DNA of 64,000 nt from an uncultured Eremococcus sp. (lineage in GTDB: Bacteria; Bacillota; Bacilli; Lactobacillales; Aerococcaceae), in the NCBI GenBank assembly GCA_943914835.1, contig CALUDO010000001.1, positions 125,608 to 189,607 on the forward strand, in the 5' to 3' direction. The position numbers and the translations under genes were made by a program. Shown one piece after another: positions 1 to 64,000 of the stretch. Under the pieces are notes generated by a model, which did not search any database, was not told the DNA's origin, and saw only the letters and a list, made by a program, of their open reading frames with translations. Within the stretch, counting starts at the first letter, position 1. Each line of letters starts with the position of its first letter.

Positions 1-455
1 GTATAGCTTTCACCCGCAACTAAACCGACATTTGATAAGTTGTGATTGGCTGTGAAGAGGTCATATATTTTTTGGTCAATGGTTATTTCTTGGTCCATTG
101 TCAACTTGCCTTCATCTATTGCTTGATAAATTAGATAGACTGATATAATTTTTGACATTGAAGCAATAGGGTAGGGAGTCGTAGCCTCTTTACCAGCTAA
201 TACGCGGTTGGTTTCCTGGTCTACAACAATATATGATCTAGCATCGGTATTCTGGTCAAACCATTCAAGAATATCACTTGGGTAATCCTCCGGCATTTGG
301 TAGTTTTCTCCTGCCTCTAAGCTGGTCCCTTGATTGGTTGAGAAGTTGGGTGTTTTGCTGATGGCTTGAACATGACTAATGAAAGAAGAGCTGAGAAGGA
401 CGGCTATGGTTAGCATAGCCACGGGAATTTTTCTGAAGTTATATTTGCTGAACAA
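1..455 (-). CDS. Serine-type D-Ala-D-Ala carboxypeptidase (PBP5/DacA-like), N-terminal part; 3' end lies beyond the window edge
   Basis: Minus-strand frame reads MFSKYNFRKIPVAMLTIAVLLSS... (signal peptide) and contains an SxxK active-site motif (PIASMSKIIS). TTG start at 455-453 with GGAGGAA SD (complement of 462-468). No stop before coordinate 1. Confidence 0.6.
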   Translation of the reverse strand, partial: MFSKYNFRKIPVAMLTIAVLLSSSFISHVQAISKTPNFSTNQGTSLEAGENYQMPEDYPSDILEWFDQNTDARSYIVVDQETNRVLAGKEATTPYPIASMSKIISVYLIYQAIDEGKLTMDQEITIDQKIYDLFTANHNLSNVGLVAGESY

Positions 456-662
456 GGTGATTCCTCCTAGGATTTAAATTCTACCTAAAGTATTATAGCG
501 AAAAGGCCTGTCTATTCCAAGCTAAGCTTAATTAGAATTAAGATTAAGCAAGTATTTTTCACAAGATGACCACATTTAAGTTAGGGGTCTTCTTGATTTT
601 GAATGACTTCAAGTATTTTTTCTCTTATAATGTAGCTTAAGAATAAAACAGGAGATGAAAGA

Positions 663-1823
663 ATGAAACAATTTTCTTTGAGGTATCCTGCTAGGCGGAC
701 CTTGTCTTTATATTTACTTACAATGTTGGCTATGTTGATTTCTTTTTATTTGGGTAGCTTAGTTTTTATTGGCCTTACCCTTTATTATATTTACCAAAAT
801 CGTAAGCAGGTTCTGACCTATATCCGGCAAGATTGGGTGATTTTCTTGTTTATGATCTACACTTTGGCAGTGGCTGCCTATAACCAGAATATGGTGGGCT
901 GTCTACTTCCATTAGTCTATCTCTTAATGTATTTTTATTTTAAAATCTATTATCAAAAGATTGATTCCAACACTTATTTCACTATTTTGAAAATAGTTTC
1001 CTTGTCTGCTATACCCTTAACACTAATATGTGTCTATATATACCTAAGCTATGCTTTGGAGCATGGGTATGGTGTTTTTTATGTATTTAAATACAATGCC
1101 TTACAAACAAGGGCAGAGGCTACCTTTTTTAATGCTAACTATTATGGCCTCTTCTGTGCATTTTCCTGGGCAGCTAGCCTTTATTTGATGAAAAAAGAGA
1201 AAAATATGACATGGTATTGTTTGGGAGGATTTGCCTTACTTGCGAATGCAATATCAGTTGTTTTAACGGCGTCAAGAATGTTACCGCCTACGATTATTTT
1301 AACCAGTTTGTGGATGCTTGTATGGATGGATCGACGGTGGTTGAAATATATTCTAGCCTGTATCGTTCTGGGACTGGCTTTAGTCATGGTTAAACCCAGT
1401 TTGATTCCTAGAATTGATAGTATCGCATATGCCTTTCAGGATCGTTTTAATCTATGGGCTGTGGGTTTACAGATTTTTATGAGTCACCCATTAATAGGTC
1501 GAGGGAGCATGGCCTTTATGAATTTCTATTATCTATATAGCGATTATGCTCAAATGCATGCCCATTCTCTTTATATTAATAGTCTGGCTGATTTTGGCTT
1601 AATTGGAACAGGGATGATTCTGTGGATGCTTAAGCCTCTCTTTGGAAATATAAAGACCCTTTACCGGGATAAGGACTTAAGACTAGAGTTTGCTTTGATT
1701 AGCGGTTTGATTGTTGCTGTTTTAGTCCATGGTATAATGGATGTAGCTATTTTTTGGATTCAAACCGCCTTTGTTTTTCTATCTTTAATCATGATATCAT
1801 CAGAAAAATTAAAGAAAATCTAA
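663..1823 (+). CDS. O-antigen ligase family (Wzy_C) polytopic membrane protein
   Basis: 386 aa with about 10-12 hydrophobic helices. Large loop motif ...R..R..W..G..IF..HPLIGRGSMAF...H....SLADFGLIGTG typical of Wzy_C/WaaL. SD-like AGGAGATGAAAGAATG. Confidence 0.5.
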   Translation: MKQFSLRYPARRTLSLYLLTMLAMLISFYLGSLVFIGLTLYYIYQNRKQVLTYIRQDWVIFLFMIYTLAVAAYNQNMVGCLLPLVYLLMYFYFKIYYQKIDSNTYFTILKIVSLSAIPLTLICVYIYLSYALEHGYGVFYVFKYNALQTRAEATFFNANYYGLFCAFSWAASLYLMKKEKNMTWYCLGGFALLANAISVVLTASRMLPPTIILTSLWMLVWMDRRWLKYILACIVLGLALVMVKPSLIPRIDSIAYAFQDRFNLWAVGLQIFMSHPLIGRGSMAFMNFYYLYSDYAQMHAHSLYINSLADFGLIGTGMILWMLKPLFGNIKTLYRDKDLRLEFALISGLIVAVLVHGIMDVAIFWIQTAFVFLSLIMISSEKLKKI

Positions 1824-1830
1824 AAAAACC

Positions 1831-1859
1831 TTGCCATTAAAAACTGAGTATGGTATTCT
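1831..1859 (+). promoter_or_regulatory. Putative sigma-A promoter of the infC operon (TTGCCA-17-TATTCT)
   Basis: -35 TTGCCA at 1831-1836, 17-nt spacer, -10 TATTCT at 1854-1859. Confidence 0.35.
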
Positions 1860-2035
1860 CTTAAAGTTGAGAAAACAAGTAGAACTCAGTTTCTCGCCAA
1901 TGGCCTGGGGCCCTTGGCAAATAGATAAGTAGGTCACATTTTATTGGACCTAGTTTACCTGTGAGAAGTGAGTTTATTATAAACTTGCTTTTTTTATTGT
2001 TCTTGTGTTTCTCAAAATATTAATGGAGGTGGATT
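1860..2035 (+). promoter_or_regulatory. infC-rpmI-rplT leader, putative L20-responsive attenuator
   Basis: About 180-nt untranslated leader between the promoter and infC. Imperfect hairpin followed by a U7 run (about 1964-1996: AAGTGAGTTTATTATAAACTTGCTTTTTTT). The position matches the L20-leader attenuator known for Firmicute infC operons. Confidence 0.35.
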
Positions 2036-2038
2036 CAT

Positions 2039-2548
2039 ATTAAAGACTTACCCATCAATGAAGAAATCCGCGCGCGTGAGTTACGCGTTATCGGAGATAA
2101 CGGAGATCAGATAGGCGTTAAATCACTGAACGATGCTCTAACCATTGCTGAATCGTTTGAATTGGATTTAGTATTAGTGTCCCCTGGTGCGAAACCGCCC
2201 GTGGCTAGAATTATGGATTACGGTAAGTATCGCTATGAACTTCAAAAGAAGGAGAAAGAACAACGGAAGAACCAGAAAACGGTTAATCTTAAAGAACTTC
2301 GTTTAAGTCCTTCAATTGAGGAACACGACTATCAAACTAAATTGAGACAAGCCATTAAATTCCTAGAAAAAGGGGATAAGGTTAAGGTTTCTATCCGTTT
2401 TAGAGGTCGGGCTATTACCCATAAAGACCTAGGACGGGATGTCTTAGAGGATTTCATTGAAGATACACAAGAAGTAGCTTCAGTTGAAACAGCACCAAAA
2501 ATGGATGGGCGCTTTATGTTTATGATTCTAGCGCCAAAATCAGAATAG
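2039..2548 (+). CDS. infC: Translation initiation factor IF-3, non-AUG (AUU) start
   Basis: The in-frame extension upstream of the ORF-track Met gives ...[66 protein letters not shown]..., the canonical IF3 N-domain. GGAGG at 2025-2029 sits 9 nt before ATT at 2039. There is no in-frame ATG. Confidence 0.8.
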
Positions 2549-2569
2549 GAAATATTTAGGAGGATTATC

Positions 2570-2767
2570 ATGCCAAAACAAAAAACACACCGCGCAACTG
2601 CCAAACGCGTTAAACGTACGGGTTCAGGAAAGTTAAAACGCTCTAGAGCCTTTACTTCTCACCGTTTCCACGGTAAGACTAAGAAACAACGTCGTCAATT
2701 ACGTAAAGCATCACTTGTATCATCAAGTGATTACAAACGTATTAAGCAAATGATTTCATCATTATAA
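2570..2767 (+). CDS. rpmI: 50S ribosomal protein L35
   Basis: 65-aa basic protein [24 protein letters not shown]...; strong SD GGAGG. Confidence 0.9.
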
Positions 2768-2789
2768 TAGACTTAAGGAGGAATAAAGC

Positions 2790-3143
2790 ATGGCACGTGT
2801 TAAGGGTGGATATGTTACACGCCAACGTCGTAAACGTACAATTAAATTAGCTAAAGGGTATTACGGAGCAAAATCAATTTCATATAAGATGGCCAAACAA
2901 CAGGTCATGAAATCACGGATGTATGCTTTCCGTGACCGTAAGCAAACAAAACGGAATTTCCGTCGCTTATGGATTACCCGGATTAATGCAGCTGCTCGTC
3001 AAGAAGGCGTAAGCTATTCTGTATTAATGAATGGTCTTAAAAAAGCTGGCATCGAAATGAACCGTAAGATGTTAGCTGATTTAGCAGTGAATGACCAAGA
3101 TGCTTTCAAGGTCTTAGTTGACCAAGCTAAAGCGGCTCTATAA
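2790..3143 (+). CDS. rplT: 50S ribosomal protein L20
   Basis: [29 protein letters not shown]... is the canonical L20. Confidence 0.95.
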
Positions 3144-3164
3144 TTAAAACTTATCTTAAATGAA

Positions 3165-3202
3165 GTGATTCCCTATCTTTTTGATAGTGGGGTCACTTTT
3201 TT
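3165..3202 (+). terminator. Intrinsic terminator after rplT
   Basis: GTGATTCC/GGGGTCAC stem with G-U pairs, followed by TTTTTT. Confidence 0.45.
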
Positions 3203-3258
3203 GTATAAAAATATGTTAGGATTGAAAGGTATAAAGTTACTTGTAAGGAGGATGAACC

Positions 3259-5010
3259 ATGTCTCATATTTGGCGATATATCAAACAAAGACCTGGCTTA
3301 TTGGTCTTAAACTTAATTGGGAGTCTCTTTTTCGTTATCGTTAACTTAGGCTTGCCGACTATCTTAGCCCAAATGATTAATGAAGCCATTATTCCTAATG
3401 ATATTGATAAATTATACTATTGGGGAGCGATTATGGTTGTGGTCATTGTAGCTGGTGCTGGAGGGAGGGTTCTCCTCTCCTATGCTTCGAGTAAATTAAC
3501 CACCCTAATGATTCGTGATTTAAGAAATGACATGTTTGATAAGTTGCAATACTTCTCCCATGAAGAATACGAGAAAATAGGGGTATCATCCTTAGTCACT
3601 CGGATAACTAATGATGCCTTTGTTTTGATGCAGTTCACTGAGATGTCGCTGCGTTTGGGCTTTAATACACCATTGATGTTTATTGGATCCATTATTATGA
3701 TTATTTTAACCAGCCCTTCCTTAGCCTGGCTATTGGTATTGGCAATTCCATTCTTAATAGCTTCAATTTACTGGATTGCTAAGCGGTCTCGACCTATTTC
3801 GGAAGCTCAACAAACTTCTTTAGACCGAATTAATCAATATGCTCGGGAAAATTTAACAGGGCTTCGAGTCATAAGGGCCTTTGCAAGGGAAGATTATCAA
3901 GAAGCCAAATTTCATCGACAAACTGATGATTATGCTGATGTAGCCGGAGATCTATTTAAGTTGATGGGGCTAGCGAATCCTTTATTCTTCCATATTTTAA
4001 TTTGGATGATTGTACTAATCATGTGGTTTGCTTTAGGACCCATAGAAGCAGGATCATTGAATATTGGGATACTAGTAGCCTTTATTGAATATGCCTTTCA
4101 CGCTTTATTTTCCATCTTAATGTTTTCTCAACTCTTCATGATGTATCCTAGAACGAATGTCTCCGCAAATCGGATTAGCGAAGTCTTGACCATGCCCATA
4201 TCAATTTCCCCCAATGAATCTGGAGTTACAGAAACAGACACTGAGGGGTATTTAGAATTTGATAATGTGACCTTTGCCTATCCAGGGGAAACTGAAAGCC
4301 CTGTCCTTCATAATATATCCTTTAAGGCTCAACCAGGGCAGATGGTTGCCTTTATAGGGAGTACTGGGTCTGGTAAATCTACTTTGGTTCAACTTATTCC
4401 TCGTTTCTTTGATGTTACCTTAGGTCGAATCTTGGTGGATGGGGTAGATGTTCGTTCCTATCAATTGAAAGCTTTGCGCTCCAAAATCGGCTATATTCCT
4501 CAGAAATCTCTTCTCTTCACAGGAACCATTGGTGACAACCTTCGTTATGGAAAGTACGATGCTTCTGAAAAAGAGTTGACTCGAGCGACAGATGTAGCTC
4601 AGGCTAAGGATTTTATTGAAAAAACTAAAGAACGCTATCAGACTTTTTTAGCAGAGGGTGGTTCTAATTTGTCCGGAGGGCAGAAGCAGCGACTATCAAT
4701 CGCGCGGGCGATTGTTAAAGAACCTTCAATTTATGTGTTTGATGATTCCTTCTCCGCACTAGACTATAAAACAGATGCTGAACTTCGCCGACGGTTGAAA
4801 GAAATTACAGAACATTCAACTGTCTTAGTAGTAGCCCAACGAATCTCCTCAATTAAAGACGCTGATCAAATTATTGTCTTAAATGAGGGTGAAATCATAG
4901 GCCGGGGCCGACATGAAGAACTGATGGCTAATAATGAAATATATCAAGAAATTGCTCAATCTCAGATGAAACCAAGTAAATACGAAAGCGAGGTGGCAGA
5001 TCATGCTTAA
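3259..5010 (+). CDS. Heterodimeric ABC exporter subunit (TMD-NBD) carrying the degenerate-site catalytic residues (LmrC/EfrC-like)
   Basis: Six TM helices plus an NBD. Walker A GSTGSGKST, signature LSGGQKQRLSIARA, Walker B IYVFDDS (Ser, not Glu, follows the Walker B aspartates), H-loop VVAQRIS (Gln in place of His). Confidence 0.85.
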   Translation: MSHIWRYIKQRPGLLVLNLIGSLFFVIVNLGLPTILAQMINEAIIPNDIDKLYYWGAIMVVVIVAGAGGRVLLSYASSKLTTLMIRDLRNDMFDKLQYFSHEEYEKIGVSSLVTRITNDAFVLMQFTEMSLRLGFNTPLMFIGSIIMIILTSPSLAWLLVLAIPFLIASIYWIAKRSRPISEAQQTSLDRINQYARENLTGLRVIRAFAREDYQEAKFHRQTDDYADVAGDLFKLMGLANPLFFHILIWMIVLIMWFALGPIEAGSLNIGILVAFIEYAFHALFSILMFSQLFMMYPRTNVSANRISEVLTMPISISPNESGVTETDTEGYLEFDNVTFAYPGETESPVLHNISFKAQPGQMVAFIGSTGSGKSTLVQLIPRFFDVTLGRILVDGVDVRSYQLKALRSKIGYIPQKSLLFTGTIGDNLRYGKYDASEKELTRATDVAQAKDFIEKTKERYQTFLAEGGSNLSGGQKQRLSIARAIVKEPSIYVFDDSFSALDYKTDAELRRRLKEITEHSTVLVVAQRISSIKDADQIIVLNEGEIIGRGRHEELMANNEIYQEIAQSQMKPSKYESEVADHA

Positions 5011-6760
5011 TTCATTCAAATCGATTTGGCCTTTCTTTAAACCCTATCGTTTTAAATTATGGGCTTCAATTTTCTGTGTGGTAGTCAGTGTGATTATGAA
5101 TGTACTTGAGCCCTTCGTTTTAGGTATAGCGATTACTGAACTTACCCAGAATGTCTTGGATATGTCTAAGGGGATCCAGGGAGCAGGGGTGAATTATTCC
5201 TATATTTTCTGGGTCTTGGTCTTATATTTCATCCGAGGGGGATTTAACCAAGTTGCAACCTATGGATCTAACTATTTTATAACCCAAGCAGTTCAAGCTA
5301 TGACCCGGGATTTACGAGATGCAATTATGCAGAAAATCAACCGCCTTCCGGTGTCATATTTTGACCGTCATCAATTTGGTGATATGCTAGGGAGATTGAC
5401 CAATGATATTGAGGCAATTTCCAATGCAGCCCAACAGGCAATCATTCAAGTGGTGAATGCTATCTTATCGATTGTTTTTGTAGCTATTATGATGTTTATG
5501 CTTCAATGGCAACTGGCCTTAGTTATTCTAATTTCCATGCCCATATCTTATTGGGTAGCTAAGTTAGTGATTCGGTCATCACAGAAATACTTTAAAGAAC
5601 AAGCTGATATTCTCGGTCGATTGAATGGCTTTGTTCAGGAATCTTTAACGGGCTTCAATGTGATTAAATTATTTGCCCATGAGGAAGCAGCGAGGGAAGA
5701 TTTCCAAGTTATTACAGAGGACCTGTATCAGGTTGGTTTTAAGGCCTCTTTCTTATCCTCCTTAACCATGCCCTTAGTCGCTTCGGTTTCTCATTTTGCT
5801 TATTTAATTGTTGCAATTTTGGGAGGGGTCATGACAATGGCTGGTCGATTAACGATTGGTAACCTGCAAGCCTTTACCCAGTATGTATGGCAGGTCAATC
5901 AACCCATCCAAATGATTACCCAGTTATCTGGTTTGGTTCAATCGGCCACAGCAGCTATTGACCGGGTAATGGAAGTCTTAGCTGCTGATGAGGAAGACCA
6001 GTCTTATCAACTGGAGTTGACCCAACCCTTAAGTGGCCAAGTGACCTTCGAGGATGTTTCCTTTGCTTATAGATCTGACCAACCGCTTATCCAGAATTTC
6101 TCTGTTCAGGTTCAACCGGGAGAGACAGTAGCCATTGTTGGACCAACAGGGGCTGGAAAGACAACCCTAATAAATTTATTGATGCGGTTCTATGATGTGG
6201 ATGGTGGCTCTATTAAGGTAGATGGTCAGGATATTCGAATGTTTTCACGCCAGGATTATCGGTCTCAATTTGGGATGGTCCTACAGGATGCCTGGCTTTA
6301 TGAAGGTAGTATTGAAGAGAATCTTCGTTTTGGGAATTTACAAGCTAGTGACGAAGACCTGGTTGAAGCAGCTAAAGCTGCCAATGTAGATCACTTTATC
6401 CGGACCCTGCCAGGGGGGTATAAGATGAAGATGAATCAAGAATCCAGTAATATTTCCTTAGGTCAAAAACAATTGTTGACCATTGCCCGGGCCCTACTTT
6501 CCAACCCGAAAATTCTTATTCTGGATGAAGCGACCTCCTCAGTTGATACTCGGTTGGAACTTTTAATTCAGAAAGCTATGGACAAACTTATGGAAGGACG
6601 AACTTCCTTTGTGATTGCCCACCGCTTATCAACGATTCAAGATGCTGATAGAATCCTGGTTATGAGGGATGGGCAAATTATTGAGCAGGGTAATCATGAT
6701 TCCCTCCTTGAAGCTAAAGGATTTTACCACGATTTGTACTATTCTCAATTTTCTAAATAA
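5003..6760 (+). CDS. Heterodimeric ABC exporter subunit (TMD-NBD) with canonical catalytic residues but degenerate signature (LmrD/EfrD-like)
   Basis: Walker A GPTGAGKTT, Walker B ILILDEATSSVD (canonical Glu), H-loop AHRLST. The signature is ISLGQKQLL, degenerate relative to LSGGQ. Overlaps the preceding gene by 8 nt. Confidence 0.85.
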   Translation: MLNSFKSIWPFFKPYRFKLWASIFCVVVSVIMNVLEPFVLGIAITELTQNVLDMSKGIQGAGVNYSYIFWVLVLYFIRGGFNQVATYGSNYFITQAVQAMTRDLRDAIMQKINRLPVSYFDRHQFGDMLGRLTNDIEAISNAAQQAIIQVVNAILSIVFVAIMMFMLQWQLALVILISMPISYWVAKLVIRSSQKYFKEQADILGRLNGFVQESLTGFNVIKLFAHEEAAREDFQVITEDLYQVGFKASFLSSLTMPLVASVSHFAYLIVAILGGVMTMAGRLTIGNLQAFTQYVWQVNQPIQMITQLSGLVQSATAAIDRVMEVLAADEEDQSYQLELTQPLSGQVTFEDVSFAYRSDQPLIQNFSVQVQPGETVAIVGPTGAGKTTLINLLMRFYDVDGGSIKVDGQDIRMFSRQDYRSQFGMVLQDAWLYEGSIEENLRFGNLQASDEDLVEAAKAANVDHFIRTLPGGYKMKMNQESSNISLGQKQLLTIARALLSNPKILILDEATSSVDTRLELLIQKAMDKLMEGRTSFVIAHRLSTIQDADRILVMRDGQIIEQGNHDSLLEAKGFYHDLYYSQFSK

Positions 6761-6774
6761 GAATCAAGCGGTTC

Positions 6775-6810
6775 AAAAAGACCCCATCCAGTATGGATGG
6801 GGGTCTTTTT
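6775..6810. terminator. Bidirectional intrinsic terminator between convergent ABC operon and spxH
   Basis: AAAAAGACCCCATCC-AGTA-TGGATGGGGGTCTTTTT, a GC-rich 10-bp stem flanked by an A-run and a T-run. Confidence 0.8.
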
Positions 6811-6820
6811 GAACTTTGTC

Positions 6821-7579
6821 TTATCGGTGATTTCTTAGAATTTGTAATTTAGTCTTTCTTTGGTTTGGGGTATGTTCTTTTTCTTTTAAACTGGCGATAT
6901 GGTCTGCTACCATCATATCTGTTTGGTCCAAAATTTGATGCAAGGTGATTTCTTCCTTTACCAAGGTCTCAATGTTATTAGATTGCAGTTCCCGAATAAT
7001 TAGGGTGGGTGTTTGAGATATTTGCATTTCTTTAGCAATCTTTTGGTCTCGCATATATAATTTGCGAACAAAGTCAGATTCTAAATCTTGAACAAAGGTT
7101 TCAACATCAAGGTTGAGTTCTTTGGCTAATTTGATAGCCAAAGGTCGATTATATAGGCTAGCCTTGCCCATCAGGTGACTTTGTAAGGACATAAGGTAAC
7201 GACGACCATTCCGCTGCCCCTGCATAGATGCTGCTTTAAAAGCCAGACAAGCATGGTAGACTTTACAATAGAAGTCATTACGTTGATTTAGGTTATTGCC
7301 AGGAATAGATAAACGTTCCATGAATTCCTTAATGGTCGTTTGGTTATGGTAGGGGAGGATATATACATCGGTAGATGTAGAAATCGCTTTGACTACTTTT
7401 GAGATTTCTTGCTCACATTGGTAGCATAATGACCCCAGGGGATTAACAAAGAGATAGAATTCAAACAAATTAGGTACACCATTATATTGGTATTCAACTT
7501 GGTAGTTCGGTTGATGCATAAGTGCCTCCTTTCCATTTTTTGTCTCACTATTTTTCTCTACAATTATCCTAGCAAACAC
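6821..7579 (-). CDS. spxH: SpxH/YjbH-like ClpXP adaptor (DsbA-like thioredoxin fold with CxxC)
   Basis: 252 aa with CYQCEQE (CxxC) near the N-terminus. It lies immediately upstream of relQ-nadK-rluD, as yjbH does in the B. subtilis yjbH-yjbO arrangement. Confidence 0.65.
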   Translation of the reverse strand: MFARIIVEKNSETKNGKEALMHQPNYQVEYQYNGVPNLFEFYLFVNPLGSLCYQCEQEISKVVKAISTSTDVYILPYHNQTTIKEFMERLSIPGNNLNQRNDFYCKVYHACLAFKAASMQGQRNGRRYLMSLQSHLMGKASLYNRPLAIKLAKELNLDVETFVQDLESDFVRKLYMRDQKIAKEMQISQTPTLIIRELQSNNIETLVKEEITLHQILDQTDMMVADHIASLKEKEHTPNQRKTKLQILRNHR

Positions 7580-7716
7580 CAGAAATATTTTCCATTCTTA
7601 AGCTTTAGGGAATTTGATAACCAACATTGATTTCCCTCATTATTGTTTGTATTATGTGATAGAATGTAAGAGAACGTTTTGTTTTTTAAAGACCTGAGGT
7701 ACTGGGAGGGGATAAG

Positions 7717-8379
7717 ATGGTCGAAGATAATTTTGTTAAAGATTGGCAGGTTTTCCTGGCGCCCTATCAACAGGCCGTATCTGAGCTTAAATTGAAATTA
7801 AAGCATATTCGTCAAGAATATAAGGATCATCAACTCCATGCCCCTATTGAGTTTGTGACAGGTCGGGTTAAAACTCGAGAATCCATCCTAGAGAAGATGG
7901 AGGTTAGAAAGATTCAACCAGAAGACTTTTTGGTGGGAGTTCAGGACATAGCGGGCATAAGAATTATGTGTCAATTTGTTGAAGATATCTATTTGACAGC
8001 CGATTTATTAGCAAAACGAGAAGATTTCAAGGTCCTCCTGATAAGGGACTATATTGAGAATCATAAACCTTCAGGTTATCGATCTTACCATATGGTCATA
8101 GAATATCCCGTTCAACGGGCTGAGGGGGTAGTTCCTGTTATTTGTGAAATTCAAATTAGAACCCTGGCTATGAATTTCTGGGCCACGATCGAGCATTCCT
8201 TGAACTATAAGTACCAGGGTGCCTATCCTGACCATATCTTAAAGCGTTTGGAGCGGGCCAGTGAGGCCGCATTCCAGTTGGATGAAGAGATGTCCGAAAT
8301 CCGGTCTGAAATTCAGGAGGCAACCCAGTATTTTGAAAAACGCCATGATGATGAGCTCGATTTTACGGGGGATGACTAA
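7717..8379 (+). CDS. relQ: Small alarmone synthetase (GTP pyrophosphokinase, RelQ/YjbM family)
   Basis: 220 aa with a RelA/SpoT synthetase domain (...YHMVIEYPV...EIQIRTLAMNFWATIEHSLNYKY). Preceded by an extended -10 TGTGATAGAAT. Confidence 0.8.
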   Translation: MVEDNFVKDWQVFLAPYQQAVSELKLKLKHIRQEYKDHQLHAPIEFVTGRVKTRESILEKMEVRKIQPEDFLVGVQDIAGIRIMCQFVEDIYLTADLLAKREDFKVLLIRDYIENHKPSGYRSYHMVIEYPVQRAEGVVPVICEIQIRTLAMNFWATIEHSLNYKYQGAYPDHILKRLERASEAAFQLDEEMSEIRSEIQEATQYFEKRHDDELDFTGDD

Positions 8380-9215
8380 TGGGTAAAACAATCCTGATTT
8401 ATGCTAATGAATTAGCTAAGTCTCAAAAATTAAAGCAGGAGCTTATAAATTATGTCAATCTTTCCAAGCTTAGCCTGGTTCAACCAGGGCAAGTGCCAGA
8501 TTATATCATCACAATTGGTGGAGATGGAACCCTCTTGCACAGTTTCCATAAGTTCCAGTCATTTCTGAGACGGTCTAAGTTTTTGGGTATCCATACGGGT
8601 CATCTCGGTTTTTATACAGATTGGCAACCCCATGACCTGACTGATTTGGTGTCTAGTCTTGAAGCGGATGCAGATAAACCTATTTCTTATCCATTAGTTG
8701 AAATCGAAATTCGTTTGCACAATGGTCAGAAAAAGACCTATTTGGCTTTAAATGAAATGGCTATTCGGTCTAGTCGAGGAACCATGGTCTGTGATGTATA
8801 TATTGGAGATTATTTGTTTGAAACCTTCCGCGGGGACGGTCTCTGTATTGCGACACCCACAGGTTCTACAGGTCTAAATAAATCCCTGGGTGGGGCAGTG
8901 ATTCATCCTAGGTTAGATGCCATGCAAATGACTGAGATGGCCTCCCTTAATAATAGGGTTTTTCGAACGCTCTCTTCGCCGATTATTGTGCCAAAGGATG
9001 AGTGGATTGAATTACACCCTCAAGGTAAGGACAACCAATTTGTCTTAACCGTCGACCATTTGAATTTGACTCATTTAAAAATTAAGAGCATTCTAGCACG
9101 AATTGCTGATGAGCGAATTCAATTTGCTAGTTTTAAACATACTCATTTCTGGAACCGGGTAGAAGCATCCTTCATAGGAAGAAACGATGAAGGAAAAGAT
9201 TGCTTAGATAAATAA
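8379..9215 (+). CDS. nadK: NAD kinase
   Basis: GGDGTLL motif and NE/D motif; start overlaps the relQ stop (ATGA). Confidence 0.9.
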   Translation: MGKTILIYANELAKSQKLKQELINYVNLSKLSLVQPGQVPDYIITIGGDGTLLHSFHKFQSFLRRSKFLGIHTGHLGFYTDWQPHDLTDLVSSLEADADKPISYPLVEIEIRLHNGQKKTYLALNEMAIRSSRGTMVCDVYIGDYLFETFRGDGLCIATPTGSTGLNKSLGGAVIHPRLDAMQMTEMASLNNRVFRTLSSPIIVPKDEWIELHPQGKDNQFVLTVDHLNLTHLKIKSILARIADERIQFASFKHTHFWNRVEASFIGRNDEGKDCLDK

Positions 9216-9248
9216 TATATAATTTTTGTGGATAGGGAGGCTTGTGGT

Positions 9249-10145
9249 ATGGAAATTCAATGGACCTACCAGGGCCTGACCCCTATCAGTGTGAAAGAAT
9301 TTGTAAAGATTCAAGGATTGCCTCGTAAATTCATGGCAGCAGTTAAGCACCAGGGCGGTAGAATCTTGGTCAACTACCAAGATGTCACTGTTAGAGCAAT
9401 ACTTCGACCTGGAGACCAGCTTGTCATCGTCCCTCCAATTGAAGCAGGACATGATAGCGTTCCACCCTCAGATATACCCATTGATATTGTATTTGAGGAT
9501 CGAGATTTGCTTGTGGTTAATAAGCCGATACAAACTGTCTCCATTCCTTCTTTGAAGAATCCCGATAGCTCTATGGCAAATCGAATTAAAGGATATTACG
9601 TCAACCAGGCATATGATGATCAAGTGATACATATTGTGACCCGTCTTGATCGAGATACCACAGGCTTGATGTTAGTGGCTAAGCATCGCTTGGCGCATGC
9701 CTTTCTAGATAAACAACTCCAAGCAGGTGATTTAAAGAAGTATTATATGGCTATTAGTCAGGGCACTCAGTGGGAGACTCATGGACAGATTCAGGCCCCA
9801 ATTGCACGGAATCCAGAATCGATTATTAGTCGCCGGGTGCATTCGTCAGGGCAAGCAGCAGTCACCCTCTATGAAAGATTGGAAACCTATCCAGATGGCT
9901 GTCTTCTACGCTTGCATTTACTGACTGGACGTACTCATCAGATCCGAGTGCATCTAGCTCATCTGGGAGGGCCTCTAGTGGGAGATACCTTATACCAAGG
10001 AAGGGTTTCTTCGCCTATCTATCGTCAGGCTCTTCATTGTAGTGAATTGAATTTTGTTCACCCCTTTAGTCACCAAAGAATTCATTTAAAAGCAGACCTA
10101 CCACCAGACATGGCAACTTGGCTTGATCAGCGTCGTTCAGTATAG
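9249..10145 (+). CDS. rluD: RluA-family 23S rRNA pseudouridine synthase (RluD/YjbO-like)
   Basis: S4 domain plus catalytic HRLDRDTTGLMLVAK motif. The probable start is ATG 9249 after GGGAGG; the ORF track begins at 9228. Confidence 0.8.
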   Translation: MEIQWTYQGLTPISVKEFVKIQGLPRKFMAAVKHQGGRILVNYQDVTVRAILRPGDQLVIVPPIEAGHDSVPPSDIPIDIVFEDRDLLVVNKPIQTVSIPSLKNPDSSMANRIKGYYVNQAYDDQVIHIVTRLDRDTTGLMLVAKHRLAHAFLDKQLQAGDLKKYYMAISQGTQWETHGQIQAPIARNPESIISRRVHSSGQAAVTLYERLETYPDGCLLRLHLLTGRTHQIRVHLAHLGGPLVGDTLYQGRVSSPIYRQALHCSELNFVHPFSHQRIHLKADLPPDMATWLDQRRSV

Positions 10146-10163
10146 AAAGAGAGGGACCTATAG

Positions 10164-11528
10164 ATGGAAGTATTTAAAAGAAGTTTAGACGAAAACATTG
10201 AAATTATTCACAGCTTGTTAGCTAATAATCGGATGACCCGATTCCGCACAGAGTTCTTAGTTTTACATAGCTATGATCGGGCTCAAATTTTTGAGGCCCT
10301 GGAAGAGGAGGACCGTAAAAAAGTCTACCAATATTTATCACCAACTGAACTAGGAGATATTTTTGATATGCTGGAATTAGAGGACGAGTTAGCAGTCCAG
10401 TATTTTGATGAAATGTCAAACTCTTACGCTGCCAGTGTTCTGGGAGCTATGTACTCAGATAATGCTGTTGATATTATTAATCAAATGAAAGATAAAAATT
10501 TGGTGAATATTTATCTCCACTTGATGCCCGTCGAGGCTGCTCGAGAAATTTCCAAATTAATGAACTACCTTGAGGAAACAGCTGGGTCTATAATGACTTC
10601 TGAGTTCATCTCTATACAAGAAGATCTTACTTTAGGGGACGCCTATCGAAACTTGCGAAAAGTCGCTAACGATGTTGAAAGTATCTACTATGTCTATGTG
10701 GTTGATGATGAAGATCGCCTAACGGGTGTGCTTTCTCTGAGAGATTTAATTATTAATGAAGAAGACAAACTCGTTAAGGACTTTATGAATCGGCGTGTCA
10801 TGGCTGTTCAGGTTAATGATAACCAGGAAGAAGTAGCTCAAATGGTTCAAGATTATGACCTTTTAGCCCTGCCTGTTGTTGGTTTTGATCAAGTCTTACT
10901 GGGACTAATTACTGTTGACGATATTATGGATGTTATTCGGGAAGAGGCTGACAGTGATTACTCCGGTTTGGCAGCCGTTGATGTTTCTGAACAACACGTA
11001 ACACCTTTTTCAGCTGCCCGCAGTCGCTTGCCCTGGTTAATTACCCTTCTTTTCCTTGGTATGGGAACCTCAACAGTCATTAGTCAATATGGGGAAGTTA
11101 TTTCTTCTGTAAGTATCTTGTCAGCCTTTGTTACCTTGATTACGGGTACAGCAGGGAATGCTGGGACTCAATCTTTAGCTGTGGCAGTTCGAAAGTTAAC
11201 TTCCAAATCTGAAGATGATGATTTCTTCTCATCGATTTCTTTTGAATTGCTGACTGGGGCTATTACAGGTTTAGTGGTCGGCTTGTCAGTCATGGTAATC
11301 GTTCTTGTTTGGCAACGCAATTTGGTTTTAGGCGCTATTATTGGCTTTGCCATGATGATGGCTATTATTGTTGCTAATTTAGCAGGATCTTTAATACCTA
11401 AGTTTATGGACCGTTTAGGATTTGATCCGGCTGTTGCGTCTGGTCCTTTTATTTCAACCTTGTCTGACTTGACCTCTGTCTTTATTTACTTCTCAATTGC
11501 CTCTTTCTTCTTAAATTTCTTGAAATAA
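10164..11528 (+). CDS. mgtE: Magnesium transporter MgtE
   Basis: N-domain, tandem CBS domains, then five TM helices with the conserved GxAGN and DxxS motifs. Confidence 0.9.
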   Translation: MEVFKRSLDENIEIIHSLLANNRMTRFRTEFLVLHSYDRAQIFEALEEEDRKKVYQYLSPTELGDIFDMLELEDELAVQYFDEMSNSYAASVLGAMYSDNAVDIINQMKDKNLVNIYLHLMPVEAAREISKLMNYLEETAGSIMTSEFISIQEDLTLGDAYRNLRKVANDVESIYYVYVVDDEDRLTGVLSLRDLIINEEDKLVKDFMNRRVMAVQVNDNQEEVAQMVQDYDLLALPVVGFDQVLLGLITVDDIMDVIREEADSDYSGLAAVDVSEQHVTPFSAARSRLPWLITLLFLGMGTSTVISQYGEVISSVSILSAFVTLITGTAGNAGTQSLAVAVRKLTSKSEDDDFFSSISFELLTGAITGLVVGLSVMVIVLVWQRNLVLGAIIGFAMMMAIIVANLAGSLIPKFMDRLGFDPAVASGPFISTLSDLTSVFIYFSIASFFLNFLK

Positions 11529-11635
11529 ATAATTAATAAAATAAGAGGCTGTCAGCTTAGATATTTTTTGATAGAATAAGAGAGTAACCTTAAATGAGAT
11601 AAAATATATATAGGAGAGATATAGGAGGAGCCAGA

Positions 11636-12322
11636 TTGACTAGTTTGAACGACCTTTCTTTGAGTTTGATGGGCTATAGTCGCAAGCAGGTCACTGATTT
11701 AATGAATCAGAAAGATGCAGAGATTAAAGAATTAAAGGAACGCTTGGATGAAGCAGAAGGTAAGCAATCCGATATACTTGAAGAATTAGAACGGTATAAA
11801 CAGCTGGAAAGAACGCTGCAGGACGGTATTATTGATGCGCGTGAGAAGGGAAACCAGATTATTGATCAGTCCAATCAAGAAGCATCCCTTTTAATGAATC
11901 AAGCTGAAGAACAAATAATCCAATATAAAGAAGATTTTGTATATCATTCGCATGAACTAATTGATTCTGGTAGTGATTTGAAAAATCATTTAAATACAAT
12001 GAAAGACCGCATGCAAGAGATTCTAGAGGAATACCAAGAAATCTTAGAATCTACCAATTTTGATCGGATTTATCCGCGTAAGAAGATGGAACAATTCTCT
12101 ATGCAGGTTGAAAGTTTTGAAGCTGATACAATAAATAAAATGTCAGGACCAAGTTCATATAATGCTGAGGCAAATCTGTCAGACCAGGAAAAAGAAGAAT
12201 TAAAACGGTTAATTTCAGATGTCATTGATAATGAGGAAGAAGATCAAAACGCTCAAGAAATAGAACAGGAAACGAGTGACAAATCTGCTGATAAATTATT
12301 AACTTTTAGAAATATGGGATAA
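11636..12322 (+). CDS. DivIVA-domain coiled-coil protein (TTG start)
   Basis: N-terminus LSLSLMGYSRKQVTDLMNQKDAEIKELKERL resembles the DivIVA/GpsB lipid-binding domain, followed by a long acidic coiled coil. TTG start 7 nt after AGGAGG. Confidence 0.5.
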   Translation: MTSLNDLSLSLMGYSRKQVTDLMNQKDAEIKELKERLDEAEGKQSDILEELERYKQLERTLQDGIIDAREKGNQIIDQSNQEASLLMNQAEEQIIQYKEDFVYHSHELIDSGSDLKNHLNTMKDRMQEILEEYQEILESTNFDRIYPRKKMEQFSMQVESFEADTINKMSGPSSYNAEANLSDQEKEELKRLISDVIDNEEEDQNAQEIEQETSDKSADKLLTFRNMG

Positions 12323-12401
12323 GGATATAGGAGAACACTTTGAGGCCTGGCCTTGAGTGTTCGACTTTTTTGTTAATAGACTGAGAGAAGTGAGGTATTC
12401 A

Positions 12402-13979
12402 ATGAATAAAGACTTACAGGAACAAGTTAGTCGGCGACGGACCTTTGCTATTATTTCCCATCCGGACGCAGGGAAGACCACTATAACTGAACAATTGCTC
12501 TTATTTTCTGGGGCTATTCGTCAGGCTGGGACTGTTAAAGCCAAGGGTAAGAAATCGAATAAATTTGCTAAGTCAGATTGGATGGAAATTGAGAAACAAA
12601 GAGGGATTTCAGTGACATCTTCTGTTATGCAGGTGGATTATGATGGACACCAGGTCAATATTGTGGATACCCCAGGCCATGAGGATTTCTCTGAAGATAC
12701 CTATCGTACTTTAATGGCTGTCGATGCGGCAGTCATGGTAATCGATTCTGCAAAAGGGATTGAACCACAGACTAAACGATTATTTGAGGTTGTTAGTCAT
12801 CGAGGTATTCCAATTTTCACCTTTATGAATAAGTTAGACCGAGACGGAAGGGAAGCGCTCGATTTAGTGGAGGAGTTGGAAGAAGTATTAGGCATTAACG
12901 CTCATATTATGAATTGGCCTATGGGAATGGGATCCAATTTATTGGGACTCTATGACCTATACAACCAGCGACTAGAATTGAAACGCGAAGAGGACGATAG
13001 CCATTATCTGCCTTTGAATGACCAAGGGGAAGTGGATGGAGATTATGATTTTAAGGAATCCTCTATCTATACCCAGGCCTTAGAAGATGCAATGCTACTT
13101 TCTGAAGCAGGCAACCCCTTTGATCTTGAGGCAATCCAGCAAGGGAAATTAACCCCCGTTTTCTTTGGTTCAGCTTTAACAGGCTTTGGTGTTCAGACAT
13201 TCTTTGACGCTTTTATTGACCTAGCACCAGCTCCATCAGCGATGGAGACTATGTCAGGTGATTTCATAGAGCCAAGTGAGGATCGCTTTACCGGTTTTAT
13301 TTTTAAAATCCAGGCCAACATGAATCCAGCCCACAGAGACCGAATTGCTTTTATCCGAATTTGTTCAGGCCAATTCGAAAAAGGTTTAACTACAAACCTT
13401 CAGCGGACTGGCAAAACGTTATCAATGTCTCATACCACGCAATTTATGGCAGATTCCCGCGAAGAAGTTACCAGAGCAGTAGCTGGAGATATTATAGGTC
13501 TCTATGATACTGGCCTTCTTCAAATCGGGGATACCCTTTATGAGGGTAAACAAGAGCTAGCCTTTCCTCCTTTACCCCAATTTACTCCTGAACTTTTTAT
13601 GAAAGTTTCTCCGAAGAATGTTATGAAGCAAAAATCCTTCCATAAGGGAATCAATCAGTTGGTTCAAGAGGGAGCGATTCAATTGTATAAGACTTATCAC
13701 ACTGATGATTATATTATTGGAGCGGTTGGCCAGCTCCAGTTTGAGGTCTTCCAATACAGGCTGAAACATGAATATAACTCAGAGGTTGATATGACCCCGA
13801 TGGGGCATAAGATTGCGCGTTGGATTAAACCGGAAGACCTAGATCCCAAGATGTCATCCAGCCGTAATATCTTAGCCAAGGACCGATTTGACCGTCCTGT
13901 TTTTCTATTTGAGAACCAATTTGCTGAAAATTGGTTTATTTCTAAGTACCCAGATATTCACCTAGAAAAACTGTTATAG
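12402..13979 (+). CDS. prfC: Peptide chain release factor 3
   Basis: [27 protein letters not shown]... GTPase G1-G4 motifs. Probable start ATG 12402 after AGTGAGG; the ORF track begins at 12357. Confidence 0.9.
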
Positions 13980-14056
13980 AAAGCTTCTAGTAAGCGAATA
14001 GTCAAGCGTAAAATCTTGTACTATTTGTGAATAAATGATAGTATCTTAAGAAAGAA

Positions 14057-14085
14057 GCTGATTTATCAGCTAATAATCATCAAAG
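14057..14085 (+). promoter_or_regulatory. Putative ptsHI promoter
   Basis: TTGTAC-17-TAGTAT pattern about 40 nt upstream of ptsH. Coordinates are approximate. Confidence 0.3.
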
Positions 14086-14097
14086 GAGTAAACGATT

Positions 14098-14364
14098 ATG
14101 GAAAAAAGAGACTTTAATGTAATTGCAGAAACTGGAATTCACGCACGCCCAGCAACTTTATTGGTGCAAACGGCTAGTAAATTTGCGTCAGACTTAAACC
14201 TAGTTTACAAAGAAAAATCTGTGAACTTGAAGTCTATCATGGGAGTAATGTCACTTGGAGTTGGTCAAGGCTCAGATGTTACTATTACTGCTGAAGGTGA
14301 AGATGAAGCCGAAGCAATTGCTGCGATTGAAGAAACCATGAAAAAAGAAGGACTTTCAGAATAA
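14098..14364 (+). CDS. ptsH: Phosphocarrier protein HPr
   Basis: GIHARPAT (His15) and [10 protein letters not shown] (Ser46) motifs. Confidence 0.95.
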
Positions 14365-16091
14365 TGACAGTCAATCAAGTAAAAGGGATTGCGGCTTCGG
14401 ATGGTATCGCAATTGCCCCTGTTTATCTCTTGGAAGACCCTGACTTATCCTTTGATACCAAGCAAATAGAAGATAGGGATGGAGAAGTGGCTCGCTTTGA
14501 AGAAGCGGTTGACCAAGCGACTCAAGAAATTACCCAAATTCGTGACATAGCTGCTGAAAGCCTAGGTGCAGCTGAAAGTCAGGTCTTTGAAGCTCACTTA
14601 CTTTTCCTATCGGATCCAGAATTTACTGGACAAGTAAGCCAAAAAATTAAAGACGAAGGTAAGAATGCTGAGGCTGCTTTGAAAGAGGTAGCTGATAATT
14701 TCTATGCCATTTTCTCTGCTATGGAGGATAATCCTTATATGCAAGAAAGAGCGGCTGATGTAAAAGATGTTTCAGAACGCATCTTAGCAGCCCTTTTAGG
14801 TGTTAAACTACCTAGCCCAGCCACCATTCAAGATGAGGTTATCATTGTGGCTAAGGACTTGACACCAAGTGATACGGCTCAATTGAATAAGAAGTTCGTA
14901 AAGGCTTTTGTGACTAATATAGGTGGACGTACGTCTCACTCTGCTATTATGGCGCGTTCGTTGGAAATCCCAGCCATTGTGGGGAGTCAGACGATAACGG
15001 ATCAAGTTAAAGATGGTGACTTACTTATTGTAGATGCTTTGGAAGGGGAAGTTATTATTAACCCTAACCAAGATCAAGTTGACCACTACCATAAGAAAGC
15101 GTCTGACTTTGATCAACAGAAAGCGGAGTGGGCTAAGTTAGTGGATGCAGATACTCTATCTGCGGATGGTCATGCTGTTGAGCTAGCTGCTAATATTGGG
15201 ACACCCAAAGATGCTCAAGGGGCTATTGATAATGGAGCTCAAGCGATTGGCTTGTATCGTACGGAATTCTTATACATGGATTCTCCAGACTTTCCAAGTG
15301 AGGAAGATCAGTACCAAGCCTATAAGGATGTTCTAGAAGCCATGGATGGTAAGCCAGTAGTTGTTCGGACCATGGATATTGGTGGGGACAAAGAATTGCC
15401 TTATTTAGATCTGCCGGAGGAAATGAATCCCTTCTTAGGTTACCGTGCCATTCGAATTTCTCTAGATCGACAAGATATGTTTAAGACTCAATTACGTGCG
15501 CTATTAAGAGCCTCAGTGCACGGATCATTGCGGATTATGTTCCCTATGATTGCAACATTGGCTGAGTTTAGAGCTGCTAAAGCTGTTTTAGAAGAAGTTC
15601 GTCAAGACCTCAAAGCCGAGGGTGTGGCTATGGATGAAGATGTTCAAGTAGGTATTATGGTTGAAATTCCAGCGGCAGCTGTTCTCGCTGATCAATTTGC
15701 TAAAGAAGTTGATTTCTTCTCAATAGGTACTAATGATTTGATTCAATATTCAATGGCTGCAGACCGTATGAATCAAGCTGTTTCTTACCTCTACCAACCC
15801 TATAATCCATCTCTACTTCGTTTGATCAAGCATGTCATTGATGCTTCTCATAAAGAAGGTAAATGGACGGGAATGTGTGGTGAAATGGCTGGAGATCAAA
15901 CGGCAGTACCACTCCTTTTAGGTCTTGGCTTAGATGAATTTTCTATGTCAGCGTCAAGTATTTTGAAAACTAGGAGCCTCATTAGCCGTTTAGAGCTCGG
16001 TCAAGTTCAAGAACTTGCTAGCCAAGCTGTGAATGAGTGTGCTACAGCTGAAGAAGTAGTCGACTTAGTTAATAAAGTGTTAGCAGAATAG
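14364..16091 (+). CDS. ptsI: PTS enzyme I
   Basis: 575 aa PEP-protein phosphotransferase (..GGRTSHSAI..); TAATG overlap with ptsH. Confidence 0.95.
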
Positions 16092-16112
16092 TGATACACA
16101 ATCTAATAATTC

Positions 16113-16146
16113 AAAAAGGACAAGCCCAGTGCTTGTCCTTTTTTGG
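16113..16146. terminator. Bidirectional terminator between ptsI and folT
   Basis: AAAAAGGACAAGC-CCAGT-GCTTGTCCTTTTTT. Confidence 0.8.
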
Positions 16147-16170
16147 TGTTTGAAAAAGTCATACTTTTTA

Positions 16171-16713
16171 TTAGAATTGGTAACGTTGAATAAATTTTTT
16201 AATTGTTGGGATATTAAATAGGAAATATAAAATGGCGGTATTTAAGGGGAATGAAATTAAGTTTTTGATAATTCGCATAGGCATGAAAACTGACCAGGCC
16301 TTCCCGTACATCATACGAATCCATATGGAATTCATTCCGATGTTAACAATTAAAGTAATTGCTAAGACAGCCAAAGCAATTTGTTTCAAACTGGTAGGTT
16401 TCCGCCATAGGAATAAGCCATAAAGCAGCCCCCCCACGGCTGCTGATAGGGTGAACCCTAAGAAAAATTGTTTTCCGTGAAGCATGGCTGTAATTAAGTC
16501 ATTGGCAATGGATACGATTAAAGCGTACCAGGGTCCAAAAAGGATACCGGAGAGAGCGGTTCCTACAAATCCTACTCCAATTTGCACCAGTTTACCAAAA
16601 TCTAACGATGGTAAGAAACTCAAAACGATGCGTAAGCCTAAAATAATACCTAGTAATGTCACTTGAATAGTACTTAATTTGCCTGGAAGGCGATAACTTG
16701 TTTGTTTTTGCAA
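16171..16713 (-). CDS. folT: ECF transporter S component, folate family (FolT-like)
   Basis: 180-aa membrane protein with 5-6 TM helices. TTG start after AAGGAGAG. Sits directly downstream of a THF riboswitch (see the 16741-16866 feature). Confidence 0.7.
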   Translation of the reverse strand: MQKQTSYRLPGKLSTIQVTLLGIILGLRIVLSFLPSLDFGKLVQIGVGFVGTALSGILFGPWYALIVSIANDLITAMLHGKQFFLGFTLSAAVGGLLYGLFLWRKPTSLKQIALAVLAITLIVNIGMNSIWIRMMYGKAWSVFMPMRIIKNLISFPLNTAILYFLFNIPTIKKFIQRYQF

Positions 16714-16740
16714 AATAAACTCTCCTTTAATATAGATTCC

Positions 16741-16866
16741 AGAGAGCTACATATCTTTTTTATTTATGTAGCGAATGCAAAGTAAGACCGCAACCCATTG
16801 TTGTGTTTTCGTTTATGAGCAACATTCCATCTCATAACACTTAACGCCTTACTTTTACTCTGACTG
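16741..16866 (-). promoter_or_regulatory. THF (tetrahydrofolate) riboswitch with SD-sequestering expression platform
   Basis: Minus-strand RNA AGAGUAAAAGUAAGGCGUUAAGUGUUAUGAGAUGGAAUGUUGCUCAUAAACGAA...GGUCUUACUUUGCAUUCGCU matches the THF aptamer consensus (GCGUUAAGUG, AUGG.AUG loop, ACGAA, GCAUYCGCU) with compensatory P2, P3 and pseudoknot pairings. Downstream hairpin GCUACAUA/UAUGUAGC plus CUCUCU is complementary to the SD. Confidence 0.8.
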
Positions 16867-17111
16867 ATTCAAAATGACTTGTCCAAACACAGTATCTGCT
16901 CCTACAAATACGACCTCACTATAGCACGTTTATTTGCTGATGTATAGGGTAAGAAAGGGGTAACAAATAAATTTCACAATATACATTTAATATAAGCTTG
17001 AAGCTACAAGAGTCTGTAGGTAAATTGCACAATTTTTAAATAGACTTTTATTTTTTTTAGAAATTGTCTATAATTGGCCATAAGAAGAATAAGAAAGTAG
17101 GAGGTGGCCTT

Positions 17112-18338
17112 ATGAATATTGGTTTCTTTACGGATACATATTTCCCCCAGATATCTGGAGTTTCGACATCAATTTCTATTTTGAAGAAGGAATTAGAAGC
17201 CAGAGGACACCGAGTCATTATTTTTACGACTTCAGACCCTAAGGCTCACAAGGATGAGACCATCGTTCGATTACCAAGCCTGCCTTTTATTTCTTTTTCT
17301 GATAGAAGGGTAGCTTACCGCGGATTTGATAAGTGTCTAAAGATTGCAAGACGGATGGATTTGGATATTATTCATACTCATACAGAATTCTCTTTGGGTC
17401 TGGCTGGTCAATACGTAGCTTCCCGCTTACATATACCCGTTGTTCATACCTACCATACTATGTATGAACGATACACCCATTATATAGCTGATGGCTTAAT
17501 TATTGGTCCATCAGAGGTTAAGGTCTTGACCCGTCAATTCTGTTCCTTAGCGGGCGGAATTATTGTTCCTTCTCGATTGACCTACGATACTCTATTGGAA
17601 TATGGTGTTAAAACCCCCATGAAGGTGATTCCGACTGGGATACCAATTGATTATTGTGACCACCTGAATAACCAAGCTCTTAGGGAGGATTTGGGTATAA
17701 CGGATCAAGATATTGTCTTTATTTCCCTATCTCGTTTGAGTAAAGAGAAGAGTATAGACCAAGTCATAGTAGCCTTTAAAGATATCATCAAGGCCCTACC
17801 TCAAGCGAAGTTGGTTATTGTGGGGGGTGGGCCGGAGAGAGAGAACCTAGAGAAGCTAGCTCAGGAAATACCAGATGACCGCGTAAAGTTTGTGGGAGAA
17901 GTTGACCATGAAGAAGTCGATAAGTATTACCAACTAGGTGATGTCTATATCAATGCTTCAGACTCTGAAACCCAGGGTCTAACCTATATTGAGAGTCTGG
18001 TGAATCACGTGCCAGTGATTGCCAAGAAAAATGATTACCTAGAGACAATTTTTGAGGGAGATTCTCACTTCGGCTGCTTATATCAAGAAGAAGATGAATT
18101 GGTTGCAGTAGCTGTTCAGTATGCACAAGATGTGAAGAACAAAGTGATTCCTCCTATCAACAATAACCAACTCTTTAGTATTTCTTCTGAGAAATTTGGT
18201 CAGTCGGTAGAGGATTTCTATCGGGAAATTTTGGCAGATCCACAGAATTATAAGCATTCTATGTACAACCGAATTCAACAATCAATGAAAGATTTTGTTC
18301 GTGAGTTAGTATTGGGAAGTGAGGAAAATCATGACTAA
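17112..18338 (+). CDS. GT4 glycosyltransferase, diacylglycerol glycolipid synthase-like (alMGS/BgsB-type)
   Basis: MNIGFFTDTYFPQISGVSTSI... N-terminus is characteristic of 1,2-diacylglycerol 3-glucosyltransferases. The C-terminal EX7E-type GT4 domain is present. ATG 17112 follows AGGAGGTGG. Confidence 0.7.
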   Translation: MNIGFFTDTYFPQISGVSTSISILKKELEARGHRVIIFTTSDPKAHKDETIVRLPSLPFISFSDRRVAYRGFDKCLKIARRMDLDIIHTHTEFSLGLAGQYVASRLHIPVVHTYHTMYERYTHYIADGLIIGPSEVKVLTRQFCSLAGGIIVPSRLTYDTLLEYGVKTPMKVIPTGIPIDYCDHLNNQALREDLGITDQDIVFISLSRLSKEKSIDQVIVAFKDIIKALPQAKLVIVGGGPERENLEKLAQEIPDDRVKFVGEVDHEEVDKYYQLGDVYINASDSETQGLTYIESLVNHVPVIAKKNDYLETIFEGDSHFGCLYQEEDELVAVAVQYAQDVKNKVIPPINNNQLFSISSEKFGQSVEDFYREILADPQNYKHSMYNRIQQSMKDFVRELVLGSEENHD

Positions 18339-19190
18339 GATTGGGTTTATTGGTTTGGGAATCATGGGCCACTCTATGGCTCAACACCTCTTGGAAGACT
18401 ATCCTTTGTATGTTTATAATCGAACCCAATCTAAAGCTGACGACTTGGTGGCCTCGGGGGCTCACCGGTGTAAAAGACCGGCTGATTTGGTAGAACAAGT
18501 GGATGTCGTTCTTACCATCTTAGGCTATCCTGGAGATGTAAAAGAAGTATATTTGGGTGAGGAAGGACTCTTAGCTCATTGTCATCCAGGACAAATTATG
18601 ATTGATTTAACGACTTCTTCCCCTAGCTTGGCTGAGATGCTTTATCAAAAGGGGTAGGATTATCAAGTGGATATATTCGACGCACCCGTTTCTGGAGGGG
18701 ATATCGGTGCTAGACAGGGCCGTTTATCCGTTATGGTAGGTGGACCAGAGGAGAAATTTGACCAGGTTAAAGATATTTTGAGCCGATTTGCTAGCCAAGT
18801 GACTTATTTCGGTCCAGCTGCTAGTGGTCAACATGCTAAGATGGCCAATCAAATTATGGTCGCTGGCACTATGTTAGGTATGTGTGAAGCATTAGCTTAT
18901 GGCAATCAAGCTGGTTTAGACTTAGAAGATGTTATTACTACACTGTCCGGAGGTGCGGCAGCCAATTTCTCTTTAGTAAACTACGGTCCCCGAATTTTGA
19001 AAGATGATTATTCACCTGGCTTCTTCGTTAAACATTTTATAAAGGACTAGGGATTGCCCTAGAGGAAGCTGAAAAGTCTGGCTTACAAGTCCCTATGACC
19101 CAATTGGCCAGCCTCCTATATACCAAGCTGGCTGACCAGGGTATGGATGAATTAGGAAGTCAGGCTTTAATGAAATTGTGGTGGAAGTAA
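18331..19190 (+). pseudogene. Disrupted NAD(P)-dependent oxidoreductase, 3-hydroxyisobutyrate/6-phosphogluconate dehydrogenase family (B. subtilis yqeC-position), one nonsense codon plus one -1 frameshift
   Basis: N-terminal MTKIGFIGLGIMG Rossmann motif. An in-frame TAG at 18655-18657 interrupts ..LYQKG*DYQVDIFDAPVSGG... The frame is lost at 19048-19050 (..HFIKD* then GIALEEAEKSGLQVPMTQLASLLYTKLADQGMDELGSQALMKLWWK continues in the +2 frame to 19190). All three pieces together span a full-length homologue. Confidence 0.7.
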
Positions 19191-19191
19191 G

Positions 19192-19422
19192 ATGCCTATG
19201 CGACGATCCGCTTTAACGCATATTATCCAACGTTTGGAGCTTATGCAAAGAAGTCATCATGAAGAGCTTCGTCGGTTTGAGGCTCATGGTTTAGAAAAGT
19301 GCTTGGTGGAGTACCATCCACAGGATCAGATTTTTCTAGTTCATGATTTAGACCGTCAGGCTACCTACTCTTTTGATAATATAGATTTAGTAGCCATTGA
19401 AATTTATGAATTATTAGGCTAA
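19192..19422 (+). CDS. Hypothetical small cytoplasmic protein (76 aa)
   Basis: ORF with GGTGGAAG SD, followed by a hairpin terminator. I do not recognise a family. Confidence 0.45.
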   Translation: MPMRRSALTHIIQRLELMQRSHHEELRRFEAHGLEKCLVEYHPQDQIFLVHDLDRQATYSFDNIDLVAIEIYELLG

Positions 19423-19428
19423 TTGACT

Positions 19429-19462
19429 AAGAGACTGAGACGGTGTCCAGTCTCTTTACTAT
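19429..19462 (+). terminator. Intrinsic terminator
   Basis: AAGAGACTG-N10-CAGTCTCTT followed by a T-rich tail. Confidence 0.5.
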
Positions 19463-19539
19463 ATTCTAGTGAAAGAGTTTAAAGGTTGGTAAATATTTGA
19501 TAAGATAATAACATTCATATGACAGGTAAAGGAGTATTT

Positions 19540-20067
19540 ATGGACCGATTATTTAAACCGACTTGGCTCATGGAGTCGATTTATGATTTGAAGCCAGAGG
19601 AACTTAAAGAGAGGGGACTTAAGGGACTTATTATTGATTTGGATAATACATTATTAGCTTGGGATGAGTTGGAAGCCAGTCCACGTTTGATCTCTTGGGT
19701 ATCAATAATGAACCAAGCAGGAGTCAAAGTCTACCTCCTGTCCAATAATAAACCAGACAGGGTCTCTCGGGTGGCTGCTCCCTTGGAATTAAGTTTCGCC
19801 GCCTCCGCTTTAAAGCCCTTAAAGAAACAATTTATAAAAGCGTTGATGGATATGAACCTGGCTAAGGATCAAGTGGCTGTGGTTGGGGATCAAGTCATGA
19901 CTGATGTACTTGGAGCCAATCGGGTTGGACTCCAGTCTATTTTGGTTAAACCCATTGTAGAAAGTGATAATATATATACCAAATTTAATCGACAAATTGA
20001 AAAAGGAGTACTAAAGACTCTAGGAATTAGTAAACAAGATAATTGGGGGCATGGATTGAATGACTGA
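19540..20067 (+). CDS. yqeG: HAD-IIIA phosphatase YqeG
   Basis: LIIDLDNTL (DxDxT) motif. ATG 19540 follows AAAGGAG; the ORF track starts at 19519. Confidence 0.8.
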   Translation: MDRLFKPTWLMESIYDLKPEELKERGLKGLIIDLDNTLLAWDELEASPRLISWVSIMNQAGVKVYLLSNNKPDRVSRVAAPLELSFAASALKPLKKQFIKALMDMNLAKDQVAVVGDQVMTDVLGANRVGLQSILVKPIVESDNIYTKFNRQIEKGVLKTLGISKQDNWGHGLND

Positions 20068-21202
20068 GACTAATAAAGTAGCTGAAGATAAGCAAAAATC
20101 ATACCAGTGTATTGGTTGTGGGGCTGAAATTCAAACAGACCATCCAGATCAACCTGGCTTCCTGCCAAAGAAGGCTCTAGAAAAAGGTCAGGGTGGAGAT
20201 GGTTTCTATTGTCAACGGTGTTTTCGTTTAAGACATTATAATGAATTGCAAGACTATAAGATTTCGGATGATTATTTCTTAGAACAAGTGAGCAGAATTG
20301 CCGAAGATCCTCAAGCTTACGTCCTTCATTTAATTGATATTTGTGATATAGAAGGGACGCTCCTACATGGAATAGAGCGGATGACAGGCGGCTGTCCCTT
20401 TAGTGTGGTTGCTAATAAGGTAGACCTCTTGCCTAAGTCCTTAAAGCTTAATCGAATCCATACACGTTTACAGGCTCTTTTAAAGGATCAAGGTCTTTAT
20501 CCTCAAGATATTCTTATGATGAGTGCCAAGCAAATGCATTACTTAGACAGTTTAAGAGACTATTTAACGGACCTGCTGCAAACTTATAATGTTTACTTGG
20601 TCGGTGTGACAAATGTGGGTAAGTCCTCTTTAATTAATCAATTACTAGCAGGGCTTGGAGGAGATAAGGAATTAATTACCACGTCCAATGTTCCAGGAAC
20701 GACCCTTGATTTTATTGATATTCCCTTAACAGACGACCATTTCTTGGTTGATACCCCAGGGATTATTCAAAAAGAGCAAGTAACCCGGTATATTTCTAAA
20801 GACTCTATCAAAAAAGTCTTGCCAGGTCAGACTCTGAAACCACGTAGCTTCCAATTGCAGCCTGGACAAACTATTTTTTTGGCTGGCTTGGGGCGGGTGG
20901 ATTTTTTAGAGGGGGAGCGAACAAGTTTCACCTATTATGTATCGAATAATCTAGTCCTACATCGTAGCAAAATTGAAAAGGCCAATGACTTGTATCTTAA
21001 GCACCTTGGAGACCTATTGAGCCCACCCAATCAGAAGGACCTTGAGAGTTTTCCAGAACTGAGGTCGGTAGACATAAGTTTGAATTCTGATCAAGAACTA
21101 GCCATAGCCGGCCTAGGTTGGGTCAGTGTCAATCAAAAAGTGACCCTCCGACTCTATTTACCTAAACCAGTTTCTTATGCGGTGCGGCCGGCTTTAATCT
21201 AG
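20060..21202 (+). CDS. yqeH: Ribosome biogenesis GTPase YqeH (circularly permuted GTPase with N-terminal zinc ribbon)
   Basis: CIGCG...CQRC zinc ribbon, then G4-G1-G3 permuted order (NKVDLL...GVTNVGKSSLIN...DTPG). Confidence 0.85.
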   Translation: MTETNKVAEDKQKSYQCIGCGAEIQTDHPDQPGFLPKKALEKGQGGDGFYCQRCFRLRHYNELQDYKISDDYFLEQVSRIAEDPQAYVLHLIDICDIEGTLLHGIERMTGGCPFSVVANKVDLLPKSLKLNRIHTRLQALLKDQGLYPQDILMMSAKQMHYLDSLRDYLTDLLQTYNVYLVGVTNVGKSSLINQLLAGLGGDKELITTSNVPGTTLDFIDIPLTDDHFLVDTPGIIQKEQVTRYISKDSIKKVLPGQTLKPRSFQLQPGQTIFLAGLGRVDFLEGERTSFTYYVSNNLVLHRSKIEKANDLYLKHLGDLLSPPNQKDLESFPELRSVDISLNSDQELAIAGLGWVSVNQKVTLRLYLPKPVSYAVRPALI

Positions 21203-21235
21203 TCAGGTGTTTATATGTTAAGAAAGGATGATTAA

Positions 21236-21547
21236 ATGACTTTATCAAAGAATCAGATGAAATATTTGCGACGAGCCTCACATGAGGAGAAGGCCTTGTT
21301 TCAAATGGGCAAAAATGGTCTATCAGAATCATTCATTGACCAAATTGATCAAGCTTTAGAGAAACGAGAGCTGATTAAATTTAACCTTCTACAAAATACG
21401 GATGAAAGTTTAGAATCTGTGGCTGAGCAAATTGCTAGTGATTTAGGGGCTATTGTAGTGCAAACAATTGGGTCGACAGCCATTTTATATCGGCCTGCCA
21501 GTCAAGCAAAGCATCAGGATTTATCCTTGCGCTTAAAGCATATTTAG
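21236..21547 (+). CDS. yhbY: CRM-domain RNA-binding protein YhbY
   Basis: 103 aa with a CRS1/YhbY domain (LRRASHEEKALFQMGKNGLS...). Confidence 0.85.
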   Translation: MTLSKNQMKYLRRASHEEKALFQMGKNGLSESFIDQIDQALEKRELIKFNLLQNTDESLESVAEQIASDLGAIVVQTIGSTAILYRPASQAKHQDLSLRLKHI

Positions 21548-21556
21548 GAGCCGACT

Positions 21557-22237
21557 ATGACTTGTAAGGATCAACCGACCCTAACTCTTGTTAATGACCC
21601 TGATCTTGACTGGGCCCAACACAGTTTGGCTGAATTGGAAAGTAGTTTGAAGGATAATCAACGACGACGGATTGGAATTTTGGGTGGAACCTTTAACCCT
21701 CCCCATTTAGGACATCTCTTAATGGCAGAGCAGGTAGGGAATCAGTTGGAATTAGATGAAGTATGGTTTATGCCCACTGCCAAACCCCCGCACGCTCCAG
21801 GGAAGAAAACGATTGCCGCTCAACATCGATTGGCTATGTTACAGTTAGCCATTCAGGACAACCCTTTGTTTAAGCTTCAAGCCTATGAAGTTAATCGGGG
21901 AGGCAAGAATTATACAGTGGATACTATGCGCCATTTTCAGCAGAAGTATCCCGAAAGTGATTTTTATTTTATTATTGGGATGGATTCTGCTAATGATTTA
22001 GGGACTTGGCGAAATATAGAGGAACTGGTTAATCTGACTCAGTTAGTGGGGGTTACCCGACCGGGGCAGCCTCCTTATCAGGGACCCTATCCTATTTTGT
22101 GGGTAGATTCACCTATGGTAGACCTTTCGTCTACGGAAATTCGATTGAGAGTTTATTTGGAGCAGTCCATTAAATATCAGGTTCCTAAAGCAGTCGAAGC
22201 GTATATATATGAGCATCATTTATACATTATGGGGTAA
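21557..22237 (+). CDS. nadD: Nicotinate-nucleotide adenylyltransferase
   Basis: GILGGTFNPPHLGH (HxGH) motif. The ORF-track start gives an unusual extension of about 37 aa; a TTG at about 21650 is an alternative start. Confidence 0.85.
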   Translation: MTCKDQPTLTLVNDPDLDWAQHSLAELESSLKDNQRRRIGILGGTFNPPHLGHLLMAEQVGNQLELDEVWFMPTAKPPHAPGKKTIAAQHRLAMLQLAIQDNPLFKLQAYEVNRGGKNYTVDTMRHFQQKYPESDFYFIIGMDSANDLGTWRNIEELVNLTQLVGVTRPGQPPYQGPYPILWVDSPMVDLSSTEIRLRVYLEQSIKYQVPKAVEAYIYEHHLYIMG

Positions 22238-22242
22238 GATAG

Positions 22243-22848
22243 ATGGATTATAGCCAAAATTATATTAATATTAGTCGGGATAACTTGTTAGACATTGTTC
22301 GAAGCAAGGTTAGCCAGGATCGTTTTGATCACATACTAAGAGTTGAAGAGATGGCATTGAAGTTAGCGCGGCTGTATAAACAGGATTTGGAGGCTGCTTC
22401 GGTTGCAGCCTTAATGCACGACATGGCTAAGGAAATGGATGGGGATTTTATGTATGAGCTTGCAGAGGCCTATACGGAAAATCCAAAAATTAAGGAAGGA
22501 AACCCAGCTATTTGGCACGGTCCAGCTGCAGCTCAGTTGGCTCTGAATCAGTATGGTCTAACAGATCAAACCATCCTGGAAGCCATCGCTTGTCATACCC
22601 TTGGGGCCCCAGTATCCAATACCTTGGCTAAGATTATCTATACAGCTGATTACGTGGAAGCTGGCCGTGATTTTAAAGGGGTAGATAAGGCTCGTCAGTT
22701 AGTAATAGATAATTTAGATGAGGCCTGTTTGTATCAAATGGCTGAAACTCTTAAATATTTGGCTAAGAAACGAAGAAAAATATATTATGAAAGTGTAGAA
22801 ACCTATAACACGTGGTTGGATTGGATGAGTTCAAAGGAGGATTTATGA
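22243..22848 (+). CDS. yqeK: HD-domain bis(5'-nucleosyl)-tetraphosphatase YqeK
   Basis: HD motif (H..RV...AL..HDMAK). Confidence 0.8.
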   Translation: MDYSQNYINISRDNLLDIVRSKVSQDRFDHILRVEEMALKLARLYKQDLEAASVAALMHDMAKEMDGDFMYELAEAYTENPKIKEGNPAIWHGPAAAQLALNQYGLTDQTILEAIACHTLGAPVSNTLAKIIYTADYVEAGRDFKGVDKARQLVIDNLDEACLYQMAETLKYLAKKRRKIYYESVETYNTWLDWMSSKEDL

Positions 22849-23207
22849 CGGATATACTGAAGAAAGTGGAGACACTCGTGAGAGCAGCTGATGACCGTTT
22901 GGCAAGTGATATTGAGGTTTTAGAGGTGAAAGATTTAACACCCTTAGCTGACTATTTTGTGGTTATGTCGGTTAAAAATGATCGTCAGTTGGATGCTATC
23001 GTTCAAGCAGTAACTGAAGCAGCTGAGGAGAATAAGATTGATATTAAAGATATTGAAGGAAAACGCTCTGGCCGTTGGATACTCATCGATTGTTATGATA
23101 TTGTCATTCATGTTTTTAATTATGAGGAGCGGAGCCACTATAATCTCGAGAATATTTGGAAGGATGCGCCCACGATAAATATTGAAGAATGGCTGACTGA
23201 TAAATGA
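22845..23207 (+). CDS. rsfS: Ribosomal silencing factor RsfS
   Basis: MTDILKKVETLVRAADDRLASDIEVLEV... ATG 22845 follows AAGGAGG and overlaps the yqeK stop (ATGA). Confidence 0.85.
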   Translation: MTDILKKVETLVRAADDRLASDIEVLEVKDLTPLADYFVVMSVKNDRQLDAIVQAVTEAAEENKIDIKDIEGKRSGRWILIDCYDIVIHVFNYEERSHYNLENIWKDAPTINIEEWLTDK

Positions 23208-23953
23208 CCTTCTCCAAGTTAGCCAAATTCTATAATCAGGTTAATGAGTTGGAAAGTTATGACACCTGGTTAGATTTTACTCTTGATCAGGTGACTGGAC
23301 CCCCGAAAGCAGCTTTAGATTTAGCTTGTGGAACTGGCTACTTCACCTGCATGTGGGCCTCTTTTTGTCAGAACTTAATTGGACTTGATTTAGATTCGAC
23401 TATGATTGAGGTGGCTAAAGCTGATGGAAAGGATTATGCAAATGTAAGTTTCCAGGTAGGAGATATGCGGAACTTATCCTTTGAAGAGGCTTCCTTTGAT
23501 TGTATTACCTGCTACCTTGATTCCTTATGCTTCTTACCTTCTTTAGAAGATCTTCAAGATTGTTTTCGAGAGGTTTACCGGGTCTTACAAGAGGGAGGGC
23601 ATTTTTTCTTTGATGTTTGGACTCCTAATTTTTTGCTAGAGTTTTTTGATGATTTCATCAATGTTGAATCCTTTGAAGATGGCCATCTTATATGGCAAAG
23701 TCAGGTTAGCCCTAAAAATCTATCTGTCCATCATCAATTACTTGCTTATGAATTGATGGATAAGCATGGATCAGAAGCTGTTTTTCGGCAAACAAGGACG
23801 AATTTGTATGAGAAGACCTACCCTTTAGCTGATTATTTTGCTGCCTTGGAGGGAGCGGGATTTGATAGGAGATTCATTATGCTTTTTCCAGATTTCAACT
23901 CGGCTAAGGATGATAATCAAGCGGCACGCTGGGTCTTCAAAATAACCAAATAG
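23204..23953 (+). CDS. Class I SAM-dependent methyltransferase (YqeM-like)
   Basis: LDLACGTGYFT motif I. Position matches the B. subtilis yqeG-to-yqeM gene order. Confidence 0.7.
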   Translation: MTFSKLAKFYNQVNELESYDTWLDFTLDQVTGPPKAALDLACGTGYFTCMWASFCQNLIGLDLDSTMIEVAKADGKDYANVSFQVGDMRNLSFEEASFDCITCYLDSLCFLPSLEDLQDCFREVYRVLQEGGHFFFDVWTPNFLLEFFDDFINVESFEDGHLIWQSQVSPKNLSVHHQLLAYELMDKHGSEAVFRQTRTNLYEKTYPLADYFAALEGAGFDRRFIMLFPDFNSAKDDNQAARWVFKITK

Positions 23954-23967
23954 GAGAGAAATAAACG

Positions 23968-25149
23968 ATGCAGGCGTTTGGTGTTATAACGGAATACAAT
24001 CCCTTCCATTTGGGGCATGCCTATCAACTTAATAACTTTAGAAAGGATGCAGGCTCTGATTTACTAATGGTTCTCATGTCCGGTAATGTCGTTCAACGGG
24101 GTGAGTTCGCCATAGTGGATAAGTGGATGCGGGCAGAGATGGCCTTAAAGGGAGGGGCCGATCTTGTAGTTGAAGCTCCTTTACTATCGAGTCTTCAAGC
24201 AGCGGATGAATTTGCCAAGGTCAATGTTAGTCTCTTGGACCGCCTAGGCTGTCAGACTTTTGGCTTTGGGGCTGAAAGTGCTGATTTAGGTGACTTTAAA
24301 TACTATTTAGCCTTTCTGGATTCCCATCAAACTGAAATCGACCAAGAAGTTCAGCTGTTTTTGAAGGAAGGGTTATCTTATGCGGCGGCTTTTCACCAAG
24401 CTGTTCTGAAGGTAGGGTGGCAATTAAAGCGTGATGTAAACAGTTTAAATAAGATGGCTTTGCCCAATCATATGCTGGGCATCCAATATCTATTAGCCAA
24501 TCAAGAACTGGATGCAAGCATGTCGGTCAAAGTATTAACTCGCAGAAAGTTTCTTCAGGGACAGGCCCTATCTTCTGGAAGTCAGATTAGAAATGATTTA
24601 CTTCAAGGTAAGCATCCTAGTCAACTTCCTCTTCCTGATACAAGTCAAAAACTTATCTGCCAAGCTAGCTTAGTCACATGGAGTGATTATTTTCCCCTAT
24701 TACGTTACCAACTTTTTCTTCATACGCCAAAGTCTTTAAGTCAAATTTTTGGAGTCCGTGAAGGCATTGAGTACCGACTTTTGAAAGAAGTCAATCGACA
24801 AAAAGATTATTCCTCATATATTGACAGTTTGACTTCCAAACGGTGGACTCAGTCTTCACTGCAAAGAATTTTGTTAGCTGTTCTCCTAAATATAACTTGG
24901 GATGATTGGCTAGCTTACAAGCATAATTTCTGGAAGAATCCCTATTTACGTGTCTTGGCTTTCAATTCGAAGGGGAGGCAATATTTGAATGAAATGCGCT
25001 CACAATCAAGTCTTCATTTATTTACCAACCTGAGAGAAGGCTACATGGCATACAGTTTGAATCTAAAGGCAGATCGTATTTATCATTTAAATCCACGTCA
25101 GTTCGTTCTTGATCAAATTCATGGACGGTATCCAATAATTAGAGACTAA
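23968..25149 (+). CDS. tmcAL: tRNA(Met) cytidine acetate ligase TmcAL (YlbM family nucleotidyltransferase)
   Basis: N-terminal GVITEYNPFHLGH HxGH-type nucleotidyltransferase motif; about 390 aa. Confidence 0.7.
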   Translation: MQAFGVITEYNPFHLGHAYQLNNFRKDAGSDLLMVLMSGNVVQRGEFAIVDKWMRAEMALKGGADLVVEAPLLSSLQAADEFAKVNVSLLDRLGCQTFGFGAESADLGDFKYYLAFLDSHQTEIDQEVQLFLKEGLSYAAAFHQAVLKVGWQLKRDVNSLNKMALPNHMLGIQYLLANQELDASMSVKVLTRRKFLQGQALSSGSQIRNDLLQGKHPSQLPLPDTSQKLICQASLVTWSDYFPLLRYQLFLHTPKSLSQIFGVREGIEYRLLKEVNRQKDYSSYIDSLTSKRWTQSSLQRILLAVLLNITWDDWLAYKHNFWKNPYLRVLAFNSKGRQYLNEMRSQSSLHLFTNLREGYMAYSLNLKADRIYHLNPRQFVLDQIHGRYPIIRD

Positions 25150-25213
25150 GAATGTTTTTAGGTTTTTAATATGGTATTATAATAGGTGTTCCTTGTTTTA
25201 ATAGAAAAAACAT

Positions 25214-25242
25214 TGACTTAAAGCTATGAATTTCATATAATA
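25214..25242 (+). promoter_or_regulatory. Consensus sigma-A promoter for yceD-rpmF (TTGACT-17-TATAAT)
   Basis: -35 TTGACT at 25214-25219, 17-nt spacer, -10 TATAAT at 25237-25242. Confidence 0.6.
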
Positions 25243-25267
25243 TTATGTGTTGTCTTGAGGTGAGAAA

Positions 25268-25813
25268 ATGAAGTGGACCATCAAAGAAATAAGAGATTAT
25301 CCAGAAGATATTCTATCCTTTAATGTTGACTTAAAACTAGCAAAATCTTTGAAAGCTATAAGGCAAGACATAATAGATGTTGACTATGTTCAAGTTCAAG
25401 GATATATATCTGATTTGAAGCAGGAAATTATTCTGCATGGAAATGTTGATGCTCGTTTGGTGTTACCTTCTTCTCGATCTTTGAGACCTGTTTCAGTAGA
25501 CTTGAAGCTTCCTTTAAGGGAACGTTATGTTTATCCAGGCCATGAAGGTAATCTGGAAGATTATGAAGAAACAACAATCACACTTGGATCGGATGAAATT
25601 GATTTGGATCAAGCAGTGGTTGATTTATTGGCCCTTAATGTTCCGATGAAGGTTCTTGCTGAGGATGAATCTGACCAGGATTTACCCAGAGGTAAAGATT
25701 GGAAAGTCTTAACTGAAGACCAATACATTCAACAAAGCATAGAGGAGAAGGCGAATTCGGTAGATCCTCGCTTGGAGAAGTTGAAGGCTCTTCTCGAAGA
25801 AGAAGATAATTGA
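25268..25813 (+). CDS. yceD: DUF177 protein YceD (large-subunit rRNA accumulation protein)
   Basis: 181-aa acidic protein immediately upstream of rpmF, as in the conserved yceD-rpmF operon. Confidence 0.75.
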
Positions 25814-25838
25814 AAGATTAATTAGGAGGTGGATCCCC

Positions 25839-26009
25839 ATGGCAGTACCAAAACGTAAAACGTCTAAGGCTAAAAAACGTTCAAGACGTGGAAATAAGAA
25901 ATTAGCAATGCCAAATGTTTCTTTCGACCCAACTACTGGTCAATACCGCGTAGGTCACCGTGTTGACGAAAACGGTATGTATAATGGTCGTCAAGTGATT
26001 GAAAAATAA
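25839..26009 (+). CDS. rpmF: 50S ribosomal protein L32
   Basis: 56-aa [25 protein letters not shown]...; AGGAGGTGG SD. Absent from the ORF track because it is shorter than 60 aa. Confidence 0.9.
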
Positions 26010-26021
26010 TCAAGCAATCTA

Positions 26022-26050
26022 ACAGCCGGGGATTCTCTGGCTGTTTTTTA
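26022..26050 (+). terminator. Intrinsic terminator after rpmF
   Basis: ACAGCC-N11-GGCTGT followed by TTTTTT. Confidence 0.7.
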
Positions 26051-26061
26051 CAAAGCAAATT

Positions 26062-26081
26062 ATTTGACCTTTATTGACCAT
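26062..26081. promoter_or_regulatory. CtsR operator overlapping the clpP promoter
   Basis: The reverse complement reads GGTCAATAAAGGTCAAA, the CtsR heptad direct repeat A/GGTCAAA-NAN-A/GGTCAAA. It overlaps -35 TTGACC, with -10 TATACT 17 nt downstream. Confidence 0.55.
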
Positions 26082-26122
26082 TTTAATATACTCAGGAAGA
26101 TCTAAAGCTAAGGAGGAATATA

Positions 26123-26722
26123 ATGAATTTAGTACCTACAGTCATTGAACAAACATCCAGAGGCGAACGGGCTTATGATATTTATTCACGGCTACTTAAA
26201 GATAGAATTATCATGTTGAGTGGACCGGTTGATGATGCTATGGCTAATAGCGTTATAGCCCAATTACTATTCTTAGATGCCCAAGATCCAGATAAAGATA
26301 TTTACTTATATATTAATTCTCCTGGTGGATCAGTGACCGCTGGTTTAGCTATGTTTGATACCATGCGATTTATTAATGCGGATGTTCAAACTATAGTGAT
26401 AGGTATGGCGGCCTCAATGGGGTCAGTTCTGCTTGCAGCTGGAGACAAGGGTAAACGGTGGGCTTTACCGAATGCAGAAGTTATGATTCACCAACCCTTA
26501 GGTGGTGCCCAAGGACAAGCGACGGAAATTGAAATTGCTGCTAAACATATTTTACAAACTCGGGAGAAATTGAACCAAATTCTGAGTGATGCTTCGGGTC
26601 AACCCCTTGAAGTGATTGAAAAGGACACTGACCGTGATAACTTTATGACAGCCCAACAAGCACTAGATTATGGTTTAATTGACGGGATTATGGAAAGTGC
26701 CAAAAATTTAAGAGCTAAATAG
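26123..26722 (+). CDS. clpP: ATP-dependent Clp protease proteolytic subunit
   Basis: 199 aa with the GMAASMGS active-site Ser and the His/Asp motifs. Confidence 0.95.
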
Positions 26723-26733
26723 AAATAGATTAG

Positions 26734-26767
26734 AACCAGTAGACTTCATTGCTCTACTGGTTTTTTT
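26734..26767 (+). terminator. Intrinsic terminator after clpP
   Basis: AACCAGTAGA-N9-TCTACTGGTT followed by TTTTTTT. Confidence 0.8.
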
Positions 26768-26775
26768 AGGATTTG

Positions 26776-26832
26776 TTGGACATAAATTGTCCCTCGATCT
26801 ATTTAGGATGTCATATTAATTGCAAAGCATTA
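26776..26832 (+). promoter_or_regulatory. Putative CggR operator / gap operon promoter region
   Basis: Perfect palindrome GGACA-TAAAT-TGTCC at 26778-26792 and a second GGATGTCAT element at 26805-26813. They resemble the GGGACA/TGTC repeats of the B. subtilis CggR operator. Confidence 0.4.
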
Positions 26833-26948
26833 GACTAAATGATATGATAAAAGAGTAGAAAGTGATAAATATTTCACATCTACAGTTGATTCTAATGAAA
26901 TTTATGGACGAATATCGTCCAGAACGCTTTGGAGGAGGGCGATACATT

Positions 26949-27986
26949 TTGGATGTCTATAAGATGATTCAAAATCTTGTCCCTGAATTAAAGCCTCTGT
27001 TAACCGAGCGAATTAGCCTTATGCGTTATTTAGCAAATCAGTCTGAGAGAGTGGGAAGACAAGCGATTGCTGATGCTATTCATCTTAGCGAACGCCATAC
27101 TCGGTCTCTAATTCAAATTTTAAGAGAAGAGGATCTAGTAGAAGTGGACCGGTCAGGAGTTCAATTGACTCCAAAAGGAAATGCCTTGCTGGAGCATGTG
27201 AATGATTGGATGAATCACACTTCCGATTTAAGCTTAGATTATTTAGAAGCTAGTTTAAGAAATGCCCTCGGAATCAATGAAGTTTATCTGGTTGCGGGCG
27301 ATAGTCGTAAGGATGGTCAGGTCTTTGAAGAGATGAGTCTGCGAGTTCAAGGCTTGTTAAATGAACTACTTCCTGATAATTATCCATCAACGATAGCTGT
27401 CACGGGCGGTACTACATTGGCTGAGATTTCTAAGTATTTTACGCCAGCTTATAAGCAAGGCAAAGAGCTTACTTTTGTCCCTAGTAGGGGAGGCTTTCCT
27501 GGAAATTTTGATATTCAATCAAATAGTGTTTCAGGTTTGATGGCTAAACAATCTCAAGCAGCCTATGTACCTCTCTTTATACCTGACAATCTAACTGAAG
27601 CCGCTAGTCAGTTTATGATGGAAGAACCCTCTATTAAACGAGCCATTGACCTAGGCCGATCAGCTGATTGTCTCATCCTTTCTGTAGGCACAGCTAGTGT
27701 CATGGCTGAAAGACGGGAGATTAGTGAAGACCAAGCGGATGTCATCCAAGAGAGTCAGGCTGTTGGTGAAGCATTTGGAGCATTCTATGATCGACATGGC
27801 CAAGTCGTTATGCGGTATCCGCGGATAGGGTTAAAGATTGAAGATATTAATCAGATTCCAAATCTTATTGCGGTTGTCGGTGGAGCAGAAAAAGCAGAAG
27901 CAGTCAAAGCATTCTTTAAATTGGTAGCTCATCGTGGGATTTTAGTCTGTGATGAAGCACTAGCAAAACAGGTTTTGAATGGTTAA
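26949..27986 (+). CDS. cggR: Central glycolytic genes regulator CggR (SorC family)
   Basis: N-terminal wHTH plus a sugar-phosphate-binding domain, located upstream of gap-pgk-tpiA-gpmI-eno. The start is uncertain. TTG 26949 follows GGAGGAGGG. ATG 26964 and the ORF-track ATG 26862 are alternatives. Confidence 0.75.
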   Translation: MDVYKMIQNLVPELKPLLTERISLMRYLANQSERVGRQAIADAIHLSERHTRSLIQILREEDLVEVDRSGVQLTPKGNALLEHVNDWMNHTSDLSLDYLEASLRNALGINEVYLVAGDSRKDGQVFEEMSLRVQGLLNELLPDNYPSTIAVTGGTTLAEISKYFTPAYKQGKELTFVPSRGGFPGNFDIQSNSVSGLMAKQSQAAYVPLFIPDNLTEAASQFMMEEPSIKRAIDLGRSADCLILSVGTASVMAERREISEDQADVIQESQAVGEAFGAFYDRHGQVVMRYPRIGLKIEDINQIPNLIAVVGGAEKAEAVKAFFKLVAHRGILVCDEALAKQVLNG

Positions 27987-28022
27987 ATGCCATAAAAACA
28001 AAAATTCTAAGGAGGAATTATA

Positions 28023-29030
28023 ATGTCAGTGAAAGTTGCAATTAATGGGTTCGGTCGTATCGGTCGTTTAACCTTACGTCGAATTTTAGATACAGATTCT
28101 AATTTAGAAGTGGTAGCAGTCAATGATTTAACAGATAATGAAAATTTAGCTTACTTATTGAAATATGATACTGCACACGGTCGCTTCCCTTATTCAGTTG
28201 AATTAAGCGACAATGGCTTCCTAGTAGACGGTAAAGAAATTAAATCTTATGCCGAAAAAGATGCTAATAACCTTCCTTGGGGAGACCTAGATATTGATAT
28301 TGTATTAGAATGTACAGGTTTCTACACTTCTGCAGAAAAATCTCAAGCTCACTTAAACGCTGGAGCTAAACGTGTACTCATTTCTGCTCCTGCTAAAGAT
28401 ACAGAAACTAAAATGGTTGTTTTTGGAGTGAATGACGATGTCATTACAGCAGATGATAAGATTATCTCTGCAGCATCTTGTACAACCAATTCTTTAGCCC
28501 CAGTCGTTAAAGTATTACATGAACAATTCGGAATTAAGACTGGTAATATGGTGACTGTCCATGCATATACAGCGACTCAACCAACTCAGGACGCACCTAA
28601 TGCGAAATCTTACCGTTCTGGTAGAGCAGCGGCCCAAAATATTATTCCTGCTTCAACAGGTGCAGCTAAAGCCATTGGGCGTGTAATCCCTGAATTAAAT
28701 GGTCTTTTAAATGGTTCTGCCTTACGTGTACCTACCATTACTGGTTCACACACTATTCTTTACTCATTATTGAATAAGAACACCAGTGTTGAAGAAATTA
28801 ATTCAGCAATGAAGGCAGCCGAAACCGATTCATTTGCTTATAATGAAGATGATATTGTATCTTCTGATATCGTTGGTTTCAATTCTGGTTCAATCTTTGA
28901 TGCAACCCTAACAGAAATTCAAGAAGCAGAAGATGGTTCACAATTAGTTAAGACAGTAGCTTGGTACGATAATGAAGCTGGCTTTGTGTCTAATATGGTT
29001 CGGCTACTAGAAAAATTTGCTACACTATAA
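28023..29030 (+). CDS. gap: Glyceraldehyde-3-phosphate dehydrogenase
   Basis: NGFGRIGR and [10 protein letters not shown] motifs. Confidence 0.95.
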
Positions 29031-29114
29031 TTTGATGGGACATGATTGAGCCTGTCGTTCTATTTGGCGGGGAGGCTAGGGGCTTTCCTGCCTTCTTTAA
29101 TAAGGAGGAGAAAG

Positions 29115-30305
29115 ATGACTAAGAAGACTCTGAAAGATCTGAACGTCAAAGACAAAACAGTTTTGGTTCGTGTGGACTACAATGTTCCCATGAAGGATGG
29201 CCATATTACTGACGAAAACCGAATTGTTCAATCTTTAGAAACCTTAAAGTATTTAATTAGCCAAGATGCTAAACTAGTACTCTTTTCACACCTGGGTAAA
29301 ATTAAATCCGAAGAAGACAAGGCTAAGAATAACCTCGCTCCAGTAGCAGATCGATTGAGTGACTTATTAGGCCAAGAAGTCTTGTTCTCAACCCAAACCA
29401 GAGGTAAAGAGCTGGAAGAAACTGTTGAGAGTTTACAAGGAGGTCAAGTTCTCCTAGTTCAAAACACCCGTTATGAGGATCTTGATGGTAAGAAGGAATC
29501 TAAGAATGATCCTGAATTAGGTAAGTACTGGGCTTCTTTGGGAGATGTTTTTGTGAATGATGCCTTTGGGACAGCTCACCGTGCTCATGCATCTAATGTA
29601 GGTATTGCGGCGCACTTAGATTCTGCCGTTGGTTTTCTCATTGAGAAAGAATTGAAGTATATTGGTGGAGCCGTTGACCAACCTGAAAGACCGTTTGTGG
29701 CGATTCTAGGAGGAGCTAAGGTATCTGATAAGATTAAAGTTATTGAACACTTATTAACTAAAGCAGACCACCTGATTATTGGTGGGGGAATGGCTTATAC
29801 TTTCTTGAAAGCTCAAGGTAAAGAAATTGGTAAATCCCTTCTGGAAGAAGATCGGATTGAATTGGCTAAGGATTTATTAGCTAAGGCCGGAGATAAGATT
29901 ATCCTACCTGTAGATGTGGTGGTTGCTGATGACTTCTCAAACGATGCCAATACAAAAGTCGTTTCTGTTGATAATATCCCGGAAGATTGGGAGGGGCTTG
30001 ATTGCGGTCCAGATTCTTTGGCTAAGTTTAAAGAAATTCTTGAAACTGCTAAAACGGTTGTATGGAATGGGCCACTAGGTGTCTTTGAATTCGAAAAATT
30101 TGCCAAAGGAACTAAGGGTGTTTGTCAAATATTGGCTGATTTAGACCAAGCAAGAACGATTGTTGGTGGAGGAGATTCAGCAGCTGCAGTAGCGCAATTA
30201 GGCTATGAAGACAAGTTTACTCATATTTCAACTGGTGGTGGAGCTTCCTTAACTTATCTGGAAGGTTCTCCTCTACCAGGAATTGAAGCTATAAACGACA
30301 AGTAA
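29115..30305 (+). CDS. pgk: Phosphoglycerate kinase
   Basis: Start ATG 29115 ([25 protein letters not shown]) after AGGAGGAG. The ORF-track start at 29046 gives an N-extension. Confidence 0.95.
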
Positions 30306-30321
30306 GAAAGGATAGACAATT

Positions 30322-31080
30322 ATGTCACGTAAACCAATTATCGCTGGAAATTGGAAAATGAATAAAAACAATCAAGAGGCTAAAGATTTTATCAAAGCGG
30401 TCAAAGATAAGATTCCTGCTAAAGATAAAGTGGACACTCTTGTAGGTGCATCTAATATTCTGCTTGAAGGTATTATTAAAGAAGCAGAAGGTTCTGATTT
30501 ACAAATTGCTGGACAAAATTGCTACTTTGAGGATGAGGGAGCCTTTACTGGTGAAACCTCACCAAAGACACTTTCAGAACTTGGAAGCTCTTATGTTATT
30601 ATTGGTCACTCTGAAAGACGTCAATACTTCCATGAATCTGATGAAGATGTGAATAAGAAAGCACATGCTATTTTAAAAAATGGTATGTTGCCAATCATCT
30701 GTTGTGGCGAAAGTCTTGAAACTTATGAAGCTGGACAAGCTGAAGACTTTGTAGCCGATCAAGTGAAGGCAGCTTTAACAGATTTAACTCCTGGTCAAGT
30801 TGAAGCCTCAGTCCTAGCTTATGAACCTATTTGGGCAATTGGAACTGGTAAATCCGCAACAGTTGAAGATGCGCAAAAGATGTGTCAAGTAGTCCGCAAT
30901 GTCATTGCCGAGGAATTCGGGCGTGACGTAGCGGATGCTGTAAGAATTCAATATGGTGGTTCAGTTAAGCCGAATAACATCAAAGATTATATGTCTTGTC
31001 CAGATGTTGATGGTGCTTTAGTAGGTGGTGCGAGTTTACAAGCAGATTCTTTCCTAGCTCTACTGGAGGCGGTCAAGTAA
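30322..31080 (+). CDS. tpiA: Triose-phosphate isomerase
   Basis: IAGNWKMN and [11 protein letters not shown] motifs. Confidence 0.95.
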
Positions 31081-32609
31081 TGGCTAAATCACCCGTTGCA
31101 ATCATTATTTTAGATGGTTTTGGTTGGAGAGATGAGCGTGAAGGTAATGCAGTGGCTCAAGCCCATAAACCCAACTTTGACCGATATTATCAAGAATTCC
31201 CGCATGCTACTTTGAAGGCTTCTGGCTTGGATGTAGGCCTTCCAGAGGGACAGATGGGGAATTCAGAAGTGGGCCACACCAATATTGGAGCAGGACGGAT
31301 TGTTTATCAGTCCTTGACTCGGATAGATAAGTCGATAGCAGATGGTGAATTTGAAAATAATGATGCTCTAAATAATGCCTTTAAACATGTTATTAATCAT
31401 GGGTCAGCTTTGCATCTCTTTGGCCTCTTGTCAGATGGCGGTGTTCATAGTCACATTAACCATCTCTTAGCTCTAGTTGATACTGCAAAGGCTAAAGGAA
31501 TTGACAAGCTATACATTCATGCCTTTATGGATGGACGGGATGTAGACCCTAAAGCTGGACCGGGCTACTTAGAAGATTTAGAAAATCATCTAAAAGAAGC
31601 TGGTCTTGGAAAAATTGCTACAGTATCTGGTCGTTACTATGCAATGGATAGAGATAAGCGTTGGGATAGGGTCAAGCTAGCCTATGATGCCATTGGTCAT
31701 AGTCAAGGAGAGGTCTTTAAGTCAGCCCAGGATGTATTACAAGCGAATTATGCTAAAGACATTACAGATGAATTTATCCTACCGGCTGTGATAGAAGAGG
31801 ACGGCAAACCACTTGCTAAGGTGGAGGACAATGATGCCATTATCTTCTTTAACTTTAGGCCTGACCGAGCCATTCAATTATCTTCTGCTTTTACCCAAGC
31901 TGACTGGCCTCATTTCGAGCGAGGAGAGCGAGCACAAAACGTTAAATTCGTCACTATGACCCTTTACAATCCAAGTATTGAGGCGGACGTCGCTTTCCCT
32001 CCAATTCTAATGAAAAACGTAATTGGAGAAGTATTAGCTAATGAAGGGCTTCATCAGCTAAGAATTGCTGAAACAGAGAAATATCCCCATGTGACTTTCT
32101 TTATGAATGGTGGTCGCAACGAAGAATTTCATAATGAACATCGTATTCTGATTCCATCTCCCAAGGTAGCTACATACGACTTGAAGCCAGAAATGTCTGC
32201 TTATGAGGTTGGGGATGCCCTTTATAAGAGCATTATGAATGATGAAAATGATGCCATCATCTTGAATTTTGCCAACCCGGATATGGTCGGTCATTCTGGT
32301 AAATTAGAGCCTACAATTAAGGCCATTGAAGCAGTCGACGAAAATCTTGGCAAGGTAGTTGATGCTATTCTAGCCAAGGATGGCAATGCTATTATTTTTG
32401 CAGATCACGGAAATGCAGAAACTATGTTGACACCGGATGGTCGACCACACACTGCCCATACGACAGTCCCAGTACCAGTGATTGTTACTAAGAAGGGGGT
32501 TACCCTTCGTAAGGAGGGTCGGTTAGCGGATATAGCGCCAACTATGTTGGACCTATTGGGTCTTGATACACCAGATGAGATGACAGGCCAAAGCCTGATT
32601 GAGAAATAG
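31080..32609 (+). CDS. gpmI: 2,3-bisphosphoglycerate-independent phosphoglycerate mutase
   Basis: 509 aa of the iPGM family. Confidence 0.95.
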
Positions 32610-32660
32610 TATCACTTGCTTTGTGAAAAGTAAGTATCTACAATAAAGTTGAACAAATAA

Positions 32661-33977
<1,317 letters not shown>

Positions 33978-33986
33978 TTAGATTAG

Positions 33987-34022
33987 AAAAGACCTAGCTG
34001 ATATTTGAGCTAGGTCTTTTTA
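33987..34022. terminator. Bidirectional terminator after eno
   Basis: AAAAGACCTAGC-N10-GCTAGGTCTTTT. Confidence 0.85.
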
Positions 34023-34133
34023 GTTATTTAGGGGGATTTAGCTATCTTCCTCGTTCAGCCCAAAGCTAAAATGGTGGTGGCTGGCCTGACTTAAATTCTG
34101 GTAAGTAAGCTCACCACTATAAATTTGAAAAAC

Positions 34134-34481
34134 TTAAACCTTAGCTTGGTCTTCAGGATTGGGGTATAACTGATCGACAAAAGGATTACCTGCTAAAACC
34201 TTCGCTAATCTATCAGGTCCTAAAATACGAACCTTGCCCTCGATGGGAATAACTTCCAGGCTGCGGTCAGATTGGGCAAGGGCCGTCATAGCGACAAAAG
34301 GGCACTTAGTTAATTGTTGATAAAAGTTTGTTTTAGGACTAGTCATGAAGAATATGCCCTTATCATTGGCCAGACCAATATTGGCATACCGAGCATGAGG
34401 CTTGCCTTGCTTATCCATTGTGGCAAAAACTCCAATTTTCATTTTCTCTTTTAGTAGATCCATGGCTTGTAAAATATCCAT
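34134..34481 (-). CDS. Pyridoxamine 5'-phosphate oxidase family (FMN-binding split barrel) protein
   Basis: 115 aa, general-stress-protein-26-like fold (..GVFATMDKQGKPHARYANIG..). Confidence 0.55.
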   Translation of the reverse strand: MDILQAMDLLKEKMKIGVFATMDKQGKPHARYANIGLANDKGIFFMTSPKTNFYQQLTKCPFVAMTALAQSDRSLEVIPIEGKVRILGPDRLAKVLAGNPFVDQLYPNPEDQAKV

Positions 34482-34580
34482 CAGTTAACCTCTTTATACT
34501 TAATTAAAGTTATAATGCCACATGCCCCAAAAAAAGACCAGCATGGCCTGAAAAAATCAAGTTGAGCTGGTGGTTTCTAA

Positions 34581-35051
34581 TTAGTATGTCAAAGATAAGT
34601 CTTTAATTTGCTGTAAGACCTGGAGATATTTCTTAGAGTAATAGCGGGCCATAGGGAGGTTCTGGTCTAAGTAGTTGCCACAATCACGCGCCACTGCTCC
34701 AGGAATATCGCCTTCATAATTAGCTGCCCAATCAAAAGCCCTTTTTAATAAATCTAAGAGATTTTGGTTATCAATCGCATCAGTAACAATTAAGTAGAAA
34801 CCAGTCCGACAACCCATGGGCCCAAAGTAAATAATGTCTTCTTTATATTGTGAGTCATTACGAAGGAAGGTCGCTAAGAGGTGTTCAATGGTATGGATTT
34901 CAGCGGTATTCATAACTGGCTCATAATTCGGACGAGTAAAGCGAAGGTCAAAACTTCTTAAAGTTCGATCTCCCACATGATCCTCTCGTGATAAATAAAG
35001 ACCCGGATAAAGATTTAAATGATCGACAGTAAAGCTAGGTATTTTTTCCAT
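34581..35051 (-). CDS. luxS: S-ribosylhomocysteine lyase
   Basis: HTIEHL metal-binding motif and GCRTGFY. Confidence 0.9.
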   Translation of the reverse strand: MEKIPSFTVDHLNLYPGLYLSREDHVGDRTLRSFDLRFTRPNYEPVMNTAEIHTIEHLLATFLRNDSQYKEDIIYFGPMGCRTGFYLIVTDAIDNQNLLDLLKRAFDWAANYEGDIPGAVARDCGNYLDQNLPMARYYSKKYLQVLQQIKDLSLTY

Positions 35052-35122
35052 TAGGTCAGCTCCTTTTATTTAATGCTACCTTTATATCATAACATGTCTG
35101 CGAGGAATTAAGCTAGGAATAG

Positions 35123-35155
35123 AAAAAGGTTAGAAGTAAGCTTCTAACCTTTTTG
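35123..35155. terminator. Terminator downstream of the small basic-peptide ORF (bidirectional hairpin)
   Basis: GGTTAGAAG-TAAG-CTTCTAACC flanked by an A5 run and a T5 run. Confidence 0.65.
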
Positions 35156-35156
35156 A

Positions 35157-35267
35157 TTATTTATTGCGTTTGGCTGCCTGGATGACGGCCTTGGCCCGAC
35201 GTTTGGTTTTAATATTCTTACTTTTGAGTTGTCGGTAAGCCGATGAAACATCAGATTTTCTAGACAT
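35157..35267 (-). CDS. 36-aa highly basic peptide (MSRKSDVSSAYRQLKSKNIKTKRRAKAVIQAAKRNK), own transcription unit
   Basis: ATG 35267 lies 7 nt after the strong SD AGGAGGG. It has its own promoter TTGCAT-17-TATCAT (minus strand, plus coordinates 35311-35339) and its own terminator (35123-35155). It is shorter than the 60-aa cutoff of the ORF track. Confidence 0.5.
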   Translation of the reverse strand: MSRKSDVSSAYRQLKSKNIKTKRRAKAVIQAAKRNK

Positions 35268-35310
35268 AAGAGACCCTCCTATCCGATTTAAATAGTAACA
35301 ATTACATTTA

Positions 35311-35339
35311 ATGATAATTGAAAGAATTAAAAAATGCAA
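35311..35339 (-). promoter_or_regulatory. Putative promoter of the basic-peptide gene
   Basis: Minus-strand -35 TTGCAT (35339-35334), 17-nt spacer, -10 TATCAT (35316-35311). Confidence 0.4.
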
Positions 35340-35361
35340 GGAGAGTTTAATAAAATGTTTG

Positions 35362-35390
35362 TATGTTCGAACAAAAAGGTCGATGGTTAA
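35362..35390 (-). terminator. Intrinsic terminator after uppP
   Basis: The minus strand reads GGTCGATGGT-TTA-ACCATCGACC followed by TTTTT. Confidence 0.8.
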
Positions 35391-35425
35391 ACCATCGACC
35401 TCTTGAATTAAGTTACATTTATCTG

Positions 35426-36265
35426 CTATTTAATCAGCAGGTTGTAAAGGATAACGATACCACCTAGAACAATTCGGTAATAACCAAAGACGGTGAAATC
35501 ATTTCGTTTTAAGTAGGCAAGTAAGAATCGAATGACTAAGATGGAAACAACAAAAGCGACTAACATTCCGAAAGCTAAGTAGATAATTTCAGCTGTGGTC
35601 AGAGACATCCCCAACTTGATTAATTTTAGGGCTGAGGCACCAAACATGGCTGGGATTCCTAAAAAGAAGGAGAACTCAGTCGCAACATAACGAGAGCTAT
35701 TCATCAGGAGTCCACCTAAAATGGTCGAACCAGACCGGGATGTTCCAGGAATGATTGAAAGGGACTGAAAGAGTCCGATTTTGAAGGCTTGGCTATAAGT
35801 AAGTTCATTTAAATTATCTGTTACATGAATATGACGGGCTTGGTGTCCACGTTCAATGACTATGAAAGCAAAACCATAGACGATTAGAGCGATGGCGACC
35901 ACTGTCGCATTAAAGAAATATTTATCCATATAATCATTCAATAAGAAACCGATAATTACAACCGGAATGGAGGCCCAGGCTACCTTAAACCATAATATCC
36001 AAGTATCCTTACGCTCTCCCGCTGTTTTGCTGGGTGAGAAGGGATTTAGCTTATTGAAGTAGATAACTACTACAGCCATGATAGACCCTAATTGGACTAA
36101 AACTAAAAAGAGTTCTTGGAATTCAGCCGAGAGATTCAAGGGCATAACATCTTCAATCAAAATCATATGGCCGGTACTTGAAATTGGGAGCCATTCCGTA
36201 ATTCCCTGTACAAGACTAATAATAAAAATCTTAATTAATTCAATAATATCAATTAAAGAATTCAT
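35426..36265 (-). CDS. uppP: Undecaprenyl-diphosphate phosphatase
   Basis: 279 aa of the BacA/UppP family (..SRSGSTI.. motif). Confidence 0.9.
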   Translation of the reverse strand: MNSLIDIIELIKIFIISLVQGITEWLPISSTGHMILIEDVMPLNLSAEFQELFLVLVQLGSIMAVVVIYFNKLNPFSPSKTAGERKDTWILWFKVAWASIPVVIIGFLLNDYMDKYFFNATVVAIALIVYGFAFIVIERGHQARHIHVTDNLNELTYSQAFKIGLFQSLSIIPGTSRSGSTILGGLLMNSSRYVATEFSFFLGIPAMFGASALKLIKLGMSLTTAEIIYLAFGMLVAFVVSILVIRFLLAYLKRNDFTVFGYYRIVLGGIVILYNLLIK

Positions 36266-36462
36266 AGACTACCTCCTTGAGATTACCCGGACAATTATAC
36301 ACTAATTTTTGCTAAAAAGCGAAAACATAGGACAAGAAAATATTGAGTGAGCCATAAAAGTCTGATTAAAAAATAGTGAGTTTCAAGATATGACTATAGT
36401 TTTTAAGTTAAACATTATATAATGGGTTGGAATCCATTTCAAAGGGGAAGGGAGATAATTAT

Positions 36463-37725
36463 ATGAGCGAAAAGGTAAATAAGCAGAATTCAACGACTTT
36501 GTTTGATAAGTTGATGACCCATCAAACCATTGTGAGTCTTATTGTTACGCTTTTAATTATGGTAATTATTTATATGCTTGCCAAACTATCCTATATCTTC
36601 ACCCCATTAGGACAGGTATTTGATATATTTGGTTTGCCTTTGATCACAGCAGCCGTCCTTTACTATCTCTTAGCACCTATGGTACGCAAGTTGACCAAGA
36701 TTGGGGTGGAAAAGAATTTAGCTATCTGGCTAATTTTTGTCGGCATTACCATTATTCTAATCTGGGGAACTCTGGCCCTTTTGCCGATATTGAGAAGGCA
36801 GGGCAAAAGCTTGGTCGATAGCATTCCCTATTATACCAACCAATTAAACTTACTTTTAGCTTCAGTTCCCAGTGAGGTTCGTGAGGATCCTATTTCGCAA
36901 AATATTTCTAATTTCTTTAATGGGTTAGATATGAGTCAAATCTCAAATCGCTTTGATTCCTTGATTGGATCTACCTTTGGATCCTTGGGCACGGTCATTG
37001 GGTCTATTACTCAGATTGTAACGGGAATTCTAACCATGCCTATTGTATTATATTATTTATTACTTGAAGGAAACAAAATCCCTCGCACTATTCTTTACTA
37101 TACCCCAACCAAGCATCGGGAAACGGTTAGTCGGATTCTTTACCGGTCTAATTACCAAATTTCGCAATACATTCGCGGACAAATTACTGTTGCGATAATT
37201 GTAGCCATCCTTTTTGCCATTGGATATGGCATCATCGGTATTGACTATGGGATTTCTTTGGCTATTTTTGCTGGTTTTTGTAATGTTATACCTTATTTAG
37301 GGTCCTTTATTGCTATCATTCCAGTTGTGATTATCGGTGTCCTAACATCTCCTTTGATGTTAATTAAGGTATTTATAGTTATGTTTATTGAACAGTTTAT
37401 TGAGGGGCGTTTTGTTTCACCACAAATATTAGGGTCTAGTCTACAGATTCATCCTGTGACTATTTTGTTCGTTCTTTTGGGGGCAGGTAAGTTGTTTGGA
37501 TTGGTTGGAGTGATTCTGGGTGTGCCTGGCTATGCTGTTATTAAGGTTTTCGTGGGTGAATTATATCGGGTCTATCGTGAACATTCTGAGGCTTACGATG
37601 ACCAAGGTCCAAACGACTTGAATTATATTGATCTAGCAGCGATATCTAAGACAGAGTCGGTGGTTTCCAAGAAAGCGGTTGAGGTTAATCCTGGTCGTGA
37701 TATAGAGGAGACCTCCCGTGATTAG
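36463..37725 (+). CDS. AI-2E family transporter (TqsA/YdiK/PerM family)
   Basis: About 420 aa with 7-8 TM helices and the AI-2E signature layout. ATG 36463 follows GGGGAAGGGAG; the ORF track starts at 36427. Confidence 0.8.
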   Translation: MSEKVNKQNSTTLFDKLMTHQTIVSLIVTLLIMVIIYMLAKLSYIFTPLGQVFDIFGLPLITAAVLYYLLAPMVRKLTKIGVEKNLAIWLIFVGITIILIWGTLALLPILRRQGKSLVDSIPYYTNQLNLLLASVPSEVREDPISQNISNFFNGLDMSQISNRFDSLIGSTFGSLGTVIGSITQIVTGILTMPIVLYYLLLEGNKIPRTILYYTPTKHRETVSRILYRSNYQISQYIRGQITVAIIVAILFAIGYGIIGIDYGISLAIFAGFCNVIPYLGSFIAIIPVVIIGVLTSPLMLIKVFIVMFIEQFIEGRFVSPQILGSSLQIHPVTILFVLLGAGKLFGLVGVILGVPGYAVIKVFVGELYRVYREHSEAYDDQGPNDLNYIDLAAISKTESVVSKKAVEVNPGRDIEETSRD

Positions 37726-39085
37726 GCAATCTAAAGGAAGAGCGTCCAGGATTTATTATTTTAGTGTCCTCTTTCTAATGTGCATAGGTCTGGGGGCTTG
37801 TCAGGACAGGCAAACAAATAATGAATCTCAAGATACATCAGCCTCTATCCTTGGTCAGAAAGAGGAGGAGCTTAGTCTAGACCCAAGGTTAATTCCTGAT
37901 TTTACCCAGGTACTAGCCGAATATCAAAAGTCCCCAACCGCCGATCACTTGACTCTTGACTTCGAAAGTGAGGGTCCGTTTAGCTATCAGGGAGACAATT
38001 TTAATGTCACAGTCAATCATTTGGCATATTTAACGTCGGTTAGCAAAGATGAAACGGACTTATTACTCCTTCATCTATCCATTGAAAACACCTCTTCCTT
38101 AGCCATTAATTTTCCCCCTCAAAGAATTAAACTGCAAACCCTGTCCCAGAATTATCATGCCTATTCAGATGCAAACAAGTATTCTTCTGATTCAGGCTAC
38201 CTAGCGGATATTTTAAACCGTCAGAATAACCAAATTGGACCCGATATGTCTCTTGAAGGTTACTTGGTATTTTCCGTCAATGATCCCGCTACGGAGACAG
38301 TTAATTTTGTTTTTGATGACCAGGCCACAGCCAACTTAAACTCAAAGCTTCATTTACTCAAACTAGACTTAGGGCCATCGGACTTTATGTCTGGAGGTAT
38401 GCTTTTACCCTTAAACCAAGCGAGTAAGGAATTTCTTGAGGAGCAGACTCAATTTATTCAAGACCCTTCCATTAATAATCTTTTGGGAAATAAGGTGTCC
38501 CTGATTGATACGCAAGTAGAGAATGATTTGCTAATAGGTGAGTGGGGCGATATAGAGGTTAAGCGGTGGCAGCTAATGACCTTGAATCCTTTCCAGGCTT
38601 ATGAAGTTGAGTTTCAGTCCTATTCACAAAGGCCAATTATACTTAGTTTGGAATATGTACTGGATAAATTTCCAGAAAAAATGGAAATGTTTTTAAATTA
38701 TGAAGAAAGCAATTTGCGAATAAACCAAAGAGAATTTCCCTTAGTGAGGTCTGTTTTGACCAATCATTCAGAGACTGATACCAAGCTTTCAAAGCAATTT
38801 TCGACATCTTTTATCCTTGATAGAGATGACTTCTTAAAAGCAGATGCTTGTGACAAAGTAACCCTTGACCTCCATCTAGAGGGAACGATGGACTTTCAAC
38901 GCTTTGATTTAGGCCCTCTATCAGCATTGGACCATCCTCTCTATGTGAGACAGAAATTGCTTTATGGTTTAGATACTAATTTTGCAATCGAAGATAGTAT
39001 TGATCCTAATAGGATTGATCTAGTCAAAACTATGGTTTATGAATATGTAATTGACTTAAAGAACAAGGAAATCGAAGTTGAGTGA
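37718..39085 (+). CDS. Lipoprotein with DUF4352-like beta-sandwich domain and a C-terminal domain of unknown function
   Basis: GTG start with SD AGAGGAG; it overlaps the AI-2E stop by 8 nt. Lipobox LGAC after a basic/hydrophobic signal. DUF4352-like segment ..NVTVNHLAYLTSV..LLLLHLSIENTS..EGYLVFSVND. Confidence 0.5.
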   Translation: MIRQSKGRASRIYYFSVLFLMCIGLGACQDRQTNNESQDTSASILGQKEEELSLDPRLIPDFTQVLAEYQKSPTADHLTLDFESEGPFSYQGDNFNVTVNHLAYLTSVSKDETDLLLLHLSIENTSSLAINFPPQRIKLQTLSQNYHAYSDANKYSSDSGYLADILNRQNNQIGPDMSLEGYLVFSVNDPATETVNFVFDDQATANLNSKLHLLKLDLGPSDFMSGGMLLPLNQASKEFLEEQTQFIQDPSINNLLGNKVSLIDTQVENDLLIGEWGDIEVKRWQLMTLNPFQAYEVEFQSYSQRPIILSLEYVLDKFPEKMEMFLNYEESNLRINQREFPLVRSVLTNHSETDTKLSKQFSTSFILDRDDFLKADACDKVTLDLHLEGTMDFQRFDLGPLSALDHPLYVRQKLLYGLDTNFAIEDSIDPNRIDLVKTMVYEYVIDLKNKEIEVE

Positions 39086-39136
39086 ATCGGCTTCTTCAAA
39101 GAACTGAAAGAAAAAAGATAGGAGTATTGTGACAAT

Positions 39137-39814
39137 ATGGGTGCTATTGTGGACGCCATTGCGGTTATTATTGCAGGTGCTATTGGTTTAATTATCAAAG
39201 AGGGAATTCCGGTTCGGGTGAATGAAAGGCTTATACAAGCCATAGCCTTATGTATTATTGCTATTGGAATTTCTGGAGCAATTAAGGGCCAAGAAACCTT
39301 GGTCCAAATTATTTCTATGACTTTAGGAACAGTTATTGGAGAGGGCTTTGACCTAGATCAAGGTATTCAACGCTTTGCAAGCTTCCTACAAACGAAACTA
39401 CAAAAGTGGCCAGAACTAGCAGGAATAGGTGAGGGGTTTATTTCAGCATCTATGTTATTTTGCATTGGGTCAATGGTCATTGTAGGCTCTTTAGAAAGTG
39501 GTTTAACGGGGAACAATACAACCCTATACGCCAAAGCAGTCATCGATGGTATAACAGCCCTTTTGTTAGCCTCTTCTTTAGGGGTAGGTGTTATCTTTGG
39601 TGCCTTTCCTGTCTTGATTATTGAAGGGGGCCTAACCCTGTTTGCAGGCCTCCTAGCTCCTCTTCTAACACCACTGGTTATTAATGAAATGATTGCTTTA
39701 GGATCAATTATTCTGATTGGTTTAGGATTAAACATGCTAGAAGTTACTCAACTGAAAATTATGAATTTTGTTCCAGCCATGTTGTTTCCAGCAATTTTGA
39801 TGTTATTTATGTAG
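39137..39814 (+). CDS. DUF554 (E. coli YqgA-like) membrane protein
   Basis: 225 aa with six TM helices. The N-terminus MGAIVDAIAVIIAGAIGLIIKEGIPVRVNERLIQAIALCIIAIGISG matches the YqgA/DUF554 pattern. Confidence 0.5.
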   Translation: MGAIVDAIAVIIAGAIGLIIKEGIPVRVNERLIQAIALCIIAIGISGAIKGQETLVQIISMTLGTVIGEGFDLDQGIQRFASFLQTKLQKWPELAGIGEGFISASMLFCIGSMVIVGSLESGLTGNNTTLYAKAVIDGITALLLASSLGVGVIFGAFPVLIIEGGLTLFAGLLAPLLTPLVINEMIALGSIILIGLGLNMLEVTQLKIMNFVPAMLFPAILMLFM

Positions 39815-39829
39815 GAAGGATGGATCTTG

Positions 39830-40609
39830 ATGCGGAATTATCTGAATCGTATTTTAATAGTCTTCCTTGGCTTTCTCTTAACTTTAGGAATGGGGGGCTA
39901 TGAAACTGTCCATGGTCAAAGCTTATTGAGTGAAGAGGACTTGCAGACTAGTTTAGGAAATGACAAGGTGGAGGAATTATTGCAACTATTACCTGAAGGG
40001 ATTAATTCCAAAGACCCTATGCTTAAATTAGTTAATAAGTCTAATCCCTTACAGGAAGAATTAATCTTTGATTGGGCTTATTCTGATTCCGGGCTGCCCT
40101 ACAATGCAAGCATACAGCCAGCCTATGAAGCTTGGATGGAGGCGGCTAATCAAGCAGGATATTCCTATCAATTTGTCTCAGGATACCGGTCCATGGAGGA
40201 GCAAAAGGTCAACCGAATGGCCCGCTACCAATCTTATCTGAGTGAAGGCGTTGACCCTGACTATGCTCAAACCCTAGTAGATAAATTCTACGCTCCGATT
40301 GATGCATCCGAACATTTAACAGGTTTGGCTCTTGATTTATTAGGCACTGATTGGACTAGTCAAGGAGGAGAATTGACGGCTGCTTATGCAGACATGGCTT
40401 CAGCCCAGTGGTTAGATAATTCGGGACCAGATTATGGCTTTATTTTACGCTATCCTAGTGACAAAGAAGCGATTACAGGTTATCATTTTGAACCATGGCA
40501 CTTTCGTTATGTTGGGGAAGACCATGCCCATTTTATGACTGAACATCACTTGACGCTTGAAGAGTATCTGAGTCTTATTCAAATGAAAGAAAATAAGACC
40601 AATTCTTAA
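39830..40609 (+). CDS. M15B D-Ala-D-Ala / LD-carboxypeptidase (VanY/LdcB-like), secreted
   Basis: Signal/TM anchor, SGYRSMEEQ, SEHLTGLALD and EPWHFRY zinc-peptidase motifs. Confidence 0.75.
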   Translation: MRNYLNRILIVFLGFLLTLGMGGYETVHGQSLLSEEDLQTSLGNDKVEELLQLLPEGINSKDPMLKLVNKSNPLQEELIFDWAYSDSGLPYNASIQPAYEAWMEAANQAGYSYQFVSGYRSMEEQKVNRMARYQSYLSEGVDPDYAQTLVDKFYAPIDASEHLTGLALDLLGTDWTSQGGELTAAYADMASAQWLDNSGPDYGFILRYPSDKEAITGYHFEPWHFRYVGEDHAHFMTEHHLTLEEYLSLIQMKENKTNS

Positions 40610-40626
40610 GACAACTGCATATAAAA

Positions 40627-40663
40627 AAGATGATCGGTTAAATGGTAACCGGTCATCTTTTTG
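40627..40663. terminator. Bidirectional terminator between LdcB-like gene and gatD
   Basis: AAGATGATCGGTT-N7-AACCGGTCATCTT with an A-run and a T-run. Confidence 0.8.
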
Positions 40664-40708
40664 CTTTATTAATTTTACTAGGTCTTGGTGCAATGTCTTA
40701 CACAGTTT

Positions 40709-41359
40709 TTATAGCTTTTTATGGATAGCCAAGTTAACTAAGTGATTTGCTAACCATTCATTTCGAACGAGTAAGGGTCCGTGGAAATAGGAGGCATAGG
40801 TGTTTTTGTAATGAAGGCCTTCAGTTTGATCTTGGTTATTATTACCGCAACCTTTAAGCACGCGTCCTAAGGGTTTTAAACCTTCTGCTAAAAAGGTGAC
40901 TCCGTTATGATTTTCAAAACCCTGGTAGACTTGGTCATTGACTTCATCATAAATCTCAACTTCACCTATAAAACGGGAATTGATTTGACGTTCTGTATAG
41001 TGGGGAAGAATGCCAGTCCCTAAGAGTTTTTCTCCGGCGGCGTTTACATAGTATTGTCCTAGGAGTTGGTAGCCACCACATATTGCTAAGAGGACCCCTT
41101 CATCTTCAATATATTTTTTGAGATCTTCTTTAATGCGTTGAATATCCTGGGCAACAATCTTCTGCTCAAAATCTTGACCACCACCAAAGAAGACAAGGTC
41201 ATAATCTGTAGCTTGGAAGGAGTCCTTTAAAGAAACGATGTGTGTTGTTACTTGGTAGCCAGCTTTTTTGGCATAGTGTTCAAGTAAGAGGAGATTGCCA
41301 TTATCCCCATAAGTATTTAGTAGATTGCCATAGAGGTGGCAAATTCTTATTGTCTTCAT
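40709..41359 (-). CDS. gatD: Lipid II isoglutaminyl synthase, glutaminase subunit GatD (CobQ/CobB-type GATase)
   Basis: 216 aa. The catalytic Cys sits in LLAICGGYQLLG. It is paired with murT. Confidence 0.85.
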   Translation of the reverse strand: MKTIRICHLYGNLLNTYGDNGNLLLLEHYAKKAGYQVTTHIVSLKDSFQATDYDLVFFGGGQDFEQKIVAQDIQRIKEDLKKYIEDEGVLLAICGGYQLLGQYYVNAAGEKLLGTGILPHYTERQINSRFIGEVEIYDEVNDQVYQGFENHNGVTFLAEGLKPLGRVLKGCGNNNQDQTEGLHYKNTYASYFHGPLLVRNEWLANHLVNLAIHKKL

Positions 41360-41369
41360 TACACGTCTC

Positions 41370-42710
41370 CTATTTTTTTAAGTAGCCTTGGTCAATGAGG
41401 TATTTTCTTAAATCTAGCATAGCTGTATAGGTCGCTAGAATATGTATATTGGGGCTTTGACTCTCTTTGATGGCCTGAACCAGGTCTTGGTTGGAAGTAA
41501 CTTTGAGGATGGGCTCTTTATCTAAGCCAGCAATTTCAAGCCGACGGGTCATTTCATCCACCTTCATGCCAGATGTGATTACTTTCTCAATTGGAAAGTT
41601 GACCATATCTTCAAAATGACCATCCCAAATCCAGGAAACATCTGTTCCATCAGCATATTGATTATTTAGGATAGTGACTAAGCTAAAGGGAGTTTGATCA
41701 ATTGCCATGAGGTCGATTACCTGATTTAAGCCCACTGGATTTTTAACTAAGTTAAGGAGGACTTTATGACCATCAATTTCAAAGACTTCCTGACGTCCAA
41801 AGACCCGCTGTGCTCGAGTAAAGCCTCGTTCAATTTCTTGGGGAGTGAGGCCGAAGAAGGTGGCTAGGCTAAAAGCAGCCAGCGCATTATATATGTTATA
41901 GACGCCGGCTATTGGAATGGAGAAGGGGTGGTGGTCAATTTCAAAATCGGATCCTTGTAAACTTTGGTCCAAGATAGCTGTAACAGTATTATCTAAAGGA
42001 GGACGCTTGAAGTCACAGTAGGGGCAAGTATATTTACCTAGGTTAGCATAGGTTAGAGACTTATAGTCAAGGATATTCTGACATTTGGGACATAAGATGC
42101 CATCAGTGTTTGAAGCTGGAGTGACATCTTGGTCAGGTCCAGTCTCGAAACCATAGAAAAGTCGAGGATTATCCAAGGGAATAGAATTTAGGATGGGGGA
42201 GTCCCCGTTACTTATGACTGTGGCCTCGGGAACCATTTGGGCGGCGTCAGCCATTAGTTTATATATAGAGTAAATTTCACCGTAACGGTCCATTTGATCA
42301 CGGAAAACATTCGTATGGAGAAAAACTTTCGGTTGAAGTGCCTTGACCACATGCTTGAGAGAACCTTCATCAATTTCTAGAATCGCTATTCCCTTTTGAC
42401 CTGGCTGGGGTTGTTTAGCATCTAAGAAGACCGACACAATTCCTTGGCGCATGTTGGACCCGGTTGGATTGGTTAGAACCATATCATATTTCTCTTTAAG
42501 GGCTTGTACTGTAAGAGCAGTCGTTAAGGTCTTACCGTTGGTACCAGTAATAACAGCCACATCGTAATTTTTTGCTAAATTTTCTAAGATATTGGGGTCA
42601 ATTGTCTCGGCGAGTTTACCTGGAAGACTAGACCCCCCCTGGGTAAAGGTAGTTAATCCCCACCGACTCAGACGGCCAATCCCCCTTGCAAGTTGACTCT
42701 TGAATGTCAT
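41370..42710 (-). CDS. murT: Lipid II isoglutaminyl synthase MurT (Mur ligase family + DUF1727)
   Basis: ITGTNGKTLTT P-loop and a C-terminal DUF1727 domain. ATG 42710 follows GGGAGGA. The ORF-track TTG 42725 is an alternative start. Confidence 0.85.
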   Translation of the reverse strand: MTFKSQLARGIGRLSRWGLTTFTQGGSSLPGKLAETIDPNILENLAKNYDVAVITGTNGKTLTTALTVQALKEKYDMVLTNPTGSNMRQGIVSVFLDAKQPQPGQKGIAILEIDEGSLKHVVKALQPKVFLHTNVFRDQMDRYGEIYSIYKLMADAAQMVPEATVISNGDSPILNSIPLDNPRLFYGFETGPDQDVTPASNTDGILCPKCQNILDYKSLTYANLGKYTCPYCDFKRPPLDNTVTAILDQSLQGSDFEIDHHPFSIPIAGVYNIYNALAAFSLATFFGLTPQEIERGFTRAQRVFGRQEVFEIDGHKVLLNLVKNPVGLNQVIDLMAIDQTPFSLVTILNNQYADGTDVSWIWDGHFEDMVNFPIEKVITSGMKVDEMTRRLEIAGLDKEPILKVTSNQDLVQAIKESQSPNIHILATYTAMLDLRKYLIDQGYLKK

Positions 42711-42877
42711 ATAGGTTCCTCCCAACTAATTTTCATGTAGTATCATAGCAATTCTTTGACTAAAAATAAAGAGACTATCTTTGCAGAAGCCGTAGAGAAG
42801 AGTGAAGTCTAGATTGACGACAGGCTTTTTCTATTCTATTATTAATGGTTGAAGGCAGCAGAATAAAGGAGGATACA

Positions 42878-43450
42878 ATGGCGAAGTTATATTTTAAATA
42901 TGGGGCTATGAATAGTGGGAAATCAATTGAGATTATTAAAGTAGCTCATAACTATGAAGAACAGAACAAACCTGTAAAGATTTTCACTTCCATTGTTGAT
43001 AACCGTTCAGGACAGGGTAAAGTGGCCAGTCGTGCTGGTTTTGAGCGAGAAGCGACTCCTATTGATGATCAAATGAATGTCTTTGAACTTGTCAAAGCCT
43101 CTCAAGAAGAACTCTTTTGTATCCTTATAGATGAGGCTCAATTTTTAAATAAAGAACATGTTCTTCAACTAACGCATATTGTGGACGATTTGAATATTCC
43201 GGTGATGTGCTTTGGCTTAAAGAATGATTTCTCAAACGAATTGTTTGAAGGGTCTAAATATCTCCTGCTTTATGCTGACAAAATTGAAGAAATTAAGACA
43301 ATTTGCTGGTTCTGCCACCGTAAGGCATCAATGAACTTAAGGATTGCAAATGGTAAACCAGTTTATCAAGGGGAACAGATTCAAATTGGAGGCAATGAAT
43401 CTTACTTGCCTGTTTGTCGCAAGTGTTATTTTCACCCTAAATTGACCTAA
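42878..43450 (+). CDS. tdk: Thymidine kinase
   Basis: [17 protein letters not shown]-loop and a C-terminal zinc ribbon (CxxC...CxxC). ATG 42878 follows AAGGAGG. Confidence 0.9.
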
Positions 43451-43481
43451 CTATTCCCTTAACTTAATAAGGAGGAAACAC

Positions 43482-44561
43482 ATGTTTGAACAATTAGATA
43501 GTTTGTTAATTCGGTATGATGAGGTTAATGAGCTTTTGGCTGATCCAACTGTTATTGCCGATACCGATCGTTTACGTGAATTAACCATCGAGGAGGCAGA
43601 TTTAAGACCAAAAGTTGAGAAGATTAAGCGGTTTAAGGAAGTTGAAGAGGAAATTGAAGCGACGGAAGTCATGCTAGATGAAGAATCGGATTCAGAAATA
43701 TTAGCAATGGCTAAAGAAGAATTGACCAGTCTAAAAAATGAGGATGAAGCTCTCCAGGAAGAAATTCGCTTAATGATGATTCCTGAAGATCCTAATGACG
43801 GCAAGAACATTATAATGGAAATTCGAGGAGCCGCTGGTGGAGACGAAGCTCAATTATTTGCTGGTGATTTATTGAATATGTATACCAAATATGCTGATAA
43901 GCAGGGGTGGAAAACAGAGGTCTTAGATGCCAATATTACTGGAATTGGTGGCTACAAAGAAGTGACCCTAATGATCTCAGGTCATAAGGTCTATAGCAAG
44001 TTGAAATTTGAAAATGGGGCTCACCGAGTGCAAAGAGTTCCTCAAACTGAATCTCAAGGACGGGTCCATACTTCTACTGCAACGGTTGTGGTTATGCCTG
44101 AAGCAGAAGAGATAGACTTCGAATTAGATGATAACGATATTCGGGTAGATATTTACCATGCTTCTGGTGCGGGAGGACAACACGTCAATAAGACGGCATC
44201 CGCCGTTCGCTTAACCCATATTCCTACGAATACGGTAGTTGCTATGCAGGATGAACGGTCCCAATTGAAGAACAGGGAAAAGGCTATGAAGGTCTTAAGA
44301 GCCCGAGTCTACGACCAGGTTCAAGCAGCTGCTCAGTCTGAATACGATAGCGAGCGGAAGTTAAAGGTCGGAACGGGTGACCGATCAGAAAGAATCCGGA
44401 CCTATAATTTCCCTCAAAGTCGAGTAACTGATCACCGGATTGGTTTGACTTTACAGCAATTAGATTCTGTCTTGGCAGGAAATCTTGATGAGATTATTGA
44501 TGCTCTCATTCTATACGATCAATCTCAAAAATTGGAGGAATTAAATGGACCCGATATGTAA
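43482..44561 (+). CDS. prfA: Peptide chain release factor 1
   Basis: GGQHVNKT motif and a PxT-type domain. Confidence 0.95.
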
Positions 44562-45411
44562 GGGGAGTCTGGCCGAAGCGATTCAAGCAGCTTCGGCTTT
44601 TTTGGAGCAAGCGGGCTTTGATGAACCTGGCCTTGGCCAACGAATTTGGTTAGATTATAAGGACTGGACATTAAATGAAATGGTAGCAGAGCTTCATGAA
44701 GATATTAGTTCAAGTGACTTCAAAACCTACATGGACCTAGTTAAAAAGGTGGCCCAGGGGCACCCCTTGGCATACTTGCTTAATCGAGCATATTTCATGG
44801 GAGATTGGTTTAAAGTCACAAGTGACACCTTAATTCCCCGTGAAGAAACGGCAGGGATCCTCCACTTAGCTTTGTCCAAATTAGAAAATAGACCCCCTCA
44901 TCGTATTCTAGATGTGGGAACTGGGTCTGGTATCCTGGCTATAAAATTAGCCCAGCATTTTCACCAAAGTCAAGTATGGGGGACGGATATTTCAAAGAAG
45001 GCCTTGGCCGTAGCTCAAGTGAATAGTGAAAATTTAAAGCAGAGCGTAACCTGGATTGAAAGTGACTTATTTCAACAAATACCTGACTTAGAATTTGACC
45101 TTATTGTATCCAATCCCCCTTATGTAGCTTATGAAGAGTTAGAACTTATGGATGTTTCAGTAGTAACTTATGAACCCCACCAAGCCTTGTTTGCAGATAA
45201 TGAGGGTCTTAGCATTTATCAAGCCATGGCTCAAGAAGTTAATTCCTATCTTAAATCAACAGGAATTATGATTCTTGAGATTGGTTACCAACAAGGACAA
45301 GTGGTTCAGACCATTTTCCAGCAAGTATTTCCCAAGCGTGAAGTTACATTACACCAAGATTATAATGGTTTGGATCGATATGTATTAATAGAAGAGGAAA
45401 GTGATTGTTAA
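44545..45411 (+). CDS. prmC: Release-factor glutamine N5-methyltransferase
   Basis: VGTGSG motif and NPPY. Confidence 0.85.
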
Positions 45412-46448
45412 TGATAGATAGGGTTGATACTCAAGTTTTTGACCGTCACCGTTTAAATCAAGCAGCTCAGGCTTTAAAAGAAGGGAAACTGGTTGCCTTT
45501 CCAACGGAGACTGTTTTTGGATTAGGAGCGATTGCCAATAATGAGCAGGCGGTTCAATCAGTCTTTAAGGCTAAAGGGAGACCTTCTGATAATCCTTTGA
45601 TAATTCATGTGTCCTCCATTGCCAGTGTCTATCGATTCGCTAAGGAAGTCACTCCTCTAGCGGATACCTTGATGAAAAACTTCTGGCCAGGTCCTCTCAC
45701 GATTATATTTCCGGTAGAAGAAGGTGTCTTTGCTCCTAGCGCAACAGCCCACCACTTAACAGCAGGTATGCGGATGCCGGCGCAAATGGAGACGCTCCTA
45801 ACAATTGACCAAGTTGGATTTCCAATTGTAGGACCGTCAGCTAACTTATCAACCAAACCGAGTCCAACTTCCTTGGATCATGTTCTTCATGATTTTGATG
45901 GAAGAATAGCGGGAGTCATCGCAAATTCTAAGGACTTGACCGATATTGGGGTTGAATCTACAGTGGTTCTTCCCTTAGAGGACCGGATTGAAATATTGCG
46001 TCCGGGTGCCATTACCAAGGAGATGTTAGAAGAAACAACGGGTCTCCCTGTAAGAGAAGCGACAGCTGAAGATCAACTGAATCATCCTGAACTTATGAGT
46101 CCTGGTGTGAAATATAGGCATTATAGTCCCAAACAGGCTGTTTATATGGTTACAGCCAAGCATGAATTAAGTGACTGGGAAAAATTATTAGATGAGGAAA
46201 GACAGAAAGTCGGTCTTTTGGCGGATAATCAAGTTGTGGCGAAATTTTATAATCATCCTAAGGTGACTCAAACTTATGCCCTAGGTGAAATAGGAGACGC
46301 TCAGTCCGCTGCCCGTCATCTCTTTGATGGCTTAAGACGTTTAGAGATGACAGATTGCCAAGTAATATATGCACAAGGATATGGTAGGCAAGCAATTGGA
46401 GGAGCTTATATGAATCGTCTATCTAAAGCCGCTTCATCTATGCTATAA
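45405..46448 (+). CDS. tsaC: L-threonylcarbamoyladenylate synthase (Sua5/TsaC long form)
   Basis: YrdC-domain PTETVFGLGA motif plus a C-terminal Sua5 domain. Confidence 0.85.
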   Translation: MLMIDRVDTQVFDRHRLNQAAQALKEGKLVAFPTETVFGLGAIANNEQAVQSVFKAKGRPSDNPLIIHVSSIASVYRFAKEVTPLADTLMKNFWPGPLTIIFPVEEGVFAPSATAHHLTAGMRMPAQMETLLTIDQVGFPIVGPSANLSTKPSPTSLDHVLHDFDGRIAGVIANSKDLTDIGVESTVVLPLEDRIEILRPGAITKEMLEETTGLPVREATAEDQLNHPELMSPGVKYRHYSPKQAVYMVTAKHELSDWEKLLDEERQKVGLLADNQVVAKFYNHPKVTQTYALGEIGDAQSAARHLFDGLRRLEMTDCQVIYAQGYGRQAIGGAYMNRLSKAASSML

Positions 46449-46569
46449 TGAATTTCAAAAAGATGATCAGATTTCCTGTATTGCTTTGGTAATAATGAAG
46501 CGTATAGGTTTGCTGCTAAACATAGGCAGACTGATAATGTGATTAATTATTTAATAGGAGGAATAAATA

Positions 46570-47208
46570 ATGGCAAAATTTCAAGTCGTAGACCATCCCT
46601 TAATTCAACACAAATTAACTTTGATTCGTGATAAAAATGCCTCAACTAAGGTTTTCCGTGAGGTTACAAATGAAATCGCCATGCTTATGGCTTATGAAAT
46701 CACCCGGGACTTACCATTGGAAGATATTGAGATTGAAACACCCCTAACTAAAACAGTTCAAAAACAAATAGCCGGTAAGAAGTTAGCTATAGTACCAATT
46801 CTTAGGGCTGGCTTGGGTATGGTAGATGGAATCTTGAGCCTAATCCCTGCAGCTCGAGTAGGGCATATCGGAATGTATCGAGATCCAGAGACCTTAGAAG
46901 CAGTAGAATACTTTGCAAAATTCCCCTTAGATATTGAAGAGCGCCAAGTCTTTGTCGTTGATCCTATGTTAGCCACAGGTGTATCAGCTATTGCAGCCTT
47001 GACCCAATTGGTCAACAAGTATCAGGTGCCTCAGGATCATATCACTTTTGTTTCTTTAGTAGCAGCTCCTGAAGGAGTAAAAGCTTTGCAGGATGCCTTT
47101 CCTGAAGTTGATTTATATACAGCTGCTTTGGATGAGAAATTGAATGATCATGGCTATATTTTGCCTGGCTTAGGAGATGCTGGTGACAGGATTTTCGGAA
47201 CAAAGTAA
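46570..47208 (+). CDS. upp: Uracil phosphoribosyltransferase
   Basis: 212 aa, canonical Upp (..[11 protein letters not shown].. PRPP-binding motif). Confidence 0.95.
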
Positions 47209-47225
47209 TCTAGTAAATAAGGCCT

Positions 47226-48485
47226 ATGGTAAAAAATACGACATTCTCTGGTTTTTATAAACGAACGATTAAAGAAAAACAGGAACTCATTGAAAGTATT
47301 ACTGGACAAGCCCTCGATGAAGGACTTGTTTTAAAGCCAGATATTGCTAATCAGATGATTGAAAATTACGTATTGAACTATGAACTTCCATTGGGAATTG
47401 CCCCCCATTTAACGATTAACCATCAGGATTACCTAGTCCCCCTAGTTATAGAAGAGCCTTCGGTAGTAGCGGCTCTAAGCAGGGCAGGTCAGGAATTCAC
47501 TTCCATCGAAACCCAATATAAAGATAGATTTATTGTGGGACAAATAGTAGTAAATCAAATCGTCGATTTTGAACAAGCTCAGGCGACCATACTAGACCAT
47601 TATGACCAACTCCTAGACCAAGCTAAGTTAGCTTATCCTTCCATGGTGGAGCGTGGTGGCGGACCCCAGAACTTGTGGACACAGATCTATAGAAAAGAAA
47701 ATCAAGATTTTCTTACTGTATATCTTAGTTTTGATCCTTGTGAAGCCATGGGAGCCAACGCCTTAAATACGGTGCTTGAGTCCTTAGCAGGGATAGTTGA
47801 AACCCTAACAGGTGGCCGGGTCCTTATGAGTATTCTATCTAATCATTCCAGTGATTCATTAGTCCGAGCTAGGGTTACAAAACCTATTAAGGAATTGATG
47901 ACAAATCTTGAAGAAGGTCATAAACTGGCAAAGCGTATTTGCCAAGCATCATCTTACGCTGATGTCGATATATATCGGGCGACGACACATAATAAAGGGA
48001 TTATGAATGGAATTGATGCCCTGGCTCTAGCGACGGGAAATGATTGGCGGGCGATTGAAGCTGCTGCTCATAGTTTTGCTGGTAGGGGGCCTGGTTATCA
48101 AGCCTTAACTCGATGGTGGATCGAGAGAGATTGTCTTCTGGGAGAAATTGAACTTCCTATTCCAACGGCTACAGTGGGTGGTACCTTAAACTTACATCCT
48201 TTAGCTCAGTGGAGCCTTGATCTCTTAGGACGACCTTCAGCCAAAAAACTCGCAGAAATTATGGCAGCCGTAGGCTTAATGCAAAATTTTGCAGCTATTA
48301 GAGCCCTGGTGACCGATGGCATCCAGAAAGGACATATGCGGATGCAAGCAAGAAGTTTGGCTATCCAAGTAGGTGCTAAACCTAAGGAAGTAGATGCCTT
48401 GGTCCAAGACTTATCCAAACTAGGGAAGATGGACCGAGCTCATGCTCGATCTTTACTAAAGACGATGCGGGCTTCAAAGCCATAA
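47226..48485 (+). CDS. mvaA: Hydroxymethylglutaryl-CoA reductase (class II)
   Basis: 419 aa; EAMGANALNT catalytic motif. Confidence 0.85.
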   Translation: MVKNTTFSGFYKRTIKEKQELIESITGQALDEGLVLKPDIANQMIENYVLNYELPLGIAPHLTINHQDYLVPLVIEEPSVVAALSRAGQEFTSIETQYKDRFIVGQIVVNQIVDFEQAQATILDHYDQLLDQAKLAYPSMVERGGGPQNLWTQIYRKENQDFLTVYLSFDPCEAMGANALNTVLESLAGIVETLTGGRVLMSILSNHSSDSLVRARVTKPIKELMTNLEEGHKLAKRICQASSYADVDIYRATTHNKGIMNGIDALALATGNDWRAIEAAAHSFAGRGPGYQALTRWWIERDCLLGEIELPIPTATVGGTLNLHPLAQWSLDLLGRPSAKKLAEIMAAVGLMQNFAAIRALVTDGIQKGHMRMQARSLAIQVGAKPKEVDALVQDLSKLGKMDRAHARSLLKTMRASKP

Positions 48486-48501
48486 AGAAAGGTGGGATGA
48501 T

Positions 48502-49662
48502 TTGACGCAAATTGGAATTGATAAGATGGGGCTTTATGTTCCCCAGTATTACCTTGATTTGAAGGACTTGGCTCACGCTAGAGGGGAAGACCCAGATAAA
48601 TTTATCATAGGAATTGGCCAAGACAAGATGGCCGTTCCTTCCTTGTATGAGGATGTGGTTAGTCTAGCTGCCAATGCCGGATCTTTGATCTTGTCTGAAG
48701 GTGACCGAGATCAAATAGACCAAGTTTTTGTAGCAAGTGAATCTGCTTTTGACCAGTCTAAGTCACTGGCCTCCTACCTGGTGGATTTATTAGACCTTAG
48801 ACCCCATACCCGAGTGGTCGAATTTAAACAGGCTTGCTATTCTGGGACTGCGGCCCTGCAGCTCGCCTGTGATTATGTTAGCCGGAGGCCTAGTCGGAAA
48901 GTTTTAGTAATTACAAGCGATATTTCTCGGTATGGCTTAGCAAGTCCTGGTGAAGTGACTCAAGGCGCAGGATCTATTGCTATGATTGTTAGTCAGGATC
49001 CCGGTATCCTAGCTCTTGACAAGGAGGCAGTCTATTTAAGTGAGAACGCTTATGATTTCTGGCGTCCATCTTATTTAGACCATGCTTTGGTAGATGGCAA
49101 GTTTTCTACGGAACTTTATTTGTCCTTCTTCCGACGTTTATTTAAGGACTATCAACTGACTTATCCCAAAAGGGTGAGTCAGACTCGGTCTCTGCTATTC
49201 CACCTTCCCTTTACTAAAATAGCTAGCAAAGCCTACCGAACTATTGAAGACCTAGTCGACTCAGATTTATTAAACGAATGGCAGTCCTTTTTGCCAGCCG
49301 CAACCCATCTAAATCGGAATGTAGGAAATATATATACGGGTTCTCTATATATGAGTCTGGTGTCTTTACTAGTCTATGCTGATAATATAAAGGCAGGCGA
49401 TCATTTAACATTATTCTCATATGGTTCAGGAGCAATGGGAGAACTCTTCAGTGGTCAAGTTCAGAAAGACTTTAGAAAAAAACTTAGCCAAGTCAATCAA
49501 GCGGTCCTAGACCATAGATTGCAAATGAGCGTGAAAGACTATGAAGAAAGTTATTTATACCAAATGAATTACTTGAGTGATTCCTTTACTCCACCTTCCT
49601 CCTTTAAGGGATACTACCTAAAAGAAGTAAATCATCACCAAAGAAATTATGGGTATCGTTGA
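48502..49662 (+). CDS. mvaS: Hydroxymethylglutaryl-CoA synthase
   Basis: TTG start after AAAGGTGGG. The N-terminus MTQIGIDKMGLYVPQYYLDLKDLAHARGEDPDKFIIGIGQDKMAV is typical of MvaS. The catalytic Cys lies in FKQACYSGTAAL. Confidence 0.9.
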   Translation: MTQIGIDKMGLYVPQYYLDLKDLAHARGEDPDKFIIGIGQDKMAVPSLYEDVVSLAANAGSLILSEGDRDQIDQVFVASESAFDQSKSLASYLVDLLDLRPHTRVVEFKQACYSGTAALQLACDYVSRRPSRKVLVITSDISRYGLASPGEVTQGAGSIAMIVSQDPGILALDKEAVYLSENAYDFWRPSYLDHALVDGKFSTELYLSFFRRLFKDYQLTYPKRVSQTRSLLFHLPFTKIASKAYRTIEDLVDSDLLNEWQSFLPAATHLNRNVGNIYTGSLYMSLVSLLVYADNIKAGDHLTLFSYGSGAMGELFSGQVQKDFRKKLSQVNQAVLDHRLQMSVKDYEESYLYQMNYLSDSFTPPSSFKGYYLKEVNHHQRNYGYR

Positions 49663-49689
49663 GGCTATAGCTTTAATACTGATAGATTG

Positions 49690-49724
49690 ATCTCCTTCTC
49701 ATTAATGAAAGGAGATTTTTTATC
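49690..49724 (+). terminator. Intrinsic terminator after mvaS
   Basis: ATCTCCTT-N11-AAGGAGAT followed by TTTTTTAT. Confidence 0.8.
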
Positions 49725-49882
49725 TTATTTTTGTTATGATATTGCCTTGAGAATGTAAGAAGTTGGTATGAAGGCACAGAGTCAATGTTTTATGCGGGGA
49801 CTTTCAAATAACTTTTTGAAACTTTTATTTGAAACCTCTCTGGTTTGTGCTATGATAATTTTGAACTGGTGGGTGATGAATA

Positions 49883-50113
49883 GTGACAACATTTTTCGGT
49901 ATGGCAGTACTGGTTGTTCGTATTTTATTTGTGCTTTTAAGCTACCAAGTCTTAGAGAAGTTTAATTGGGCCTTTTTCTTTACTAAGGAAGACCAAGCAA
50001 GCGCTAAGATTTTATGCGGTTTATTAAGCATAGGTTTAGGTCATCTGGTAAGTTCATTTTTTATCGAGATCATTGAAACACTCCGCCAGATGGTGATGAG
50101 TCAGTTTCTCTAA
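49883..50113 (+). CDS. DUF1146 (YwzB-like) small membrane protein upstream of murA
   Basis: 76 aa with two TM helices. GTG start after GGTGGG. Same position as B. subtilis ywzB relative to murAA. Confidence 0.5.
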
Positions 50114-50174
50114 ATATAATATGATTAAACTTGTCGTTGGCTCCAAAACGATGAGTCAAAGGGGATTTAATGGA

Positions 50175-51482
50175 ATGGAAGAAATTATTGTACAAGGTGG
50201 CAACCGTTTACAAGGAGCTGTAAAGGTTGAAGGTGCTAAGAATGCTGTCTTACCGATTCTAGCTGCAACAATTTTAGCAGAGTCAGAAAAGGTTCACCTG
50301 AGCAATGTACCTGTTTTATCTGATGTACACACTATTAATGAATTATTAACGAATATAGGTGTCTGGAATCAATTCAATGAAGCGACCAAGGAAATGGTTT
50401 TAGATGCCACAAGGGATGTTCAATCAGTCGCTGATTATGACTTTGTTAGTAAAATGAGGGCATCTATTGTTGTAATGGGGCCACTACTAGCTCGCTTTGG
50501 TCATGCAAAAGTAGCTTTGCCTGGTGGCTGTGCCATTGGAACAAGACCGATTGACCTACATTTAAAAGGGTTTGAAGCCCTTGGGGCACAGATTAATAAA
50601 CAAGCAGGCTACGTTGAAGCTAGCTGTGACAAGTTGGTGGGTAGTCGGATATACCTTGACTTCCCAAGCGTGGGCGCAACTGAGAATATTATGATGGCAG
50701 CGGTTCTTGCAGAAGGAGAGACAATTCTAGAGAATGTGGCTCGGGAGCCTGAAATAGTAGATCTGGCTAACTTCTTAAATAAGATGGGAGCCAAGGTATC
50801 TGGGGCAGGGACTGAGATTATCCGGATTCAAGGCGTTGACCATTTACACGGAACGAGACATTCGGTCATTCCTGACCGAATAGAAGCGGGGACCTTTATG
50901 GTCGCAGCTGCAGTTACACAGGGGGATGTCTTTATTGAAGGAGCTATCCGTGAACATAATCGGCCTTTAATTAGTAAGCTGACTGAAATGGGTGTTATTT
51001 TTAATGAATTTGAAGATGGCATTCAGGTTATAGGACCAGAAAGCTTAAAGGCAACGGATATTAAAACTTTACCTTATCCAGGTTTCCCTACAGATATGCA
51101 AGCCCAGATGACTATTGCCCAATTATTGGCAGATGGTAGCTCTGCTATTACGGAGACAGTTTTTGAAAATCGCTTTATGCATTTAGAGCAATTGCGACGG
51201 ATGGGTGCCCAGTTTACAGCAGATCGGCAAACGGCTATCTTATATGGACCTACTGAATTTACGGGAGCCAGTGTTCAAGCAACCGATTTAAGAGCAGGAG
51301 CTGCTTTGATTATAGCTGGTTTGACAGGGAAAGGATTGACTCGGGTATCTAAATTAGAATATTTGGATCGGGGTTATTATCAGTTCCATCTCAAATTGAG
51401 CCAGCTAGGTGCTGACATTGAGCGTGTAAATATTCAACCGATTAAAGCAGATCAAAGCTTAGCCCTAGCTGGTCAAGCTTAA
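50175..51482 (+). CDS. murA: UDP-N-acetylglucosamine 1-carboxyvinyltransferase
   Basis: [31 protein letters not shown]...; catalytic Cys in [15 protein letters not shown] 50175 is the probable start; the ORF track starts at 50121. Confidence 0.9.
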
Positions 51483-51511
51483 AACCAACTGAGTTTAAGT
51501 GTGAATGGAGT

Positions 51512-52582
51512 ATGACAATGAGCAGAGAAATAGGAATAGATTTAGGTACTGCAAACGTCTTGATCCATTTAAAAGGACGAGGGATTGTCGTTAATGAGCC
51601 TTCGGTCCTTGCGGTTGATACTGACACTAATGAGGTCTTAGCCTTTGGCCAAGCTGCCTATGATATGGGGGGGCGGACTTCAGATTCGATACGAATTATT
51701 CATCCCCTTAAAGATGGTGTCATAGCTGATTTTGATTATGCCGAAGCACTCTTGGTACTGCTTTTACGACGGATTCACTCTGCAAGCTGGTTCTCAAGAC
51801 CAAGTGTTTTAGTATGTGCTCCTTCTCAAATCTCTGATATTGATCGCCAATCATTAGTTGATGTGGTGGAGAAGGCTACAGGTGGCAGGGTTTACCTAGA
51901 AGAGGAAGCTTTGGTAGCTGGGGCTGGATCAGGTGTTGATTTAACCCAGGTCAAAGGGAATATGATTATAGATATTGGGGGAGGAACCACAGAAATTGCG
52001 GTCTTTTCAGGTCATCAAGTTATTGAATCCTGGACTCTCCATATAGCAGGTGATTCTTTCAATCAAGCGATTATCGATTATTTTAGAGATCACTACCAAT
52101 TGATGATTGGGAATAAAATGGCAGAAGAAACCAAAATAGAACTTGCCACAGCGATTCTAGTTGAAGACAAGCTCCTGGACCAGTTTGATGTCAGGGGACG
52201 AAGCTTGTTAACGGGACTTCCTAAATCTGTCAATGCAGATTCCAATGATATATATCAGGCACTTGGCCATCAATTGGAAATCATAGCGAATAAATGTCAT
52301 GATGTTCTAGAGGACTTAGACCCTGAGTTAGGAGCGGATATTCTTGACCAGGGAATAATTCTGTCTGGGGGAGGCGCCTTGATTTCAAACTTAGATACTT
52401 ATTTAAGTGATTTTCTAGGTGTATCAGTCATCCAGGCTGATCAGCCCATGGCTTGTCTGGCTATCGGGACTGGTTTGGTATTGGACTTAATTCAATCGGG
52501 TAAGTTGGAAGAGAATCTCCCTAATCGTAAGCAGGCTTGGCGGAGTTTCTGGAGACGGTTTCTTAGACGACTAATAGGATAG
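51512..52582 (+). CDS. mbl: MreB/Mbl-family actin-like protein
   Basis: IGIDLGTANVLIH...IIDIGGGTTEIAV motifs. Sits downstream of murA, where mbl is found in Bacillus and Listeria. Confidence 0.8.
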   Translation: MTMSREIGIDLGTANVLIHLKGRGIVVNEPSVLAVDTDTNEVLAFGQAAYDMGGRTSDSIRIIHPLKDGVIADFDYAEALLVLLLRRIHSASWFSRPSVLVCAPSQISDIDRQSLVDVVEKATGGRVYLEEEALVAGAGSGVDLTQVKGNMIIDIGGGTTEIAVFSGHQVIESWTLHIAGDSFNQAIIDYFRDHYQLMIGNKMAEETKIELATAILVEDKLLDQFDVRGRSLLTGLPKSVNADSNDIYQALGHQLEIIANKCHDVLEDLDPELGADILDQGIILSGGGALISNLDTYLSDFLGVSVIQADQPMACLAIGTGLVLDLIQSGKLEENLPNRKQAWRSFWRRFLRRLIG

Positions 52583-52592
52583 AGGGATAGGA

Positions 52593-52790
52593 ATGGACCA
52601 TAGATTTGAATCTGACCCTATCTGGTTAGACTTGCTTAAACGAATTGGCAAAATACTTGTTTTTTTAATATTAGTCGTGCTTGTATTCTGTATTGGAATT
52701 CTTGTAGGTTATTCAATACTAGGCGAAGGTTCTTTCTGGGAAGCATTCAACAAGGATACCTGGCTACATATTGTTGATTTTTTGAAATAA
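52593..52790 (+). CDS. Small single-pass membrane protein (65 aa), unknown function
   Basis: ORF with SD GAGGGATAGG and one TM helix (ILVFLILVVLVFCIGILVGYSIL). Confidence 0.4.
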   Translation: MDHRFESDPIWLDLLKRIGKILVFLILVVLVFCIGILVGYSILGEGSFWEAFNKDTWLHIVDFLK

Positions 52791-52861
52791 GCTCTTAAGG
52801 CGCTTAACCATTACTGGGGGCGTCTTTATTACTTTAGAGAATTACTTTAGGGGGGATTGGA

Positions 52862-53233
52862 GTGGCTAGTCATTTTACCTGGGGAGAAATAATTTTGTAT
52901 CTGCTGCCTCCTTGTTATATCTATTTTTTCATTCATTTTGGCAAAAATTATTTAAGACGCTTTTCATACTTTCCAGTCACCATTGCTATGTGCTTAATTC
53001 CTGTTTGGTTAATTCTAATCAAAATATTTAGTTTGTTGATTTATTCTTTTTCAATTTTGCCACATTTACTTTTTATTTTGGTCTTCCTACTGGCTTGTCA
53101 TCTTTATATCTATATGCAGGGCATTCGAACCTTTAGCTTGCTGGCATACTGGCAAGAAGCATCGAAAATTGTTTTTGCAGGTTTGTCTGCTAGTCTCTTA
53201 TCCTTGATGATATTAAGATTTTTTACTTGGTGA
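52862..53233 (+). CDS. DUF3397-like polytopic membrane protein
   Basis: 123 aa with four hydrophobic helices. The family assignment is tentative. Confidence 0.35.
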   Translation: MASHFTWGEIILYLLPPCYIYFFIHFGKNYLRRFSYFPVTIAMCLIPVWLILIKIFSLLIYSFSILPHLLFILVFLLACHLYIYMQGIRTFSLLAYWQEASKIVFAGLSASLLSLMILRFFTW

Positions 53234-53310
53234 ATTTATGGGAAATCCCCCCACTTGGTAATTGCTATTATTAAAGATGAAAACCTTGATAGTTTCAGGT
53301 TTCTAAAATG

Positions 53311-53337
53311 ATAACACCTATGGGTGTTATTTTTTTA
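53311..53337 (+). terminator. Intrinsic terminator upstream of the dcw cluster
   Basis: ATAACACC-TATG-GGTGTTAT followed by TTTTTTT. Confidence 0.8.
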
Positions 53338-53355
53338 TACTTTTTTGGGGAAATA

Positions 53356-53385
53356 GTGGTAGATAGTGGGGGATTGTGGTAGAAT
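53356..53385 (+). promoter_or_regulatory. MraZ operator (three GTGG repeats at exact 10-bp spacing) overlapping mraZ promoter -10
   Basis: GTGG at 53356, 53366 and 53376, followed by an extended -10 TGGTAGAAT (-10 at 53380-53385). Confidence 0.5.
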
Positions 53386-53416
53386 TAATTTAAACTTAGG
53401 TTAGGAGGGGAATTAG

Positions 53417-53848
53417 ATGCTGATTGGAGAATACCAACATAATATTGACTCTAAAGGGCGTCTAATTATGCCGGCTAAGTTTCGTTCAGACTTGGGGGAG
53501 CGGTTCATTGTGACCCGAGGTCTTGACGGATGTTTATTTGGTTTCCCGATGTCTAGTTGGGAATTAATTCAGGAGAAATTAGGACAATTACCCTTAGCTA
53601 AAAAAGATGCCCGAGCTTTTACGCGTTTCTTCTATTCAGCTGCCACTGAAGTGGAAATTGATAAGCAAGGGCGGATAAATCTGCCAAATAATTTAATTGA
53701 TTTCGCCAAGATCGATAAGGAATGCCGTGTGATCGGCGTTGCAGACCGTATCGAGATTTGGAGTATGGCGAAGTGGGAAGATTTTAGAGACATTGCTGAG
53801 GACAGCTTTGAAGATATTGCTGAAGATATGATTGATTTTGGTTTGTAG
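53417..53848 (+). CDS. mraZ: Transcriptional regulator MraZ
   Basis: [23 protein letters not shown]... with the duplicated DxxxR motif. Confidence 0.9.
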
Positions 53849-53859
53849 GAGTAGATTGG

Positions 53860-54813
53860 ATGACCTTCGAACATAGGAGTGTATTGCTCCAAGAGACAAT
53901 TAATGAATTAGATGTGAACCCAAATGGGGTCTATGTAGATTGTACGCTAGGGGGGGCTGGACACGCAGCCTACTTATTATCCAAGTTGAGTCAACATGGC
54001 CACTTATATGCCTTTGATCAAGATTTTACGGCTATTGAGCATGCTACTGATGTCTTAGAGGATTATATTGAGAATGGACAGGTAACACTGATTCATAATA
54101 ACTTTCGCAATCTGGCTCATGAATTAGAAGAACGCGGGGTAAGCTATGTAGATGGTATTTATTATGACCTAGGAGTATCTTCGCCTCAATTAGATCATGC
54201 AGAACGAGGCTTTTCCTATAATCAATCCGCTCGCTTAGATATGCGGATGGATCAAGGAGCCCCATTAACAGCCTATCAAGTTGTCAATGAATGGTCTTAT
54301 GGGGACTTAGTTCGTATCATAAGTCGCTATGGAGAAGAACGCTTCGCTAAACGAATCGCCAGGGCGATTGAGAATCAGCGAAGTCAGACACCTATCCAAG
54401 ATACGATTGAATTAGCTGACTTGATTAAATCGGCTATACCAGCAGCTACTCGGCGAACGGGAGGCCATCCCGCCAAAAGGACTTTCCAGGCAATCCGGAT
54501 TGCAGTGAATGATGAATTGGGAGCCATTGAGGAATCGTTAGAACAGGCCTTAAGCTTATTGAAGGTAGGAGGAAGAATCTCTGTTATTTCCTTCCACTCA
54601 TTAGAGGATCGGATTGTCAAACAAATCTTCAAGGAAGCTGCATCGGGGCCAGATATCCCACCCAATTTGCCAGTTTTGCCAGAAGATTTAGCTGCTGATT
54701 ACCAATTAGTTACCCGTAAACCTATCACTGCTGACCAGCAAGAGTTAGAGCATAATAATCGGGCACGGTCTGCTAAATTAAGAGTGATTGAAAGAAGAAA
54801 GATTTCTGATTAA
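53860..54813 (+). CDS. rsmH: 16S rRNA (cytosine1402-N4)-methyltransferase
   Basis: [11 protein letters not shown] and [10 protein letters not shown] motifs. Confidence 0.9.
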
Positions 54814-54835
54814 TAAATGAAGGGAGTTGTAAGAC

Positions 54836-55291
54836 ATGAATGTTCGAAAAGAAAGTCATTTTGATGCTAGTTCAGAAACAGAAACATATTTTGCTTACAC
54901 ATCCCGAGGCCAGCGACCTGGTAAACTAGTAAATGCTTATCCAGTAGAACCAGATTACCAATCTTCTTCAAATCATCTAGGTCAAGTAGAAAAAACACCA
55001 ACAAGGACAAAAGTAGCTGAAAAGTTGAATCGCTTAGAAAAAAGCTTAATTTTTCTCTTTTCAAGTCTGTTAGTCTTATTGGTGGTTCTTGATCTTGGTT
55101 TACAATACCGCAACACAAAAATGGACCTAATGATTGGTCAATATAATCAATCTGTAAATGATTTGAAATTAAATTCTGATAAACTGATGAATGAATTAAT
55201 GGTGCAATTTGATTATGATGCTGTGAAGACAGCCGCTGAAGAACAAGGATTAAGCGTGGATGCTTCTAGGATTAAGGATGTTAGGCAATGA
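54836..55291 (+). CDS. ftsL: Cell division protein FtsL
   Basis: 151 aa, single TM helix then a coiled coil. Position between rsmH and pbp2B. Confidence 0.7.
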   Translation: MNVRKESHFDASSETETYFAYTSRGQRPGKLVNAYPVEPDYQSSSNHLGQVEKTPTRTKVAEKLNRLEKSLIFLFSSLLVLLVVLDLGLQYRNTKMDLMIGQYNQSVNDLKLNSDKLMNELMVQFDYDAVKTAAEEQGLSVDASRIKDVRQ

Positions 55292-56955
55292 TAAAGAAAC
55301 AAGAAAAGACTAAAAATTACAATCTTGTCTTATATATCATAACGATAAGTTTGATTTTTTTAGTTTTTGCGGCACGGATCTTTCAATTAACCGTGGTAAA
55401 GAAGAGTAATTCAGTTGATTTAAGTCAATTGGACCCCATATATGAAAATGGAAGTAGTATTACGCAGGTTAGACGGGGGAATATTTTTGATTCCTCGGGT
55501 AAGCCTATTGCGCTTGATACTACTTCTTATTCTCTTTATGCACAAATAAAAGGAGAAAATGATGTTGTAGAAGACCCGGATGAGACGGCTAAGTTTCTGA
55601 GTAATGTATTGAATGTTTCTCGGGATGAGATTTTAGGCTATCTTTTGCAGGATAATTTAAATCAGGTTGAATTTGGACCAGCGGGAAAAGATTTAAATCA
55701 AGAACAAATTCTAGCTATTTCTCAAGCGAATTTTCCAGGTTTGCATATCCATGAAGAAGTCTCTCGTTTCTATGCCAATGATTTCTACGCTTCTCATTTG
55801 ATTGGTTATGCTGATAAGAGCGAAGATGGCTCAAAATTGGAAGGTAAATTAGGTATTGAGTTGGCATTCAATGACCAGTTAAGCCAAGCCAGTCAACGTG
55901 ACAGCCAGGGCTTGCAGAGTGGGAGTGACCTTTATTTAACCTTGGATTCTCGTTTGCAAAATTATTTAGATTCCTTATTAGCTGATAGTTACCAGAAGTA
56001 TCAGCCAGAAGAGATGGGGGCCTATTTGGTAGATGTCAAAACTGGTCGTTTATTAGCCTCAAGTCAGCAGCCATCATTTAATCTTAATACACGGGGGGGA
56101 ATCGATAAACAATGGATGAACCTCCTTGTAGAGAATTCCTATGAACCTGGTTCAACCATCAAAATTCTAGTCTCAGCTCTAGCCCAAGATCTTCACCTTT
56201 ATCAGCCGGGTGAGACTTACCAGTCAGGCTCAATCGAAGTTTATGACCGTAAGATTCATGATTATAATTTAGAAGGTTGGGGACCGATTAGCTTTGACGA
56301 GGGGCTTATTAGGTCTTCAAACGTTGGGATGGTTGAGTTGGTTCAGCGAATGGGCTTGGACACATGGATGAAAAAATTAGAAGAATTTGGCTTTGGCCAG
56401 ACTACTCAATCAGGTTTGCCCAATGAAACAAAGGGACAAATTGCCTTTGATAACCCAGTGTCACAGACTATGTCAGCCTTTGGGCAGGGAATTATGACCA
56501 GCCCAATCCAATTATTACAAGCCTATTCAAGCATTGGAAATGGTGGTAAAATGATGAAGATTCAGTATCTTGATCATATGACAGGTAGTGGGCCTTCTAA
56601 ATTTGAACCAATTGTGGTGAAGAATTTATTTACGCCTCAGGCAGCCAATAAGGTCTTGTCCTTAATGGTTGATACGGTTGAGAAAGACTACGGGACAGCT
56701 AAAGATTATCGGATGGAGGGCATTAAGATTGCTGCCAAAACAGGGACAGCACAAATTGCTGATCCGAATGGGAACGGCTATCTGACGGGACCTTCAGATT
56801 ATTATTTCTCTGTGGTTTCTTTCTTTCCAGCTGATGATCCCAACTATATCTTGTACATGTCAATGAAACGACCAAGTGAAGCTCAGGGTAGAACGGGAAA
56901 TCAAATTCTATCAGAGATTTTTAAACCTTTTGTAAATTATGTTTTAGTGGATTAA
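55288..56955 (+). CDS. Class B penicillin-binding protein (FtsI/PBP2B-type transpeptidase)
   Basis: STIK (SxxK), SSN (SxN) and KTGT (KTG) motifs. N-terminal TM anchor. ATGA overlap with ftsL. Confidence 0.85.
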   Translation: MIKKQEKTKNYNLVLYIITISLIFLVFAARIFQLTVVKKSNSVDLSQLDPIYENGSSITQVRRGNIFDSSGKPIALDTTSYSLYAQIKGENDVVEDPDETAKFLSNVLNVSRDEILGYLLQDNLNQVEFGPAGKDLNQEQILAISQANFPGLHIHEEVSRFYANDFYASHLIGYADKSEDGSKLEGKLGIELAFNDQLSQASQRDSQGLQSGSDLYLTLDSRLQNYLDSLLADSYQKYQPEEMGAYLVDVKTGRLLASSQQPSFNLNTRGGIDKQWMNLLVENSYEPGSTIKILVSALAQDLHLYQPGETYQSGSIEVYDRKIHDYNLEGWGPISFDEGLIRSSNVGMVELVQRMGLDTWMKKLEEFGFGQTTQSGLPNETKGQIAFDNPVSQTMSAFGQGIMTSPIQLLQAYSSIGNGGKMMKIQYLDHMTGSGPSKFEPIVVKNLFTPQAANKVLSLMVDTVEKDYGTAKDYRMEGIKIAAKTGTAQIADPNGNGYLTGPSDYYFSVVSFFPADDPNYILYMSMKRPSEAQGRTGNQILSEIFKPFVNYVLVD

Positions 56956-56980
56956 TGATGAATAGAGAAGTGAGGGACTT

Positions 56981-58468
56981 ATGAAACAAGTTGACTTATT
57001 GGATGTTTTATATAATAAGCAGGTTTATGGAGCGAAATATTTAAATAAGGAAGTTACGTCTCTAACCAATGACTCTAGAAGTGTTGAACCAGGCGCTTGC
57101 TTTATTGCCTTGGTTGGCGAACATTTCGATGGCCATCAAGCTGTTGAGGAAGTTGTGAGTCAAGGGGTTCAATTAGTGGTTGTTGAAAATTATCAGCCAT
57201 CCTATGCTGATCTTAATGCGACTATTGTTGTAGTTCCTTCCACCTTTAGGGCTCAAGCTATTCTGGCGAATCAGTTTTATCATGAACCTAGTCGTCAATT
57301 GCAAGTTGTCGCTGTTACAGGAACAAATGGCAAAACAACGACTTCTTCAATGATTAGTGATCTTTTAACACATTTGGACCACACAACCGGACAGATTGGA
57401 ACACTCCACTATAAGGTCAAGGATCGATATTATCCAGCTGTCAATACCACTCCGGATGCATTGACTCTTCAATCTTTATTCAATGAAATGGTGACAAGTG
57501 GCTGTCAAGATGCTGTTATTGAAGCTTCCTCACATGCTTTAGCTTTGGGAAGATTGTGGTATACAGATATTGATTGCGCTATATTCACTAATTTAACACG
57601 TGAACATTTAGACTTTCACAAAACCATGGATCAGTATGCCAATGCTAAAAGTTTGCTATTTAGCCAACTAGGCCAAAGTTTCCACCAGGGTCGCCCTAGA
57701 CTAGGTATTATTAACATGGATGATAGCTATGCCAGTATAATGGCTCAGGCTACTGGGGCAGATATCGTGACCTATAGCTTGGAAGATTCGAAGGCTACGG
57801 CCTATGCCTTTGATGTTGAAGATAAATTAGGCGGTAGCCAATTTAAAATTCAATTTAAAGGGGATAATTATTCCGCAGAGATTCCTATGCGGGGTCTATA
57901 TAATATTTCCAACTACCTTGCAGCCTTCCTTTGCTTAACGGAGTATTATGGTTATAGTCCCCAAGAAGTTATCCAAGCTAGCCAATCTTTTAAAGGGGTG
58001 CCTGGACGGATGGAATCTGTACAGATGGGTCAAGATTTTGACATTATTGTTGATTTTGCCCACACTTCAGACGCTTTAGAACGTGTCATGCAAGAGTTAT
58101 CTAAAAGTAAACAAGGGCGTCTAATTGCCTTAATGGGTCATAGTGGTGGTAATCGGGACTCAGGTGCTCGACCAGGTATTGGCGATGTCTTGTTTAAATA
58201 TGCAGATTACATTGTCTTTACTGCGGATAATCCGCGCTTTGAAAAAGTTTCTAAAATTTGTCGCGAAATGATTGGAGATCATCAAGAAAAATCATATACA
58301 GTGATTGAAGATCGTAAGGATGCAGTTACCCATGCCTTAGAGGCAGCCCAAGCAGGGGACATTGTTTTATTGGCTGGTAAGGGTGGCGAAGGCTATCAAG
58401 TGATAGGTGATGACAAAGTTCCTTACGATGATGTAGAGGAAGTTGAGGCTTATTATCAGTCCAAGTAG
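56981..58468 (+). CDS. murE: UDP-N-acetylmuramoyl-L-alanyl-D-glutamate--L-lysine (or DAP) ligase
   Basis: Mur ligase with the GTNGKTTT P-loop; the domain layout matches MurE. Confidence 0.8.
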   Translation: MKQVDLLDVLYNKQVYGAKYLNKEVTSLTNDSRSVEPGACFIALVGEHFDGHQAVEEVVSQGVQLVVVENYQPSYADLNATIVVVPSTFRAQAILANQFYHEPSRQLQVVAVTGTNGKTTTSSMISDLLTHLDHTTGQIGTLHYKVKDRYYPAVNTTPDALTLQSLFNEMVTSGCQDAVIEASSHALALGRLWYTDIDCAIFTNLTREHLDFHKTMDQYANAKSLLFSQLGQSFHQGRPRLGIINMDDSYASIMAQATGADIVTYSLEDSKATAYAFDVEDKLGGSQFKIQFKGDNYSAEIPMRGLYNISNYLAAFLCLTEYYGYSPQEVIQASQSFKGVPGRMESVQMGQDFDIIVDFAHTSDALERVMQELSKSKQGRLIALMGHSGGNRDSGARPGIGDVLFKYADYIVFTADNPRFEKVSKICREMIGDHQEKSYTVIEDRKDAVTHALEAAQAGDIVLLAGKGGEGYQVIGDDKVPYDDVEEVEAYYQSK

Positions 58469-58490
58469 ATAATCTATTTTATAAAGGAGA

Positions 58491-59444
58491 ATGATTATGA
58501 ATATCTTTGGTATGGTTATTTCATTTGCTATAACCATCATCTTAATGCCTTTTTTTATCAAGTATTTTATCCGTAAGAAAATTGGACAAACGACTCGTGA
58601 AGAAGGACCTTTGTGGCACGAGGTTAAAACAGGGACACCCACCATGGGTGGATCTGTTTTTGTTGCGTCTATCATAATAACCTGTTTAATTCTAGGTGGG
58701 ATAGCTGGTTTGCTTGACGGTTACCTATGGATGCTTATCTTGGCCTTCTTGTTATTCGGTGGAATTGGTTTTATAGATGACTTCATTTCTATTTTTAAAA
58801 AACAAAATGAAGGACTTACAGCTAATCAGAAATTTCTGGCCCAGGTTATTTTCTCCATTTTACTTGTGGGTGTGGGAAGATTTCTTCAAGCTGATTTGAC
58901 TTTTGATCTCTTTGGATATCAGGTAACCTCGATTATTTGGATTATCTTATTTGCCTTTTTCTGGATTACTGGATTTTCCAATGCAGTGAACTTAACAGAT
59001 GGCTTGGATGGCTTATCAACGGGTCTATCTATCATTTCTTATTTGACCTATGCTTTTATTGCTAATAGATCTGGAAAGGACAGTCTTGTATTTGCTTGTT
59101 TAGTGGTAGTAGGAGCTTTAGGGGCCTTTCTTATATTTAATAAGAAACCTGCTAAAATTTTTATGGGGGATGTGGGATCCTTGGCACTTGGAGCTGGGCT
59201 GGCAGTCTTGTCCCTGGCTTTGAATCGTCCCTGGTCTTTACTATGGATAGGAATTATCTTTGTCATCGAAACAGCTAGTGTGATTCTTCAAGTCCTTTCA
59301 TTCAAAACTACCGGTAAGCGAATCTTCAAGATGAGTCCGATTCACCATCATTTCGAAATGATTGGTTGGTCAGAAGGGCAAGTTGTTCTACGCTTCTGGT
59401 TATGCGGACTAGTGGCTGCTATAACATATCTATTAGTACATTAG
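58491..59444 (+). CDS. mraY: Phospho-N-acetylmuramoyl-pentapeptide transferase
   Basis: 317 aa with ten TM helices, and DGLDGL and HHH motifs. Confidence 0.9.
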   Translation: MIMNIFGMVISFAITIILMPFFIKYFIRKKIGQTTREEGPLWHEVKTGTPTMGGSVFVASIIITCLILGGIAGLLDGYLWMLILAFLLFGGIGFIDDFISIFKKQNEGLTANQKFLAQVIFSILLVGVGRFLQADLTFDLFGYQVTSIIWIILFAFFWITGFSNAVNLTDGLDGLSTGLSIISYLTYAFIANRSGKDSLVFACLVVVGALGAFLIFNKKPAKIFMGDVGSLALGAGLAVLSLALNRPWSLLWIGIIFVIETASVILQVLSFKTTGKRIFKMSPIHHHFEMIGWSEGQVVLRFWLCGLVAAITYLLVH

Positions 59445-59457
59445 AAAAGAGGAAACT

Positions 59458-60825
59458 ATGATACACCGTGAGGCATTATCCCAAAGCAAGGTCTTGATTT
59501 TAGGATACGGTTTGACAGGTCAAGCATCTGCTGCATTTTTGTTAGACCAGGGGGCTCAGGTGAGTTTAAGTGATTCTAAACCTATAGACCAAGATCAAGC
59601 CCTGAACTTATTGAAAGACAAGGGGCTCAGACTTATAACAGGAGATCAAAGTCCTGAAATCCTTGAAGAGGGATTTGATTTCATTCTCAAGAATCCGGGG
59701 ATTCCCTACCAAGTTCCAATCATTCAAGCAGCCCTTGATAAAAAGATTCCAATTTTTACCGATATCGAGTTGGCGTCTTGGTACAGTCAGGCTCCAATTC
59801 TAGCAGTGACTGGATCTAATGGGAAAACAACTACCACTGCCTTGATCCACCAAATAATGGAAGGGAAATCTGTACTTGGCGGGAATATTGGAATCCCTAG
59901 TTTAAGTGTTGTCGATAAGGCTACCAGCGACCAAGCTTTATTACTAGAGACCTCCAGCTTTCAACTAGCAGGGACCCAGGAATTCAAACCGCATATCGCT
60001 GTGATTACCAATATATATCCAACCCACTTGGATTATCATGGGGATATGGAGGGGTACATTGAGGCAAAATTAAAGATCGCAGAGAATTTAGATTCCTCAT
60101 CTTATTTGGTATATAATTATGATCAAGAAGCCTTGCTTCATAGGGTTTCCTGCCTTCCAGGCAAGCAGGTGCCATTTGCTAGAAAGCAAGTTGACTCTTG
60201 GGTAAAGGACCATGGGTCATATATTGAAGACGGAGTCATTTACTTCCAAGGACAGAAGGTTATGGAGGTTGCTAAGGTAGCGATACCTGGCCAACATAAT
60301 CTTGAAAATGTGTTAGCTGCTGTTGCTGTGGCTATGCTTGAAGGTATCAGTCCCCAAGAGATTAGTGATCGAGTAGCAGCCTATCATGGCATGCCGCATC
60401 GGATTCAAAGAATCGCTTCTGTGCGAGGTTGCGACTTCTATAATGATTCAAAGGCCACCAACATAACAGCCACTGTAACAGCTCTTAAGGCCTTTGATAG
60501 GCCCCTTGTTTATATTGGTGGGGGCCTAGACCGTGGCAATGATTTTGATGATCTTGTGCCTTACTTAAGGGGTATTAAAGTAGCCCATCTCTATGGTCAA
60601 ACTAAGCATAAAATGGCTAAAGCCTTTGAAATGGTTGGTATAGACTACCAGATTCATGAGGATTTGCAGGAAGCTACTCAGGCAGCCTATAAAGAGATGC
60701 AGTCGGGGCAAGTTATGCTTTTCTCTCCTGCGTGTGCTTCCTGGGATCAATTTCCAAATTATGAAATACGCGGAGAAAATTTCGTCAAAGAAATTCAAAC
60801 CTTAATTCAAAAAGACCCCTACTAG
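59458..60825 (+). CDS. murD: UDP-N-acetylmuramoylalanine--D-glutamate ligase
   Basis: GSNGKTTTT P-loop; Mur ligase. Confidence 0.9.
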   Translation: MIHREALSQSKVLILGYGLTGQASAAFLLDQGAQVSLSDSKPIDQDQALNLLKDKGLRLITGDQSPEILEEGFDFILKNPGIPYQVPIIQAALDKKIPIFTDIELASWYSQAPILAVTGSNGKTTTTALIHQIMEGKSVLGGNIGIPSLSVVDKATSDQALLLETSSFQLAGTQEFKPHIAVITNIYPTHLDYHGDMEGYIEAKLKIAENLDSSSYLVYNYDQEALLHRVSCLPGKQVPFARKQVDSWVKDHGSYIEDGVIYFQGQKVMEVAKVAIPGQHNLENVLAAVAVAMLEGISPQEISDRVAAYHGMPHRIQRIASVRGCDFYNDSKATNITATVTALKAFDRPLVYIGGGLDRGNDFDDLVPYLRGIKVAHLYGQTKHKMAKAFEMVGIDYQIHEDLQEATQAAYKEMQSGQVMLFSPACASWDQFPNYEIRGENFVKEIQTLIQKDPY

Positions 60826-60845
60826 GCATTGAAGGAGTGAGTATC

Positions 60846-61967
60846 GTGACAAAAATCAATCGAATTGTTCTCTCAGGTGGAGGGACAGGTGGACATATAT
60901 ATCCTGCTTTATCCGTCTATAAAGAACTTAAGCGGCGCAATCCCGATTTAGAAGCATTATATATTGGTACACAAAAAGGTCTAGAGGCTCGAATTATACC
61001 TCAGGAAGGAATTCCTTTTAAATCCATTAATATTCAGGGGCTTAAACGGTCAATCTCAATTGATAATCTTAAGACTGGAATTCATTTGTTGACTTCCATG
61101 CGGAAGGCACAAAATATGATTCAAGATTTTAAACCCGATGTGGTTATCGGAACAGGGGGGTATGTTTCAGCTCCAGTCCTATTAGCTGCTTCCTTCTTAA
61201 GTGTTCCAACTATGATTCACGAACAGAATTCTACTGCAGGGGTAACCAATCGACTGCTTTCGCGTTTCGTTACCAAAATAGGAATCTGTTTTGAAGAGGT
61301 TACAAAGGACTTCCCTAAATCTAAGTATAAAATCGAAATGACCGGGAATCCTAGGGGGCAAGAAGTTATCGACACCCCGGAGGACCCTCATATTTTGAAT
61401 AGGCAATTTGGTTTAGAAGATAATTTACCCACTGTCCTGGTGTTTGGCGGCAGCCGAGGGGCACCAGCCATTACAAAAGCTGCGGTAGATAGTATTCCTA
61501 GCTTTAGTCAAAGGGAGTATCAAGTGATCATTGCTACGGGAAGTGACCACTATGACCAGGTGGTTGAAGCCGTAGAGGGTGGTGATTCGCTCAGGGCAAA
61601 AAATGTTAAAATAGTTCCTTACATTGACAATATGCCTTCGGTTTTTCGGGCGATTGACTTAGTGGTTTGCCGGAGTGGCGCTACTACTTTGACGGAAATT
61701 CTTGCCCTAGGTTTACCTAGTTTATTGATTCCTAGCCCATATGTAACTAATAATCATCAAGAGAAAAATGCCCAATCTTTAGTATCTAAGAAGGCGGCTA
61801 TGATGCTTTTGGAAAGTGATTTGAACAAGGATTCATTGACCATGTACATTGATGAGTTAATGACTAATCCAGAGAAATTAAAAGATATGTCAACCAGGGC
61901 GGCGAATATGGCCATTACTGATGCGCGTGATCGTATCGTTTCAATTCTAGAAGAAATTACAATTTAG
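60846..61967 (+). CDS. murG: Undecaprenyldiphospho-muramoylpentapeptide beta-N-acetylglucosaminyltransferase
   Basis: LSGGGTGGHIYPAL motif. Probable GTG start at 60846, 8 nt after GAAGGAG. The ORF-track GTG 60837 lies inside the SD. Confidence 0.85.
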   Translation: MTKINRIVLSGGGTGGHIYPALSVYKELKRRNPDLEALYIGTQKGLEARIIPQEGIPFKSINIQGLKRSISIDNLKTGIHLLTSMRKAQNMIQDFKPDVVIGTGGYVSAPVLLAASFLSVPTMIHEQNSTAGVTNRLLSRFVTKIGICFEEVTKDFPKSKYKIEMTGNPRGQEVIDTPEDPHILNRQFGLEDNLPTVLVFGGSRGAPAITKAAVDSIPSFSQREYQVIIATGSDHYDQVVEAVEGGDSLRAKNVKIVPYIDNMPSVFRAIDLVVCRSGATTLTEILALGLPSLLIPSPYVTNNHQEKNAQSLVSKKAAMMLLESDLNKDSLTMYIDELMTNPEKLKDMSTRAANMAITDARDRIVSILEEITI

Positions 61968-62006
61968 ATTCTGAGATTATTAAGCTAGGAAGAGGGGAGG
62001 AAGTTT

Positions 62007-63326
62007 ATGAGACCGCGTCGACCAAAGTCCGCCCAAGGACGTTGGAAAATAAATCAACCGGAAGTAAAATCCATACATGAAATTCCGTCTGGTCAGACCA
62101 GGGCTTCCTCCCATATCAATCAAGCTAGACTCAATCAATCTCACCAGGGCAATTACCGAATAAAGACTGATGAACTAAGTATTAGGGATAGTGGACGATA
62201 TAATCAGGTAAAAGGCCAGAGTCAAGATTTTTCTGGTAACTATCGAATAGAGAACTTCAGGTCGAAGGCTAATACAAATTCAACTAGATCTGATCAATTA
62301 ATGCCGCCTCGACAAGGTATGAGAGTCCGTGACTATCAAAGCAACCAACGAATTTATCAAAGTCGATTAAGGCAGCCAGACCCACAAGCAAATTATCGAG
62401 GAGCAAAGTCGAGGGTAGCTGGTTATACTGGGCAAAATTCAAATCGACAGAGACCTAGAAGTAGCCATTCTCAATCTCAAGTTCGCTATTTGGGAAATGA
62501 TTACCTGAATCATTCACATCCAAAGCGACCTAGGCAGGCTAGACATAAAGGTACAGGAATAGATTTGGGGCTTGAGGGCCTGCCGGGGGGACGGCCTAAA
62601 CTCTTTGCAGTCTATTCCCTTCTATACATATTAATGTTTTTAGCCTGCTTACAAATTCTCCCCTTCAATCGTGTCAATCAAGTAAAGGTAACGGGGATTG
62701 AAAGTTCCTTGGCTGACAGTGTTGCTAAGTCCTCTCGTATCCTTCCTTTTGACTCAAAAAAGGAAGTACTTCGTCAAAGACATGCAATCATAAAAAAAAT
62801 CAAAGAGGAGAATCCACAGGTAGATCAGGTAGAGATAAAGGCTGACCAATGGCCATATTTGGAATTGGCTGTCACTGCTAACGATTTTCTTGCTATTTTA
62901 CCTTCAGATTCAAGTGATACTATTTATTACCTACTTTCAAGTGGAGACAGCTTTGAAATGGATCAGGATCAAAGGAATCAAGTGACATCCTTGCCTAAAT
63001 TATATGATTTTAAGGATCAAGATAAATTGAATTTACTAGCCTCCAGCCTTAGTCATTTGGACAAGAATCTTTTGAAAGATATCGACAGTATTTATTTGTC
63101 ACAAAATACTAACAAGCCGAATACAATTGAAGTCAAAATGAAGGATGGCAATGTGGTCAAGGCCCTAATGTACACTTTTTCCCAAAAAATGCAATATTAT
63201 CCTCAAATGGTGCAGGAATTAGGTGGACGACAAGGGATTATCAATTTAGAAGTTGGAGCTTACTTCACACCGATGGATAATTCTGATAATAGTGTTAAAT
63301 TAGATACTAATATAGATAATTATTAA
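62007..63326 (+). CDS. divIB: Cell division protein DivIB/FtsQ with a roughly 195-aa low-complexity cytoplasmic tail
   Basis: TM helix (LFAVYSLLYILMFLACLQILPF), then POTRA-like and beta domains. The N-terminal Q/N/R/S-rich region has repeated (G/A)NYR motifs. Confidence 0.75.
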   Translation: MRPRRPKSAQGRWKINQPEVKSIHEIPSGQTRASSHINQARLNQSHQGNYRIKTDELSIRDSGRYNQVKGQSQDFSGNYRIENFRSKANTNSTRSDQLMPPRQGMRVRDYQSNQRIYQSRLRQPDPQANYRGAKSRVAGYTGQNSNRQRPRSSHSQSQVRYLGNDYLNHSHPKRPRQARHKGTGIDLGLEGLPGGRPKLFAVYSLLYILMFLACLQILPFNRVNQVKVTGIESSLADSVAKSSRILPFDSKKEVLRQRHAIIKKIKEENPQVDQVEIKADQWPYLELAVTANDFLAILPSDSSDTIYYLLSSGDSFEMDQDQRNQVTSLPKLYDFKDQDKLNLLASSLSHLDKNLLKDIDSIYLSQNTNKPNTIEVKMKDGNVVKALMYTFSQKMQYYPQMVQELGGRQGIINLEVGAYFTPMDNSDNSVKLDTNIDNY

Positions 63327-63456
63327 GGGACTTACTTATCTGAGTCTCTTTCTTCTTCATTTCAAATTTGGATTATGCTATCATAAACAATGTATTAAAA
63401 GACTCATTCAATCTCTGGAATTAGATAATCTTGAATACGAAGGGGGATACTTTTGA

Positions 63457-64000
63457 ATGAGAAACCAGGAAATATTTGTCAGCTTAGATATTGGAACAAC
63501 TTCAATTAAAGTTGTTGTTGCTGAGGCAATCAATGGTCAAGTGAATATTATCGGCGTTGGAAATGAGAAATCACGCGGTTTGAGTCGAGGTGTAATTGTT
63601 GATATTGATGAGACCGTCTATTCTATCCAACAAGCAATCAATCAGGCGGAACGCAAATCAGGTGTCCGTATTAATGAAGTGGTTGTTGGCATTCCTTCTA
63701 ATCAGTTAGCTATTGAAGAATGTCATGGCATGGTTGCTGTCTCTAATGATAATCGGGAAATTACTTCGCGTGATGTAGATAATGTGATTTCGGCTGCTAA
63801 GGTTCGTTCAGTTCCGCCAGAGCGTGAGATAGTTTCAGTCATTCCTGAAGAATTTATCGTGGATGGCTTCAATGGAATTCGCGATCCTCGAGGAATGATT
63901 GGAGTTCGTTTGGAATTATATGCTCGCATCCTTACTGGACCAAAAACTATTGTTCATAATATCAAACGGTGTGTTGAAAAGGCTGGTTTGAAAATTAATG
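63457..64000 (+). CDS. ftsA: Cell division protein FtsA (5' part; continues beyond window end)
   Basis: MRNQEIFVSLDIGTTSIKVVVAE... is an actin-like ATPase. SD AGGGGGAT. No stop codon before position 64000. Confidence 0.9.
   Translation, partial: MRNQEIFVSLDIGTTSIKVVVAEAINGQVNIIGVGNEKSRGLSRGVIVDIDETVYSIQQAINQAERKSGVRINEVVVGIPSNQLAIEECHGMVAVSNDNREITSRDVDNVISAAKVRSVPPEREIVSVIPEEFIVDGFNGIRDPRGMIGVRLELYARILTGPKTIVHNIKRCVEKAGLKIN

What the first reader, a model, noticed from the sequence alone, without database searches (positions are those of the whole stretch)
16714..16866. THF riboswitch controlling a folT-type ECF S component, with SD-sequestering platform and visible covariation
On the minus strand, the leader of the 180-aa ECF S-component gene reads 5'-AGAGUAAAAGUAAGGCGUUAAGUGUUAUGAGAUGGAAUGUUGCUCAUAAACGAA...GGUCUUACUUUGCAUUCGCU-3'. 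This tracks the THF aptamer element by element, as I recall it from Eubacterium siraeum (AGAGUAG-AUGAUUCG-CGUUAAGUG-UGUGUGA-AUGGGAUGUCG-UCACACA-ACGAAG...GGUGAAUCAUU-GCAUCCGCUC). GCGUUAAGUG and ACGAA are identical. The paired regions differ in a compensatory way: P2 AAGUAAG/CUUACUU versus AUGAUUC/GAAUCAU, P3 UUAUGAG/CUCAUAA versus UGUGUGA/UCACACA, and the pseudoknot GGAAUG/CAUUC versus GGGAUG/CAUCC. Downstream, hairpin GCUACAUA-N11-UAUGUAGC (16772-16746) is followed by CUCUCU (16746-16741). That hexamer can pair with the AAGGAGAG Shine-Dalgarno (16727-16720) of the TTG-initiated gene. This suggests a translational off-switch and assigns the transporter to folate uptake.
Basis: partly seen in the sequence, partly recalled or inferred. 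Interest (0 to 1): 0.55.

Follow-up and report, generated by a model that had tools for sequence, protein, structure and literature searches.

The report
Known THF riboswitch before folate transporter
This is an ordinary member of an already catalogued RNA switch family that senses the folate cofactor tetrahydrofolate, and it most likely blocks translation of a folate-uptake protein when the cell has enough folate.

Summary
Rfam's THF-I model (RF01831) matches window 16864-16768 (minus strand) full length at 66.4 bits against a gathering score of 36 (E 7e-13). It is the only Rfam family above threshold in the 64 kb. P2 (9/9), P3 (7/7) and the L3-J2/1 pseudoknot (5/5) all pair. The 180-aa TTG-initiated gene downstream (16713-16171) is a FolT-family ECF S component: TIGR04518 scores 113.8 bits against a cutoff of 60, and the best solved relatives are FolT structures. 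Ten distinct orthologous loci from Aerococcaceae-like bacteria carry the same aptamer. They also share the platform: a hairpin overlapping the P1 3' strand, then CUCUCUG, then AAGGAGAG, then the start codon. No intrinsic terminator meeting the scan's criteria separates aptamer and start. What it left open is how the ligand is coupled to SD masking. My inference is a strand exchange. Without ligand, the aptamer's 5' UCAGAG pairs with the anti-SD CUCUGG and the hairpin forms, leaving the SD free. With THF, P1 forms and AGCUCUCU pairs with GGAGAGUU. This rests on folding calculations and limited covariation, not experiment. The class, its gene association and its OFF logic are all already known, so interest is low.

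The parts
16918..16946 (-). Candidate sigma-70 promoter: -35 TATACA (16946-16941), 17-nt spacer, extended -10 TGcTATAGT (16926-16918). It would place the transcript start about 45 nt before the aptamer.
   Evidence: Pattern scan (9/12 matches, TG present). Relatives L003 (TGgTATAAT) and L010 (TGnTATAGT) have an extended -10 box 41-54 nt upstream of their aptamers. Inferred, not shown.
16768..16864 (-). THF-I riboswitch aptamer. P1: GUCAG 16864-16860 with CUAC 16771-16768 (C16862 bulged). J1/2: AGUA 16859-16856. P2: 16855-16844 with 16791-16779. P3: 16840-16831 with 16819-16811. L3: 16830-16820. P4: 16807-16792. J2/1: GCAUUCG 16778-16772. Pseudoknot: GAAUG 16827-16823 with CAUUC 16777-16773.
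   Evidence: Rfam RF01831 at 66.4 bits against GA 36, E 6.9e-13, full-length alignment. Anchor-based pairing: P2 9/9, P3 7/7, PK 5/5.
16746..16772 (-). Platform hairpin H1: GCUACAUA (16772-16765), 11-nt loop, UAUGUAGC (16753-16746). Its 5' arm contains the P1 3' strand (CUAC). The last 3 nt of its 3' arm (AGC) are the 5' end of the SD-sequestering strand.
   Evidence: Sequence. Predicted in all folds. In 28 related leaders 92% of cells pair, against 12-51% when the partner is slid. The only two differences in 374 nt between the window and a 99% strain fall in its loop.
16739..16748 (-). Anti-SD strand AGCUCUCUGG. Positions 16748-16741 pair with the SD region (OFF state). Positions 16744-16739 (CUCUGG) can instead pair with the aptamer 5' strand UCAGAG 16863-16858 (proposed ON state, helix P1').
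   Evidence: Duplex energies: -10.1 with the SD and -7.1 with the 5' strand. MFE with the SD forced open. MFE of the nascent RNA ending before the SD. Outer P1' pairs 66% paired against 24-44% slid.
16718..16727 (-). Shine-Dalgarno region AAGGAGAGUU. The GGAG core is 16725-16722, 8 nt before the start codon.
   Evidence: Sequence. Conserved as AAGGAGAG or GGAGCG in orthologous leaders. Opening cost is 7.25 kcal/mol with the aptamer closed and 2.99 in the free leader.
16171..16713 (-). folT: ECF transporter S component of the folate family, 180 aa, TTG start at 16713-16711.
   Evidence: ORF list. TIGR04518 113.8 bits against cutoff 60. PF12822 44.6 against 30.7. FolT structures 5d3m, 4huq, 4z7f and 9kym at E 4e-29 to 1e-19.
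16113..16143 (.). Palindromic terminator-like hairpin between the convergent ptsI and folT genes. On the minus strand it reads GGACAAGC-ACUG-GCUUGUCC followed by UUUUUGAAUU, which would end a monocistronic folT transcript.
   Evidence: Flagged on the + strand. The minus-strand reading comes from the sequence. Function is inferred.

Best explanation
A class I tetrahydrofolate (THF-I) riboswitch sits in the 5' leader of a monocistronic folT gene in an unnamed Aerococcaceae-like bacterium. It acts as a translational OFF switch.

Shown by computation: the aptamer is a full-length, high-scoring family member with its pseudoknot intact. The gene is FolT family. An 8-bp helix can mask the SD, and that helix is conserved and compensated in relatives.

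Inferred mechanism: four strands exchange partners.
- a = aptamer 5' strand UCAGAG
- b = P1 3' strand, which is also the H1 5' arm, GCUAC
- c = H1 3' arm plus anti-SD, GUAGCUCUCUGG
- d = SD region GGAGAGUU

Without ligand, b pairs with the first half of c (hairpin H1) and a pairs with the second half of c (helix P1'). The SD is then free and FolT is made. This state is favoured during transcription, because c emerges about 15 nt before d.

With THF or a derivative bound at the pseudoknot and junction, a and J1/2 are locked into the aptamer and pair with b (P1). H1 loses its base, and the whole of c is free to pair with d. That buries the SD and blocks initiation at the weak TTG start.
For: Identity:
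- RF01831 at 66.4 bits against GA 36.
- P2, P3 and the pseudoknot fully paired. P2 positions show 3-5 standard pair types across 44 aptamers.
- FolT HMM and PDB matches.
- The same aptamer upstream of the ortholog in 10 distinct loci. In L007-L009 a 5-formyl-THF cyclo-ligase gene lies directly upstream.

Translational control:
- No minus-strand terminator by scan criteria between aptamer and start.
- The SD:anti-SD helix is present in all 11 clade leaders. L001 and L018 carry CGCUCU/GGAGCG in place of CUCUCU/GGAGAG.
- SD-flank pair types alternate across 50 platforms, for example +5 U-A 31 / G-C 12 and +7 C-G 35 / U-A 9.
- With the aptamer closed, the SD costs 7.25 kcal/mol to open, second highest of 42 genes in the window. 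In the free leader it costs 2.99, near the median of about 2.7.

Coupling through P1':
- With the SD forced open, the window's MFE pairs UCAGAG with CUCUGG and keeps H1.
- The nascent RNA ending before the SD has exactly this MFE. The 5' strand prefers the platform over the P1 3' strand in 53 of 53 leaders.
- The best platform partner of the 5' strand is the anti-SD in 49 of 53.
- An in-silico AGAG to UCUC mutant raises the opening cost from 2.99 to 5.13 in the window, and from a mean of 3.37 to 5.05 across leaders.
- Explicit state energies are ON -28.0 and OFF -24.2 before any pseudoknot or ligand energy. P1 alone is +1.7 and P1' is -6.1.
- Outer P1' pairs: 66% paired against 24-44% slid, covariation score 0.147 against 0.071 shuffled.

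Literature: THF-I controls folT, folC and folE in Firmicutes, the PK joins J2/1 and L3, and P1 is the switch helix (PMC9881143; PMC11477058).
Against: - No experiment; all energetics are nearest-neighbour predictions that ignore the pseudoknot, ligand, Mg2+ and the ribosome.
- The unconstrained MFE of the full leader (-33.8) still keeps a 5-bp SD helix, plus a window-specific pairing of CAGAGUAA with the start region. So at equilibrium the model does not predict a cleanly open SD without ligand.
- For the window alone the shuffle control is not significant: 9 of 20 shuffled aptamers lower the opening cost as much as the native one.
- The AGAG/CUCU core of P1' is forced by the SD-like sequence of the invariant aptamer 5' end. 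Only the outer pairs are informative, and 4 of 11 clade members have a U-U mismatch there.
- The tool warns that related sequences can beat shuffles without any structure.
- H1 shows only 2 two-sided changes.
- P1 in the window is marginal: 2+2 bp around a bulged C.
- The 53 leaders are not phylogenetically independent.
Confidence: 0.85

Rival explanations
1. Same THF-I aptamer and the same OFF logic, but the coupling is the textbook three-helix relay with no role for the aptamer 5' strand. Hairpin H1 is the anti-sequestor. Without ligand H1 forms and occupies AGC (16748-16746), shortening the SD helix from 8 to 5 bp. With ligand, P1 takes CUAC, H1 melts, and the full 8-bp sequestor forms.
For: H1 overlaps the P1 3' strand by 4 nt and the sequestor strand by 3 nt. 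H1 is conserved: 92% paired against 12-51% slid. Freeing the P1 3' strand lowers the SD opening cost in 42 of 53 leaders, mean 6.96 to 5.70 kcal/mol.
Against: The effect is small: 7.25 to 6.70 in the window. Most of the drop to 2.99 needs the aptamer region. It does not explain the conserved UG(N) immediately 3' of the anti-SD core in the clade.
Confidence: 0.2
2. The SD-containing hairpin plus the U-rich spacer (GGAGAG-UUUAUUUUG) acts as a ligand-dependent intrinsic terminator. Control would then be partly or mainly by premature transcription termination just before the start codon.
For: In Facklamia lactis (L001) the equivalent hairpin is flagged as terminator-like: 9 pairs, 4 G-C, 7-nt loop, tail TTTTTATGG. 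Most of the 11 clade leaders have a U-run directly after the hairpin. The window's tail is UAUUUUG.
Against: The window's hairpin is weak for a terminator: -7.7 kcal/mol, a 15-nt loop, and 2 of its 8 pairs use the U-run itself. It was not flagged by the scan. Clade members L007 and L010, and all Lactobacillaceae-type leaders, have A-rich spacers with the same helix. The conserved feature is therefore SD masking. A U-rich spacer is also ordinary in low-GC genomes.
Confidence: 0.15
3. The aptamer is a decaying relic or a constitutive leader structure that no longer switches. folT expression would simply be low, with a masked SD and a TTG start, regardless of folate.
For: P1 is only 2+2 bp around a bulge and unstable as a duplex at +1.7 kcal/mol. 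The equilibrium MFE keeps the SD partly paired without ligand. A 67%-identical ortholog in the same synteny (L006) has no THF aptamer at all, even at E<=10, so regulation is dispensable in the lineage.
Against: The score is 30 bits above the gathering score, and every highly conserved consensus position is kept except G10 (deleted together with its pairing partner) and G41, whose change to A is compensated in the pseudoknot. The pseudoknot pairs 5/5. The same GUCAG/CUAC P1 is kept in L003 and L010, whose FolT proteins are only 72% and 61% identical. Over 374 nt the 99% strain differs only in the H1 loop.
Confidence: 0.05

Closest known systems
THF-I riboswitch (Rfam RF01831, 'folT motif'; Ames et al. 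2010; crystallised Eubacterium siraeum aptamer)
   Same: Full-length match to the family model. It has P1-P4, the inverted three-way junction layout, and the L3-J2/1 pseudoknot. The conserved GAGUA, AAGUG, ACGAA and GCAUyCGC blocks are present. It lies upstream of folT in a Firmicute, with OFF-switch logic through P1 (PMC9881143).
   Different: Nothing categorical. P1 is short, 2+2 bp around a bulged C. The platform is translational with an intervening hairpin. The held literature does not describe native THF-I platforms in detail, so I cannot say whether the P1' strand exchange proposed here is new or already documented.
THF-II riboswitch (folE motif, Rhizobiales)
   Same: Same ligand family and translational OFF control by masking the ribosome binding site (PMC6800512; PMC9881143).
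   Different: Unrelated fold: a simple hairpin with an internal loop, with the RBS inside the aptamer's P1. It occurs upstream of folE in Gram-negative bacteria and rejects N5-substituted folates. The window RNA matched only the THF-I model above gathering score.
FolT, folate-specific S component of group II ECF transporters (Lactobacillus delbrueckii 5d3m/5d0y, L. brevis 4huq, Enterococcus faecalis 4z7f)
   Same: 180-aa six-helix-type S component, aligned over residues 8-167 at E 4e-29. It passes the folate-family HMM.
   Different: No ECF module genes (ecfA, ecfA', ecfT) are adjacent, as is usual for group II S components. Substrate preference among folates is not known for this protein.
Translational OFF riboswitches with separate anti-SD and anti-anti-SD strands (for example E. 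coli thiM TPP)
   Same: Ligand-stabilised aptamer helix releases an anti-SD strand that masks the SD. This comparison rests on my own knowledge.
   Different: Here the proposed anti-anti-SD is the aptamer's 5' strand (P1 5' side plus J1/2) rather than a strand 3' of the aptamer. A hairpin parks the P1 3' strand in the ON state.

Membership tests
THF-I riboswitch (RF01831) | Covariance-model score at or above the curated gathering score, over the full model | tested here: met
   66.4 bits against 36, E 6.9e-13, model positions 1-99 of 99, window 16864-16768 (-).
THF-I riboswitch (RF01831) | P2/P3/P4 three-way junction closed by P1, with base-paired stems | tested here: met
   Alignment to the consensus structure. 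P2 9/9 and P3 7/7 standard pairs. P4 is predicted in all folds. P1 is only 4 pairs around a bulged C.
THF-I riboswitch (RF01831) | Long-range pseudoknot between L3 and J2/1 | tested here: met
   GAAUG (16827-16823) with CAUUC (16777-16773), 5/5 pairs. Position 2 is A-U in 15, G-U in 28 and G-C in 1 of 44 aptamers. The feature definition comes from PMC9881143.
THF-I riboswitch (RF01831) | Conserved ligand-contact and junction nucleotides (U of GAGUA, U of AAGUG, L3 AUGG..UG, C of ACGAA) | tested here: met
   The highly conserved consensus positions are matched, with two exceptions. G10 is deleted together with its pairing partner, and G41 is replaced by A, which is the compensated pseudoknot position. 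Mapping to U7, U25, U35, U42 and C53 of the crystal construct rests on PMC9881143, PMC11477058 and my memory of that sequence.
THF-I riboswitch (RF01831) | Location in the 5' leader of a folate transport or biosynthesis gene, same strand | tested here: met
   The aptamer ends 54 nt before the start of folT. The same arrangement occurs in 10 distinct orthologous loci.
THF-I riboswitch (RF01831) | Selective binding of THF and reduced folates, with ligand-dependent change in gene expression | not testable with these tools
   Needs in-line probing or ITC, and reporter or toeprint assays.
FolT (folate family ECF S component, TIGR04518) | Score above the curated family cutoff, with other S-component specificities below theirs | tested here: met
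   TIGR04518 113.8 bits against 60. ThiW 16.6 against 84.35. CD3073 17.9 against 180. Riboflavin S component PF07155 23.9, below 26.7.
FolT (folate family ECF S component, TIGR04518) | Homology to structurally characterised FolT proteins over the whole membrane domain | tested here: met
   5d3m E 4.2e-29 over residues 8-167; also 5d0y, 9kym, 4huq and 4z7f.
FolT (folate family ECF S component, TIGR04518) | A shared ECF energising module (EcfA, EcfA', EcfT) in the genome | not tested
   None is adjacent: the neighbours are ptsI and a GT4 glycosyltransferase. The rest of the window was not scanned, and the rest of the genome is not available.
Intrinsic-terminator-type riboswitch platform | G+C-rich stem with a 3-8 nt loop followed directly by a U-run, between aptamer and start codon | tested here: not met
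   No minus-strand site in 16714-16870. The SD hairpin has a 15-nt loop and -7.7 kcal/mol. The criterion is met in relative L001.

The most novel reading that the evidence does not exclude
In THF-I riboswitches of Lactobacillales, the invariant 5' AGAG(U) of the aptamer doubles as a Shine-Dalgarno mimic. It captures the anti-SD co-transcriptionally, while a hairpin parks the P1 3' strand. This would be a four-strand exchange that has not, to my knowledge, been described for this class. In some Aerococcaceae the resulting SD-masking hairpin additionally serves as an intrinsic terminator, giving dual control.
Probability: 0.35. Interest if true: 0.3.

Novelty: already known. Interest (0 to 1): 0.12.

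Why it matters
It gives a confident functional label. The small membrane protein at 16713-16171 is a folate-regulated folate-uptake component, which implies that this uncultured Aerococcaceae-like bacterium salvages folates. It adds nothing new about riboswitch classes.

The only point of wider use is mechanistic. The comparative set assembled here (53 unique leaders) suggests how native THF-I translational platforms couple P1 to the ribosome binding site. Structural work on this class has been done on isolated aptamers.

Tried and rejected
1. Folding only the platform downstream of P1, with and without the P1 3' strand. The SD was paired in both cases, so unpaired probability is saturated and 'hairpin alone as anti-sequestor' is insufficient. 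I replaced it with the free energy of opening the SD.

2. Genome-collection scan with the FolT protein. It gave only two loci, Facklamia lactis at 53% and a Lachnospiraceae MAG, so the window's species is not among the representatives. I used exact-protein look-ups instead.

3. MAFFT alignment of whole aptamers. The P3 3' arm and P4 were out of register, so I extracted helices by invariant anchors. Two rows, L003 and L073, were mis-anchored there and should be ignored.

4. MAFFT alignment of mini-leaders. The anti-SD columns differ by one nucleotide between the two subfamilies. Only H1 and the outer P1' pairs were counted with the tool. The sequestor was tabulated per sequence.

5. Reading the primary THF-I papers (Ames 2010, Trausch 2011, Huang 2011, Wilt 2021). 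None is held. Three further searches found no description of native THF-I platforms.

6. Intrinsic terminator in the window's leader: none by scan criteria.

7. Riboswitch in ortholog L006: none, even at E<=10.

Full report
**Observation**

A scan of the whole 64-kb window against all 4227 Rfam families returns a single hit above gathering score. It is THF (RF01831) at 16864-16768 on the minus strand: 66.4 bits against a gathering score of 36, E 6.9e-13, covering model positions 1-99 of 99.

I extracted helices by their invariant anchors. In the window P2 has 9/9 standard pairs, P3 has 7/7, and the L3-J2/1 pseudoknot has 5/5 (GAAUG 16827-16823 with CAUUC 16777-16773). Across 44 distinct aptamers collected here, every P2 position shows three to five standard pair types. 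Pseudoknot position 2 is A-U in 15, G-U in 28 and G-C in 1.

Otherwise all coordinates given for the hairpin, the CUCUCU hexamer, the SD and the TTG start are correct.

**The gene**

The ORF at 16713-16171 (180 aa, TTG start 8 nt after GGAG) passes the folate-family ECF S-component model TIGR04518 with 113.8 bits against a cutoff of 60. The ThiW and CD3073 S-component models score far below their cutoffs. It also passes PF12822, while the riboflavin S-component family falls below its threshold.

Its best solved relatives are FolT proteins of Lactobacillus delbrueckii (5d3m, E 4e-29), L. brevis and Enterococcus faecalis.

**Organism and context**

The closest named FolT proteins are all Aerococcaceae: Eremococcus coleocola (61%), Globicatella (63%), 'Aerococcaceae bacterium WGS1372' (59%) and Facklamia lactis (53%). 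Only a metagenomic contig is 99% identical.

The neighbours are housekeeping genes with no link to folate: prfC, ptsH and ptsI convergent downstream, and a GT4 glycosyltransferase divergent upstream. A palindromic terminator-like hairpin at 16143-16113 follows folT.

An extended -10 box (TGcTATAGT, 16926-16918) lies 54 nt before the aptamer. Similar boxes lie 41-54 nt before the aptamers of L003 and L010. So folT looks like a self-contained unit: promoter, riboswitch, gene, terminator. The promoter and terminator are inferred.

**Conservation**

I fetched DNA around a graded series of orthologs. The THF model hits at 60-82 bits immediately upstream of folT in 10 distinct loci. In L007-L009 a 5-formyl-THF cyclo-ligase gene lies directly upstream of the riboswitch. 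One ortholog, L006 (67% identical, same synteny), has no THF aptamer even at E<=10.

**Expression platform**

All 11 clade leaders share the same order of elements:
- the aptamer 3' end GCAUUCGCU(G/A)C
- a hairpin (H1) whose 5' arm contains the P1 3' strand
- CUCUCUG
- 6-15 nt of loop
- AAGGAGAG
- the start codon

L001 and L018 carry CGCUCU with GGAGCG instead of CUCUCU with GGAGAG, a two-sided change.

A metagenome scan with an aptamer-only pattern, which is blind to the platform, added leaders of the Lactobacillaceae type. These have the same logic (GCUGCAU..AUGUAGC, then AGCAGCUCU, then GGAGAUGCU). The total is 53 unique leaders.

In the ligand-locked platform the SD helix is predicted everywhere. 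The SD's 3' flank alternates between Watson-Crick types across subfamilies: +5 U-A 31 / G-C 12; +6 G-C 33 / U-G 9 / C-G 3; +7 C-G 35 / U-A 9.

H1 pairs in 92% of cells against 12-51% when the partner is slid, but it has only two two-sided changes. The 99% strain differs from the window at only two positions in 374 nt of leader, and both lie in the H1 loop. The scan found no terminator on the minus strand between aptamer and start.

**How the ligand is coupled to the SD**

Folding only the platform keeps the SD paired whether or not the P1 3' strand is available. H1 alone therefore cannot be the anti-sequestor.

I then used the free energy needed to open the six SD nucleotides:

| Condition | Window (kcal/mol) | Mean of 53 leaders |
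|---|---|---|
| Aptamer treated as a closed domain | 7.25 | 6.96 |
| P1 3' strand free | 6.70 | 5.70 |
| Whole leader free to refold | 2.99 | 3.37 |

The closed-domain value exceeds the free-leader value in 50 of 53 leaders. For comparison, 41 other genes in the window have a median near 2.7, and only one exceeds 7.25.

When the SD is forced open, the window's MFE pairs the aptamer's 5' strand UCAGAG (16863-16858) with CUCUGG (16744-16739) and keeps H1. The same rearrangement appears in L001, L013 and L128. For nascent RNA ending just before the SD, this P1'+H1 structure is the MFE of the window. The 5' strand prefers the platform over the P1 3' strand in all 53 leaders. The best platform partner of the 5' strand is the anti-SD in 49 of 53.

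Explicit energies for the window:
- ON (P1'+H1): -28.0 kcal/mol
- OFF (P1 + 8-bp sequestor, before any pseudoknot or ligand energy): -24.2
- P1 alone: +1.7
- P1' alone: -6.1

This is the arrangement expected if ligand and tertiary energy have to pay for the switch.

**Limits of that inference**

- The controls are only moderately supportive. Shuffling the aptamer raises the mean opening cost to 4.47, and an AGAG to UCUC mutant raises it to 5.05. For the window alone, however, 9 of 20 shuffles do as well as the native sequence.
- The AGAG/CUCU core of P1' is forced, because the invariant aptamer 5' end resembles an SD. Only the outer pairs carry information.
- Those outer pairs are 66% paired against 24-44% slid, with a covariation score of 0.147 against 0.071. 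The tool itself warns that relatedness can produce such values. Four of the 11 clade members have a U-U mismatch there.
- The unconstrained MFE of the full leader still keeps a 5-bp SD helix. The ON state therefore has to be favoured kinetically, or by the ribosome.

**Terminator rival**

In Facklamia lactis the SD hairpin is followed by a U-run and is flagged as terminator-like. Most clade members have such a run.

The window's hairpin is weak for a terminator: -7.7 kcal/mol, with a 15-nt loop. L007, L010 and all Lactobacillaceae-type leaders have A-rich spacers. I keep a minor transcriptional contribution as a rival at about 0.15.

**Comparison with what is known**

THF-I riboswitches were described in 2010. 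They are known to control folT, folC and folE in Firmicutes, to use an L3-J2/1 pseudoknot, and to use P1 as the switch helix (PMC9881143; PMC6800512; PMC11477058).

Every defining feature that sequence analysis can test is met here. Ligand binding cannot be tested with these tools.

The primary papers are not held. I therefore cannot say whether the strand exchange proposed here has been described for native platforms. Searches of the held library found nothing on it.

**Verdict**

This is a routine member of a known riboswitch class in its canonical genomic context, detectable by the standard Rfam model. Novelty: already known. Interest: low (0.12).

The most novel reading not excluded is the SD-mimic strand-exchange mechanism, possibly with a dual terminator in some Aerococcaceae. 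I put its probability at about 0.35. It would be of modest interest if true.

Noticed in passing
window 18319-19200 (+): The NAD-binding (3-hydroxyisobutyrate-dehydrogenase-like) gene next to the glycosyltransferase is interrupted by an in-frame stop after ...LYQKG (18655-18657). It also loses frame near FVKHFIKD*, whereas the ortholog in L003 is an intact 291-aa protein. This is a likely pseudogene or a sequencing error.
   Followed up: partly
L006 2295-2500: A 67%-identical folT ortholog in the same synteny (divergent GT4 glycosyltransferase) has no THF aptamer in its 206-nt upstream region, even at E<=10. The riboswitch has been lost, or was never gained, in a close lineage.
   Followed up: partly
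L007, L008, L009 1758-2321 and 2365-2464: In these relatives a 5-formyltetrahydrofolate cyclo-ligase gene (PF01812) lies directly upstream of the THF riboswitch and folT, on the same strand. This is an independent folate link for this transporter clade.
   Followed up: no
L001 2938-2972 (Facklamia lactis): The SD-masking hairpin is followed by UUUUUUU running into the AUG and is flagged as an intrinsic-terminator-like site. The SD sits in the terminator's 3' arm, so control may be both transcriptional and translational.
   Followed up: partly
L140 1149-1524 versus window 17063-16690: The 99%-identical metagenomic strain differs from the window in the whole 374-nt leader only by a 1-nt insertion and one G-to-A change. 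Both lie in the 11-nt loop of hairpin H1.
   Followed up: yes
L130 (leader listed): One metagenomic leader reads GCAUUCGCU-GAGAUGCUAAAAAUG. Compared with its near-identical relative L124 it lacks about 30 nt, comprising H1, the anti-SD and the first bases of the SD. This is either a natural deletion variant or an assembly artefact.
   Followed up: no
window 16713-16711: The window's folT starts with TTG, whereas all 10 distinct orthologous loci start with ATG at the equivalent position.
   Followed up: no
L019 2011-2201 (-): A T-box leader (113 bits) precedes a divergently transcribed ABC transporter with a NIL domain (methionine-type). It lies directly next to that relative's THF riboswitch, so two riboregulators sit back to back in one intergenic region.
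   Followed up: no
L003 2299-2325: A terminator-like hairpin (GATCGAACGAATCGATC followed by TTTATTT) lies between the candidate extended -10 promoter and the THF aptamer of the 72% relative. The window has no equivalent.
   Followed up: no
L001 and L018, P2 5' strand: In these two leaders the P2 5' strand contains AGAGCG, perfectly complementary to their anti-SD CGCUCU. That is a second possible SD mimic inside the aptamer, specific to this lineage.
   Followed up: no
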